A stretch of 46,722 bases of DNA, from contig CAYOPA010000002.1 in NCBI GenBank assembly GCA_964405625.1, positions 1 through 46,722 on the forward strand. Reading direction: 5' to 3'. The notes beneath the pieces are model-generated. The model saw only the letters and a list, made by a program, of their open reading frames with translations. It ran no database searches and was not told where the DNA came from. The position numbers and the translations under genes are program-made. This document shows positions 1-46,722 of the stretch, piece by piece; the first letter of the stretch is position 1; each line of letters begins with the position of its first letter. The DNA is from an uncultured Bryobacterales bacterium. GTDB lineage: Bacteria; Acidobacteriota; Terriglobia; Bryobacterales; UBA6623.

Positions 1-1395
1 GAGCGCTGCCTGGAGCTCCACCGCAGGCTCGCGCTGACGATGCACACCCAGCCGCAAGGCAAGCAGGTCGAGCTTGACGCCTGGGCCGGAGTCAAGGCGC
101 TGTCGGGGCCGAAGGAGTTTCGCGAGATTCCGGAGGAAGAGGACCGCAAACGGGCTGCTGAGAAGTTTCTGCGCGATGAGGAGAACGACAGCGGCATCAT
201 CACCGGCAAGGACAAAAAGTTGCGGTTCTGGCACCAGCATTTTCAGGAGTGTCTGGCCGCCCAGGCGCTGGCGGGCCGCGACACGGAACGGCGGCGCATC
301 CTGTTCGACGAGCGGAAGCTGCACCACCCGGACTGGCTCGAGACCGTGCTGCTGATCGCGGGCTCCATGCTCAAGACCGCGCCGGGGCGCCTGGACGATT
401 TTCTACTGGAGGTGATCCGCGCTGTCCCAAAGGACGCCTCGCTCGCCGACCGGGCGCGGACGCTGGCGCTGATCGGCGCGATGCTGCGCGATGTCTACTC
501 GTCCGGGTACCGCTTCCAGGAGAAACCGCTGCTGGAGTTGGTCGAGAGCGCCATGGGGATTTTTGAGCCGGAGGCCGCCCAGTCGATCGAGGAACGGTTG
601 CGGGCGGACGCGGCGGACGCCATCGGGCTGATCGGCGACCGGCGCTTGGCCGATCCCGAGCGGAGCTGGGTGCTCATTCCCGAGGGCGAGTTTTGGATGG
701 GCGCCCAGAGGGGAAGCGCGAGCGAACGGAACCATGACCCGAACGCCGAGGACGATGAGACGCCGCACCAAGTCTGGGTGAGCGCGTTCGAGATCGGCCG
801 TTATCCCGTGACGGTGGCGGAGTACGCCCGGTTCTGGTCGGATGGCGGGTATTCGAACAAGCAGTACTGGGAAACCGGCGGCTTTGGGGGCTCTAAGGAA
901 CCCGAGGACTGGGCCGCACAGATCCGCTACCCTAACCGGCCGGTCGTCGGAGTCAGTTGGTTCGAAGCAAGCGCGTACGCAAAATGGGCGGGGGCGAAGC
1001 TTCCCACTGAAGCTCAGTGGGAGAAGGCCGCGCGCTTCGGCCGCGACGATGCGATCTATCCCTGGGGCTCGGCGGAGCCGGACGCCACGCGTGCGAACCA
1101 CAGCTTGCGGCTAAGCCGTCCCTCCGCCGTCGGCCTGTATGCACAGGGCGCTACGAAGACGGGCCTACAAGACATGGCCGGCAACGTGTGGGAGTGGTGC
1201 TCGGACTGGTATGCGGCGGACTACTACTCACAATCCCCTGATCGGGACCCGCCGGGTGCGCCCCGAGGGGACTCCCACTCGCTGCGCGGCGGTTCCTGGT
1301 TCAGCAGCACGGGGAACCTTCGGGCCTCGAACCGGGACAGGGGCTGGCCAGCCGGCCGGGACTACAGCTTTGGGTTCCGGTGCGTCCGGGAATGA
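1..1395 (+). CDS. STAND/NACHT-type NTPase C-terminal region + HEAT-like repeats + C-terminal FGE-sulfatase (SUMF1/EgtB-like) domain; 5' end cut by the window edge
   Basis: Frame 1 is open from nt 1 (ERCLELHRRLALT precedes the first Met at 40). FWHQHFQECLAAQAL resembles the post-NACHT FxHxxFQEYLAA motif. RADAADAIGLIGDRR is HEAT/PBS-lyase-like. C-terminal FGE hallmarks: WMGA, RYPVTVAEYARF, GVSWFEASAYAKWAGAKLPTEAQWEKAAR, MAGNVWEWCSDWY, RGGSWF, FGFRCV. Confidence 0.8.
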   Translation, partial: ERCLELHRRLALTMHTQPQGKQVELDAWAGVKALSGPKEFREIPEEEDRKRAAEKFLRDEENDSGIITGKDKKLRFWHQHFQECLAAQALAGRDTERRRILFDERKLHHPDWLETVLLIAGSMLKTAPGRLDDFLLEVIRAVPKDASLADRARTLALIGAMLRDVYSSGYRFQEKPLLELVESAMGIFEPEAAQSIEERLRADAADAIGLIGDRRLADPERSWVLIPEGEFWMGAQRGSASERNHDPNAEDDETPHQVWVSAFEIGRYPVTVAEYARFWSDGGYSNKQYWETGGFGGSKEPEDWAAQIRYPNRPVVGVSWFEASAYAKWAGAKLPTEAQWEKAARFGRDDAIYPWGSAEPDATRANHSLRLSRPSAVGLYAQGATKTGLQDMAGNVWEWCSDWYAADYYSQSPDRDPPGAPRGDSHSLRGGSWFSSTGNLRASNRDRGWPAGRDYSFGFRCVRE

Positions 1396-1436
1396 CCTTC
1401 CCTTTGTTCTTTTCCCTTTTCCCTTTATAGGGGGGT

Positions 1437-1455
1437 CTGGGGGCGGAGCCCCCAG
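1437..1455. repeat. REP-like GC-rich palindrome CTGGGGGC-GGA-GCCCCCAG, downstream of the FGE-domain gene
   Basis: Perfect 8-bp inverted repeat with a 3-nt loop, read directly. A T6 run follows at 1464-1469 but sits 8 nt from the stem, so it is not a canonical terminator. Same X-GGA-X' architecture as the hairpin at 23325-23341. Confidence 0.6.
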
Positions 1456-1787
1456 GGACGAAATTTTTTGGCCGCGCGCCGATGCGCCGACCCGCCAGGT
1501 AAACCTGGGCGGCTCAAGAGCGCACCAACGAGCCGCCCGGCTTCAGCCGGCGGGCGCCGTTCCAAACGCAGGGCAATCGCCCGGCGGAGCGCGCCGCACC
1601 GCGATTTTGCACCCCTCCCCGGTTGCCACTTTCCCGGCGCCCCCGGACGGTGATACACTGCCAGCGAGTCCAGGCTCGTTTTTCGCGTATTTGAGGGTCA
1701 AGCTAGCGAGGCTATTGTGAGTCGCTCCTGTACCATGCTCTCGCACTCTGCTTCGAACGCCGCTCGATATCCGCGACGGAGTTACTT

Positions 1788-2216
1788 GTGAAGAACATCT
1801 TTGTTGGGAATCTGAACTATCAAGCTACGGAAGACGAAGTGCGTACGCTCTTCGAACAGTTCGGGACGGTGGAAAGGGTCAGCCTGATCACGGACCGAGA
1901 GACGGGGCGTCCGCGAGGCTTCGGCTTCGTGGAAATGCCAAATGACGAGGAAGCCGATCAGGCGATCGAGCAGCTCAACGGAGCGGCTCACGGCGGGCGC
2001 AACCTCAATATCAACGAGGCTCGGCCCAGCGGCGAGCGGCCGCCCCGGCGGGGCGGCTTTGGCGCCGGTGACTTTGGCGGCGGCGGCGACTTCGGCGGTG
2101 GCGGCGGAGGCGGAGGTTATGAGCGTGGCGGAGGCGGAGGCGGCGGTAGCGAGCGCGGAGGCGGCGGCGGCCGCGGCCCGCGTCGTGGTCGCGGCGAGCG
2201 CGAACCGCGCTGGTAG
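1788..2216 (+). CDS. RRM-type RNA-binding protein with glycine/arginine-rich (RGG-like) C-terminal tail
   Basis: RNP2 NIFVGNL and RNP1 RGFGFVEM motifs. GTG start at 1788 with GGAG about 8 nt upstream. The C-terminal ~60 aa are mostly Gly with RG/RGG. Confidence 0.9.
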   Translation: MKNIFVGNLNYQATEDEVRTLFEQFGTVERVSLITDRETGRPRGFGFVEMPNDEEADQAIEQLNGAAHGGRNLNINEARPSGERPPRRGGFGAGDFGGGGDFGGGGGGGGYERGGGGGGGSERGGGGGRGPRRGRGEREPRW

Positions 2217-2296
2217 CCAACCCTTCAGGCGCCAGCGGTAGAGCCCGTCGGAATTTCGGACTGTAGTCTCTGTTTTCGAAACGCGGGAACGGATCC

Positions 2297-2343
2297 GGGC
2301 GGTGGTGTGTCTTCGAACGGAAGACCCCGCCGCCCTTTCGTGT
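2297..2343 (+). terminator. Rho-independent terminator of the RRM gene
   Basis: GGGCGGUGG...CCGCCGCCC outer stem (9 bp, one G-U) enclosing GUCUUC-GAACG-GAAGAC, followed by UUUCGUGUU. Confidence 0.7.
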
Positions 2344-2479
2344 TGCAAAAGCTCGCGCGTGGGGCGAACGTACCAACCGTCCAAACCGGCGTACCAACGC
2401 GAATTTGAAGCTTCCGTGCGATTCAGATAAACACCCTAGAAGGGCACTCTAGATCCATGGCCGCCAAGGCCACAGGAGA

Positions 2480-2998
2480 GTGTCCCTCGTGAAAGCCTTC
2501 CCATCGTTACTTCGTTGTCTCGGCGCCGGCGTGGCCGCTGGCGCTCTTGCGCTCGTGACGGCCCAGCCGCTGGCCGCGGAGCCGCCCCCCACTGCCACGC
2601 CGGCCTACGTGGTCACCCCGGCGCTGCGCCAGGCGTTGGAGCAGCCGCGCTATTTCAACCCGGTCGATCCGGAATCCGACGAGCTGTTGAGCCGCAAGCG
2701 CTGGCGCCGTGGCTGGATCGCAAGCTGGGCGGCGTTCGCCGTCGTCAACGTCCTCGATACGCATTCCTCCGCGGGCAAGGGCGAGCTCAACCCGCTGCTG
2801 CGCGCCCCGGACGGCCGCTTCTCCACCCAGCGGGCCGGAATCTTCAAAGCGGGGCTCGGCGGCGGCCTGATGGCCTTCCAGGGCTGGATGATCAAGACCC
2901 ACCCGGAGCGCAATATGTACAAGCCGTTCACCGTGGCCAACTTCGGCGTAACGGGAGCGATGGGCGCGGTGGCCGCCCGCAACTACACGATCGATTGA
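2480..2998 (+). CDS. Hypothetical exported/membrane protein
   Basis: Signal-peptide-like N-terminus (KAFPSLLRCLGAGVAAGALALVTAQPLAA). AGGAGA precedes the gene, so GTG at 2489 is the better-spaced start. No recognisable family motif. Confidence 0.55.
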   Translation: MSLVKAFPSLLRCLGAGVAAGALALVTAQPLAAEPPPTATPAYVVTPALRQALEQPRYFNPVDPESDELLSRKRWRRGWIASWAAFAVVNVLDTHSSAGKGELNPLLRAPDGRFSTQRAGIFKAGLGGGLMAFQGWMIKTHPERNMYKPFTVANFGVTGAMGAVAARNYTID

Positions 2999-3008
2999 CA
3001 GACCCCGG

Positions 3009-3042
3009 AAAAAAGGCGGGCGCGCCGAATGGGGCGCCCGCC
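3009..3042 (-). terminator. Rho-independent terminator of the amidase gene
   Basis: On the minus strand GGCGGGCGC-(10 nt)-GCGCCCGCC is followed by UUUUUU (plus-strand A-run 3009-3014). It lies between convergent genes. Confidence 0.65.
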
Positions 3043-3090
3043 AGATGGCCGACACAACGGCCGGCGCACGGGGAGGACAAAACGCTGCGA

Positions 3091-5322
3091 TCAGTCCATC
3101 GACGCTGACGCCCGCTCCTGCTCGGTCATCGTGACCTTATGTGAGCTCAAGCTACTGATGTAGCTTTCGATGCCCTCAAACAGGTACTCAGCCACCTGCT
3201 GACGGTACTTCGAGCTCTGCAACAGCTTCTCGTCGGTCGGATTGCTCAAGAATCCGATCTCGGCCAGAATCGCCGGCATCTTCGCTCCGATCAGCACCAT
3301 CAGCGGGGCCTGCCGAACGCCGCGGTCCTTCAATCCCTTGGTTGTGGTTGACAACCCGTTGAAAAGCACGCCTTGCATCCGCTGGGCGAACTCACGCGAC
3401 TCGTCCACTTTCTCCTTCATGGCGATCTTGGAGAGCAGGTCCTGGAGCTCATGCACCGTCTTGCTCGCCGCCGCATTTTCGCGCGAGGCGACCTTGAGCG
3501 CCCACGGATCGGTCGTGAAGTTCAAGTAGTAGGTCTCCACGCCGCGCACCGCGTGGTTGGTGAACGAGTTGGCGTGGACGGAGATGAACAGGTCCGCGCC
3601 GGCCTTGTTCGCCAGCGCCGTCCGCGCGTTGAGGTCGACAAACTCGTCGCTGTCACGTGTGAGCAGCACCTCGGCCCCTAGCCGCGACTTGATCAGCTTG
3701 GCCAGCCGCTGCGACACGTCGAGCACCACGTCCTTTTCACGCAAGCCGCTGGGGCCGATGCTGCCGGTGTCATGCCCGCCGTGACCGGCGTCGATCACGA
3801 CCTTGCCAACCTTCAGACCGAGAGCGCGGGTCAGGCTTTGCGAACCCTTCGACGGCTCGTCGGCCGGCTTCGGGGGCGGAATGTCGCTGGGGGTGTGTAG
3901 CGCCCTCGGCGCCGGCGCAGCAGAAGTCGGCGGCGGCTCCAGCTTGGCCAGCGTCACCGGCGGTTCGGCGCCCGGAACCGACGCATCCGACGCAACCGCC
4001 GGCGCGACTTCGAGCGGCGCGGCCGAGCGGGATGGGGGATTTGTGGCCGTGCGCTTTTTCGGCGCATCAGCCTGCGGCTTGGGCGGCGGCGGCGCGGACT
4101 TTGAAAGGACGGCGGCGCGGACCTCAGGCGAGCCTTCGCCAGCGAGCGCGCGGAACGCCTCGGCGAAGCTTGGCGCCTGGGCAGCCACTCGGCCCGCCAT
4201 TTCAGTCGGGGCCGCGACTTCCTCGGTCAGCTCGTCGGCGGGCGCCGGCCGGCTCAGCTCGCGCTCCGCCGCCGCGACGATCGCCACCGGCTCGGGCTCG
4301 ATCTCCGGTTCGGCAGCCCGCGCCAACGTCTCGCGCTTCAGGGTCTTGGCCCGTAGCTCAATCACCAGCCGGGGCGGATTGCTCAGCCAGTCCACGTCGT
4401 AGATCACGTCGTCGTTGAGGTCGAACACCAGTCGCGCCTTATTGACGCGGTTCATCCCCACTCGCAGCCGGGCCACGGCGGGATCCCCAATCTCGTAGTT
4501 ACCGCCTCGGGCCAGATCGCCGTCCAGCTTGGCGGTAAACAGATCAAAGTAAAGACGCGCCGGACGCTGCAGGAACTCAAACCTGTACGGAGCGAAATCG
4601 TCGAGCTCCAGCGCGATGCGCGTGTACTCTTGCGTGCTCCAGTAGCGCAGATCCTTGATCGTGGCGTCGCCGGAGCGCAGCTTACGCGGCGACGGCGTGG
4701 CGCGGTTTTCCTGATTGCCCGGCCCCGCATTGCCTTGTGTCAGCGAAACCTGGCGCATTTGCGGCTCAGCGGAGACCGGTGCGGAGGAAGCCGTTTCAGC
4801 GGGGGCGGCGGCCTTTGCGACCACGGCCGCGGGCGGCGGCTCGGGCCGGCGTTCAGGCTCGACCGGGGCTTCCGGCTTGGGCCGGGCGGCCGGCGCGGCC
4901 TTCGTCAATGTCACCGGGGCGGCGGACTCAAGCTGCGCCAGCTCCTTGCGGGCTTGGCCGAGCAGCTTGCTGTGCGGGTATTCCCGAATCAGAAACCGAT
5001 ACCCTGCAACGGCCTCATTGCGGTAGCGATCCTCTCCAAAGCGGTCATACTTTTCACCGTAGAGTTGCGCCACGGCGAGCAGGGCGTCGTCGCTATAACC
5101 GCTGGCGGGGTGCAAGCGCGTAACGGCGTCGAAGGCCTCGATGACCAAGTCATACTGCTTCCGGCCGAGCTCCAGCCGAGGGACCGCGCGCAGATCCTCC
5201 AACAAGGTCCGCGCGTGTTGATATTGCCGGGCCGCCGTCGTCCGCCCATCGGCGGCGCCGATCGGCAACGTAAGGCAGGCCGCCAACATGGCCGCCGCGA
5301 TGATTCGCACGAGCTGTTTCAC
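3091..5322 (-). CDS. N-acetylmuramoyl-L-alanine amidase (Amidase_3) with signal peptide, TPR/YbgF-like region, AMIN-like domain and long Ala/Pro-rich linkers
   Basis: C-terminal VVIDAGHGGHDTG...DLFISVHANS...LAEIGFLSN amidase_3 signature. AMIN-like IKDLRYWSTQEYTRIALELD. N-terminal MKQLVRIIAAAMLAACLTLPIGA. Confidence 0.9.
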   Translation of the reverse strand: MKQLVRIIAAAMLAACLTLPIGAADGRTTAARQYQHARTLLEDLRAVPRLELGRKQYDLVIEAFDAVTRLHPASGYSDDALLAVAQLYGEKYDRFGEDRYRNEAVAGYRFLIREYPHSKLLGQARKELAQLESAAPVTLTKAAPAARPKPEAPVEPERRPEPPPAAVVAKAAAPAETASSAPVSAEPQMRQVSLTQGNAGPGNQENRATPSPRKLRSGDATIKDLRYWSTQEYTRIALELDDFAPYRFEFLQRPARLYFDLFTAKLDGDLARGGNYEIGDPAVARLRVGMNRVNKARLVFDLNDDVIYDVDWLSNPPRLVIELRAKTLKRETLARAAEPEIEPEPVAIVAAAERELSRPAPADELTEEVAAPTEMAGRVAAQAPSFAEAFRALAGEGSPEVRAAVLSKSAPPPPKPQADAPKKRTATNPPSRSAAPLEVAPAVASDASVPGAEPPVTLAKLEPPPTSAAPAPRALHTPSDIPPPKPADEPSKGSQSLTRALGLKVGKVVIDAGHGGHDTGSIGPSGLREKDVVLDVSQRLAKLIKSRLGAEVLLTRDSDEFVDLNARTALANKAGADLFISVHANSFTNHAVRGVETYYLNFTTDPWALKVASRENAAASKTVHELQDLLSKIAMKEKVDESREFAQRMQGVLFNGLSTTTKGLKDRGVRQAPLMVLIGAKMPAILAEIGFLSNPTDEKLLQSSKYRQQVAEYLFEGIESYISSLSSHKVTMTEQERASASMD

Positions 5323-5363
5323 TGGAATCCCGCTACTCCCCCGGGCCTATGTCCCGATGGTTG

Positions 5364-6161
5364 TTACTCCGTGTCGAAGATCAACGCTCCATCCTCCCCC
5401 AGCGACGTCCGTACACGGGGTCTGGGCTTGGCGGACTCGGCGATCATCCGCGATCCGATTTTCGCCGTCGGACCATAAGCTCGGGTGATCCTGTCGACGT
5501 AATCGACGGTCTCGCGATACGGCGGTAGGCCGCCATATCTCTCCACCGCACCTTCGCCGGCGTTATACGCGGCCAAGGCCAGATCGAGATCACCTTCGTA
5601 ACGGTCCATCAGCTCACGGAGAAGCTTCGCTCCTCCAAGGACGTTTTCGGCGGGATCGAAAACATCCTGAACCCCCAGCCGCTTGGCCGTATCCGGCATC
5701 AACTGCATCAACCCTTGAGCTCCCTTGCGGGATACCGCCAGCGGGTTGAAGCCGCTCTCCTGCCGAATGACGGCCCGAATCAGCTCCGGGTCTACGTCAT
5801 GACGCCGCCCCGCCTCCCGCACCAAGCTTTCAAGCTCGACCCGTCCGGTCGAGCCGCCCTGGACGCCCTCCAGGCTTGGCGCGGATGCGGCAAGCTGCGC
5901 CGCCGGGACCTTGCGAACCCCCCGAGCTCCGCCGACTCGAATCAGCCGGCCGGTCTTGGGGTCCTCGCGAATCCCATACTGCCTCACTGCCACGGAAACC
6001 GCTTCCGCTTCGCGCTTCGGGCTCTCGATGGTCCTCGGGACCACGGCAAAACCTTCCGCGTTGACTTCCACGTTTCCCGCTCCAAGCGTCGCCGCCGTCA
6101 GCAGCAACGCCGTCGCGGGAAATTTCCGCACAGTATTCTTCCAGAAGATATCACACGACAT
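5364..6161 (-). CDS. Lytic transglycosylase (SLT domain), exported
   Basis: [25 protein letters not shown]...AYNAGEGAV. Start placed at the internal ATG at 6161 ([29 protein letters not shown], signal-like). The upstream ~250 codons of the 517-aa ORF are Arg/Ala-rich antisense shadow. Confidence 0.85.
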
Positions 6162-6275
6162 CGGGTTGGGCAAATGTTTTCCGTAGCCGCGTGTTCCGGC
6201 ACATACACCAGTAGACGCGAAGGGGATCGAAAAAGTCGATTCGCGTCCGTGCTTTTGCGGGCGCCGGGGTGCGCT

Positions 6276-7178
6276 ATGCTGGCGGTCGTCATGAAAAGGA
6301 CCGCCTTGTCGTCGGCTGTAGCGGCCTGCCTGCTCCTGGGGGCTTGCGCCTCGGACGACTCGGCGCCAGAGGAGAACCCCGCCGCCATGCTGGACGCCGT
6401 TACGCTGTACGCGTCGTTCGACCGAAGCGTGGCGGCCGATTTCGCGCGCGGCCCTGGACAGTTGCGCACGCGCTACGGAGCGCTGAGCAACCCGGAGGCG
6501 TTTCGCTTTGAAGACGGCTATCCGCGCGACGTCTTCCGCGTCGCTGAGGGCGCGGGCGTCAGCGGAGGCGCGCTGGAGGCGCTCGACGTGCTGCCCGAGA
6601 ACGGTCGCATCTTCTACCCGGCCCAGGGCAATCTGGCTTTCGACCGCGGCGGCTGGAGCGGAACCGTCTCGTTCTGGATCAAGACCAACCCGGACACAAT
6701 GCTGAAAACTTCGTTCTGCGACCCGATCCAGATCACCCAAAAAGGCGCCAACAACGGCGGGCTGTGGATTGATTTTCCCGACTCGTCGCCCCGCGACCTG
6801 AGACTTGGGGCCTTTCAAGCCGAGGGCGACGGCCGCCCGCGCCTGAGCGAGTCCGATCCCGACGCGCCGCTTGTCGTTGTCAGCCCGATCGGTTTTCAGG
6901 AAACCGACTGGCATCACATCCTGTTCACGTGGACTGATTTCGACTCCGACGCCGAGAATGCGCAGGCGACGCTGTACATCGACGGGTCGCCGCGTGGCTC
7001 CTTCGGCGGACGCAACATCACCATGGACTGGGATATCTCGCAGACGGGGATTTACGTGGCGGTGGGGTATATCGGGCTGCTCGACGAGCTGGCCATTTTT
7101 GACCGCGCGCTCAACGCCGCGGAGATCGCGCGGCTGGCCGCAGAGCCGGAGGCATTAACGGGGCTGGCGTCGGAGTAG
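6276..7178 (+). CDS. Lipoprotein with LamG/concanavalin-A-like lectin domain
   Basis: Lipobox in [20 protein letters not shown]-terminal [21 protein letters not shown] is typical of Laminin_G_3 domains. Start is ATG 6276 or 6291; the upstream part of ORF 5715..7178 is antisense to the SLT gene. Confidence 0.75.
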
Positions 7179-7212
7179 CACGCCGGCCCCGCCAATGGTT
7201 CGGATAAGCGCG

Positions 7213-7839
7213 TTAGCTCTGTTTGCGCCGGCGCAGCCACAGCAGGCCGAAAGCTCCGCTGCCCAACAAGAGGAACGTGCTCGGCTCTGGAATGGGGTTT
7301 GTGTCCGTCGTTGACCAGAACGAAATGTGACTGACGGTCGGCTGCTGGCCGCCGTTGTTGAGGATGCCCTCGGTGGAGTACGCTCCCGTGCTCGCACCAG
7401 GCGAGAACTCGTACAGCGCAAACGAATTAGCCGCCTTGATGGTGATGTAGCGGACCGTACCCAACCCGGATGTCTGAGTCCAGGTACCGGCGAACGACGA
7501 CACCAAATCAATGCCGCTGCTCGGGGTGTAGGTGAATGGCGCGCCTTCGTCGCTCTGGCCCAGAGCGATCAGGTTGACACTGACGCCGGTGGCGCCCAAA
7601 ATCGCCGCCTCGACGGCCGATAGGGGATCGCCGCCTCCGGCGTTCGAAAAGATGCCGTCTCCGCCGCCCGGATAGCCCGGCGCCGTGCCAGAGATACATC
7701 CCTGGTTGATCAGGTCGATTCCCGGTCCATCCTTGCAGAAAAGGACCGGGCTGGCTTCGACCGTGCTAACCGCGGGTCCAAAACCCGCGCCCAGAATGGC
7801 AACTAGCAAAGATAAGAACAGTGGTCGGGAACAATGCAC
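7213..7839 (-). CDS. PEP-CTERM sorting-domain secreted protein
   Basis: C-terminus PIPEPSTFLLLGSGAFGLLWLRRRKQS (PEP motif + TM helix + basic tail). N-terminal signal peptide. GTG start with AAGGAG 7 nt upstream. Confidence 0.85.
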   Translation of the reverse strand: MHCSRPLFLSLLVAILGAGFGPAVSTVEASPVLFCKDGPGIDLINQGCISGTAPGYPGGGDGIFSNAGGGDPLSAVEAAILGATGVSVNLIALGQSDEGAPFTYTPSSGIDLVSSFAGTWTQTSGLGTVRYITIKAANSFALYEFSPGASTGAYSTEGILNNGGQQPTVSHISFWSTTDTNPIPEPSTFLLLGSGAFGLLWLRRRKQS

Positions 7840-8095
7840 GCTTTGACTCCTTCTTGGTTATGAGGCTTCACACATGGCTGCTTACGCACGCGATTCGTAA
7901 GGCCTTCACCCTACTTTAATATGGGGGGGAATCCTTAGGTGCAAATCCACGATGGATCTGTGCTAAAACTCACATCGAAGAACGGGCGGGGGCCGTCCTT
8001 GCAGGACAGAAACGCTGAGGTTAAGTGCTGGCGAGCGAGACGATTGCCTTGAAATTCGCGGCGGTATAGTCCTGAAACAAATTAGATATGCCTTC

Positions 8096-8122
8096 AAAAA
8101 GGCCGGGCGCATAGGCCCGGCC
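8096..8122 (-). terminator. Rho-independent terminator of the peroxiredoxin gene
   Basis: Minus strand GGCCGGGC-CUAUGC-GCCCGGCC followed by UUUUU (plus-strand A-run 8096-8100), about 40 nt after the stop at 8163. Confidence 0.7.
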
Positions 8123-8162
8123 TCGGATACGTCGCTGGTCCGTCAGACCCGGCGGCGGAGTG

Positions 8163-8675
8163 TTACTTCAATCGGCTGCAGGCGCTCAGCGCCCCGTCGA
8201 TGGAGATGGCGTCGCCGCCGGAGATGACCTCCTGGACGACCCCCTGTTTGTCGATGACGAACGTCGTGCGGTCCGCCATGCCGCGTTCATTGAGCACACC
8301 GAAGGCCTCGGCAGCCTTCTTTCCCGCATCGGAGAGGAGAGTGAACTCGAGGTTGAGGGATTCAGCAAACTTCTTTTGCGTCTCGAGGTCGTCGGTGCTG
8401 ATGCCGAAGATGACCGTTTCGGCGTCGGAAAATTTTGCGATACCAGACTGGTACGCGTTCATTTCGCGCGTTCAACCACCGGTGAACGCTTTCGGGTAAA
8501 AGGCCGCCACCACGTTCTTTTTGCCGCGGTAGGCGGAGAGGGTCTCGGTTTTCCCGTTGCTGCCGGGAAGCGCGAAATCAGGGGCTTGGTCGCCGACCTT
8601 GACCGCCGCGGCGGCGCTGGAAGCGGCGCCGAGGGAGCCAAGGGCGAACAACGCCAGTCTACGACTCATTCTCAT
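8163..8675 (-). CDS. Secreted Bcp/PrxQ-type peroxiredoxin with in-frame UGA (candidate selenocysteine) at the peroxidatic-Cys position
   Basis: ORFs 8472..8681 and 8163..8462 share one frame, separated only by TGA (8474-8472) + ACG CGC GAA. Joined product: ...[28 protein letters not shown]..., matching the Prx FxxGCTxE active site. Signal peptide [30 protein letters not shown] lies 9 nt upstream of ATG 8675 (TTG 8681 and ATG 8669 are alternatives). Confidence 0.75.
8437..8456 (-). promoter_or_regulatory. SECIS-like hairpin downstream of the in-frame UGA
   Basis: mRNA GCGUACC-AGUCU-GGUA(U)CGC: 7-bp stem, one bulged U, 5-nt apical loop containing GU. The loop starts 23 nt after the UGA. It resembles the E. 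coli fdhF SECIS apex (GGUCU loop, bulged U) in shape and spacing. Confidence 0.55.
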
Positions 8676-8882
8676 GGGCAATCTCTCCTTTCGATCTCAC
8701 TTGGTGCGCCACCAAGGGCGCGCGTTCTGATTTTTGCACGACCGGCGCCTCGGTGCGAAACCGAGCCCTGGGCCGCCGCCGCTCCCGGTCGCCTAACGGA
8801 ATCGCCACTGACGCTGGGAATTCTTGATATCCCCTGGATTGGGGTTCCGTTTGGACCGATCGTGTGGTTAACATTGTGGTCC

Positions 8883-11800
8883 ATGAGGTATTTGACGGCG
8901 CCCCTACTGCTTGCCTTCGCCGCGCTCCTGCCGGCGCAAAACGATTTCGGCTCACTACGCACCCAAGCTCTGCAAATGACAGCCGGTTCCAACCCGCTGT
9001 TCATGGCCGGAACGACGGAGGGTCTGTTTGTCAGCCGCGACGAGATGCAGTCCTGGCGACCGGTCGCGCTAAGTCCCGACCTGACCCGGCCACAGCCCGG
9101 AATCACCCAGATTGACCGCGACCCGTTCAGCTCAAGCGTCTTCTATGCCGCCGGTTCCGAGCGCACCAGCACGGTCAGCGTGACGCTTAACCAGCGCCCG
9201 GAGATCTACCGCAGCGACGACGCCGGCGAGACCTGGAACCGCAAGACCTCCGGCCTGCCGGAGGACGCCACGCTTCGTGCGATCCACGTGATGCAGAACG
9301 CACAGGGCGTGTTGTACGCCTATCTGCACGTCAACGACGAGCGACGCGTCTACCGATCGGCCAATCGCGGCGACTCGTGGACCCTGTTTCGGACGCTGCC
9401 CTCCGGAGCCGGTCCTCTCCTGATTCACCCGCGCAACCCCAACCTGTGGTACTACAACACCGGACGGGCCGTCTTTAAGAGCGTCAACGCGGGCGAAAGC
9501 TGGGCCAGCGCCGGGCCGTTCCCGCTTCGCTCGACCGGCGGCGGCATTGAGAACAGCATCACCTCGACCATTCTGGATCCGAACAACGAGAACATTCTTG
9601 TGATGTGTACAAGCGGTCCGAGCTTCGGCAACGACGAGGTGAACAACGGCATTTTCTTCAGCAACACGCAAGGCGCTTCCTGGCAACGCAAGACCACCAC
9701 CATTGCGCAGCAATTGTACTTGTCCGAGGGCCTGCTGCTGATCCATCAGGTCGAGGGCCGCAACTTGTGGATCAGCACCGACAGCGGCCGCAGCCTGCAG
9801 CAGCCGGTTCGGATGTCGGGCGGTTCCAGACGCGCCGACGGCTTTCTAATTGATAGGCGGGAGTCCGATACGATCTACTCCGGCCTGGAGCTGAGTCAGG
9901 ATCGCGGACGCAATTGGGTGGCGCGCGAAGCCGCGGTCACGCCCTTCTTTGGCCCGGACGTCCCGTCGATTGAGACCTCCGGCTCGACCAACGACCAGGC
10001 GCCTCGCATTCTGACCACTCGCGTCATCGCCCGAGGCGCCGGGGCTTGGGCCTTGCCCTTCACCGTCGAGAGCTCAGCCTCGTGGCTCACCACGACTTCA
10101 GCTTCCGGCACGACGCCGGCTTCGATTTCGGTCCGCATCAACGCCGGCGGCGTGCCTGTCGGCATGCACGAGGCGACGTTGACCTTCCGTTCCACCGAAG
10201 CCGCGAACTCCGAGGTCGCCCTGCCCGTTCGGCTGACCGTTACGGCCGAACCGGCCGCTGACCCATCCCCCACAATCTTGACCTTCGCCCTGGACGGCAG
10301 TTTCAGCGACGCCGGAGACGGGGGGCCGGCGACCGCGGCTTCGATGCAAGGCCCGACGTTCATGGTCTTCAACGCCGAGGGCGGGCTCTACATCAGCGAC
10401 CAGTTCGCCGACAAGGTGCGCTACATCAACCCCGCGGGCGTCATCTCTACCTTTGCCGGCACGGGCGTGGGCGAGTTTGGCGGCGACGGCGGTCCGGCCG
10501 TACAGGCCCGTATTGACAGCCCGCGCGGATTGTCAGTCGGACCGATGGGCCAGGTCTATATCGCTGACGGCTTCAACCGGCGCGTGCGACTTGTGGGACC
10601 GGACGGACGCATCTCCACCGTCGCCGGAACGGGCGAATTGGGCTCGAATGCGGCGACCGGACGGGCGGCTGACTTGAACATCAGCCCGAATGACATCATC
10701 GCCACGCCGGACGGCGGCTACTACATGACCGGCTCGGGAACATATCGCGTCAATCCGGACGGCTCCTACATCCGCTGGAGCTTGACGAGCTACACCGCGC
10801 TGGCGCTTGGCCCCAACGGACGGCTGTACGGTCTGACTTCCAACCGCGTCTCCGAACTGCGGCCCAACAACTTCACGCAGCCGTACGCGGGGACGGGCTC
10901 GACCGGCTTCAGCGGCGACGGCGGCCCGGCCCTGGAGGCGCAGTTGAGCGGCGCCACGGATATGATCTTTGACCGCGAAGGCCGGCTGTTCATCGCCGAC
11001 AGCGGCAACCACGTCGTCCGCATGGTGGACCGTAACGGCGTCATCAGCACGTACGCCGGAACCGGCGTAAGCGGCGACTCCGGCGACGGCGGCCCGGCCA
11101 ACCTCGCGCAGTTGCGAAATCCGCGGGGTGTGATCGTCGGCCCCGACGACAGGCTTTATATCTCCGGCGGCGGGAGGATTCGTGTCGTGCTGGCGCCCGG
11201 CGAGGCTGCTCCGGGACCGGTGTTGAGCAGCGCGGGCGTGGTCAGCGCGGCGTCGTTTACTAACTCCGTGGTGGCGCCCGACCAGATTGTCTCCATCTTC
11301 GGCTCGAACCTCAGCTCAGAGGTTGCCGAGGCGACCCAGACGCCGCTGCCGGAGACGTTGGCCGGGACTCGCTCCGAGCTGATCGACGCCTCCGGGGCGA
11401 CGCACCGGCTGTCCTTCGTCTTCGTGTCGCCAGGTCAGATCAACGCCGTGGTTCCCGGGGGAGTGGCGGCTGGGGCGGCGCGACTACGCGTCATCAGCGC
11501 CGCCGGCCAGGCGGGCGAGACGACGATCCAGGTGGCCGCCGTGGCGCCGGGTCTTTTCTCGGTGGATGCCAGAGGCCAGGGCTTAGCGGCGGCGGCCGCG
11601 GTACGCGTAGCCTCCGATGGAGCTCAAACCCCAGTCGACGTCCTGTCACCCGCAAACCCGCTGGCGGCGGCCCCGATCAACCTGGGGCCGGACGGCGATT
11701 TGGTCGTCCTGCTGCTCTTCGGGACAGGCATGCGCAACTTTTCCAGCGAAATCAAAGTTACGATCGGCGGCCTGCCGGCCACGATCGTTGGCTTCGGCCC

Positions 11801-11933
11801 CTCGACGGAGTTCGTGGGCCTGGATCAGCTCAACGCGGTCATCCCGCGCGACCTCGCCGGTCGCGGCGAAGTCGATGTGAACGTGGAGGTGGACGGCCAA
11901 GCGGCAAACACGGTGACCATCACCGTGCAATGA
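8883..11933 (+). CDS. Large secreted protein: BNR/Asp-box beta-propeller + NHL repeats + Solibacter-type (TIGR03437-like) C-terminal domain
   Basis: Start at ATG 8883 (MRYLTAPLLLAFAALLPAQ signal). Asp-boxes SDDAGETW, SANRGDSW, SVNAGESW, SNTQGASW, SQDRGRNW. Repeated NHL units (GTGxxGxxGDGGPAxxAxLxxPxG...ADxxNxxVR). C-terminus SAASF...IVSIFGSNL...FVSPGQINAVVP...APGLF...GLDQLNAVIP...TITVQ. Confidence 0.85.
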   Translation: MRYLTAPLLLAFAALLPAQNDFGSLRTQALQMTAGSNPLFMAGTTEGLFVSRDEMQSWRPVALSPDLTRPQPGITQIDRDPFSSSVFYAAGSERTSTVSVTLNQRPEIYRSDDAGETWNRKTSGLPEDATLRAIHVMQNAQGVLYAYLHVNDERRVYRSANRGDSWTLFRTLPSGAGPLLIHPRNPNLWYYNTGRAVFKSVNAGESWASAGPFPLRSTGGGIENSITSTILDPNNENILVMCTSGPSFGNDEVNNGIFFSNTQGASWQRKTTTIAQQLYLSEGLLLIHQVEGRNLWISTDSGRSLQQPVRMSGGSRRADGFLIDRRESDTIYSGLELSQDRGRNWVAREAAVTPFFGPDVPSIETSGSTNDQAPRILTTRVIARGAGAWALPFTVESSASWLTTTSASGTTPASISVRINAGGVPVGMHEATLTFRSTEAANSEVALPVRLTVTAEPAADPSPTILTFALDGSFSDAGDGGPATAASMQGPTFMVFNAEGGLYISDQFADKVRYINPAGVISTFAGTGVGEFGGDGGPAVQARIDSPRGLSVGPMGQVYIADGFNRRVRLVGPDGRISTVAGTGELGSNAATGRAADLNISPNDIIATPDGGYYMTGSGTYRVNPDGSYIRWSLTSYTALALGPNGRLYGLTSNRVSELRPNNFTQPYAGTGSTGFSGDGGPALEAQLSGATDMIFDREGRLFIADSGNHVVRMVDRNGVISTYAGTGVSGDSGDGGPANLAQLRNPRGVIVGPDDRLYISGGGRIRVVLAPGEAAPGPVLSSAGVVSAASFTNSVVAPDQIVSIFGSNLSSEVAEATQTPLPETLAGTRSELIDASGATHRLSFVFVSPGQINAVVPGGVAAGAARLRVISAAGQAGETTIQVAAVAPGLFSVDARGQGLAAAAAVRVASDGAQTPVDVLSPANPLAAAPINLGPDGDLVVLLLFGTGMRNFSSEIKVTIGGLPATIVGFGPSTEFVGLDQLNAVIPRDLAGRGEVDVNVEVDGQAANTVTITVQ

Positions 11934-11977
11934 GACCCCCTGGCTGCGAGGCAAGCGCCGCCGCGCGGCCCAGACGG

Positions 11978-12955
11978 CTACACCCGGAAGTAGGGCTTTA
12001 GCGCCTCCAAATTCCAGTCGATCTCCGCCATTTGCGCGGCGTTCCAGGTGTAGTCGCCGCGCCGGCTGATGGCCGTCTTGAAGATCCCCCGCTTGCGAAA
12101 GACGTAGTTGCGTACGCCCGGGATCTGCTGGTCCAGGTTGACCAGCAGCAGCAGCTTCGAGAAAACCTCCCGCATCTTCTTGCGGTCGTCCTTCTGGTGC
12201 AGCTCCCACAGCAGGGCGTAGACCTCGGCGAACATCGCGCCCGGCATCGTGCCGTCAAAACCCAGCCGCATTTCGTACATCCAGCCCTTGCCCGCCGCAC
12301 CGGAAAAGACGCTCTTGATCGGGTTCGGCCGGTGGGCCGCCATCTCCGTCAGGCGCTCGATCACCGGCTGCGCCTCCTCTTTCACATACCCGAAGTTCGG
12401 ATACTTCTCCGCCAGTTCCACGATTAGCTCGACTGACGGAACCAGCCCCTTGGCGCCGCCCGTGGTCTGGATAAAGACCGGCCGCTTGGCCACCTGTCAC
12501 AGCACCGAGTAGTAGGCCTTGTAGTCCGCCATCGAATCGGCCTCGCTGGGCGGCATCGAGATCAAGGCGTCCGGCCCGAGCTTTTCGGCGTGGCGGGCGT
12601 ATTCGAGCATCTTGTCCAGCGTCGGCGCCTGTACGCCCAACACCAGCGCCGGCTTCTTGCCCTTTGCCGCCTTGGCCATCACCTCCATGCCCTGCATCCG
12701 CTCGTCCTGGGTCAGTTGGGTGAATTCGCTGGCCGATTGCGGCCACACGATGCCCTGAACGCCGGATTTGTGGAGGAACTCAACCTCGCCGGCCAAGTCT
12801 TCAAAGTCAACCGGCTTGCCCGGTGCGTCCTTGTACGGGGTGGCGGCGATGATAAAGGCGCCTCGCATCGGTTTTTCCGCGGCGCGAAGGGAACGAACGG
12901 CCAGCGGCGAAGCGGCCAGGGCTGCGAGGAGCTGGCGGCGGCTGAAATGAGGCAT
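11978..12955 (-). pseudogene. Tat-exported DHDPS/N-acetylneuraminate-lyase-family (class I aldolase) gene interrupted by a single in-frame TGA
   Basis: ORFs 12497..12955 and 11978..12493 are in the same frame. Junction reads ...ADYKAYYSVL-TGA(12499-12497)-QVAKRPVFIQTTGG. Tat motif SRRQLL at the N-terminus. Both halves look fully coding. Confidence 0.55.
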
Positions 12956-13011
12956 CGCCGGTCAGGATAGCATCAGCCTGCGTATTCAGGGGATACTCAA
13001 GGATCAAGCCG

Positions 13012-13701
13012 ATGTCGGGCGTCAATCCCAAGCACCCTTCGCCAAACAATGATTCGCTGTCGCTGGCCATCGAGGTCGAGCGTGGCAAAGGCGTGCTGCA
13101 TCAGATCACCTCGGTGATTCTGCGTCATGGCGGCGACATCACCGCCGTCGCCATCCTCGACGCAGGGAAGGAGGTTGAGACGCTCTCGTTCGAGATCGCC
13201 GACCTGGCCGACCACGACGGGCTGGTGGCCGACCTGCGCTCCCAATCGAACGTGCGCAGCGTGGACGAGAGCCGCGCCCTCAAGCAGGTGTTTGGCAAGC
13301 GGGTGATCATTATCGGCGGCGGCGCCCAGGTGGGCCAAGTGGCCATCGGCGCCGTGTCGGAGGCCGACCGCCACAACCTGCGCGGCGAGCGCATCTCGGT
13401 GGACACCATTCCGCTGGTGGGCGAAGCCGCCTTGGCGGAAGCCGTGCGCGCCACGGCCCGCCTGCCGCGCGTACGGGCCGTCGTGCTGGCCGGCGCGCTG
13501 ATGGGCGGCGACATTGAGGTGGCCGTCCGCGAGGTCCGCGAGCGCGGGCTGATCGTGATCTCGCTGAACATGGCGGGTTCCGTGCCGGACTCAGCCGACC
13601 TGGTCGTCAGCGACCCCGTGCAGGCCGGCGTGATGGCCGTGATGGCGGTCTCCGACAACGCCAAATTCAACATCGCCCGCCTCAGCAAGCGACGCTTTTA
13701 A
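13012..13701 (+). CDS. ACT-domain protein with a C-terminal Rossmann-like domain of unknown function
   Basis: N-terminal LSLAIEVERGKGVLHQITSVILRHGGDITAVAIL is ACT-like. The C-terminal half has GKRVIIIGGGAQVGQVA. The family name is uncertain. Confidence 0.55.
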   Translation: MSGVNPKHPSPNNDSLSLAIEVERGKGVLHQITSVILRHGGDITAVAILDAGKEVETLSFEIADLADHDGLVADLRSQSNVRSVDESRALKQVFGKRVIIIGGGAQVGQVAIGAVSEADRHNLRGERISVDTIPLVGEAALAEAVRATARLPRVRAVVLAGALMGGDIEVAVREVRERGLIVISLNMAGSVPDSADLVVSDPVQAGVMAVMAVSDNAKFNIARLSKRRF

Positions 13702-14007
13702 GCGGCGCCGTTCAGGTGGCGCTTGTCGGCCAGAAGAAGCTCGCAAGCGAGAGCATGGGCAGGCCTCGTGGCGCACGGCTTCGCCGTGCAGTCGGGCCTG
13801 CGGCCCGACCCTGGAGTTTCCACATTTCACTCAAGCCCGCGACGGACAATACGTCGGCAAGCGACGACGCGGCACGGCTGGAGCCCTGCGCCACGTTCAT
13901 GTCCCTGTCGTCCCAGCCGGCCTAAGGGCCCACCGCCCGTGGAAGGGGGCGTTCGCCTGATAGGCGGCCGGCCCGCTCGGCGCCCATAATCAAGTCGTAT
14001 CATCACG

Positions 14008-15348
14008 ATGAGCGCCCCACCCGCCACACAATTTGAAAGCGCCGCCCGCTCGGGACTGGAACAGTTCGTCCCTTCCCCGCCGCGATCGCTCGAAGAGGCC
14101 GGCGTTTCAGCCAGCTTGGTTGAACAGCTCATTCTGAAGAACCTCTATTTCCGGGGCGACGTAACGGGTCGCGACCTGGGAAAGCTGCTTGGCTTACAGT
14201 TCAGCGTGATTGAGCCGGTGCTCGATTTCCTCAAGCAGGCCCGGCTGGTGGAGGTGAAGAAGTCCGCCGGCTTCGGCACGGTCTCGGCGGTGTTCGCGTG
14301 CAGCGACTCCGGCCGCGTTCGGGCCAAGGAATACTTGGACGACAACCGCTTTCTCGGCCCCGCGCCGGTGCCGCTCAAGGACTACTACCACGCCGTCCGC
14401 AAGCAGCGCGTCGAGCCCGGCTGGATGACCAAACAGACCCTCAAGCAGGCCTTTGCCGGCGCGGTCACCACGGACGCCTTCTTCTCCAAGCTCGGCCCGG
14501 CGGTGAACTCGTTCAAGTCGCTGCTGATCTACGGCGCGCCCGGCAACGGCAAGACCTTCTTGGCCGAGCAACTGATGAACGTCGACTACGCGCCGATCTT
14601 CGTCCCCTACGTGCTACAGGCCGAAGGGCAGTTCATCAAGGTCTTCGACTCGCTGTACCACGAGAAGGTCGATGACGACGACGACGAGCTCAGCGCGCTG
14701 GTCCGGCAGGAGGAGAAGTACGACCGGCGCTGGGTCCGCTGCCGGCGGCCGTTCCTGACCACCGGCGGCGAGCTGACCATGGGCATGCTGGACCTGATGT
14801 ACATTGAGGCCGCCAAGATCTACGATGCGCCCTACCAGCTCAAGGCCAACAACGGCATCTACTTGATCGATGACTTCGGCCGCCAGCAGATCACTCCGGC
14901 CGAGCTGCTCAACCGCTGGATTTACCCGCTGGACCGGGGCCGCGACTACTTGCAGTTCAACACGGGCAGCAAGATTGAGGTCCCATTCGAGTGCTTCCTG
15001 ATCTTCTCTTCCAACCTGAACCCCAACGACCTAGGCGACGAGGCTTTCCTGCGGCGGCTGGAGTACAAGATGTACATGCAGAACCCCTCCCCGGAGGAGT
15101 ACGCGAACATCTTCCACGGCTACTGCCGCAAGCTGAAGATCGAGTGCTCGCCCGCGCTGCTGGCCCAGGTGGTGGACGCGCACTACACCAAGACGGGCCG
15201 CAAGTTCCGGCGCTGCCACCCGCGCGACGTGCTCAACGTCGCCATCGATCTGATCCGTTTTGAGAAGCTGCCGTACGTGCTGACCAAGGAGCTGCTCAAC
15301 CGCGCGTTTGAGCTGAAGTTCGTCCCGATGGAACCCGTCGAAGGGTAG
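14008..15348 (+). CDS. AAA+ ATPase with N-terminal winged-helix-like domain, function unknown
   Basis: Walker A LIYGAPGNGKTFLAEQL and Walker B IYLIDDFGRQ. Sensor region FLIFSSNLNP...DEAFLRRL. N-terminal LILKNLYFRGDVTGRDLGKLLGLQFSVIEPVLDFLKQARLVEV looks wHTH-like. Confidence 0.7.
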   Translation: MSAPPATQFESAARSGLEQFVPSPPRSLEEAGVSASLVEQLILKNLYFRGDVTGRDLGKLLGLQFSVIEPVLDFLKQARLVEVKKSAGFGTVSAVFACSDSGRVRAKEYLDDNRFLGPAPVPLKDYYHAVRKQRVEPGWMTKQTLKQAFAGAVTTDAFFSKLGPAVNSFKSLLIYGAPGNGKTFLAEQLMNVDYAPIFVPYVLQAEGQFIKVFDSLYHEKVDDDDDELSALVRQEEKYDRRWVRCRRPFLTTGGELTMGMLDLMYIEAAKIYDAPYQLKANNGIYLIDDFGRQQITPAELLNRWIYPLDRGRDYLQFNTGSKIEVPFECFLIFSSNLNPNDLGDEAFLRRLEYKMYMQNPSPEEYANIFHGYCRKLKIECSPALLAQVVDAHYTKTGRKFRRCHPRDVLNVAIDLIRFEKLPYVLTKELLNRAFELKFVPMEPVEG

Positions 15349-15475
15349 GGTGGCGAGCTTGGCCTTGGAAGGTCAGCTGGAAAGCCGACCTTGCGGGCTG
15401 TGCCAAAGCCCGCGCCACGGGGCGCCAATCTCTTGTCTCAAAGTCCGAATCAGGCAGCTATGGCGCACCATTTAG

Positions 15476-15542
15476 CCCCGGGCTTCAGCCCGGGGTCAGG
15501 GAAGGACGCGACGCCCATATTCCCCCGGGCTGAAGCCCGGGG
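15476..15542. repeat. REP-like element: two inverted copies of a 20-nt self-palindrome
   Basis: CCCCGGGCTTCAGCCCGGGG (15476-15495) and its exact reverse complement CCCCGGGCTGAAGCCCGGGG (15523-15542). Each forms an 8-bp hairpin. Located between convergent genes. Confidence 0.75.
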
Positions 15543-15568
15543 CTGGCTTTTACCGCGCGTCTCCGACG

Positions 15569-17383
15569 CTAATCGCCGGCCACGGCCTCTTCGACCGGCT
15601 GCTCGGGCTTGGCGTGGCCGTTGGAGCCGTAGCTGGAGAGGATCTTGAACGGGTTGTCGGCCCCGATGCTGTCCGCTTCGGCGTCGCGCGAAGTACCGTA
15701 GACGTTGAACGGCTGGAAGTCGTTCATTTTGCGCAGCTCTTCGAGCGTCTGCTTGCGGTGCTTGGGGATCAGCCGGGGCGGCTGGACCTGCTGCGTCGGC
15801 TCCTTGTCCCAGTTCAGGTAGAGGTGCTGGGAGAGCTTCTCCTCGGAGACGCCGGCGAAGCGCATGGCGGGCCACTTGAAGACCTTGCCGTGGACGTGCT
15901 TGCCGCGCAGGTAGTAAAACAGCTTGGTGCCGATCTTGAAGTAGGCGCGCGAACGGTCGCGCATCTCGCCGAAGTCGCGGCTCTGCTTCCAGGCCGTCAT
16001 CATGAACTCCCACTGCAACTGGGTGAGCTCCTTGGACTTGAGCGGCTTGCCGTCCTTCATGCGCGTATCTTCGAGCGGCGTGAAGATCGACGGCACGTAC
16101 AGCACCTTGTTGTTCTTGAGGCGGTGTAGCAGGTCGAGGGTCTGCTTCAGATCCTCTTCGGTCTCGTTGGGCAGGCCGATGATGAAGGTGTAGACCGGGA
16201 ACCAGTTGTTTTCGTTGAGGATGTTGGTGCCCTCGACGACGATCTCCTGCCAGTCGCGGATGTCAAACGGCAGCGATTTGCCCGACATGGTCAGGGCGCC
16301 GAGGCGCGCCGATCCGGTTTCGATGCCGATCAGCGGGGCCAGGAACTTCTTGTCCTTGTGCGTCGAGTTGCGGTTGCGCAGGGCGGACTTGTCGAGCAGG
16401 ATGCCCGACATCTCCTTGATAAGATCCGGGTTGACCACGGCCGGCGCGATGGTGGCGTGCGACAGCGGCAGGTACTCCACGCCGGGCTCGCGGGCGATCG
16501 ACTCGTAGAAGTTGATGATGGCGTGCGGGTTCGGAATATAGAACGGGGCCGCGGCGCCGTAGATGAAGACGTCTTCCGACACCGGGAAGATGATCTTCCC
16601 GCCGTTGCGCGTATTGGCGCGGACGCCTTCCATCACCTCGTCGTGCGGCACGGAGATGCGCGTCTCCAGAGTGGGAGAGCAGAAGGCGCATTGGCGACCG
16701 CAGCCGCGGGTCATCTCCACCACGCCGTAGGTGGAACGCTTGTGGGGCGTGACGAGCTGCTCGGGCGAAGGCTCCGGCGCTTCAACCGTTTTCGGAAGCT
16801 CTTCGCCGGCCTCGGCCTTCTTGAACAGGTCGAGGATAACGCCCTCGGCGCGGCCGATGATGACGCAGTCCACGCCAAGCCGCTCCTGGTTGCCGGTCTT
16901 GACGATCTGCCAGGAACCGGCGCCGCCGACCAGGACCTTCGGCCGATGGCGGCGGATGGCTTCGTGGAAGTAGATCCGCTCGCTCTCAGCCGAGTTCACC
17001 GGGCGGGCGGTGGAGCCGAAGATGTTCGAGTAGACGCCGGTGGAGAAAGCGGTGCCGATGGGGTTGTGGGCGCCGACGCCGACGGCGACGGTCTTGGGGC
17101 CGACGAACTTGCTGAGGTCGTCGGGGTAGCAGACGGCGACGTTGTCAGCGCCGTACTCGCGGATCAGAATCTCTTCGGTCACCCGCACGCCGTAAGGCAT
17201 GACCTTGGCGGTTCCATCGGGATACCACTCCTTGGCCAAGTTCTTCTGGTACATGAAGCGAGGAACATACCGAGCGGGAGCGGATGCGTAAATCATCTGC
17301 TTCCAAGGGCTGAAGGCCTGCTCAGTGGACTCGGTGTCCGGCGCGGTGAGAACGAATTTAACTCCTTGAGGATCGTATGCCAT
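15569..17383 (-). CDS. Radical SAM protein (B12-binding-domain-like N-terminus, long C-terminal extension)
   Basis: CxxxCxxC cluster motif in VEMTRGCGRQCAFCSP. N-terminal Rossmann-like region (KVLVGGAGSWQ). 604 aa. Confidence 0.8.
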   Translation of the reverse strand: MAYDPQGVKFVLTAPDTESTEQAFSPWKQMIYASAPARYVPRFMYQKNLAKEWYPDGTAKVMPYGVRVTEEILIREYGADNVAVCYPDDLSKFVGPKTVAVGVGAHNPIGTAFSTGVYSNIFGSTARPVNSAESERIYFHEAIRRHRPKVLVGGAGSWQIVKTGNQERLGVDCVIIGRAEGVILDLFKKAEAGEELPKTVEAPEPSPEQLVTPHKRSTYGVVEMTRGCGRQCAFCSPTLETRISVPHDEVMEGVRANTRNGGKIIFPVSEDVFIYGAAAPFYIPNPHAIINFYESIAREPGVEYLPLSHATIAPAVVNPDLIKEMSGILLDKSALRNRNSTHKDKKFLAPLIGIETGSARLGALTMSGKSLPFDIRDWQEIVVEGTNILNENNWFPVYTFIIGLPNETEEDLKQTLDLLHRLKNNKVLYVPSIFTPLEDTRMKDGKPLKSKELTQLQWEFMMTAWKQSRDFGEMRDRSRAYFKIGTKLFYYLRGKHVHGKVFKWPAMRFAGVSEEKLSQHLYLNWDKEPTQQVQPPRLIPKHRKQTLEELRKMNDFQPFNVYGTSRDAEADSIGADNPFKILSSYGSNGHAKPEQPVEEAVAGD

Positions 17384-17685
17384 GGCGCTTTTTCCGGGTG
17401 ACCCTCAATTGTACAACCTGGGCGAGGAGCCTAGGTAACAGGATCAGCCGAATGGAAGCATGCGGCGGCAGGAGGCGAAAGACGGCGCCGGACGGCGCCG
17501 CGGTCTGGGGTTGGTCGCGAGTTTCGGCGGCGTTGCGCGGCGAATCGCGAGACGTGTCGATCGGCGGGCCTGCGTTCTCGGACGCCGACGCCGAAATGGA
17601 CGGCGGCTATGGTGGCGTCGCGCACAACCGGGCCGGCGGATCTTTCGATCCTCTCAGCCTCTGCGCCCCAGTTGGCGGGTAGGCC

Positions 17686-19491
17686 CTACTCGTCGTCGGA
17701 GACGCTGAGCACCGCCAGGAAGGCTTCCTGCGGGATGTCCACCCGGCCGACGCGCTTCATGCGGCGCTTGCCCTCTTTCTGCTTGTCGAGGAGCTTGCGC
17801 TTGCGGCTGATGTCGCCGCCGTAGCACTTGGCCAGCACGTTCTTGCGGATGGCCGAGATGTTGTCGCGGGCGACGATCTTGTTACCGATGGCGGCCTGCA
17901 GGGCGACCTCGAACATCTGCCGCGGGATAAGCTTCTTGAAGCGGCCGATGAGGATCTTGCCGCGCGCGTGGGACTGGTCCTTATGGGTGATGATCGACAG
18001 GGCGTCGACGGGCTCGCCGGCGACCAGGATGTCGAGCTTGACCATGGGCGACTCCCAGTAGCCGAAGAAATGGTAATCGACCGAGGCGTAGCCGCGCGAG
18101 ACGGTCTTGAGGCGGTCGTAGAAGTCGAGAACGATCTCGTTGAGCGGCACCTCGTAGGTGAGCATCACGCGGTCGCCGCCGACGTACTCGAACTTCCGCT
18201 GCTGTCCGCGCTTGTCTTCGAGCAGCGCCAGGATGCCGCCGAGATACTCGTCCTGCGTCAGGACGGTGACCTCGAAAACGGGCTCTTCGATCTTGGCGAT
18301 CTTTTGGGGCTCGGGCCAGCGGCTGGGGTTGTCGACCTCAATAACGCGGCCGTCAGTCAGATGCACGAGGTAGCGGACGCCCGGCGCGGTGGTAATCAGG
18401 TCCAGGCCGAACTCGCGCTCCAGCCGCTCCTGCACGATTTCCATGTGAAGCAGGCCGAGGAACCCGCAACGGAAGCCGAAGCCGAGAGCGACCGAGCTTT
18501 CGGGCTCGAATAAGAAGGACGAGTCGTTGAGCTTGAGCTTTTCGAGCGCGTCGCGCAGATCCGTGTGTTGGTGGGCTTCGACCGGATAGAGGCCGGCGAA
18601 GACCATCGGCTTGGTCTCCTCGAAGCCGGGCAGCGGGCCGGCGGGCGGGTTGTCGGCGTCTCCGATGGTGTCGCCGACCTTGGCGTCGCCGACCTCCTTG
18701 ATGTTGCCGACGATCCAGCCGACCTCGCCGGAGGTGAGCTCCTTGCAGGGGATGTGCTTGGGCGTACGGTATCCCAGCGCTTCAACATCGAACACCTTTC
18801 CGACGGCGTTCAACCGGATCCTCATCCCCTCGCGGATGGCGCCGTCGACGACTCGCGCCAGGATGATGACGCCGCGGTAGGCGTCGTACCAGGAGTCGAA
18901 GATCAGCGCCCGCAAGGGAGCATTGGGATCGCCTTTGGGCGGCGGGATGCGCTTGACGATGGCCTCGAGCACATCGGGAACGCCGAGGCCGGACTTGGCG
19001 CTGATCATCAGCGCTTCGGAAGCGTCGAGACCGATCGAGGACTCGATCTGCTCTTTGACGCGGTCGGGCTCGGCCGCCGGCAGGTCGATCTTGTTCAGGA
19101 CCGGGACGATTTCGAGGTCGTGCTCCAGTGCAAGGTAGGTATTGGCCAGGGTTTGGGCTTCCACGCCCTGGGCGGCGTCCACCACCAGCAACGCCCCTTC
19201 GCAAGCGGCCAGACTGCGGGAGACTTCGTAGGAAAAATCCACATGGCCGGGCGTGTCGATCAGATTGAGCTGGTAGGTTTCGCCGTCCTGGGCCGGGTAG
19301 AGCAGGCGGACGGTCTGGGCCTTGATGGTGATGCCGCGCTCGCGCTCCAGGTCCATCGAGTCGAGGACCTGCTCCTGCATCTCACGCTCGGTGAGTGCGC
19401 CGGTGAGTTGGATCAGCCGGTCGGCCAGGGTCGATTTACCGTGGTCGATGTGGGCGATGATCGAAAAATTACGAATGCGGGACGGGTCCAT
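17686..19491 (-). CDS. lepA: Translation elongation factor 4 (LepA)
   Basis: [32 protein letters not shown] and NKIDL GTPase motifs, plus the conserved LepA C-terminus [23 protein letters not shown]-like. Confidence 0.97.
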
Positions 19492-19727
19492 GCGGGAAGG
19501 AGCCCGACAAGGGCCCCTTCGCTCAGGCTAACAGGTTTTCAGGCCCAGCCCTCGGTGCGGAAGTGCGAGGCGTCGGGCGTGGTGTAGGGCAGCGTGAGCT
19601 GTGGGGTTTCGATGCGGATGTCGCCCTGGTGGGCCGAGTCCATCAGGAAGTCGAGGGCGCCGCTGGTCAGCACGGTGCGCTCGATGGGAACGTGGCGCGG
19701 GCTTTGGCGCGATGCACATCTCAAGCC

Positions 19728-19791
19728 GACGGACAAGAATGTCCGTCGCTACCCAAGGCAGCTTCAGTAGGGGCGGACATTCTTGTCCGCC
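19728..19791. repeat. REP-like element: two inverted hairpin copies with core GGACAAGAATGTCC
   Basis: GACGGACAAGAATGTCCGTC (19728-19747) and GGCGGACATTCTTGTCCGCC (19772-19791). The cores are reverse complements and each is a hairpin with an 8-bp stem. Lies between xylB and lepA. Confidence 0.7.
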
Positions 19792-19799
19792 CCCTGAAA

Positions 19800-21323
19800 T
19801 CACATACGGGCGAAAGTTGGTTGGAGGGCTGGGTAGAGGGATTGGTAGATCTGGTGGCTGGGTGCGTAGACCGCGACCAGTTCCGGATCGGGGCTGATGC
19901 GGGCGCGCTCGCGGATGGTGGCGCGGCAGGCGTCTTCCACGGAAGCGAAGCGCTGCGAGCCGACCATGGCGAGCAGGGCGGCTCCGTAGGCCGAGCCCTC
20001 CTGGGTTTGCAGCGTGGAGATCGGCTTGTTGAAGACTCCGGCGAGGATGGACCGCCAGAAGGGGCTCTTGGCGCCGCCGCCCGAGGCTCGTACGGATTCC
20101 ACCGAGGCGCCGAGGGATTCCACGATATCCAGACAATCCTTGAGGCTGTAGCTGACGCCTTCGATCAGCGACCGAATCAAGTGGGCGCGGGTGTGCTTGG
20201 CGGTGAGGCCGATCCAGCCGCCGCGTGCGGAAGGGTCAAGGTGCGGCGTCCGTTCGCCCATCAGGTAGGGGAGCCAGAAGAGCCCTTCGCTGCCGGCGGG
20301 GGCGTGGGCGGCTTCAGCCATGAGCAGTTCGTAGGCGTCGCCGCCTTCAAGCGCGGCCTTGGCGACGGCGTCGCGTCCAAGCTGGTTCCGAAACCACTGC
20401 AGGCTCAAGCCCGCGCCCTGGGTGACGCCCATCACGTGCCACTTGCCGGGGACGGCGTGGCAAAACGTATGGGCGCGGCCGCCGGGGTCGTAGGCGGCCT
20501 TGTCCAGATGGGCGAAAACAACGCCCGAGGTGCCAATGGTGCACGAGACGAGGCCGGGCTCGACGATGCCATTCCCGACGGCGCCGGCGGCCTGGTCCCC
20601 CGCCCCGGCGACAACCGGGGTTCCGGCGGCTAGGCCCGTCGTTTCGGCGGCGAGAGCGGAGATTCTTCCGACGACCGCGCAGGATTCAAACACGGGCGGC
20701 AGGATGGAGGCGTCAATGCCCAGCTTGTCGACAAGCGGCAGCGCCCAGCGGCGGTTGAGCACGTCGAACAGGCCGACGCCGGACGAGTCGGAGACGTCGC
20801 CGGCGTAGTCGCCGGTGAGCATGAAGCGCACGTAGTCCTTGGGTAACAGGAGCTTGCGGATACGGGCGTAGTCGGCCGGCGCGTTGTCGCGGACCCAGAG
20901 CAGCTTGGGGGCGGTAAAGCCGGTCAGAGCGGGGTTGGCGGTCTGCTGGAGGACGAAGTCCTGGCCGGCGGTCTGGTTGATCCAGTCGACCTGCTGTTGG
21001 CTGCGCTGGTCGCACCAGATGAGGGCGGGGCGGATCACGCGGTCGGCTTCGTCGAGCAGGGTGAGCCCGTGCATCTGGCCCGAGAGGCCGACGGCGGCGA
21101 CCTGCTCGCCCTTGGCGCCAATCTTGGCGAGCGCCTCGCGAATGGCTTCCTGGGCGGCGTCCCACCAGTTCTCGGGGCGCTGCTCGGCCCATTGGGGCCG
21201 ATCCATGCGCATCTCTTCATGCGCTACGGTGACGGCGGCTGCGACGGAGCCGTCGGACTCCACCAAGAGCGCGCGCGAGCCGCCGGTGCCGATGTCGATT
21301 CCGAGCCAGTACTGCTGTGTCAT
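19800..21323 (-). CDS. xylB: Xylulokinase (FGGY carbohydrate kinase)
   Basis: N-terminal YWLGIDIGTGGSRALL. FGGY motifs GLSGQMHG and GAGDQAAGAVGNG. Length 507 aa. Confidence 0.85.
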   Translation of the reverse strand: MTQQYWLGIDIGTGGSRALLVESDGSVAAAVTVAHEEMRMDRPQWAEQRPENWWDAAQEAIREALAKIGAKGEQVAAVGLSGQMHGLTLLDEADRVIRPALIWCDQRSQQQVDWINQTAGQDFVLQQTANPALTGFTAPKLLWVRDNAPADYARIRKLLLPKDYVRFMLTGDYAGDVSDSSGVGLFDVLNRRWALPLVDKLGIDASILPPVFESCAVVGRISALAAETTGLAAGTPVVAGAGDQAAGAVGNGIVEPGLVSCTIGTSGVVFAHLDKAAYDPGGRAHTFCHAVPGKWHVMGVTQGAGLSLQWFRNQLGRDAVAKAALEGGDAYELLMAEAAHAPAGSEGLFWLPYLMGERTPHLDPSARGGWIGLTAKHTRAHLIRSLIEGVSYSLKDCLDIVESLGASVESVRASGGGAKSPFWRSILAGVFNKPISTLQTQEGSAYGAALLAMVGSQRFASVEDACRATIRERARISPDPELVAVYAPSHQIYQSLYPALQPTFARM

Positions 21324-22285
21324 TTCGATTCACGCTGGGCCTGGATCGGCAAGTAGGCGGCGCCGTAGATGCCTGCCTTGTTGCCGAGTCGGGCCTTTTC
21401 AATGCGGGTCTGCGAGCTGCGGTAAGTGATCGAGCGCCGCTCGATCTCCGCCATCATCGCTGGGGCGAACAGATCCCACGAGGCGAGAATACCGCCAGCG
21501 AGCAGGTAAAGCGGAAAGTTGAAGGTGTTGATGAGGCCGGCGATGCCGATGCCGAGGCCCCAGCCCATGTGCTCGAAAACCTCGCGGGCGGCGCGGTCCC
21601 CGGCTTCGGCTGCCCGGGCGCAGAGCAGCGGGTTGAGCTTGCCCTTCTTTTCCAACACCGCCGCCAGGGCGGGAGAAGCGCCGGATCGGGCCGCTTCGGT
21701 GGCCATCTGGACAATGGCGCCGGCGGCGGATTCGGTCTCGATGCAGCCGTTGTTGCCGCAGCCGCAGACGCGGGGGGAGTGGGGATCGACGGTGATGTGG
21801 CCGACTTCGCCGGCCATGCCGAGGTAGCCATGGAGGACCTTACCGTCGCTGATGATGCCGCCGCCGATGCCGGTGCCGAGGGTGAGCAGCACGAGGTCGT
21901 CCACGTCGCTGCCGGCCCCGAGCCAGACTTCGCCAAGGGCGGCGGCGTTGGCGTCATTTTCGAGGAGCACGGGCAGTTTGAGACGGGATTCGAGGGTGGA
22001 TTGGAGGGGAAACTCTTCCCAGCCGGGTAGATTGGGGGCTTTGGCGATGACGCCGGTTTCGAGTCGGATGAGGCCGGGGACGCCGATGCCGACGCCGATG
22101 AGCTCGTCGCCGGAGTGCCCTTCGGCGACCTCCACGATCCCTTCGACGATGCGGTCGACGATCTGCTCGGGGCCGGTCTGGGACTCGGTGGGGATCTGAA
22201 AATCCTCCAGCACCTCGCCGTCGACCGCGACTGCCGAGGCGCGCAGGTTGGTGCCGCCGAGGTCTACTCCGATTGCGAATTTCAT
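21320..22285 (-). CDS. ROK-family sugar kinase (glucokinase-like)
   Basis: IGVDLGGTNLR, the ROK signature GHITVDP...CGCGNNGCIETE, and ENDANAAALGE. Its stop overlaps the xylB start by 4 nt. Confidence 0.88.
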   Translation of the reverse strand: MKFAIGVDLGGTNLRASAVAVDGEVLEDFQIPTESQTGPEQIVDRIVEGIVEVAEGHSGDELIGVGIGVPGLIRLETGVIAKAPNLPGWEEFPLQSTLESRLKLPVLLENDANAAALGEVWLGAGSDVDDLVLLTLGTGIGGGIISDGKVLHGYLGMAGEVGHITVDPHSPRVCGCGNNGCIETESAAGAIVQMATEAARSGASPALAAVLEKKGKLNPLLCARAAEAGDRAAREVFEHMGWGLGIGIAGLINTFNFPLYLLAGGILASWDLFAPAMMAEIERRSITYRSSQTRIEKARLGNKAGIYGAAYLPIQAQRESK

Positions 22286-22373
22286 TCAGACAGCCGCCTT
22301 AAAGAGGGGTAGCATATCATGAGGCCGTCGGGGTTTCGGCTGCTGTAACCGTTGTTGAACCGGACGGAGGAGC

Positions 22374-23321
22374 GTGATGCGGATCGTTGTCTTGAGTGTT
22401 TTGCTGGCGTCGGCGACGTGGGCCGCGGATGCGGATTTCAACGGACGGTGGCTGATTGAGCCAGCGGGCGAGGGGCCCAGCCGAGTGGGTTGGCTGGAAG
22501 TGCTAGGCGCCGGCTCGGGAGCCGTTGCCGGCACGGCGGTGGGATTGCAGCCGGGCGGACAGGCGGACCCCATCACGAAGGCCGCCGTGCAGAGCGGGGC
22601 GCTGACTTTTCACGTGGAACGTCCCGTCGGGCGCGGGGCGGATCGAAAGATCCAGAGCTCGGTGACGACGGCCAAGCTGATCGGCGGAAAGTTGCAGGGC
22701 GTGACGGAGCAGAACGGCTCGCAGATGCGCTGGACGGGGCATCGGGCGCCAGAGATTGCCGATCGCGACGACGGCTCGTGGGTGGAAGGCGAGCCGGTGG
22801 TGTTGTTCGACGGCCGGGGACGGGAGGCTTGGACGACGCTGCATCCGGGGCGCGAAGGCGAGTGGAGCGTGGCGGACGGGGCGCTGGTGAACAGCAAGAA
22901 CGCCGACGAGCTGGTGAGCAAGGAGAAGTTCTGGAACTTCCGGCTGCTGGTGGAATATGCGGTGGATGCGGGCAGCAACAGCGGCGTGGGGCTCCGGGGC
23001 CGGTATGAGATCCAGATTTATGACGACCTCGGGCAGCCGCCGACGAAGTCAGGCAACGGGGCGCTGTACAGCCGCAAGGCGGCGGACGTGAACGCAAGCC
23101 GGGCGGCCGGGGAGCGCCAGACGTTTGAGATCACGCTGATCGGGCGGGACCTGACGGCATTGCTGAATGGCAAGAAGATTCACGACAAGGTGGATGTGCA
23201 TGGCTTGACGGCGATGGCGACGGATTGGCGGGAGGATCAGCCGGGGCCGATTACGTTGCAGGGGGACCATGGCCCGGTGAAGTTTTATCGGATTGTGGCG
23301 ACGCCGTTGACGCGGAGGTGA
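22374..23321 (+). CDS. Exported DUF1080 (3-keto-disaccharide hydrolase-like) protein
   Basis: Signal peptide MMRIVVLSVLLASATWA. C-terminal NSGVGLRGRYEIQIYD...GNGALY...ITLQGDHGPVKFYRI is typical of DUF1080. Confidence 0.75.
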   Translation: MMRIVVLSVLLASATWAADADFNGRWLIEPAGEGPSRVGWLEVLGAGSGAVAGTAVGLQPGGQADPITKAAVQSGALTFHVERPVGRGADRKIQSSVTTAKLIGGKLQGVTEQNGSQMRWTGHRAPEIADRDDGSWVEGEPVVLFDGRGREAWTTLHPGREGEWSVADGALVNSKNADELVSKEKFWNFRLLVEYAVDAGSNSGVGLRGRYEIQIYDDLGQPPTKSGNGALYSRKAADVNASRAAGERQTFEITLIGRDLTALLNGKKIHDKVDVHGLTAMATDWREDQPGPITLQGDHGPVKFYRIVATPLTRR

Positions 23322-23324
23322 GGG

Positions 23325-23341
23325 GCGAGGCGGAGCCTCGC
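23325..23341. repeat. GC-rich hairpin GCGAGGC-GGA-GCCTCGC immediately after the DUF1080 gene
   Basis: 7-bp perfect stem with a GGA loop, the same architecture as 1437-1455. No U-tract follows. Confidence 0.45.
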
Positions 23342-23393
23342 TTGCACGGCTGGCTGGATGCTGGTGGGATGATCTGTCAAACTACAAGGCGTC

Positions 23394-23600
23394 GTGGTTC
23401 AGAAGATCGCCATTACTCTCGACGAGCAGACGGTCCGCCACCTGGACCGATCGGTGCGGGAGGGGCGCTATCCCAGCCGCAGCAAGGCCTTGCAGAGCGC
23501 CGCCGATCTTCTGTTGGAACGGGAGAAGCGAACGCGTCTGCTTCGCGAGCTTGACAAGCTGGATCCGGACGAAGAGCAGGCGCTCGCCAACTTGTACTGA
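23394..23600 (+). CDS. Ribbon-helix-helix (CopG/MetJ-type, antitoxin-like) protein
   Basis: MVQKIAITLDEQTVRHLDRSVREGRYPSRSKALQSAADLLL fits beta-strand + two helices of an RHH fold. GTG start with AAGG upstream. 68 aa. Confidence 0.65.
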   Translation: MVQKIAITLDEQTVRHLDRSVREGRYPSRSKALQSAADLLLEREKRTRLLRELDKLDPDEEQALANLY

Positions 23601-23639
23601 GCCTGAGGAATTCCCCATCAAGTGCTGTAGGATGGCCCC

Positions 23640-25310
23640 ATGTGGCGCATCCTTCCTCTTCTTGCAGTGGCCTGGTTGGCCGGCTGCTCGGCGCCGGGGC
23701 CGGAGTATGACTACGTCCTGCGCGGCGGGACGGTGTACGACGGGACCGGGGCGCCCGGCGTCGTTGCGGATCTCGCGATTCAGGGCGACCGGATTGCGAA
23801 GATCGGCGATCTGAGCGGCGCCGTCGCCAAGACGGAGATCGACGTTTCGGGCCTCGCCGTCGCGCCCGGCTTTATCAACATGATGTGTTGGTCGAATGAG
23901 TCGCTAATTGAGGACGGCAAGGCTCAATCCGACATTCGACAGGGCGTCACGCTCGAAGTGCTGGGCGAGGGGACCTCCATGGGTCCGCTGACGCCGGAGA
24001 TGAAACGTCGGATGGTAGAAGGCCAGGGCGACATGCGCTACGACGTGGTTTGGGACACGCTGGGCGGGTATCTGGAGTTTCTGGAGAAGAAGGGCGTCTC
24101 GCCGAACGTCTGCTCCTACATCGGCGCCGCCACGCCGCGCGTCGCCGTCATCGGCCACGAAGATCGTCCGCCGACAGCCGAGGAGCTCGACGAGATGCGC
24201 GCCATCGTGCGGCAGGCGATGGAAGAGGGTGCGATGGGGGTGGCGTCGTCGCTGGTCTATCCGCCCGGGTTTTTCGCCTCCACCGAGGAGCTGATTGAGC
24301 TCGCCAAGGTGGCGGCGGAGCACGACGGGGTGTATGCGTCGCACATCCGCAGCGAGGGCGAGTCTCTGGTGGAGGCCGTGGAGGAGTTTCTGCGGATTGT
24401 GCGGGAGTCGCGCGCGCGCGGCGAGCTATACCACCTGAAGGCGGCTGGAAAGTCGAATTGGGGCAAGCTGGACCAGGTGATTTCGATGTTCGAGAAGGGG
24501 CGCGCGGAGGGGCTGGAAATTACCGCCGACGCCTACACCTACACGGCCGGTTCGGCGGGGCTGACCTCAACGATGCCGCCTTGGGTGCAGGAGGGCGGTT
24601 TCGACAAGGCTCTGGAGAGGATGCGGGATCCGGCGACGCGGGCGCGCATCAAGAAAGAGATGAATGTGGCCGCCAAGGACTGGGAAAACATGTACTTGCA
24701 GGCCGGCGGGGCGGAAGGCGTGCTGTTGGTGGGGTTCAAGACGGAGAAGCTGAAGCCGTTGACGGGCAAGACGCTGGCGGAGGCGGCGAGGCTGCGCGGG
24801 GAGTCGCCCGAAGACGCGGCGATGAACCTGATTTTGGAGGACGGAGGGCGCGTGAATACGGTGTACTTCACGCAGTCCGAGGACAATTTGCGCAAGAAGA
24901 TCCAACTGCCCTGGCTGAGCTTCTGCTCGGACTCCCCCGCGATGGCGTCGGAGGGCGTTTTCCTCAAGAGCAGCGTCCATCCGCGGGCTTACGGCAGTTT
25001 TGCTCGGGTGCTGGGCAAGTTTTCGCGGGATGAGGGGTTGCTGACGCTGGAGGAGGCGGTGCGGAAGCTGTCAGGCCTGCCGGCGCGGACGCTGGGGTTG
25101 AAAGAGAGGGGACTGCTGAAAGAGGGGTTCTTTGCCGACGTGGTGGTGTTTGACCCGGCGACGATTCAAGATCACGCCACCTACGAGTCGCCGCATCAGT
25201 ACGCCTCGGGGATGGCGCATGTCTTTGTGAACGGCGGGCAGGCGTTGGCGGACGGCGAGCACACGGGGGCGATGACGGGGCGGTTTGTGAAGGGGCCGGG
25301 AGCGAAGTAG
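23640..25310 (+). CDS. N-acyl-D-amino-acid deacylase (D-aminoacylase) family amidohydrolase, lipoprotein
   Basis: Lipobox LAGC in MWRILPLLAVAWLAGCS. YDYVLRGGTVYDGTGAP...DLAIQGDRIAKIGDL...VAPGFIN start and C-terminal GLLKEGFFADVVVFDP are typical of the family. Confidence 0.8.
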   Translation: MWRILPLLAVAWLAGCSAPGPEYDYVLRGGTVYDGTGAPGVVADLAIQGDRIAKIGDLSGAVAKTEIDVSGLAVAPGFINMMCWSNESLIEDGKAQSDIRQGVTLEVLGEGTSMGPLTPEMKRRMVEGQGDMRYDVVWDTLGGYLEFLEKKGVSPNVCSYIGAATPRVAVIGHEDRPPTAEELDEMRAIVRQAMEEGAMGVASSLVYPPGFFASTEELIELAKVAAEHDGVYASHIRSEGESLVEAVEEFLRIVRESRARGELYHLKAAGKSNWGKLDQVISMFEKGRAEGLEITADAYTYTAGSAGLTSTMPPWVQEGGFDKALERMRDPATRARIKKEMNVAAKDWENMYLQAGGAEGVLLVGFKTEKLKPLTGKTLAEAARLRGESPEDAAMNLILEDGGRVNTVYFTQSEDNLRKKIQLPWLSFCSDSPAMASEGVFLKSSVHPRAYGSFARVLGKFSRDEGLLTLEEAVRKLSGLPARTLGLKERGLLKEGFFADVVVFDPATIQDHATYESPHQYASGMAHVFVNGGQALADGEHTGAMTGRFVKGPGAK

Positions 25311-25360
25311 CCGGCCAAGCCTCGGCCTGGGGGTCGAGGCGGCAGGCGTGGGCGCCTGCG

Positions 25361-26185
25361 CTACGCCGGTTGCAGTAAGGCGCGGCTGCCGGCGATGGCC
25401 GACGCCAGAAACTCCCGCAGGCGCTTGGGCTGATCGTTTTCGCCGACGAAGTCTTCGGCCGGCAGCACCGCGGCGACGAAGCCGTCGGTATGCCACCGGC
25501 CGCGCCCGGCGAGCTCCGGCCAGGCTGCCGGTTCGGGGTGCGGCCACGGGCCAACGTACCAGTAGGGCTCTTCGTAAGTGGCGTCGCCCGGGCTCAAGCC
25601 GACGCCGATGGTCTTGCCGGCGCCGACATCGATCAAGGTGGCGATGTCGAAGTGGTGCGGCCAGCAGCACACGGGAGACGAGGCGTGCTCGCGGCGCACG
25701 TCCTCCAGCACGGCGGCGGCGTTGGCATACCAGAGTTTGAGCTCGGCAAACGGCGCCGCGGGCTCGAAGGAAAAGGTTGCACTGTCGCCGTCGGGATGGT
25801 CGGGCATGTCATAGTGCAGCGGCTGAAAACCGTCGAAGCTCTGTCCCAGGCGGGACGTGATCGCTCCGGCGAGCCAGGAGTAGGCCTGCTCAGCCGTCTT
25901 GCCGGCAAAGACGGATTCAAACAGCACGTGGTCGTCGAGATCCAATAGCAGCAGCCGAAATCGCTTGAAATCGACCGCGGCTCGGAATGGACGCGGCCCG
26001 AGAATTGGTTGGCCGACCAAACATCCGAGCGAATGGCTCCAAACGAGGCTGGTGTGACGGTCGTCGTCCTGTTGGGGCAGCAGCGTACGGCCGACCCCGG
26101 AGGCAATCTGCGCCCCGAAATGAAGGTTTAGGCGGGCTTGTTTGAGGTCTTGCGGCTCGACCGAGCCCAGGCGGTTCCAACTCAT
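25361..26185 (-). CDS. Hypothetical protein
   Basis: Start set at ATG 26185 (MSWNRLGS...) with GGGAGAG about 8 nt upstream. Coding-like composition, no motif I can name. Confidence 0.5.
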   Translation of the reverse strand: MSWNRLGSVEPQDLKQARLNLHFGAQIASGVGRTLLPQQDDDRHTSLVWSHSLGCLVGQPILGPRPFRAAVDFKRFRLLLLDLDDHVLFESVFAGKTAEQAYSWLAGAITSRLGQSFDGFQPLHYDMPDHPDGDSATFSFEPAAPFAELKLWYANAAAVLEDVRREHASSPVCCWPHHFDIATLIDVGAGKTIGVGLSPGDATYEEPYWYVGPWPHPEPAAWPELAGRGRWHTDGFVAAVLPAEDFVGENDQPKRLREFLASAIAGSRALLQPA

Positions 26186-26374
26186 GCGATCGTCTCTCCC
26201 TGGATAGGTGGATGACGCACGGCCTGGCCCTGTTACTGTCGTCATCCAAACGATCTGCGAAGCAGGGCGGCAACGCCGCACCCATGTTCGAGCACTTCAG
26301 GTCGCATAATTCGGTTGTATTTAAACCATGAGACCCGCCAAGGGTCCGGTGAATCGGCCTTCTTGGCGGCGACG

Positions 26375-26632
26375 TTAGCGGGAGCCTGTAAACTCGCGCA
26401 GAAGCTCGGCGGTCTTGGCCTTTCGCGCCTTATGCTCGGCGCGGTTCGGACAGGAGCCGCAGCTCAGCGATTCGCCGTCACAATCCACCACATCCGCTCC
26501 GCCGCAAGAGCCGCGCAGGCTCTTCTTCTGGAAGATCACGCCCACGGCCATCGCGCCCGCGATGAGCAGGAAGGCGAACACGGTTATTGCGAAGGTCGTC
26601 AGCACTTCTTTATTGTAGACGCTGCCGGGCAT
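26375..26632 (-). CDS. nqrM: (Na+)-NQR maturation protein NqrM (DUF539)
   Basis: 85 aa: one TM helix (FAITVFAFLLIAGAMAVGVIF), then the Cys cluster GSCGG...C...C..C characteristic of NqrM. Confidence 0.75.
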   Translation of the reverse strand: MPGSVYNKEVLTTFAITVFAFLLIAGAMAVGVIFQKKSLRGSCGGADVVDCDGESLSCGSCPNRAEHKARKAKTAELLREFTGSR

Positions 26633-26723
26633 GCCGCCGTTGCAGCCGGGACTCTCCCGCTGATGGACTCAAATCGCCCGCTCATTAGGTTTTAGCGGCC
26701 AACCGCGCCGTTTCAGGGATACA

Positions 26724-27962
26724 GTGCTGAGAGCGATGCAGCTCGGACGCCGACATTTTTTCCAAACCGCCGCCACCGCGCTGGCCGGCCCCACGGCGCT
26801 GGCTCAAGGCTCCGGTTCGTGCGCGGTGGTCGGGGCTGGGGCGTTTGGGGGCTGGACGGCCTTGTCGCTGCAACAGCAGGGCGTCCGGACGACCTTGATT
26901 GACGGCTACGGCCCCGGCAACGCACGCGCGGCCTCGGGGGGCGAATCCCGTCTGGTGCGGGCGCGCCACACCGACGAGATCTACCTGGAGATGGCGCTGC
27001 GGGCGTTCGAGCTTTGGCGGCATTGGGAAGTGCGCTGGCAGGAGCAGTTCCTGGTCCCGTCGGGCTATCTGAATTTGCTGGCCCCCGGCCCGCTGCCGCC
27101 GCGCGTGACTGACGCCGTGAAACTGCTGGAGCCGCGCGGCGTTGTGACCGAGGTGCTCACGCAGCGCGAGGTCTCGCGGCGTTACCCGCAATTCGAGACG
27201 GCCGACGTGGGACAGGCCTACTGGGAGCCCGGCGGGGCCACGGCTCGTCCGCGGGATTCCTGCCTCCGCTTGGCGCGGGCGGTGGCGGAAGGCGGCGGCG
27301 AGGCGCTGCAGGCTTGGGCCGAGCCGGGGCGTCGCGAGGGCGGGCGGCTGGTTGAGCTGCAACTCTCCAACGGAAACAGCGTGCGGGCCGACACGTTCGT
27401 CTTCGCAACGGGACCGTGGCTGGGACGTACGTTTCCGGATCTGCTGGGCAAAAAGATCCGTACGCCGCGCCGCGAGGTCTTTTTTCTGGGTCCCCCGGCT
27501 CGCGATCAGCGCTTCGCGCATCCGGCCTGCCCGGCCTGGGCCGATTCCACGGCGCTGGGCGCGGAGAACAGCTACTACGGCTTCGCGGACTTCGACGGCC
27601 GCGGATTTCGCGTGATTCCGGCCAACGACGGCAACGAGCTCAATCCGGATTCCGACGAGCGGGTCGCGTCGGCATGGCAGCTCCAGCGGTTGCACAAGTA
27701 TGTGGGGCGCCGCTTCCCCGCCCTGGCCGGACAGCCGGTGGTGGGCAGCCGAGTCTGCCAGGTGGAATACACGCCCGACATGGGCTTTCTGATCGACCGC
27801 CACCCGGAGCTGGAAAACGTCTGGATTGTGGGCGGCGGCTCGGGACAGGGCTTCAAGCACGGGCCGTCAGTGGGCGAGCTCGCCGCCAAGCTGGTTTTGG
27901 GGCAACCTGCGGATGAGCGACTGACCCAAGCTTTCGGCTGGCGACCAGCCTTGCAGTCCTAA
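26724..27962 (+). CDS. Tat-exported FAD-dependent oxidoreductase (DAO/sarcosine-oxidase-like family)
   Basis: Tat motif GRRHFFQ. Dinucleotide-binding VVGAGAFGGWTALSL. C-terminal GGGSGQGFKHGP. GTG 26724 or ATG 26736 start. Confidence 0.8.
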   Translation: MLRAMQLGRRHFFQTAATALAGPTALAQGSGSCAVVGAGAFGGWTALSLQQQGVRTTLIDGYGPGNARAASGGESRLVRARHTDEIYLEMALRAFELWRHWEVRWQEQFLVPSGYLNLLAPGPLPPRVTDAVKLLEPRGVVTEVLTQREVSRRYPQFETADVGQAYWEPGGATARPRDSCLRLARAVAEGGGEALQAWAEPGRREGGRLVELQLSNGNSVRADTFVFATGPWLGRTFPDLLGKKIRTPRREVFFLGPPARDQRFAHPACPAWADSTALGAENSYYGFADFDGRGFRVIPANDGNELNPDSDERVASAWQLQRLHKYVGRRFPALAGQPVVGSRVCQVEYTPDMGFLIDRHPELENVWIVGGGSGQGFKHGPSVGELAAKLVLGQPADERLTQAFGWRPALQS

Positions 27963-27973
27963 TAGACCGGGGC

Positions 27974-29131
27974 TTACAGGTAGCGCAGCCAGGGAAACCG
28001 GGGGTCTCGTCGCCATGCCAAGTAGCGCCGACACAACGGCAGCAACAGGACAACAGCAGAGCCGGCGAACGGCAGCGTCGCCCAGAGTGGGAACCCAAAA
28101 GTCTCTGGAATCCCACCGAAGCGCACCGTCACATTCAGCGTCGAGAACGGATGGCCCGTCGCCAGGGCCCAGGCCCAGGCCATCAAGTGCAACAGATAAA
28201 GGTGGGCCACATAGTAGAAGAAAGGGGTGCGGCCCAGGACCTCCAGCCATCCGACGCCGGCGAGAGTACGGCCGTGCATCCAACCCAACAGCAACAGCGA
28301 GGGACCAATCGTCATCAGAATGAATTGCAGCGAAAGCGGATACTTGGTCGTGTTCCCCAGTGAAAAGAGGGTATGGAGGAGGTCGTCCTGCACTGTAAAC
28401 TGTCCAGGGTCCCCATAGACGTTCGTGACGCGAAGCAGCACGAATGAAGCGCACAGCGCCGCCCCGGCGCCGATCATACGCCGCCGCGCGGTTGCAACCG
28501 CGGGATTCAGCCACCAACCCCCGATCGCGTAGCCGCACAGCGCCAATCCGACAACCGGTAGCACCGGATAGGTCGTGCGCACCTCATAGCCCCACGCCAA
28601 TGGCAGCAAGTTTTTCTGGTGGAGCAACGACCACGCATAGTGCATCGCTCCGCCCGGCGCAAATCCAACGCCGTCCAAAAGATTGTGTCCGGCCACGATC
28701 AGCAAGCCGGCAACCGCAACCAAGGACATGGGCAGACGCACCGCCACAGCCAAGGCCAGCATGGCCACGCCCAACGCGCCAATCACCTGAAAGAACAGCC
28801 TGGGCCACACCGGATTGAACGTCCAGGCCCAGCCGACAACGGTGAATTCCATCAGCAACAGCAGCAGCCCACGCCGCCACAAAGCTTGCTGACCGGCTCC
28901 GCTGATCGCAGCCGAAACGCCCATCAACAAGGTGAACGCAGGGGCGCAAAAATGGCTGATCCAGCGCATCGCGTACAGCAACGGCGTGACTTGTTCCAAA
29001 TCCATCGGATCGGTCAGCCCTCCCGGCCCGGAGCTGTACTCGCGAGCGTGATCGACGGTCATCAAGACCATCACCAAGCCCCGCAGAACGTCCAGCGATT
29101 GGATGCGTCGCTTCTGCCACGCGGAGCTCAT
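27974..29131 (-). CDS. DUF1624 / heparan-alpha-glucosaminide N-acetyltransferase-like polytopic membrane protein
   Basis: N-terminal RIQSLDVLRGLVMVLMTVDHAREY motif and multiple hydrophobic segments. Overlaps the upstream TBDR gene stop by 4 nt. Confidence 0.75.
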   Translation of the reverse strand: MSSAWQKRRIQSLDVLRGLVMVLMTVDHAREYSSGPGGLTDPMDLEQVTPLLYAMRWISHFCAPAFTLLMGVSAAISGAGQQALWRRGLLLLLMEFTVVGWAWTFNPVWPRLFFQVIGALGVAMLALAVAVRLPMSLVAVAGLLIVAGHNLLDGVGFAPGGAMHYAWSLLHQKNLLPLAWGYEVRTTYPVLPVVGLALCGYAIGGWWLNPAVATARRRMIGAGAALCASFVLLRVTNVYGDPGQFTVQDDLLHTLFSLGNTTKYPLSLQFILMTIGPSLLLLGWMHGRTLAGVGWLEVLGRTPFFYYVAHLYLLHLMAWAWALATGHPFSTLNVTVRFGGIPETFGFPLWATLPFAGSAVVLLLPLCRRYLAWRRDPRFPWLRYL

Positions 29132-31548
29132 CTCACTCCCAACGTGCGGAAGTGAAGGCTGGCGGTAAACGTCCTCGGCGAGCCGGGGAATACGCCGGCG
29201 CGGGCCGCGAACAGAGCGGTCGTCGGATAGTGACGATCTAACATGTTGTCTAGTTGGGCCCTGATCTCCAGCCTGTTGGTGAGCTTCTGGAACAAGCCAA
29301 CGTCCCAGATGGCGTATCCCGCCACGGGGATGTCGGCATAGACTTCTTCACGGCGGCCCAGAGCTTCGGCGCCGAGCGAGACTGCCGTGCCGGTTCTCCG
29401 CACGTCGTACCGCGCGAACAGGCCGGCCGAGTGACGCGCCGCGTTCGGCAGAGGCCGTCCGAGAGCGGCGGCGACAAACGAGTCGGCGAGAATCTCAGAG
29501 TCCAGGAACGAATACGTCAAAATGATGCTGAGGTCGTCGTTCAACCGACCGGTCAGATCGAAGTCCGCGCCCTGGTTGCGGACTCGTCCGACAGGCAGCA
29601 CGGCGGAAAAATTGTCGCCGGCGGGTCCGAAGTTGGGGTCGGGACGCAGGACATTGTCCTTGACGATGCGATAGAACGCCAGCGTCGCCAACACCCGGCC
29701 GCCAACCAACTCGGCCTTGGCGCCGCCCTCGGCCTGCCAAGCGGTCTCCGGCTCGTGAGGGCCGTTGGCGGCGGGGGTCTGCGCCAGCGCCGGCGGGCGA
29801 GCATAGCTATTGGCGGCGCTGCCAAACAGCGAAGCATTGCGCAGAAACCGGAAGACTACCCCGGCTCGTCCGGTCCAGGCGTCATTTGTAAATTCCAAGG
29901 GCGTGTCGGCCTGTCCTCGATCCTCCATGCGTTCATAACGGCCACCCAAAACGGCTTGCAGCCGGGGCGTAATCTCGATGCGGTCCTGCACGAAAGTCCC
30001 CAACCGGGTGGAGAGGATCTCCTGAGTAGTCAAGGCCGGCGCCGGATACAGTCCCTGAAACGACAGTCCGTACACCGGCTGAAACAGATCGATGCCGCGA
30101 ACCGGACCACGCGGGCCTTCGCGAATGACGCCGAAGCGGCCCGTCCAGTCTTGCACGACGCGTTCGACGCCGAAGACTAGATTGTGAACGCCCAATCCGC
30201 CGACGGTAAGGCGCTCATAGCCGTTGACGGTGAGCGACCAATCGTCGTTGGCGCGGTATTGATCGCGAAACTGACGGCGCATCGTACGTCCGTCGGGTTC
30301 CAACCCGCGCGGCTCGTGATAGCGCTCCGGACGGTCGAAATTCAAGAAGCGGAACGTGGCGTCGAGGCGCAGCGTTGGCGAGAAGGCGTGGTCGACTCTC
30401 GCTTGAGCAACGCGCGAACGTAGCTCCGAGAAGTCGGTCGGCTCGGTGGCGGTCCACTCGCGGTTCGTCAGCCAGCCCCCGCCGGGCGCGACCGGTACGC
30501 CGCGCAAGCGATAACCGGGCAGTTCCTGATCCGCGTATTCGTACTCCAATCCGACGGAGGTGGTCTCGCTCTTTTTCCACGACAAGGCGCCCGCTACGTG
30601 GATGTTCTCGTTTCGGGTGTTGTATCGGAAGGTGCGGCGGCTCTCCTGATAGTAAGCGGCGCGATAGAACACCCCCTGGGACTTCCATAGGGGTCCGGTC
30701 GTTTCGCCGTGCCCCCCCAGTTGGCCGAATGAGCCGGTGCGGAAAGAGAGCTCGGCGGCAGGGGTGTCGCGCGGTTTCTTGGTAACGTAATTGACAACGC
30801 CGCCGGGCTCGCCGGCGCCGTAGAGCAGCGCGGCCGGCCCCTTGAGTATCTCCACGTTTTCGATGTTGGTCAGGCGACCTTGACTGGTAGAGAAGCCGGT
30901 GTCGATGAGATCATTCTCCAGGCTGCCGTAAGGGTTGCCTCGCACCCCGTTGAAGAGCACCTCTCGCTGTGTGAAACCGCGCAGCGTCATCGAGGTATAT
31001 GGGGAATCGGTCAGGCCGCTGATGTTTCGGTAGAGGTCGCGGATCTCCTGGATCTGCCGGTTGTCCAGCAGCGCCGCCGGCACGACTTGGATCGAATACG
31101 ACGAGTCCAGCAGCCGTTCTGGGGATTTCGTCACGCTTACAGCGCCGGAGGCCAGAAAGTCATCCAATGGGGCTCGAACTTCGATCGAGCTCTGCACGGA
31201 GCCCATCTCTAGGTTCACTGTTATTCGAGCAGCACCCACCGTGACGGTCCGTTGCGCTGGGACGTATCCCAACCCTAGCGCGGTGATGCGGTAAACGCCC
31301 GGCGTCGGCGCATCCAGGCCGAAGCGGCCTTCGGCGTCGGCCTGCGTGCGAAGCCCGCCGGGCTCCATCAAGACGTCCACCGCCGGGGCGGGTAGGCCGT
31401 CCGGGCCGAAGACCACTCCGGCGATGCTGCCTTGGGCCCAGATCAGAGATGGAACAAGGACCAGTGCCGCTAATCCGGCCCAGCGAGGAATGATCACGAA
31501 GCGTATGCTATCGGCGCGTGGCCCAGGCGAAGCATACAAAACCCACAA
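29128..31548 (-). CDS. TonB-dependent receptor with N-terminal carboxypeptidase-regulatory-like domain
   Basis: GSIAGVVFGPDGLPAPAVDV (CarbopepD_reg-like). Plug motifs (NVEILKGPAALLYGAGEPGGVVNYVTKKP). C-terminal barrel ending in an aromatic-rich TFTASLHFR-type strand. Confidence 0.88.
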   Translation of the reverse strand: MWVLYASPGPRADSIRFVIIPRWAGLAALVLVPSLIWAQGSIAGVVFGPDGLPAPAVDVLMEPGGLRTQADAEGRFGLDAPTPGVYRITALGLGYVPAQRTVTVGAARITVNLEMGSVQSSIEVRAPLDDFLASGAVSVTKSPERLLDSSYSIQVVPAALLDNRQIQEIRDLYRNISGLTDSPYTSMTLRGFTQREVLFNGVRGNPYGSLENDLIDTGFSTSQGRLTNIENVEILKGPAALLYGAGEPGGVVNYVTKKPRDTPAAELSFRTGSFGQLGGHGETTGPLWKSQGVFYRAAYYQESRRTFRYNTRNENIHVAGALSWKKSETTSVGLEYEYADQELPGYRLRGVPVAPGGGWLTNREWTATEPTDFSELRSRVAQARVDHAFSPTLRLDATFRFLNFDRPERYHEPRGLEPDGRTMRRQFRDQYRANDDWSLTVNGYERLTVGGLGVHNLVFGVERVVQDWTGRFGVIREGPRGPVRGIDLFQPVYGLSFQGLYPAPALTTQEILSTRLGTFVQDRIEITPRLQAVLGGRYERMEDRGQADTPLEFTNDAWTGRAGVVFRFLRNASLFGSAANSYARPPALAQTPAANGPHEPETAWQAEGGAKAELVGGRVLATLAFYRIVKDNVLRPDPNFGPAGDNFSAVLPVGRVRNQGADFDLTGRLNDDLSIILTYSFLDSEILADSFVAAALGRPLPNAARHSAGLFARYDVRRTGTAVSLGAEALGRREEVYADIPVAGYAIWDVGLFQKLTNRLEIRAQLDNMLDRHYPTTALFAARAGVFPGSPRTFTASLHFRTLGVR

Positions 31549-31600
31549 GCGGGCGCTTTTTGATAATCAAAGGACTGAGCTGCCGCGTGAGCGGTTCAGC

Positions 31601-32647
31601 TCAGTCCGGTTCCAAACCAAGGAGCCGGTCGAAGGCCGGCGTCGTCTTCTCGACGAACCCGTCGCCCTCGCGCACCAGGAAGGCCGCGGCCAAGTCCTGC
31701 TCCACCGCTTTCGCATAGCCGTCGACTTCGCCCAAGACAATCAGCGCGGTGGCCCAGGCGTCAGCGGTGGCGCAGCTTGGGTGGAAAACGCTGACCGAAG
31801 CGGTGCGGTTGTCGATCGGGCGGCCGGTGCGCGGGTCGATCTCGTGCGAATAACGGCGGCCGTCTTTTTCGAAGTAGTTGCGGTAGTCGCCGGAGGTGGC
31901 CAGCGCCATGTCGGTAACCGGGAGCACGCGCTGCAACCCGCGCCCGCCGTCGGGCGAAGGTTTTTCGATGGCCAGCCGCCACGGATCGCCGGAGACATTC
32001 ACGCCCCGCACCCGAATCTCTCCGCCGAGCTCGACCATGTGGTCACCGTGGCCGAGACCTGCGAGGGCGTCGGAGACCCGGTCCACGGCGTAACCCTTGG
32101 CGATCGCCGAGAGGTCGGCGTAGACCCCGGCGCGGTCCTTTCGGATGGTTGAGGCTGCCTCGTTGATTTCGATTCGGTCCCAGCCGATGAGCGTTTTCAG
32201 CTCCGCGATGTCGGCGTCGCTGAGCTCCTCGCGGCGGTCGGCCGGACCGAAGCCCCAGGCATTGACCAACGGCCCGACGGTGACGTCAAAAACGCCGTCG
32301 GTGAGCTCGCCGATCCGCCGTGCTTCGAGAAAGACCTCCATGGTTTCGGGCGAGATCGCAACGCCGCCTGGGCCGTCCATCTGGTTGAAGCGGGAGAGCT
32401 CGGAGTCGGGCTTATAGGTGGACATGCGGTCGTTGACCAGCTCAATTTGCGCCGTAATCGCCGACTCAACGGCCTGGGCGGCCGTCTCATCCAGCGCTTG
32501 GGGCGCCCGCACCTTGACGGACCAAGTCGTGCCCATGGCCTCGCCGTTAACGATGTGCTCAACCGGTCCGGACGGCGTGCAGCCTACCATCGCTAGCAGG
32601 ACGGCGGTCAGGGCGAACATGAAGCGGGCTGGGCTGTGTCGGGGCAT
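31601..32647 (-). CDS. apbE: FAD:protein FMN transferase ApbE, lipoprotein
   Basis: Lipobox LAMVGC. MGTTWSV, ADLSAIAKGYAVD, LATSGDY and SVSV motifs of ApbE. Directly downstream of nqrF. Confidence 0.92.
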   Translation of the reverse strand: MPRHSPARFMFALTAVLLAMVGCTPSGPVEHIVNGEAMGTTWSVKVRAPQALDETAAQAVESAITAQIELVNDRMSTYKPDSELSRFNQMDGPGGVAISPETMEVFLEARRIGELTDGVFDVTVGPLVNAWGFGPADRREELSDADIAELKTLIGWDRIEINEAASTIRKDRAGVYADLSAIAKGYAVDRVSDALAGLGHGDHMVELGGEIRVRGVNVSGDPWRLAIEKPSPDGGRGLQRVLPVTDMALATSGDYRNYFEKDGRRYSHEIDPRTGRPIDNRTASVSVFHPSCATADAWATALIVLGEVDGYAKAVEQDLAAAFLVREGDGFVEKTTPAFDRLLGLEPD

Positions 32648-32719
32648 GGGATGTAAACGGGCGGAGACCGCGCCGGCCAGAGCGGACGGCGCGGTCTCTT
32701 GTTGTCCGAACGATTCTGG

Positions 32720-33943
32720 CTAGCTGCCGAAGTCGTCGTAGGCGATGTTTTCAGGCTCGACGCCGAGGCTGTCGAGCATCTTGAAGCAGGCCTGCAGCAT
32801 CATCGGCGGTCCGCAGAGGTAGTACTCCATGTCTTCCGGGTTGGGATGCTTGGAGAGGTACTCGTCAAGCAGCACCTGGTGGATGAAGCCCTTCGATCCG
32901 GTCCAGTTGTCCTCGGGTTGCGGATCCGACATGGCCATGTGCCATTCGAAATTCGAAAATTCGTCCGCGATTGAGTCAAAGTCCTCGATGTAGAAGGCCT
33001 CCCGCAGCGAGCGGGCGCCGTACCAGAACGTCACCTTGCGGTCGGTCCGCAGACGCTTGAACTGGTCGAAGATGTGCGAGCGCATGGGCGCCATGCCGGC
33101 GCCGCCGCCGATAAAGCACATCTCGTTCTTGGTTTCCTTTGCGAAGAACTCGCCGAAGGGACCGGCGATCTCCACCTTGTCGCCCGGCTTGAGGTTGAAG
33201 ATATAGGACGACATCAGTCCCGGCGGAATTCCCTCGGTCCGCGGCGGAGGGGTCGCGATGCGGACGTTCAGCATGATGATGTCGTCCTCATCGGGATAGT
33301 TCGCCATCGAGTAGGCGCGCTCGATGTCCTCGTCGCAGTGCGACTCCAGATCCCAAAGCTTGAAGTGGTCCCAATCGCCGCGGTACTCTTTTGCGACATC
33401 GAAGTCCTTGAACTTGATGTGGGTCCCGCCAGGCCGCTTGATCTGGATGTAGCCGCCGGCGCGGAACGGAACCGTCTCGCCTTTCGGGAGCTCCAGGATG
33501 AGCTCCTTGATGAAGGTGGCGACGTTGTCGTTGGAGCGCGCGGTGCAGGTCCAGCGGCGGACGTCGAAGACCTCGGGCGGAACCTCGATCTTCATGTCCT
33601 GTTTGATCTTGACCTGGCAGGAGAGGCGGCAGCCCTCGCGGGCCTCGCCACGCGTCACGAAGGTCTCTTCGGTCGGCAGCATGGCGCCGCCGCCTTCGAG
33701 CACATCCACCTTACAGACGCCGCAGCTACCCTTGCCGCCGCACGCCGAGGGGATGAAGATCTTGTTGTTCGCCAGAGTGCCGAGCAGGGTGCCGCCGGTC
33801 GGCACCTTAATGGTCTTTTCGTCGTTGATAACGAGGTTGACTTCGCCGCTCGCCACCAGCTTGTTTTTCGCCACCGTCAGCAAGGCGACAAGCGCCAAGA
33901 TGACGAAGGTGAACATGAATACGCCGAGTGCAACTGTTTCCAT
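32720..33943 (-). CDS. nqrF: Na+-translocating NADH:quinone oxidoreductase subunit F
   Basis: N-terminal TM helix, 2Fe-2S ferredoxin motif [12 protein letters not shown]...C, FAD/NADH-binding RAYSMANYP and [11 protein letters not shown]. Confidence 0.97.
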
Positions 33944-33986
33944 GGTGGTTACCCAATCTTTATTATTGCGAGCGGTCCGACATTGG

Positions 33987-34601
33987 TCAGAGTTGGATGC
34001 CGCCGAAGGCCATGAAGCCGATGGCCATCAGGCCGGTCACGATGAAGGTGATGCCCAGGCCGCGCAGCGGGCCGGGGACGTTGGAGTAGCGCATGCGCTC
34101 GCGGATCGAAGCCAGCGCCACGATCGCGAGAGCCCAACCGATGCCAGCGCCCAGCCCGAACACGACGGACTCGCCGAAGTTGTAGTCGCGCTCCACCATG
34201 AACAACGAAGAGCCCAGGATGGCGCAATTGACGGCGATCAGCGGCAGGAAGACGCCCAACGCCGCGTACAGCGCCGGCACGTACTTGTCCAATGTCATCT
34301 CCACGATCTGCACCATGGCCGCGATTGTGCCGATATAGGCCAGGAAGCCCAAGAACGACAAATCCGTGTCCGCCAGACCGGGACTGACCCAGGCCAGGGC
34401 GCCGTCGCGCAGCACGTACTGATAGAGCAAGTTGTTCATCGGCGTGGTCACGACCAGCACGAAAATAACCGCGAATCCGAGTCCGATCGCCGTCTTGACT
34501 TTCTTCGAGACGGCCAGGAACGAGCACATGCCGAGAAAGAAGGCCAGCGCCATGTTCTCGACGAAGATCGCCTTGACGGCTAGATTGAGGTAGGCTTCCA
34601 T
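33987..34601 (-). CDS. nqrE: Na+-NQR subunit E
   Basis: [23 protein letters not shown] and NCAILG motifs. About 200 aa, polytopic. Confidence 0.95.
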
Positions 34602-34607
34602 GACGGT

Positions 34608-35237
34608 CTATGCTCCTTCCTCTTCGATCTGGTAGGGCTTCCAGGCTCGGATCATCCAGATGAAGATGCCGATGATGAAGAAAGCCGCGGCGGAGGTGAC
34701 CATCATGCCGTTGGGCTCATACCAGCCGCCTTCGGTGACCGTCGGCAGGATGGTGATGCCGAAAAGCTTGCCCGCTCCGAACAGCTCGCGGATGAAGGCC
34801 ACTCCGATCAGGATTATGCTGTAGCCCAGTCCGTTGCCGATGCCGTCCGCGATGCTGAGCATCGGCGGGTTCTGCATGGCGAAGGCCTCGGCGCGGCCCA
34901 TGATGATGCAGTTCGTGATGATCAGGCCAACAAAGACCGAGAGCTGCTTCGAGATGTCGTACAGGTAGGCTTTGAGAAACTGGTCGGCCACGATGACCAG
35001 CGAGGCGATGATCGTGAGCTGCACGATGATGCGGATCGAGCCGGGAATGTAGTTGCGGATCAAGCTGATGGACAGGTTCGAGAACATCAGCACGAAGATC
35101 ACCGCCAGGCACATCACGACCGAGGTTTCCATCTTCGTCGTCACGGCCAGCGCCGAACAGATGCCGAGCACCTGCAGGGCGATCGGGTTGTTCTCAAACA
35201 GCGGATCCATCAAGGTCGCTTTCATCGGTGTCGCCAT
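34608..35237 (-). CDS. nqrD: Na+-NQR subunit D
   Basis: [17 protein letters not shown] and [14 protein letters not shown] motifs. 209 aa, polytopic. Confidence 0.95.
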
Positions 35238-35263
35238 TGTGTTCAGTCTCCTTGTCAGCTCCG

Positions 35264-36040
35264 CTATCCGCGGAAGGTATCGAGAAAGGGCTTGAAGCCG
35301 TTCTCGCCCAGCCAGAAGTCGAGCATGTTGCTCACGCCGCGGCTGGTGATAGTGGCGCCGGAGAGCCCGTCGACCCTATATGGGTCGGAGGTGGCGGGCC
35401 CGGCTTGGCCTTTGATCACCTGCAGCGCCGGCTCACGGTTGTCGTCGTAAGCCTTGCGGCCGGGCCACAGGGCCTTCCAGGTCGGGTTGTCAACCTCGCC
35501 CCCGAGCCCGGGGGTCTCGCCGTGTTGATAGAAAGTGATGCCCCGCACGGTGGTGGCGTCGCGGCCCAGCGCCAGGAACCCGTAGAGCGTGGACCACAGG
35601 CCGTAGCCCTTAATCGGCAGCACCATCATCTCCGCTCCGCCGCCGGGGCTATTCACTTGGTAGACCACGGCGTGCTTGGGCAGCCGCTGCACGCTGGCCG
35701 TGTTCCGCGGCGCCGGCCGGCCGTCGGGGCCGTCGGCGGCCTTGTCCATGTCGTAATTGGCGGGATCGAAATCGGGATTCTCCACCACCTTGCCGGTCTC
35801 GAGCTCCACCACAATCGGCGTGATGCGCTCGTCGTAGATCGACTCCAATTGTTCGCGGCTTAAGCCTCCATCCGGCGAGGCCAGCCCGGCGGCGTAGAGC
35901 ACGTTGCGCTGCCTATCGAAAGCCGCGTTGGCGGTCTGCTGCTGTTTAAGCGAGACGGCCGCGGAGGAAACCATCAGGCCGCAAACCACGCAGACGACGG
36001 CCGCGAAGCCGCCCATATAGATTGCCGAATCACGCTGCAT
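35264..36040 (-). CDS. nqrC: Na+-NQR subunit C (FMN-binding)
   Basis: [14 protein letters not shown] flavinylation motif, N-terminal TM anchor, operon position. Confidence 0.93.
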
Positions 36041-37241
36041 AACGCGCGGCCCTCCTCTTGATGTTCGCCTGCACCACCCAGTAGTCGATGAAGGCGGCGA
36101 ACAGATTCATAAACAGGATGGCCAGCATCATCCCTTCCGGGTAGGCCGGGTTGACCACGCGGATCAGGACCACCAGCAGGCCGATAAAGCATCCGTAGAT
36201 GTACTTGCCCGTGTTGGAGTGCGCCGCCGAAACCGGGTCGGTGGCCATGAAGACCATGCCGAACATCCAGCCGCCCAACACCATGTGCCACCAGAAGGGC
36301 ACGTCAAAGAACGGGTTGGTGGCGGAGCCGATCGCGTTGAGCAAAGAGGCCGTGAGAATCGTCCCGACAACCACGCCGCTCATGATGCGCCACGAGCCGA
36401 CGCCCGTGATCAGCAGCACCGCCGCGCCCAGCAGAGAAGCCAGCGCCGAAGTCTCGCCCATGGAGCCGGGCACGAAGCCCAGGAAGGCGTCCCACCAGGT
36501 CACGGCGCCAGACTGCAGGGCCGCCAGCCCGCCGGTGGCCGCTTCCGCGAGCCAGGTGGCGCCGCTGACGCCGTCCACGCGCGTGTCGGCCGCGATCCAG
36601 ACTTCGTCGCCGGAGATATCCGCCGGATACGCGAAGAACAAGAACGCCCGCGCCGTCAGGGCGACGTTCAGGATGTTCATGCCGGTGCCGCCGAATATTT
36701 CCTTGGCGATCACGACGGCAAAGGTGATGCCGATCGCCACCTGCCAAAGCGGGATGGTGGGCGGCAGAACCAGCGGAAAGAGCATCCAGGTGACCAGGAA
36801 GCCTTCATTGATCTCGTGCTTGCGTAAAACCGCAAACAGCGCTTCCAAATGGCCGCCGATGAAGCCGGTCACAAACAGCACCGGCACGTAATACAACAGT
36901 CCATGCACCACGCAGGCCAGGATGCTGTCCGAGCGCAGTTGCAGCCCGATCATCTGGAACAGTTGGGTCTGCCAGCTATTGAGCGGCTCGGCGCCGGCTT
37001 CAATAGCCAGATGCGCTTGGTAGCCGATGTTGTAAACGCCGAACAGGATGGCCGGGATCAACGCGACGACGACCGTGATCATCATGCGCTTGAGATCCAG
37101 CGCGTCGCGGACGTGCGAGGCCGCGCGGGTCACCTTGCCGGGCGTGAGGACAAACGTTTCGGTCGCTTCGAACAAGGGGTACAGCCGCTCCAGCGGCGCC
37201 CCCTTGCCAAACAGCTTTTCAGGATCTAAAGCAGTGCTCAT
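36030..37241 (-). CDS. nqrB: Na+-NQR subunit B
   Basis: Polytopic; SGATWL flavinylation-type motif (VDGVSGATWLAEA). ATG 37241 (MSTALDPEKLFGKG...) is preferred over the TTG at 37271, which overlaps nqrA. Confidence 0.93.
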   Translation of the reverse strand: MSTALDPEKLFGKGAPLERLYPLFEATETFVLTPGKVTRAASHVRDALDLKRMMITVVVALIPAILFGVYNIGYQAHLAIEAGAEPLNSWQTQLFQMIGLQLRSDSILACVVHGLLYYVPVLFVTGFIGGHLEALFAVLRKHEINEGFLVTWMLFPLVLPPTIPLWQVAIGITFAVVIAKEIFGGTGMNILNVALTARAFLFFAYPADISGDEVWIAADTRVDGVSGATWLAEAATGGLAALQSGAVTWWDAFLGFVPGSMGETSALASLLGAAVLLITGVGSWRIMSGVVVGTILTASLLNAIGSATNPFFDVPFWWHMVLGGWMFGMVFMATDPVSAAHSNTGKYIYGCFIGLLVVLIRVVNPAYPEGMMLAILFMNLFAAFIDYWVVQANIKRRAARYAA

Positions 37242-37254
37242 GACGCGTGCTTGT

Positions 37255-38625
37255 CTACCCCTCTTTCTCAATGGTCGTCAGCAGCTTGCGCAGCAGCGGA
37301 CCGTAATCGCTCTTGCCCGGACAGACGAAGGTGCAGAGCGCGAGGTCTTCTTCGTCCAGCTCAAGCGCGCCGAGCTCTTCAGCGCGCTCCACATCCTGCA
37401 TCAACAAGGCGCGCAGCAAGAACGTCGGCAGAATGTCCATAGGCATCACCTCTTCGTACATGCCGATGGGAACCATGGCGCGGTCGGAGCCATTGGTCGT
37501 GGTGGTAAAACGAAACTTCGCGCCGGGCAGCACGCTGCCGAGGTACGCGTTGATGGTGGAATACTTCGTCGGCCCCAGCCCCAGCCAACCGAACAGCTCG
37601 CGTTCGCGGCCCTCTTCCAGCGCGGAAACCTGGAGGTGGTACCGACCCAGAAAGCCCGTCTCGGAGCCCTGCGCGGTGCGGCCGGAAAGCACCGAGCCCG
37701 ACACCACGCGGATCTCGCCGCCGATCAGTTGGCCTTCGGCGAGTTCGTCGACCGACACGCCGATCCGCGTGCGCAACAGCCGCGGGTCGGTAACCGCCGG
37801 CCCGGCCAGCGAAATCACTCGCTCGACGTCAATCGCCCCCGTGGCAAACAGCTTGCCGATGGCAATAACGTCCTGATACCCCACGTACCAAACCGTCCGC
37901 AAGCGGCTGACAGGCTTGACGAAATGGATGTGGACGCCGGGCGTGCCCGCCGGATGTGGTCCGGCGAACTCTTCCACCTGAACCTTGCCGTTGGAAGGGA
38001 CACGGACGCTCGAATCGGGGGCCTTGCAGACGTAAACGGGGAAATCGCCGAGGCGGCCCAGCGCCGCTACGCCGCGCTCGAAGTCCGCCTCCTTACCCTT
38101 CATCGCCACATCCACGGCGGGCGCGTGCGGGTTGGAATCCATCGCCGTGACGAAGATCGCCGCCGGCTGATCGGCAGGATTAGCGACGCGGCTGAAGGGC
38201 CGCATGCGCAACGAGGTCCACAAGCCGGACTCAATGAGCAGTTCCTTCACTTGGTCGGCCGAGAGCTCACCGACGGACTTTCCGGTGTAGCTTTCGAGCT
38301 TGACCGACTCCCCGCCGCCTTCGCGCTCGGCGTCGCTGAGCTCAATCACCACCGACATTAAGGCCCGCCGATCGCCGCGGTTGACCGCCGTGACCCTGCC
38401 CGCCGCCGGCGCCGTATAGCGCACGCCCGGCGTCTTCTTGTCCTCGAAGAGGAGCTCGCCGCGATGCACCTTGTCGCCTTGTTGGACGTGCATCGTGGGC
38501 TTCATGCCGACGTAATCGTCGGCGATCAACGCAACCCGACTCGGTTGCGGCGCGTCTTCGACGACTTGCCGCGGGTCGCCGGCAATCGGCAGATCCAGAC
38601 CTTTCTTGATGGTGTATCGACTCAT
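37255..38625 (-). CDS. nqrA: Na+-NQR subunit A
   Basis: [16 protein letters not shown] start and [15 protein letters not shown] motif. 456 aa, first gene of the operon. Confidence 0.95.
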
Positions 38626-39045
38626 GCCTTCTCACACGAGCGGAATCCAAGACTCGCTTCCCGCTATCTTGCGCCGACCAGGCCGAGCGGCTGACTGCGC
38701 CAACAACCCTAGTCTCGCAAACAGCACGGGCTTGTCTTAGGTTCGCTTCCCTTCCTCTTCGGCTACGCCGCCCGCCCCGCCATGGCGTCGCAGCCGGGCG
38801 CGCCCGGACCATGCAGGCTTCCGCAGTCCCTCGCGGGGAGGGTGAGGAAGGGCTGCGCTACGGTGTCGGGCGAAGCTCTGACAGCGACCCAGGCTCAAGA
38901 CTGGGTGAATCGGCAAGAACTATCTTATATCTTAGCGTCCACAAGCGGTCGGCGTCACCTGTCGGCGCGGATTGCCCGGCCGGCGCGGAGAAATCACGGC
39001 AGGGCGCCGTCGGCCGGGATAGTATAATGGTGTTTCGGATCAGCG

Positions 39046-39300
39046 ATGCCGTCCCAACCCGCTCCGCGTCAAGACGTTAGCCCCCCGGCCGAGGATTGCT
39101 GCGAGATCGTGCTCAACGGCGACAGGCGGCGGATTCGGCCCGGTTCGACGGTTCTTGACCTGCTGGGGGAGCTTGAGCTTGGCATCGAAAGAGTCGCCGT
39201 GGAGGTCGATCGCCGCATTGTGCGCCGCTCGGACTGGGCTGGCCGCGAGCTCACTCCCGGAGCGGCCGTCGAGGTGGTGCAGTTCGTGGGGGGCGGATAA
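39046..39300 (+). CDS. thiS: ThiS/MoaD-like ubiquitin-fold sulfur-carrier protein (C-terminal GG)
   Basis: IVLNGDRRRI...TVLDLLGELEL...VAVEVDRRIVRRSDW...ELTPGAAVEVVQFVGGG matches ThiS length and pattern. An ~18-aa N-terminal extension makes the start uncertain. Confidence 0.7.
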   Translation: MPSQPAPRQDVSPPAEDCCEIVLNGDRRRIRPGSTVLDLLGELELGIERVAVEVDRRIVRRSDWAGRELTPGAAVEVVQFVGGG

Positions 39301-39395
39301 CCGTTATTTTTTTCAATCCTCTAGAAACGGCTGTTCAATCCCTCGGTTGCTGTCGTACAATTCAGTGGTTCCGCTGTCGATCACATTCACTCAAC

Positions 39396-39914
39396 ATGCC
39401 TGAGCCATACAGTTCAAACCGCCGAGATTCCCGCCGCGCCGAGGAAACCTACAGCAGTCTCGAGGTTTCCAAGATGACCGGAGTCAGCCTCCGGCAGTTG
39501 CAGTGGTGGGATGAGCAGGGCGTGGTCTCCCCCACGCAGCGCGGCCATCGCCGGCTCTATCAGATGCACGAGGTGGTCGAGGTCGGCCTCATCACCGAGC
39601 TGCGGCAGAAGGGGATTTCACTTCAGAAGATCCGCAAGGTGCTGGCGTTCCTCAACGACGAGCTCGGCGCCCGGCTGGCTGAAGCCGCGCACGACGGCGG
39701 AGAGATCCACTTGTTGACCGACGGCGAGAACTTGTACCTGGAGAGCAATCACCACACGATTGTGGATATTTTGAAGAGCTCCCTCCAGCCGCTGATCGGG
39801 GTCTGCATCTCCGACCAGGTCCAGCGCCTGGCGGCCAAGCTGGATGTGCGCAAGCCGGCGCAGTCCGAGCGCGGACGAGTGGAAAGCAACGGGCGGCGCG
39901 CCTCGGGGGCTTAG
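39396..39914 (+). CDS. MerR-family transcriptional regulator
   Basis: HTH region YSSLEVSKMTGVSLRQLQWWDEQGVVSPTQRGHRRLY...ELRQKGISLQKI. Confidence 0.85.
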   Translation: MPEPYSSNRRDSRRAEETYSSLEVSKMTGVSLRQLQWWDEQGVVSPTQRGHRRLYQMHEVVEVGLITELRQKGISLQKIRKVLAFLNDELGARLAEAAHDGGEIHLLTDGENLYLESNHHTIVDILKSSLQPLIGVCISDQVQRLAAKLDVRKPAQSERGRVESNGRRASGA

Positions 39915-40017
39915 CAGCCCGCGCCGGTTCCTCCTTGGGCCGGTTTTCAGGGCAATTCAGGCAGCCGCGCGCTCCGGCTCTCACGGCGCTCCATCCTGCG
40001 GTACAATCTGGGTCGCC

Positions 40018-41229
40018 ATGACCCGCCGTTCTCTGTTCAAATCCATCCCCCTGGCCGCCGCCGCGGCGACGGCCCCTGTTTCGGCCGCGCTGCCCAAGAA
40101 CAAGATCCGCCGCATCCGCTACTACCACGTCTCCACGTCGCGGCCCATCTTCAACCAGTCCTCCCACGTGGTCACCATCGAGACCGAAGGCGGAATCACC
40201 GGCATCGGCGAGGGCGGTTCGAAAGATACGATCGAGCAGCTCGCCGGGCTGATTATCGGCGAGGACCCCTCGCGCATCGAGCACCTGTGGCAGCTCATGT
40301 ACCGCCACTACTTCTACCCGCCGGGACGGGAAAAGGTGCATGCGCTGGGGGCTCTGGATCTGGCGCTGTGGGACATCAAGGGCAAGGCGCTCGGCGTGCC
40401 GGTCTATGAGCTGCTCGGCGGTCTGACGCGCAACCACGTCGAGTGCTACTCGACCGGCTATCCCAACCAGGGCTCGGTGCGCGAGACGGCGCGGGCCTGC
40501 ATCGAAGCCGGTTTCCGGGCCTTTCGCACCGGCGCGGGCTCGGGCTCCCGCGACAACGTTTTCCACGCCCGGCAGCAAGTCGACGCCACCTTCAAGCACT
40601 GCCAAGAAATTCTTGAGGGCGTCGGCGAAGAGGGCGACTGGGCGATCGACTACCATACGCGCTTCGATTTCGCCGACGCGGTGCGGCTTTCTACGCTGCT
40701 GGAGCCCCTGCGCCCGCTGTTCTGCGAGGACTTGGTGAGGTCGGAAAACCCGGAAATCTACCGGCGCCTGCGGCCGATGGTGAAAGTTCCGATCGCGGTA
40801 GGGGAGCAGTTCGGCGACCGCTGGGACTCGAACATGCTCATCGAGAACGATCTAATTGATTGGACCCGCGTAACGCTGCCCAACGCAGGCGGGATCACGG
40901 AATTCATGAAGCTGATCGCGCTGTGCGAGACGCACTACGTGGCCGTCGCGCCACACTTTACCGGACCGATCGCCGAGGCCGCCTGCGTCCACTGCACAGC
41001 CGCATCGTCGGGTCCCGTGCTGATGGAGATGACCGGCGACGGCTCCATGGAATACCCGCACCTGCCCGCCGTTTATGACTTCCGCAACGGCAAGATGTGG
41101 CCGAACGAGCGGCCCGGACTGGGCGTCGAGTTCGACCCGAGCCGCGCCGACCTGGTCCTGGAAGTGACCGAGCTGTCGCGCCCGATTCCGTTGTACTACC
41201 GGCCGGATGGGTCGGTGACGAATTGGTGA
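40018..41229 (+). CDS. Tat-exported enolase-superfamily enzyme (mandelate racemase/muconate lactonizing family, sugar-acid dehydratase-like)
   Basis: Tat motif TRRSLFK at ATG 40018. GITGIGEGG, ALDLALWDIKGKALGVPVYELLGG, EDL and ITEF-type motifs. The upstream part of ORF 39844..41229 overlaps the MerR gene and is rejected. Confidence 0.85.
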   Translation: MTRRSLFKSIPLAAAAATAPVSAALPKNKIRRIRYYHVSTSRPIFNQSSHVVTIETEGGITGIGEGGSKDTIEQLAGLIIGEDPSRIEHLWQLMYRHYFYPPGREKVHALGALDLALWDIKGKALGVPVYELLGGLTRNHVECYSTGYPNQGSVRETARACIEAGFRAFRTGAGSGSRDNVFHARQQVDATFKHCQEILEGVGEEGDWAIDYHTRFDFADAVRLSTLLEPLRPLFCEDLVRSENPEIYRRLRPMVKVPIAVGEQFGDRWDSNMLIENDLIDWTRVTLPNAGGITEFMKLIALCETHYVAVAPHFTGPIAEAACVHCTAASSGPVLMEMTGDGSMEYPHLPAVYDFRNGKMWPNERPGLGVEFDPSRADLVLEVTELSRPIPLYYRPDGSVTNW

Positions 41230-41252
41230 GCCGTGAGCGGTGAGCGGTGAGC
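41225..41252. repeat. Four tandem heptamers (GGTGAGC CGTGAGC GGTGAGC GGTGAGC) between two convergent stop codons
   Basis: Read directly. Starts inside the TGA stop of the enolase-family gene (41227-41229) and ends 6 nt before the plsC stop (41258-41260). Confidence 0.8.
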
Positions 41253-41257
41253 AGTGG

Positions 41258-41992
41258 TTAGCTCCAGTGGGGGGCTTGCCACATTTCCGCGACCGTTGCC
41301 TGGACTTTCGCGATGAGGTCCTTGGCGTCGCGGTTTTTCAGGCCGGCGGTCGGGATCGGGTCGCCCACGCGGAGCTCGGCTCGGCCGGGGCGTAAATGCG
41401 TGGACGCCGGCGAGAGGATCTTTCTCGTGCCTACGATCGCCATCGGGACAATCGGCGCGCCGGCGGCAATGGCGATATAGGCCGCGCCAGGTTTGAACGG
41501 CCGCATCACCTCCTCGCGCGTTCGCCCGCCTTCGGGGAACAGCAAAATCGACCAGCCGTCGCGCAGCTTGTCCGCGCCGCGACCGATGCTTTTGTGAGCC
41601 TCACGAGGGTTTTCGCGGTTGACCGGCACATGCCCGGCGCGGTTGAGGTGCCAGCCCAGAAACGGAATCTTCCATAGCCCGTGCCGCGCCAGGATGCGGA
41701 ACTCGCGCGGCATGAAGCCGAACATCAGCGGCGTGTCGATCAAGCTGAAGTGGTTGGAGCAAAACACGTAGGGCTGCGCCGGGTCCAGGCGATGCGCGCC
41801 GATCACGTCCACCTTTACCAAGAAAACCTTGATCAGCATCCGCGCCCAGGTGACGGCGACCTTGTGCTGCAACCGTCCGCTGGAGTCAAAGAACGAGCAG
41901 CCGAACGACAACGCCCCCATGAGGATCGTCGCGACGACGACCCAGGGGATCATGATCAGCACCGAGCGGGCGTGGCTCAACAGCTCTCGCAT
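41258..41992 (-). CDS. plsC: 1-acyl-sn-glycerol-3-phosphate acyltransferase
   Basis: HX4D motif SNHFSLID and FPEGGRT motif. Start at internal ATG 41992 (MRELLSHARSVLIMIPWVV, TM helix). The longer ORF extension overlaps folC. Confidence 0.85.
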   Translation of the reverse strand: MRELLSHARSVLIMIPWVVVATILMGALSFGCSFFDSSGRLQHKVAVTWARMLIKVFLVKVDVIGAHRLDPAQPYVFCSNHFSLIDTPLMFGFMPREFRILARHGLWKIPFLGWHLNRAGHVPVNRENPREAHKSIGRGADKLRDGWSILLFPEGGRTREEVMRPFKPGAAYIAIAAGAPIVPMAIVGTRKILSPASTHLRPGRAELRVGDPIPTAGLKNRDAKDLIAKVQATVAEMWQAPHWS

Positions 41993-42048
41993 GAGGTTAG
42001 AAAGCGATCCGCGGGACGGAAGGAAGGCCGCGCGCAAAGGGCCTCTCC

Positions 42049-43326
42049 TCAGTTTGCCAGGATCAGCGGGCGTATTTCTCCCAGCAAAAAGATCGACCCG
42101 GCCGCCACGATCAGCCCCCGCTTCCCCGCTCCCTCCCGCGCTTGACGCAACGCTTCGGCGGGAGGCTCCACGGACTGGATCTCCGGATGTAGATGATCGG
42201 TGAGCTCCAGCAGCGTTCGCGGGCTGACCGAGCGCTGCACCGCCGAGCGCGTCAGTAACACCCGCTTGGCTAAGGGGAACAGCAGCCCGGCAACCTCCTC
42301 CACGGCCTTGTCCCGCGAGGAGCCGTAGATCAGGCAAATTTCGCGATCGGCGTGGAACCGCCGAAGGTATGCCGCCAGCGCCCGCGCGCCGGAGGGGTTG
42401 TGGGCGGCGTCGAGCAGGCTGGGCGGCCGGCCTTCAAACCACTCCAGCCGGCCCGGCCATTGGGCGGCTTCCAGGCCCGCGCGGATCGCCTCGGGCGCAA
42501 TCGTGAGTCGGTCCAGCGCGGCAGCCGCGGTCAAGGCGTTGCCCGCCTGATGCTCGCCGGCCAGGGCGAGCCGCGTCGTCAAGCCCAAGGCGGAAATTTC
42601 AAAGCGCCCCAGCGAGTCAGGCCGGGCGGAAACAAGCGGCTGGAGCTCCGGCGCGAAAACCAGATCCACGCCGAGCTCGACGGCCTTTTCCTCCAACGCC
42701 CGGCGCGCCTCCGGTTGCTGCGCGGCGGAGATGGCCTGGCCGCCGGATCGAAAGATCCCCGCCTTCTCCCCCGCGATGCGCCACAATCCCTTGCCGAGCC
42801 AGCTTTCGTGGTCGAGGTCGATCGGCGTGATGACGGCGAGCTCGGAATCGACCACGTTGGTGGCGTCCAACCGCCCGCCCAGGCCCACTTCAATGACGCC
42901 CCAATCGACCCCGGCGCTGCGAAAGGCGCAGAACGCCGTCGCCGTGATCGCCTCAAACAAAGTGGCGCGATGAGCGAAATCGCCTTGCGCGGCCAGCGAC
43001 TCGATCGCCGCTCGAACCGCCTCGACAGCCGCGACAAAGCCCTGGTCGTCGATGGGCCGGCCGTCAATCTGGATGCGCTCGTTGAAGCGCGTCAGATGCG
43101 GCGAGCTGTAGAAGCCGGCTTTGGCGCCGGAGGCCCGCAGCCCCGCCGCGATCATGGCCGCCGTGGAGCCTTTGCCGTTGGTGCCGGCGACGTGAACGAC
43201 GCGGAAGCTCCTGTCCGGGCGCCCGAGCCGGTCCACAAGCGCCGTCATGCGTTGCAGGCCCAGTCCCGCCCCGCCGCTCTCGCCCAATAGCGAAAACAGA
43301 TAGCCGACCGCCTGCTGGTAGGTCAT
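42049..43326 (-). CDS. folC: Bifunctional folylpolyglutamate synthase / dihydrofolate synthase
   Basis: P-loop HVAGTNGKGST and Mur-ligase-family middle and C-terminal motifs. 4-nt overlap with accD, matching the classic accD-folC arrangement. Confidence 0.92.
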   Translation of the reverse strand: MTYQQAVGYLFSLLGESGGAGLGLQRMTALVDRLGRPDRSFRVVHVAGTNGKGSTAAMIAAGLRASGAKAGFYSSPHLTRFNERIQIDGRPIDDQGFVAAVEAVRAAIESLAAQGDFAHRATLFEAITATAFCAFRSAGVDWGVIEVGLGGRLDATNVVDSELAVITPIDLDHESWLGKGLWRIAGEKAGIFRSGGQAISAAQQPEARRALEEKAVELGVDLVFAPELQPLVSARPDSLGRFEISALGLTTRLALAGEHQAGNALTAAAALDRLTIAPEAIRAGLEAAQWPGRLEWFEGRPPSLLDAAHNPSGARALAAYLRRFHADREICLIYGSSRDKAVEEVAGLLFPLAKRVLLTRSAVQRSVSPRTLLELTDHLHPEIQSVEPPAEALRQAREGAGKRGLIVAAGSIFLLGEIRPLILAN

Positions 43327-44171
43327 TGGACCGGGCCGAGGAAGAAGTGGAAAGCGCGGCTGAGGTACTGACGCATGCGGGTGCGCGGCACGACGGCGTC
43401 GAGCATGCCGTGCTCAAGCAAAAATTCGGCGCGCTGAAAGCCCTTCGGCAATTTTTGGCGGATCGTCTGCTCGATGACGCGCGGGCCGGCGAAACCGATC
43501 AAGGCGCCGGGCTCGGCGATATTCAAATCGCCCAGCATCGCGAAGCTGGCGGTAACGCCTCCGGTGGTTGGATCGGTCAGGATGCTGACGAACGGCAGCT
43601 TGGCGGCGCTGAGCTTGGTCAAGGCGGCCGAGATCTTGGCCATCTGCACCAAGCTGACCATGCCCTCCATCATCCGCGCGCCGCCGGAGGCCGACACAAC
43701 CACCACGGGCGCCTTGCTCTCGATGCCGCGCTCGATGGCCCGCGTGATCATCTCGCCGACGACGGCGCCCATGCTGCCGCCGATAAAGCGATATTCGATG
43801 GCTGCAATGACGACCGGACGGCTCTCGATGCGGCCTTCGGCGGCGATGATCGCGTCCTTTAAGCCGGTCTTCGCCTGCGCCTGCTCCAGCCGCTCCTTGT
43901 AAGACTTTTGGTCCACGAACTGAAGCGGGTCCGTGGCTTGCAGCGTCGGCGAGAGCTCCACATAGACGCCTTCGTCAAACAACGCCTTGAGCCGGTCGAC
44001 GGCGCTGATCTTGAAGTGGAATCCGCACTTGGAGCAGACCGACAGCGCCGCGTCGAGATCCTTCTTCCAGATGATCGCGCCGCAGGAGTCGCATTTGATC
44101 CACAGTCCTTCAGTTCGAACCTTCTTCGGCTCGGGCTGCGGGTCGTTCTTATCCTTGCGAAACCAAGACAT
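43323..44171 (-). CDS. accD: Acetyl-CoA carboxylase carboxyltransferase beta subunit
   Basis: Start at ATG 44171 (MSWFRKDK...). Zn-ribbon CDSCG...CSKCG. Carboxyltransferase core GGSMGAVVGE...SGGARMMEG. The upstream 200 codons of the track ORF are antisense to the Gfo/Idh/MocA gene. Confidence 0.93.
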   Translation of the reverse strand: MSWFRKDKNDPQPEPKKVRTEGLWIKCDSCGAIIWKKDLDAALSVCSKCGFHFKISAVDRLKALFDEGVYVELSPTLQATDPLQFVDQKSYKERLEQAQAKTGLKDAIIAAEGRIESRPVVIAAIEYRFIGGSMGAVVGEMITRAIERGIESKAPVVVVSASGGARMMEGMVSLVQMAKISAALTKLSAAKLPFVSILTDPTTGGVTASFAMLGDLNIAEPGALIGFAGPRVIEQTIRQKLPKGFQRAEFLLEHGMLDAVVPRTRMRQYLSRAFHFFLGPVQ

Positions 44172-44261
44172 TGGGCACGGAGCGCTTCGCCCGATGATAG
44201 CAGTTGAGCCCCCTGCGACGATGGAGACGGCCATCCCCGCTTCGCCGGGTGTGCGAAGATT

Positions 44262-45287
44262 GTGAACCGAAAAGCCATGCAAAAAGTGAAATGGGGCGTC
44301 ATCAGCGTCGCCAAGATTGGGACCCAGAAAGTGATCCCCGCCATGCAGCGCGGCGAGCTGAGCGAAGTCGCCGCCATCGCCTCGCGCGACCTGGACCGCG
44401 CCCGCCGCACGGCCGACGAGCTGGGAATCCCCACGGCATACGGCTCCTACGAGGAGCTGCTGGCCGACCCCGAAATCGAGGCCGTCTACAACCCCCTGCC
44501 TAACCACCTTCACGTGGAGTGGTCCGTCCGAGCCGCCGAGGCCGGCAAGCACGTGCTGTGCGAGAAGCCGATCGGCCTCAACGCCGCCGAGGCGCGCAAA
44601 CTGGTCGAGGCCCGAGACCGCACCGGCGTGGTCATCCAGGAAGCCTTCATGATCCGCGCGCATCCGCAGTGGGCGCGGGCGCGCGAGATTGTGCGCAGCG
44701 GCGAAATCGGCGAATTGCGCGCGATACAAGGCGTGTTCAGCTACTTCAACGCCGATCCGGCCAATATCCGCAACCAAGTCGAGATCGGCGGCGGCGGCGT
44801 TTATGACATCGGCTGTTACCCGATCGTCGCCTCGCGCTACCTGTTTGAGGCCGAGCCGAGCCGCGTGGTGGCCCTGCTGGACCGCGATCCGGCGATGAAG
44901 ACCGACCGGCTGGCGAGCGCCCTGATGGAGTTCCCAGGCGGCCAGGCGAGCTGGATCTGCTCGACGCAGCTCGTGCCGTTCCAGCGGCTACATGTTTTCG
45001 GCACGAAAGGCCGGATTGAGCTGCTGATCCCATTTAACGCGCCGCCGGACGAGCCGTGCCGGCTGTTTGTGGACGACGGCTCGAAGCTCGGCGGCCGGGC
45101 GGCGCGCGAGGAGCTGTTGCCGGTCTGCGACCAGTACACGCTGCAAGGGGACTTGTTCTCCGAGAGCGTGCGGACAGGCAAACCGCTAGAGTTTCCTATC
45201 GAGGACTCGGTGAAGAACATGGAAATTCTCGACGCCGTGTACCGGTCGGGCGAGACGGGCTCCTGGGAAACCGTCGGGACCGCGTAA
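44262..45287 (+). CDS. Gfo/Idh/MocA-family NAD(P)-dependent oxidoreductase
   Basis: KWGVISVAKIGTQKVIPAM Rossmann start and EKP motif (HVLCEKPIGL). GTG 44262 or ATG 44277 start. Confidence 0.85.
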   Translation: MNRKAMQKVKWGVISVAKIGTQKVIPAMQRGELSEVAAIASRDLDRARRTADELGIPTAYGSYEELLADPEIEAVYNPLPNHLHVEWSVRAAEAGKHVLCEKPIGLNAAEARKLVEARDRTGVVIQEAFMIRAHPQWARAREIVRSGEIGELRAIQGVFSYFNADPANIRNQVEIGGGGVYDIGCYPIVASRYLFEAEPSRVVALLDRDPAMKTDRLASALMEFPGGQASWICSTQLVPFQRLHVFGTKGRIELLIPFNAPPDEPCRLFVDDGSKLGGRAAREELLPVCDQYTLQGDLFSESVRTGKPLEFPIEDSVKNMEILDAVYRSGETGSWETVGTA

Positions 45288-45313
45288 GGTCCGCCAGGCG
45301 TTATCCTCTTGGT

Positions 45314-46722
45314 TTGCGGGCCAAACCGATCGTCACCGCCGCTGAAGCCGTCGGCATGATTCCTGACGGCGCCGCCATCGCCGTGGGGGGCGCCGGGGCC
45401 GGGCACGCGCTGCCGGATCTGCTGCTGAGAGCGCTCGGCGACCGCTTCCGCTCGACCGGCTCGCCTGATGCATCCCTTCGGCGTCGGCAACGCCAAGACG
45501 CTCGGCCTGGAGCATGTCGCCGAACCGAAAATGCTCCGGCGCGTGGTCGGCGGGCACTGGTCGCTGGCGCCGACGATGGCCCGACTGGCCGCCGAGAACG
45601 CCTTTGAGGCCTACTGCCTGCCCGCCGGGGTGATCGTCCAGCTTTTCCACACGGCCGCCGCCGGCAGCCCCGGCTGGATGACGCACGTCGGCCTGAAGAC
45701 ATTCGTCGATCCGCGGCTGCAAGGCGGCAAGCTCAACGCAAAAGCCCGGCTGGACCTGGTCGAGCTGGTCGAGCGCGACGGCAAGGAGTGGCTCTTCTAC
45801 CCGACTATCCCGATCGACGTGGCGCTAGTTCAGGCCTGGACGGCCGACACGGCAGGCAATCTGTCCATGAACGGCGCCCCCGCCCCGTGGCACAACTGCG
45901 CCATGGCGCAGGCGGCCAAGGCGTCCGGCGGGCTGACGCTGGCAGTAGCGCGCGAGATCGTCCCGACGGGTTCGATCCATCCGCGCGACGTGCGGACGCC
46001 GGGCTGTTTTGTGGACGCGTTGGTGATCGATCCGAACCACGGCCAGACGTTCTTGACGGACTTTGACCCGACATATTCCGGCGACGCTCGCAAGCCGGAG
46101 AGCGAGTTTGTGCCGTTCCCGTTCAGCGTGCGCAAGGCGATTGCGCGGCGGGCGGCGCTGGAGCTCGAAGAAGGGGCGGTGATCAATGTCGGTTTCGGCC
46201 TGCCGGACGGGGTGATCGCCGTGGCGCGCGAGCAGGGCTTTGCCGACACGATTCAGACGACCATCGAGCACGGCCAGTTTGGCGGAGTGCCTGCGCCGGG
46301 GCTGGAGTTCGGCGCGGTGTGGAACCCCGACGCCATCGTGGAGACCGGCCACATGTTCGACTTCTACCACGGCCGGGGCGTGGACGAGACCTACCTTGGT
46401 TTTTTGCAGATCGACCGCGCGGGCAACGTGAACGTCAGCCAGTTGGGCGACAAGATCGTGGGCGTGGGCGGCTTTATCGACATCTCGCAGAAAGCCAAGA
46501 AAGCGGTGTTTTGCGGGACGCTATCGGTGCGGGCCGAGGTGGAGATCGCGGACGGCAGGGTGCGGTATTTGCGGCATGGCTCGCCGAAGCTGGTGGAACG
46601 GGTGGCGCAGATTACCTTTAGCGCCGAGTACGCCCGCGAGACGGGTCAGCAGGTGGTGTATGTTACCGAGGCGGCGGTGTTCCGATTGGGGAGCGACGGG
46701 GAGATTGAGCTCACCGAGCTGG
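45314..46722 (+). pseudogene. YdiF-like family I acyl-CoA:acetate/3-ketoacid CoA-transferase, frameshifted near 45465 and running off the 3' window edge
   Basis: The N-terminus KPIVTAAEAVGMIPDGAAIAVGGAGAGHALPDLLLRALGDRFRSTGSP is in the frame starting at TTG 45314. From 45468 the next frame reads MHPFGVGNAKTLGLEHV...GGHWSLAP...YCLPAGV...THVGLKTFVDPRLQGGKLN...VINVGFGLPDG...TIEHGQFGG...DFYHGRGVD...GVGGFIDISQKAKK... with no stop to nt 46722. This ORF is absent from the track because it has no stop. Confidence 0.7.

Follow-up and report, generated by a model that had tools for sequence, protein, structure and literature searches.

Do two short open reading frames (ORFs) that are separated by a single in-frame TGA represent two decayed or independent genes, or one gene in which the TGA is read as selenocysteine (Sec)? 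This question was raised by a locus on the minus strand of a 46,722-nt stretch of DNA from an uncultured Bryobacterales bacterium (hereafter, the window), for which a first-pass annotation had proposed a secreted peroxiredoxin with a UGA at the position of the catalytic Cys and a SECIS-like hairpin behind it. The other genes of the window include LepA, an Nqr operon and cell-wall enzymes, and the named homologues of the window genes belong to Bryobacterales or Acidobacteriota. In this study, the structure of the locus, its conservation among relatives and the possible decoding of the TGA were investigated by sequence comparison, RNA folding and profile searches.

The ORFs 8472..8681 and 8163..8462 (minus strand) share one frame, and only TGA (8474-8472) and the sense codons ACG CGC GAA (8471-8463) lie between them, exactly as the first-pass annotation had placed them. 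The complete coding sequence of the proposed seleno-peroxiredoxin spans 8163..8675 (minus strand) and comprises 170 codons, with ATG at 8675-8673, the UGA as codon 68 and TAA at 8165-8163. The start was assigned to ATG 8675 rather than to the TTG at 8681; a putative Shine–Dalgarno-like AAGGAG (8685..8690, minus strand) is located 9 nt before this ATG, and the protein of the orthologue L001 begins with MRMTRR where that of the window begins with MRMSRR. The read-through product of 170 residues continues from this N-terminus across the UGA and the following TREMNAYQ to a terminal ACSRLK. Downstream of the gene, an intrinsic terminator (8096..8124, minus strand) consisting of a 10-bp GC-rich hairpin and a U run was found by folding (hairpin 8124-8099, dG -22.5, z -2.4) but was missed by a simple terminator scanner. 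The terminator part of the Rfam SorX model matches at the same position. The upstream neighbour is divergently transcribed, and thus the unit is monocistronic.

The joined protein is recognised as a peroxiredoxin. The Pfam profile AhpC-TSA (PF00578) matches residues 27-149 with an E value of 1.1e-36, covering profile positions 1-123 of 124 and running unbroken across the UGA, and 128 peroxiredoxin chains in the PDB match the joined sequence. In the PDB homologues the stop is aligned on the peroxidatic Cys (FTQVCTKEM of 2ywn), and the same column holds Cys in each of the 11 full-length homologues aligned, which confirms the earlier placement of the UGA at the catalytic Cys of Bcp/PrxQ proteins. 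The active-site motif P61-K-A-F-T65-G-G-U68, followed by TREM, fits the pattern PxxxTxxU that marks Sec-containing peroxiredoxins, and the in-frame UGA (8472..8474, minus strand) is proposed as the Sec codon of U68 at the peroxidatic position on the basis of these alignments and of the conservation of the TGA described below.

The best matches in the PDB are Sulfolobus Bcp1 (3drn, 1e-25) and AhpE of M. tuberculosis (about 5e-21). The best NCBIfam family is NF006960 (PRK09437, Bcp), with 90.8 bits at a cutoff of 140, and no NCBIfam equivalog cutoff was reached by the window protein. An orthologue of PrxU was ruled out, since NF040737 (PrxU) scored far below its cutoff (57.9 vs 270 bits). By these matches and scores, the protein is classified as Bcp/AhpE-like and not as an equivalog of E. 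coli Bcp. Near the C-terminus, the TGC of Cys166 (8178..8180, minus strand) lies in an invariant GA..ACSRL segment. This Cys is invariant in all 17 Sec and Cys forms aligned and is a candidate for the resolving residue.

Protein databases contain many copies of this gene in two parts. Among the best 120 protein matches, 36 are C-terminal fragments of 98-101 aa with 71-100 % identity, which correspond precisely to the part that follows the UGA; the full-length matches among the same 120 are all of the Cys type and reach at most 65 % identity, and none of the relatives above 65 % identity in this set has a sense codon at the UGA position. The close Sec-type relatives were recovered through these split-fragment proteins. 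Scans with the Cys-substituted protein mostly missed them, since only a Cys codon was allowed at the UGA position by the back-translated pattern. The two-ORF annotation was found everywhere among the relatives, in agreement with the expectation of the first-pass annotation that gene callers would split the gene.

At the DNA level, TGA occupies the same codon in 11 of 11 distinct close relatives with about 70-94 % protein identity. These relatives have differing gene neighbourhoods, originate from different samples (soil, stromatolite and other metagenomes), and were obtained from long- and short-read assemblies, including long-read chromosomes. No TAA, TAG or sense codon at the UGA site, no frameshift and no other disruption was detected in any of the 11, and the spacing of 9 nt between the UGA and the Met codon is the same in all of them. 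Within the source stromatolite metagenome, the TGA is present in three assemblies (the window, L070 and L071); between L070 and the window there are 31 mismatches and a 60-bp indel. Beyond the close relatives, at least two more distant clades of the family also have TGA at the codon of the peroxidatic Cys (Cp).

Both parts of the gene are under purifying selection. Pairwise dN/dS is 0.19 in the part upstream of the UGA (43 codons) and 0.16 in the downstream part (96 codons), with pS at about 0.55, and the value for the second part indicates that the sequence downstream of the UGA is translated in the same frame. The possibility that the halves are genuinely separate or decayed genes, which had been named at the outset as an outcome that would overturn the proposal, was rejected in view of this selection together with the conservation of the TGA in 11/11 relatives. 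A change of the genetic code was considered as well. TGA ends 11 of the 24 Pfam-supported ORFs of the window and is the commonest true stop there; genome-wide reassignment of UGA is therefore ruled out, and any recoding must be specific to the site.

A hairpin that could direct such recoding follows the UGA. The bSECIS-like element GCG-UACC(A) / GUC / (U)GGUA-U-CGC (8437..8456, minus strand), identified by folding and comparison, has 7-8 bp, a bulged U, a loop A-G-U-C-U and a dG of -8.7 kcal/mol. Counted from the UGA, the base of its stem begins at 16 nt (15 nt intervene) and its loop at 22-23 nt. The first-pass annotation had thus described the stem and the bulged U correctly, but the 22 nt that it gave as the spacing separate the UGA from the apical loop and not from the base of the hairpin. 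Taken alone, the hairpin is unremarkable. In dinucleotide shuffles with 50- and 81-nt contexts, z was -0.74 and +0.27, as for an ordinary sequence, and a shuffle of local composition gave z -2.7. No SECIS family was found in Rfam at gathering or permissive thresholds; the sole matches were to an miRNA model, by chance, and to SorX in its terminator part. The significance of the hairpin therefore depends on comparative data only.

Over an alignment of 10 sequences the hairpin is 99 % paired, vs 25-43 % when the 3' partners are slid, and 15 of 500 shuffles reach its comparative score. The pair A23-U33 is replaced by U23-A33 in L072 and L077, where a synonymous change of GGT to GGA occurs only in sequences in which TAC changes to TTC (Tyr to Phe). 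This covariation concerns one pair in two sequences, and the rest of the signal is conservation, in part that of a conserved active-site peptide; the covariation is accordingly limited, but it is coherent. Synonymous-codon entropy in 14-codon windows falls to 0.40-0.48 over the UGA and the hairpin, the minimum of the gene, vs 0.88-0.94 elsewhere, and the stem codons Ala GCG, Tyr TAC, Gln CAG and Ile ATC have zero synonymous variation.

The published bSECIS consensus (PMC13188914, Fig. 2) specifies an upper stem of 4-16 bp that is capped by an apical loop of 3-9 nt, a distance of 16-37 nt from the UGA to the loop, a minimum free energy of at most -7.5 kcal/mol, and a G among the first two nucleotides of the loop within N1-G-[G|U]-N-N2, where N1 and N2 are paired. 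The hairpin of the window agrees with the consensus in all four respects. Its loop is GUC (or AGUCU) on 8 bp, with 7-9 bp in the relatives, and its spacing of 22-23 nt is accompanied by 21-26 nt in the other TGA clades. The loop reads A-G-U-C-U in the window and A-G-G-G-U or A-G-G-C-U in the relatives, with an invariant A·U closure. The free energy is -8.7 in the window and ranges from -7.0 to -11.1 in the clade, in which L072 is marginal at -7.0. The description of the hairpin as SECIS-like is well founded in this sense, as it corresponds to the published consensus and is conserved with one compensatory change. An extension of the stem by GAAA/UUUC flanks had also been suggested. The lower helix GAA(10-12)/UUC(43-45) of this possible extended element (8430..8465, minus strand) is pairable in 10 of 10 sequences; however, it is unproven because the changes are one-sided and the sites lie in conserved Glu and Phe codons.

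The relation between the TGA and the hairpin was also evaluated across the wider family. In the distant clades with TGA at the Cp codon (L034/L035 and L002/L041/L044/L052), among them a group of Vicinamibacteria-like metagenome-assembled genomes (MAGs) with the motif WFPKAFTGG*TAEC, hairpins occur at this offset as well, but they differ from that of the window. [quoted passage not shown] No such hairpin was found in the sisters with a Cys codon or in the tandem Cys paralogue of L081, a Cys form (L081:5186-5704) located directly upstream of a Sec form. Between TGA and Cys forms, the median dG is -9.6 vs -5.2 and the median z is -1.9 vs 0.0 (Mann-Whitney p about 4e-5, a statistic that ignores phylogeny). 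The nearest Cys-type proteins, secreted Bcp-like peroxiredoxins of Acidobacteriota (e.g. P0001, P0003 and P0007), are 64-65 % identical to the window protein, have equal length and an RR leader, and share the FTGG-C-T[KR]EM site and the ACSRL C-terminus. They differ in having TGC at the catalytic codon and no hairpin downstream. Homologues of the Cys type carry names such as 'peroxiredoxin Q/BCP' and 'redoxin domain-containing protein'.

The N-terminal leader (residues 1-24; 8604..8675, minus strand) was recognised by alignment and motif as a putative export signal, possibly of the twin-arginine (Tat) type. It shows the n/h/c layout, in which the n-region with RR precedes a hydrophobic core and the end reads AxA, and the structures of cytoplasmic peroxiredoxins in the PDB align from residue 25 onward only. 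The RR pair is invariant across the examined sequences of the Sec type and their nearest Cys sisters, and it is absent from more distant secreted homologues. Against the Tat profile TIGR01409 (cutoff 16.7 bits), the leader of the window gave no match and three relatives scored 8-12.6 bits. The signal peptide proposed earlier is therefore real as regards its layout and its extension over cytoplasmic homologues, and export of the peroxiredoxin is well supported by these sequence features; Tat as the route is only suggested because the profile scores are below the threshold.

Decoding of UGA as Sec depends on a dedicated machinery. Pfam searches of 30 window ORFs detected no selA, selB or selD in the 46.7-kb window, none of these genes was found in any fetched flank, and ARAGORN predicted no tRNA-Sec in the window and 23 fetched loci. 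Evidence for the machinery comes from the lineage. Zhang et al. 2006 (PMC1794560) count Solibacter usitatus among the Sec decoders and provide sequences of its SelA, SelB and Sec-FdhA. This SelA as a query retrieved more than 120 clusters with 72-100 % identity from soil metagenomes, including MAGs of Bryobacteraceae. None of the 120 matches listed places SelA on a contig equal in length to one that carries the Sec-type peroxiredoxin. Occallatibacter riparius, an acidobacterial isolate, is a Sec user according to deep-Sep. These observations give positive support, at the level of the lineage only, to the view that this group would be able to decode Sec.

A scan of the window for TGA-interrupted frames identified one more gene of this kind, a DHDPS-family gene at 11978-12955 (minus strand) whose frame is interrupted by TGA at 12499-12497. 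Of 9 homologues, 8 have Cys in the TGA column; the codon is TGC in the closest genome, the best 120 homologues are all intact, and the TGA is private to the source population, in which it was seen in two assemblies. The sole suitably placed hairpin has no G in its loop, and no consensus SECIS was found. A second selenoprotein is therefore not supported, given the population-private TGA, the 120 intact homologues and the lack of a consensus SECIS. The TGA is most likely a recent nonsense mutation; a nascent change from Cys to Sec is conceivable.

Other explanations of the peroxiredoxin locus have to be weighed against the insertion of Sec. One third-position change turns TGC or TGT into TGA, and the population-private TGA of the DHDPS-family gene on the same contig could be such a mutation; the locus might likewise be a pseudogene, or its TGA an error of sequencing or assembly. 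An error or a decayed gene, however, would not be expected to recur in each of the three assemblies from the source sample as well as in 11 distinct relatives, free of further stops and frameshifts, with a downstream dN/dS of 0.16 and, among the best 120 matches, without a close relative above 65 % identity that has a sense codon at this place. The conservation of the UGA and the selection on the gene effectively refute this explanation. A real stop at the UGA would leave an exported piece of 67 aa and a piece of 99 aa restarted at AUG 8462, acting separately or reassembled as a split peroxiredoxin. The second piece would have neither a signal peptide nor the catalytic residue, the first would end one residue short of it, and it would be left unexplained why the stop is always TGA and why the hairpin is conserved. 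Gene callers do predict two ORFs, and in every relative an AUG follows the stop at 9 nt, but AUG 8462 encodes the conserved Met of the CTREM active-site motif, which is also present in the Cys forms, and it has no Shine–Dalgarno sequence at a usable distance. We consider such a split enzyme scarcely credible.

It is also improbable, though less so, that the UGA is decoded site-specifically or leakily as a residue other than Sec. The decoder could then be an opal-decoding tRNA(Cys) that resembles tRNA(Sec) and works with a SelB-like factor, or an allo-tRNA suppressor of acidobacterial origin that carries Ser or another amino acid; near-cognate read-through with Trp or Cys is a further candidate. 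Genes for selC* tRNA(Cys) with a UCA anticodon are documented beside selB-like genes, and allo-tRNAs of Acidobacteria may be nonsense suppressors, but these tRNA(Cys) genes were reported from Firmicutes, Thermodesulfobacteria, Nitrospirae and Proteobacteria and not from Acidobacteria (PMC5389517). Sec and Cys at a SelB-type site are indistinguishable from sequence, and the private in-frame TGA in the DHDPS-family gene, 4 kb away, also falls on a Cys column. General suppression is nevertheless unlikely, since no other true stop is as common in the window as TGA, and a canonical SelA is present in the Bryobacterales-type lineage. If Cys were inserted, the long-term keeping of a TGA and a hairpin would be pointless, given sisters that simply use TGC, sometimes in tandem. 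Taking all the evidence together, 8163-8675 (minus strand) is very probably a single functional, monocistronic, Bcp/PrxQ-like (AhpE-like) acidobacterial peroxiredoxin gene in which the peroxidatic residue is Sec, and we infer the insertion of Sec at UGA68 from the comparative evidence.

Under the selenoprotein reading, a ribosome arriving at UGA68 would meet the downstream hairpin bound by SelB·GTP·Sec-tRNA(Sec). SelB would supply Sec in place of termination by release factor 2, and translation would run on to the TAA at 8163. The product would be exported, since it carries the 24-residue leader with the conserved twin arginine, and its location would most likely be the periplasm. There, the selenolate of U68, placed in the PxxxTxxU pocket with the conserved Arg136, may reduce peroxides, and the resulting selenenic acid would probably be resolved by the invariant Cys166.

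Selenoproteins of the peroxiredoxin family (PF00578, TxxU) have been established for two decades, with 12 members and 5 inferred Cys-to-Sec events, and the Solibacter usitatus entries of that catalogue hold no peroxiredoxin of the FTGGU type (Zhang et al. 2006, PMC1794560). The nearest known system is the Bcp-like Sec-containing Prx_2 of Anaeromyxobacter dehalogenans (PMC1794560, supplementary file 4), which has 42 % identity to the window protein along the full mature domain (144 aa, E 2e-42). Both have Sec at the peroxidatic position and share KAFTxGUTRE, GISTD..ETQ.KF, LLSD and an aligned C-terminal Cys, and both were predicted from a Cys/Sec pair and a bSECIS. They differ in phylum and site, Myxococcota with FTPGU as against Acidobacteriota with FTGGU, and the catalogued sequence of Prx_2 starts at GD. 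The first-pass annotation had correctly stated that the family is known, but PrxU of Eubacterium (Peptoclostridium) acidaminophilum, an experimentally supported Sec-containing peroxiredoxin which it cited as the example, is not the nearest relative. PrxU and the window protein have in common the AhpC/TSA fold, Sec in place of the peroxidatic Cys and a hairpin after the UGA. Unlike the window protein, PrxU belongs to an AhpC-like, typical 2-Cys-like subfamily (profile about 233 aa) and is cytoplasmic, and the window protein is 27 % identical to an Alkaliphilus peroxiredoxin of the general PrxU type. To our knowledge, PrxU has no signal peptide.

The hairpin can be compared with the SECIS of E. 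coli fdhF. Both lie inside the ORF just 3' of the UGA, with a small loop that has G and then U or G, a stem with a bulged U and a spacing within 16-37 nt. The window loop CAGUCUG resembles the fdhF loop, CAGGUCUG. The bulged U is on the 5' strand in fdhF, and it is on the 3' strand in the window hairpin. The loop of the window is about 4 nt further from the UGA than that of fdhF, and its binding by SelB is putative.

Export of a selenoprotein had been put forward as a novel aspect of the gene, and this does not hold, as FdnG, SaoB and multiheme cytochrome selenoproteins are precedents. The catalytic subunits of formate dehydrogenase-N/O are Tat-exported selenoproteins, and FdnG is a periplasmic selenoprotein and thus a precedent for export; the substrate-binding selenoprotein SaoB and a multiheme cytochrome c selenoprotein are further exported precedents. 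As proposed for the window protein, an N-terminal export signal is combined in these proteins with Sec outside the cytoplasm, although their folds and chemistry are unrelated. Formate dehydrogenases need Tat because of their cofactors, and the peroxiredoxin has none. Sec-containing peroxiredoxins and exported bacterial selenoproteins are therefore already known, and the novelty here lies in the phylum, in how abundant the clade is in metagenomes, in the explicit leader and in a mis-annotation that is systematic.

A wider picture can be drawn tentatively, and we regard it as possible rather than probable. The gene may represent a large unrecognised clade of Tat-exported periplasmic seleno-peroxiredoxins in largely aerobic Acidobacteriota of soils and mats, with a C-terminal resolving Cys and sometimes a tandem Cys paralogue. 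Several sub-clades would have gained or retained the Sec form, each together with a SECIS of its own. Such enzymes might serve a selenium-dependent extracytoplasmic defence against peroxides, with a switch between Sec and Cys isoenzymes according to selenium supply.

The gene and dozens of its relatives are deposited as two truncated 'redoxin' ORFs (e.g. MBI1353751.1). The selenoproteomes of Acidobacteriota MAGs are therefore under-counted, and the catalytic residue of these proteins is missing from the databases; the joined ORFs constitute a corrected annotation. Our knowledge of the mechanism of Sec decoding is unchanged by this locus. The Sec-containing peroxiredoxin family, mostly described from anaerobes and from the cytoplasm, would gain an abundant soil phylum and an extracytoplasmic location, and the natural pairs of Sec and Cys paralogues, together with three SECIS solutions in one family, may be used to study the reasons for and the timing of the replacement of Cys by Sec.

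The TGA at the peroxidatic codon was also detected in at least two additional, more distant sub-clades of the secreted peroxiredoxin (Prx) family, namely, the WFPKAFTGG*TAEC group (positions L002:3127, L041:2142, L044:1568 and L052:1497 in the fetched loci of relatives) and a sub-clade represented by L034:516 and L035:104. The hairpins of these sub-clades were located 21–26 nt downstream and differed from one sub-clade to the other, with the loops CGUGA in the WFPKAFTGG*TAEC group and CAAGC/CCACUA in L034/L035. The L034/L035 loops deviated from the consensus bSECIS rule of a G within the first two loop positions. No downstream hairpin was found in the Cys-codon sisters L003, L037, L039 and L043.

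The genes surrounding Prx in the window encode secreted or surface proteins, including a PEP-CTERM-anchored protein (7213–7839, minus strand), a Laminin_G_3 protein (5715–7178, plus strand) and an NHL/sortilin-repeat protein of 1016 aa whose C-terminal domain is of an acidobacterial type (8883–11933, plus strand). Synteny of Prx with PEP-CTERM, SLT and amidase genes was restricted to the closest relatives (L082 and L087); no gene is therefore conserved next to Prx as an operon partner or as a dedicated reductase. In one carrier genome (L076), the Sec-type gene was preceded, at a distance of 3.4 kb, by a gene for a 271-aa AhpC-TSA + DsbD_N fusion protein (1544–2359), which adjoined a sigma-70/NrsF anti-sigma pair; this fusion, which could be a sign of a reducing pathway in the periplasm, was not kept at the other loci. 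The window carried approximately 60 bp extra (7929–7984) relative to L070, the variant ENA assembly of the same source metagenome, and the two were 99.7–99.9% identical elsewhere. The extra stretch lies in the intergenic region that separates the PEP-CTERM gene from the terminator of Prx, and it reflects an indel or a small duplication that distinguishes either strain variants or assemblers.

A DHDPS-family gene (11978–12955, minus strand), which has its own RR-type leader, was interrupted by a single in-frame TGA (12497–12499) in both the window and L070. The aligned column was Cys in eight of nine close homologues, with TGC at this position in L087, and all 120 best homologues were full length. 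The sole hairpin near this TGA (GGUCU-UUAUCC-AGACC), whose loop is separated from the UGA by 22 nt, lacked a loop G. The interruption most probably marks a pseudogene or a nonsense mutation of recent origin; a very young Cys-to-Sec change is a less likely alternative.

In L081, a full-length Cys-type paralogue (5186–5704; TGC codon, 64% identical, no hairpin) was directly followed in the same orientation by the Sec-type gene (5788–6303). The homologous proteins P0007 and P0068, both encoded on one 2370-bp NCBI contig, provided a second instance of this tandem arrangement. Such a natural Cys/Sec pair could point to selenium-dependent isoenzyme use.
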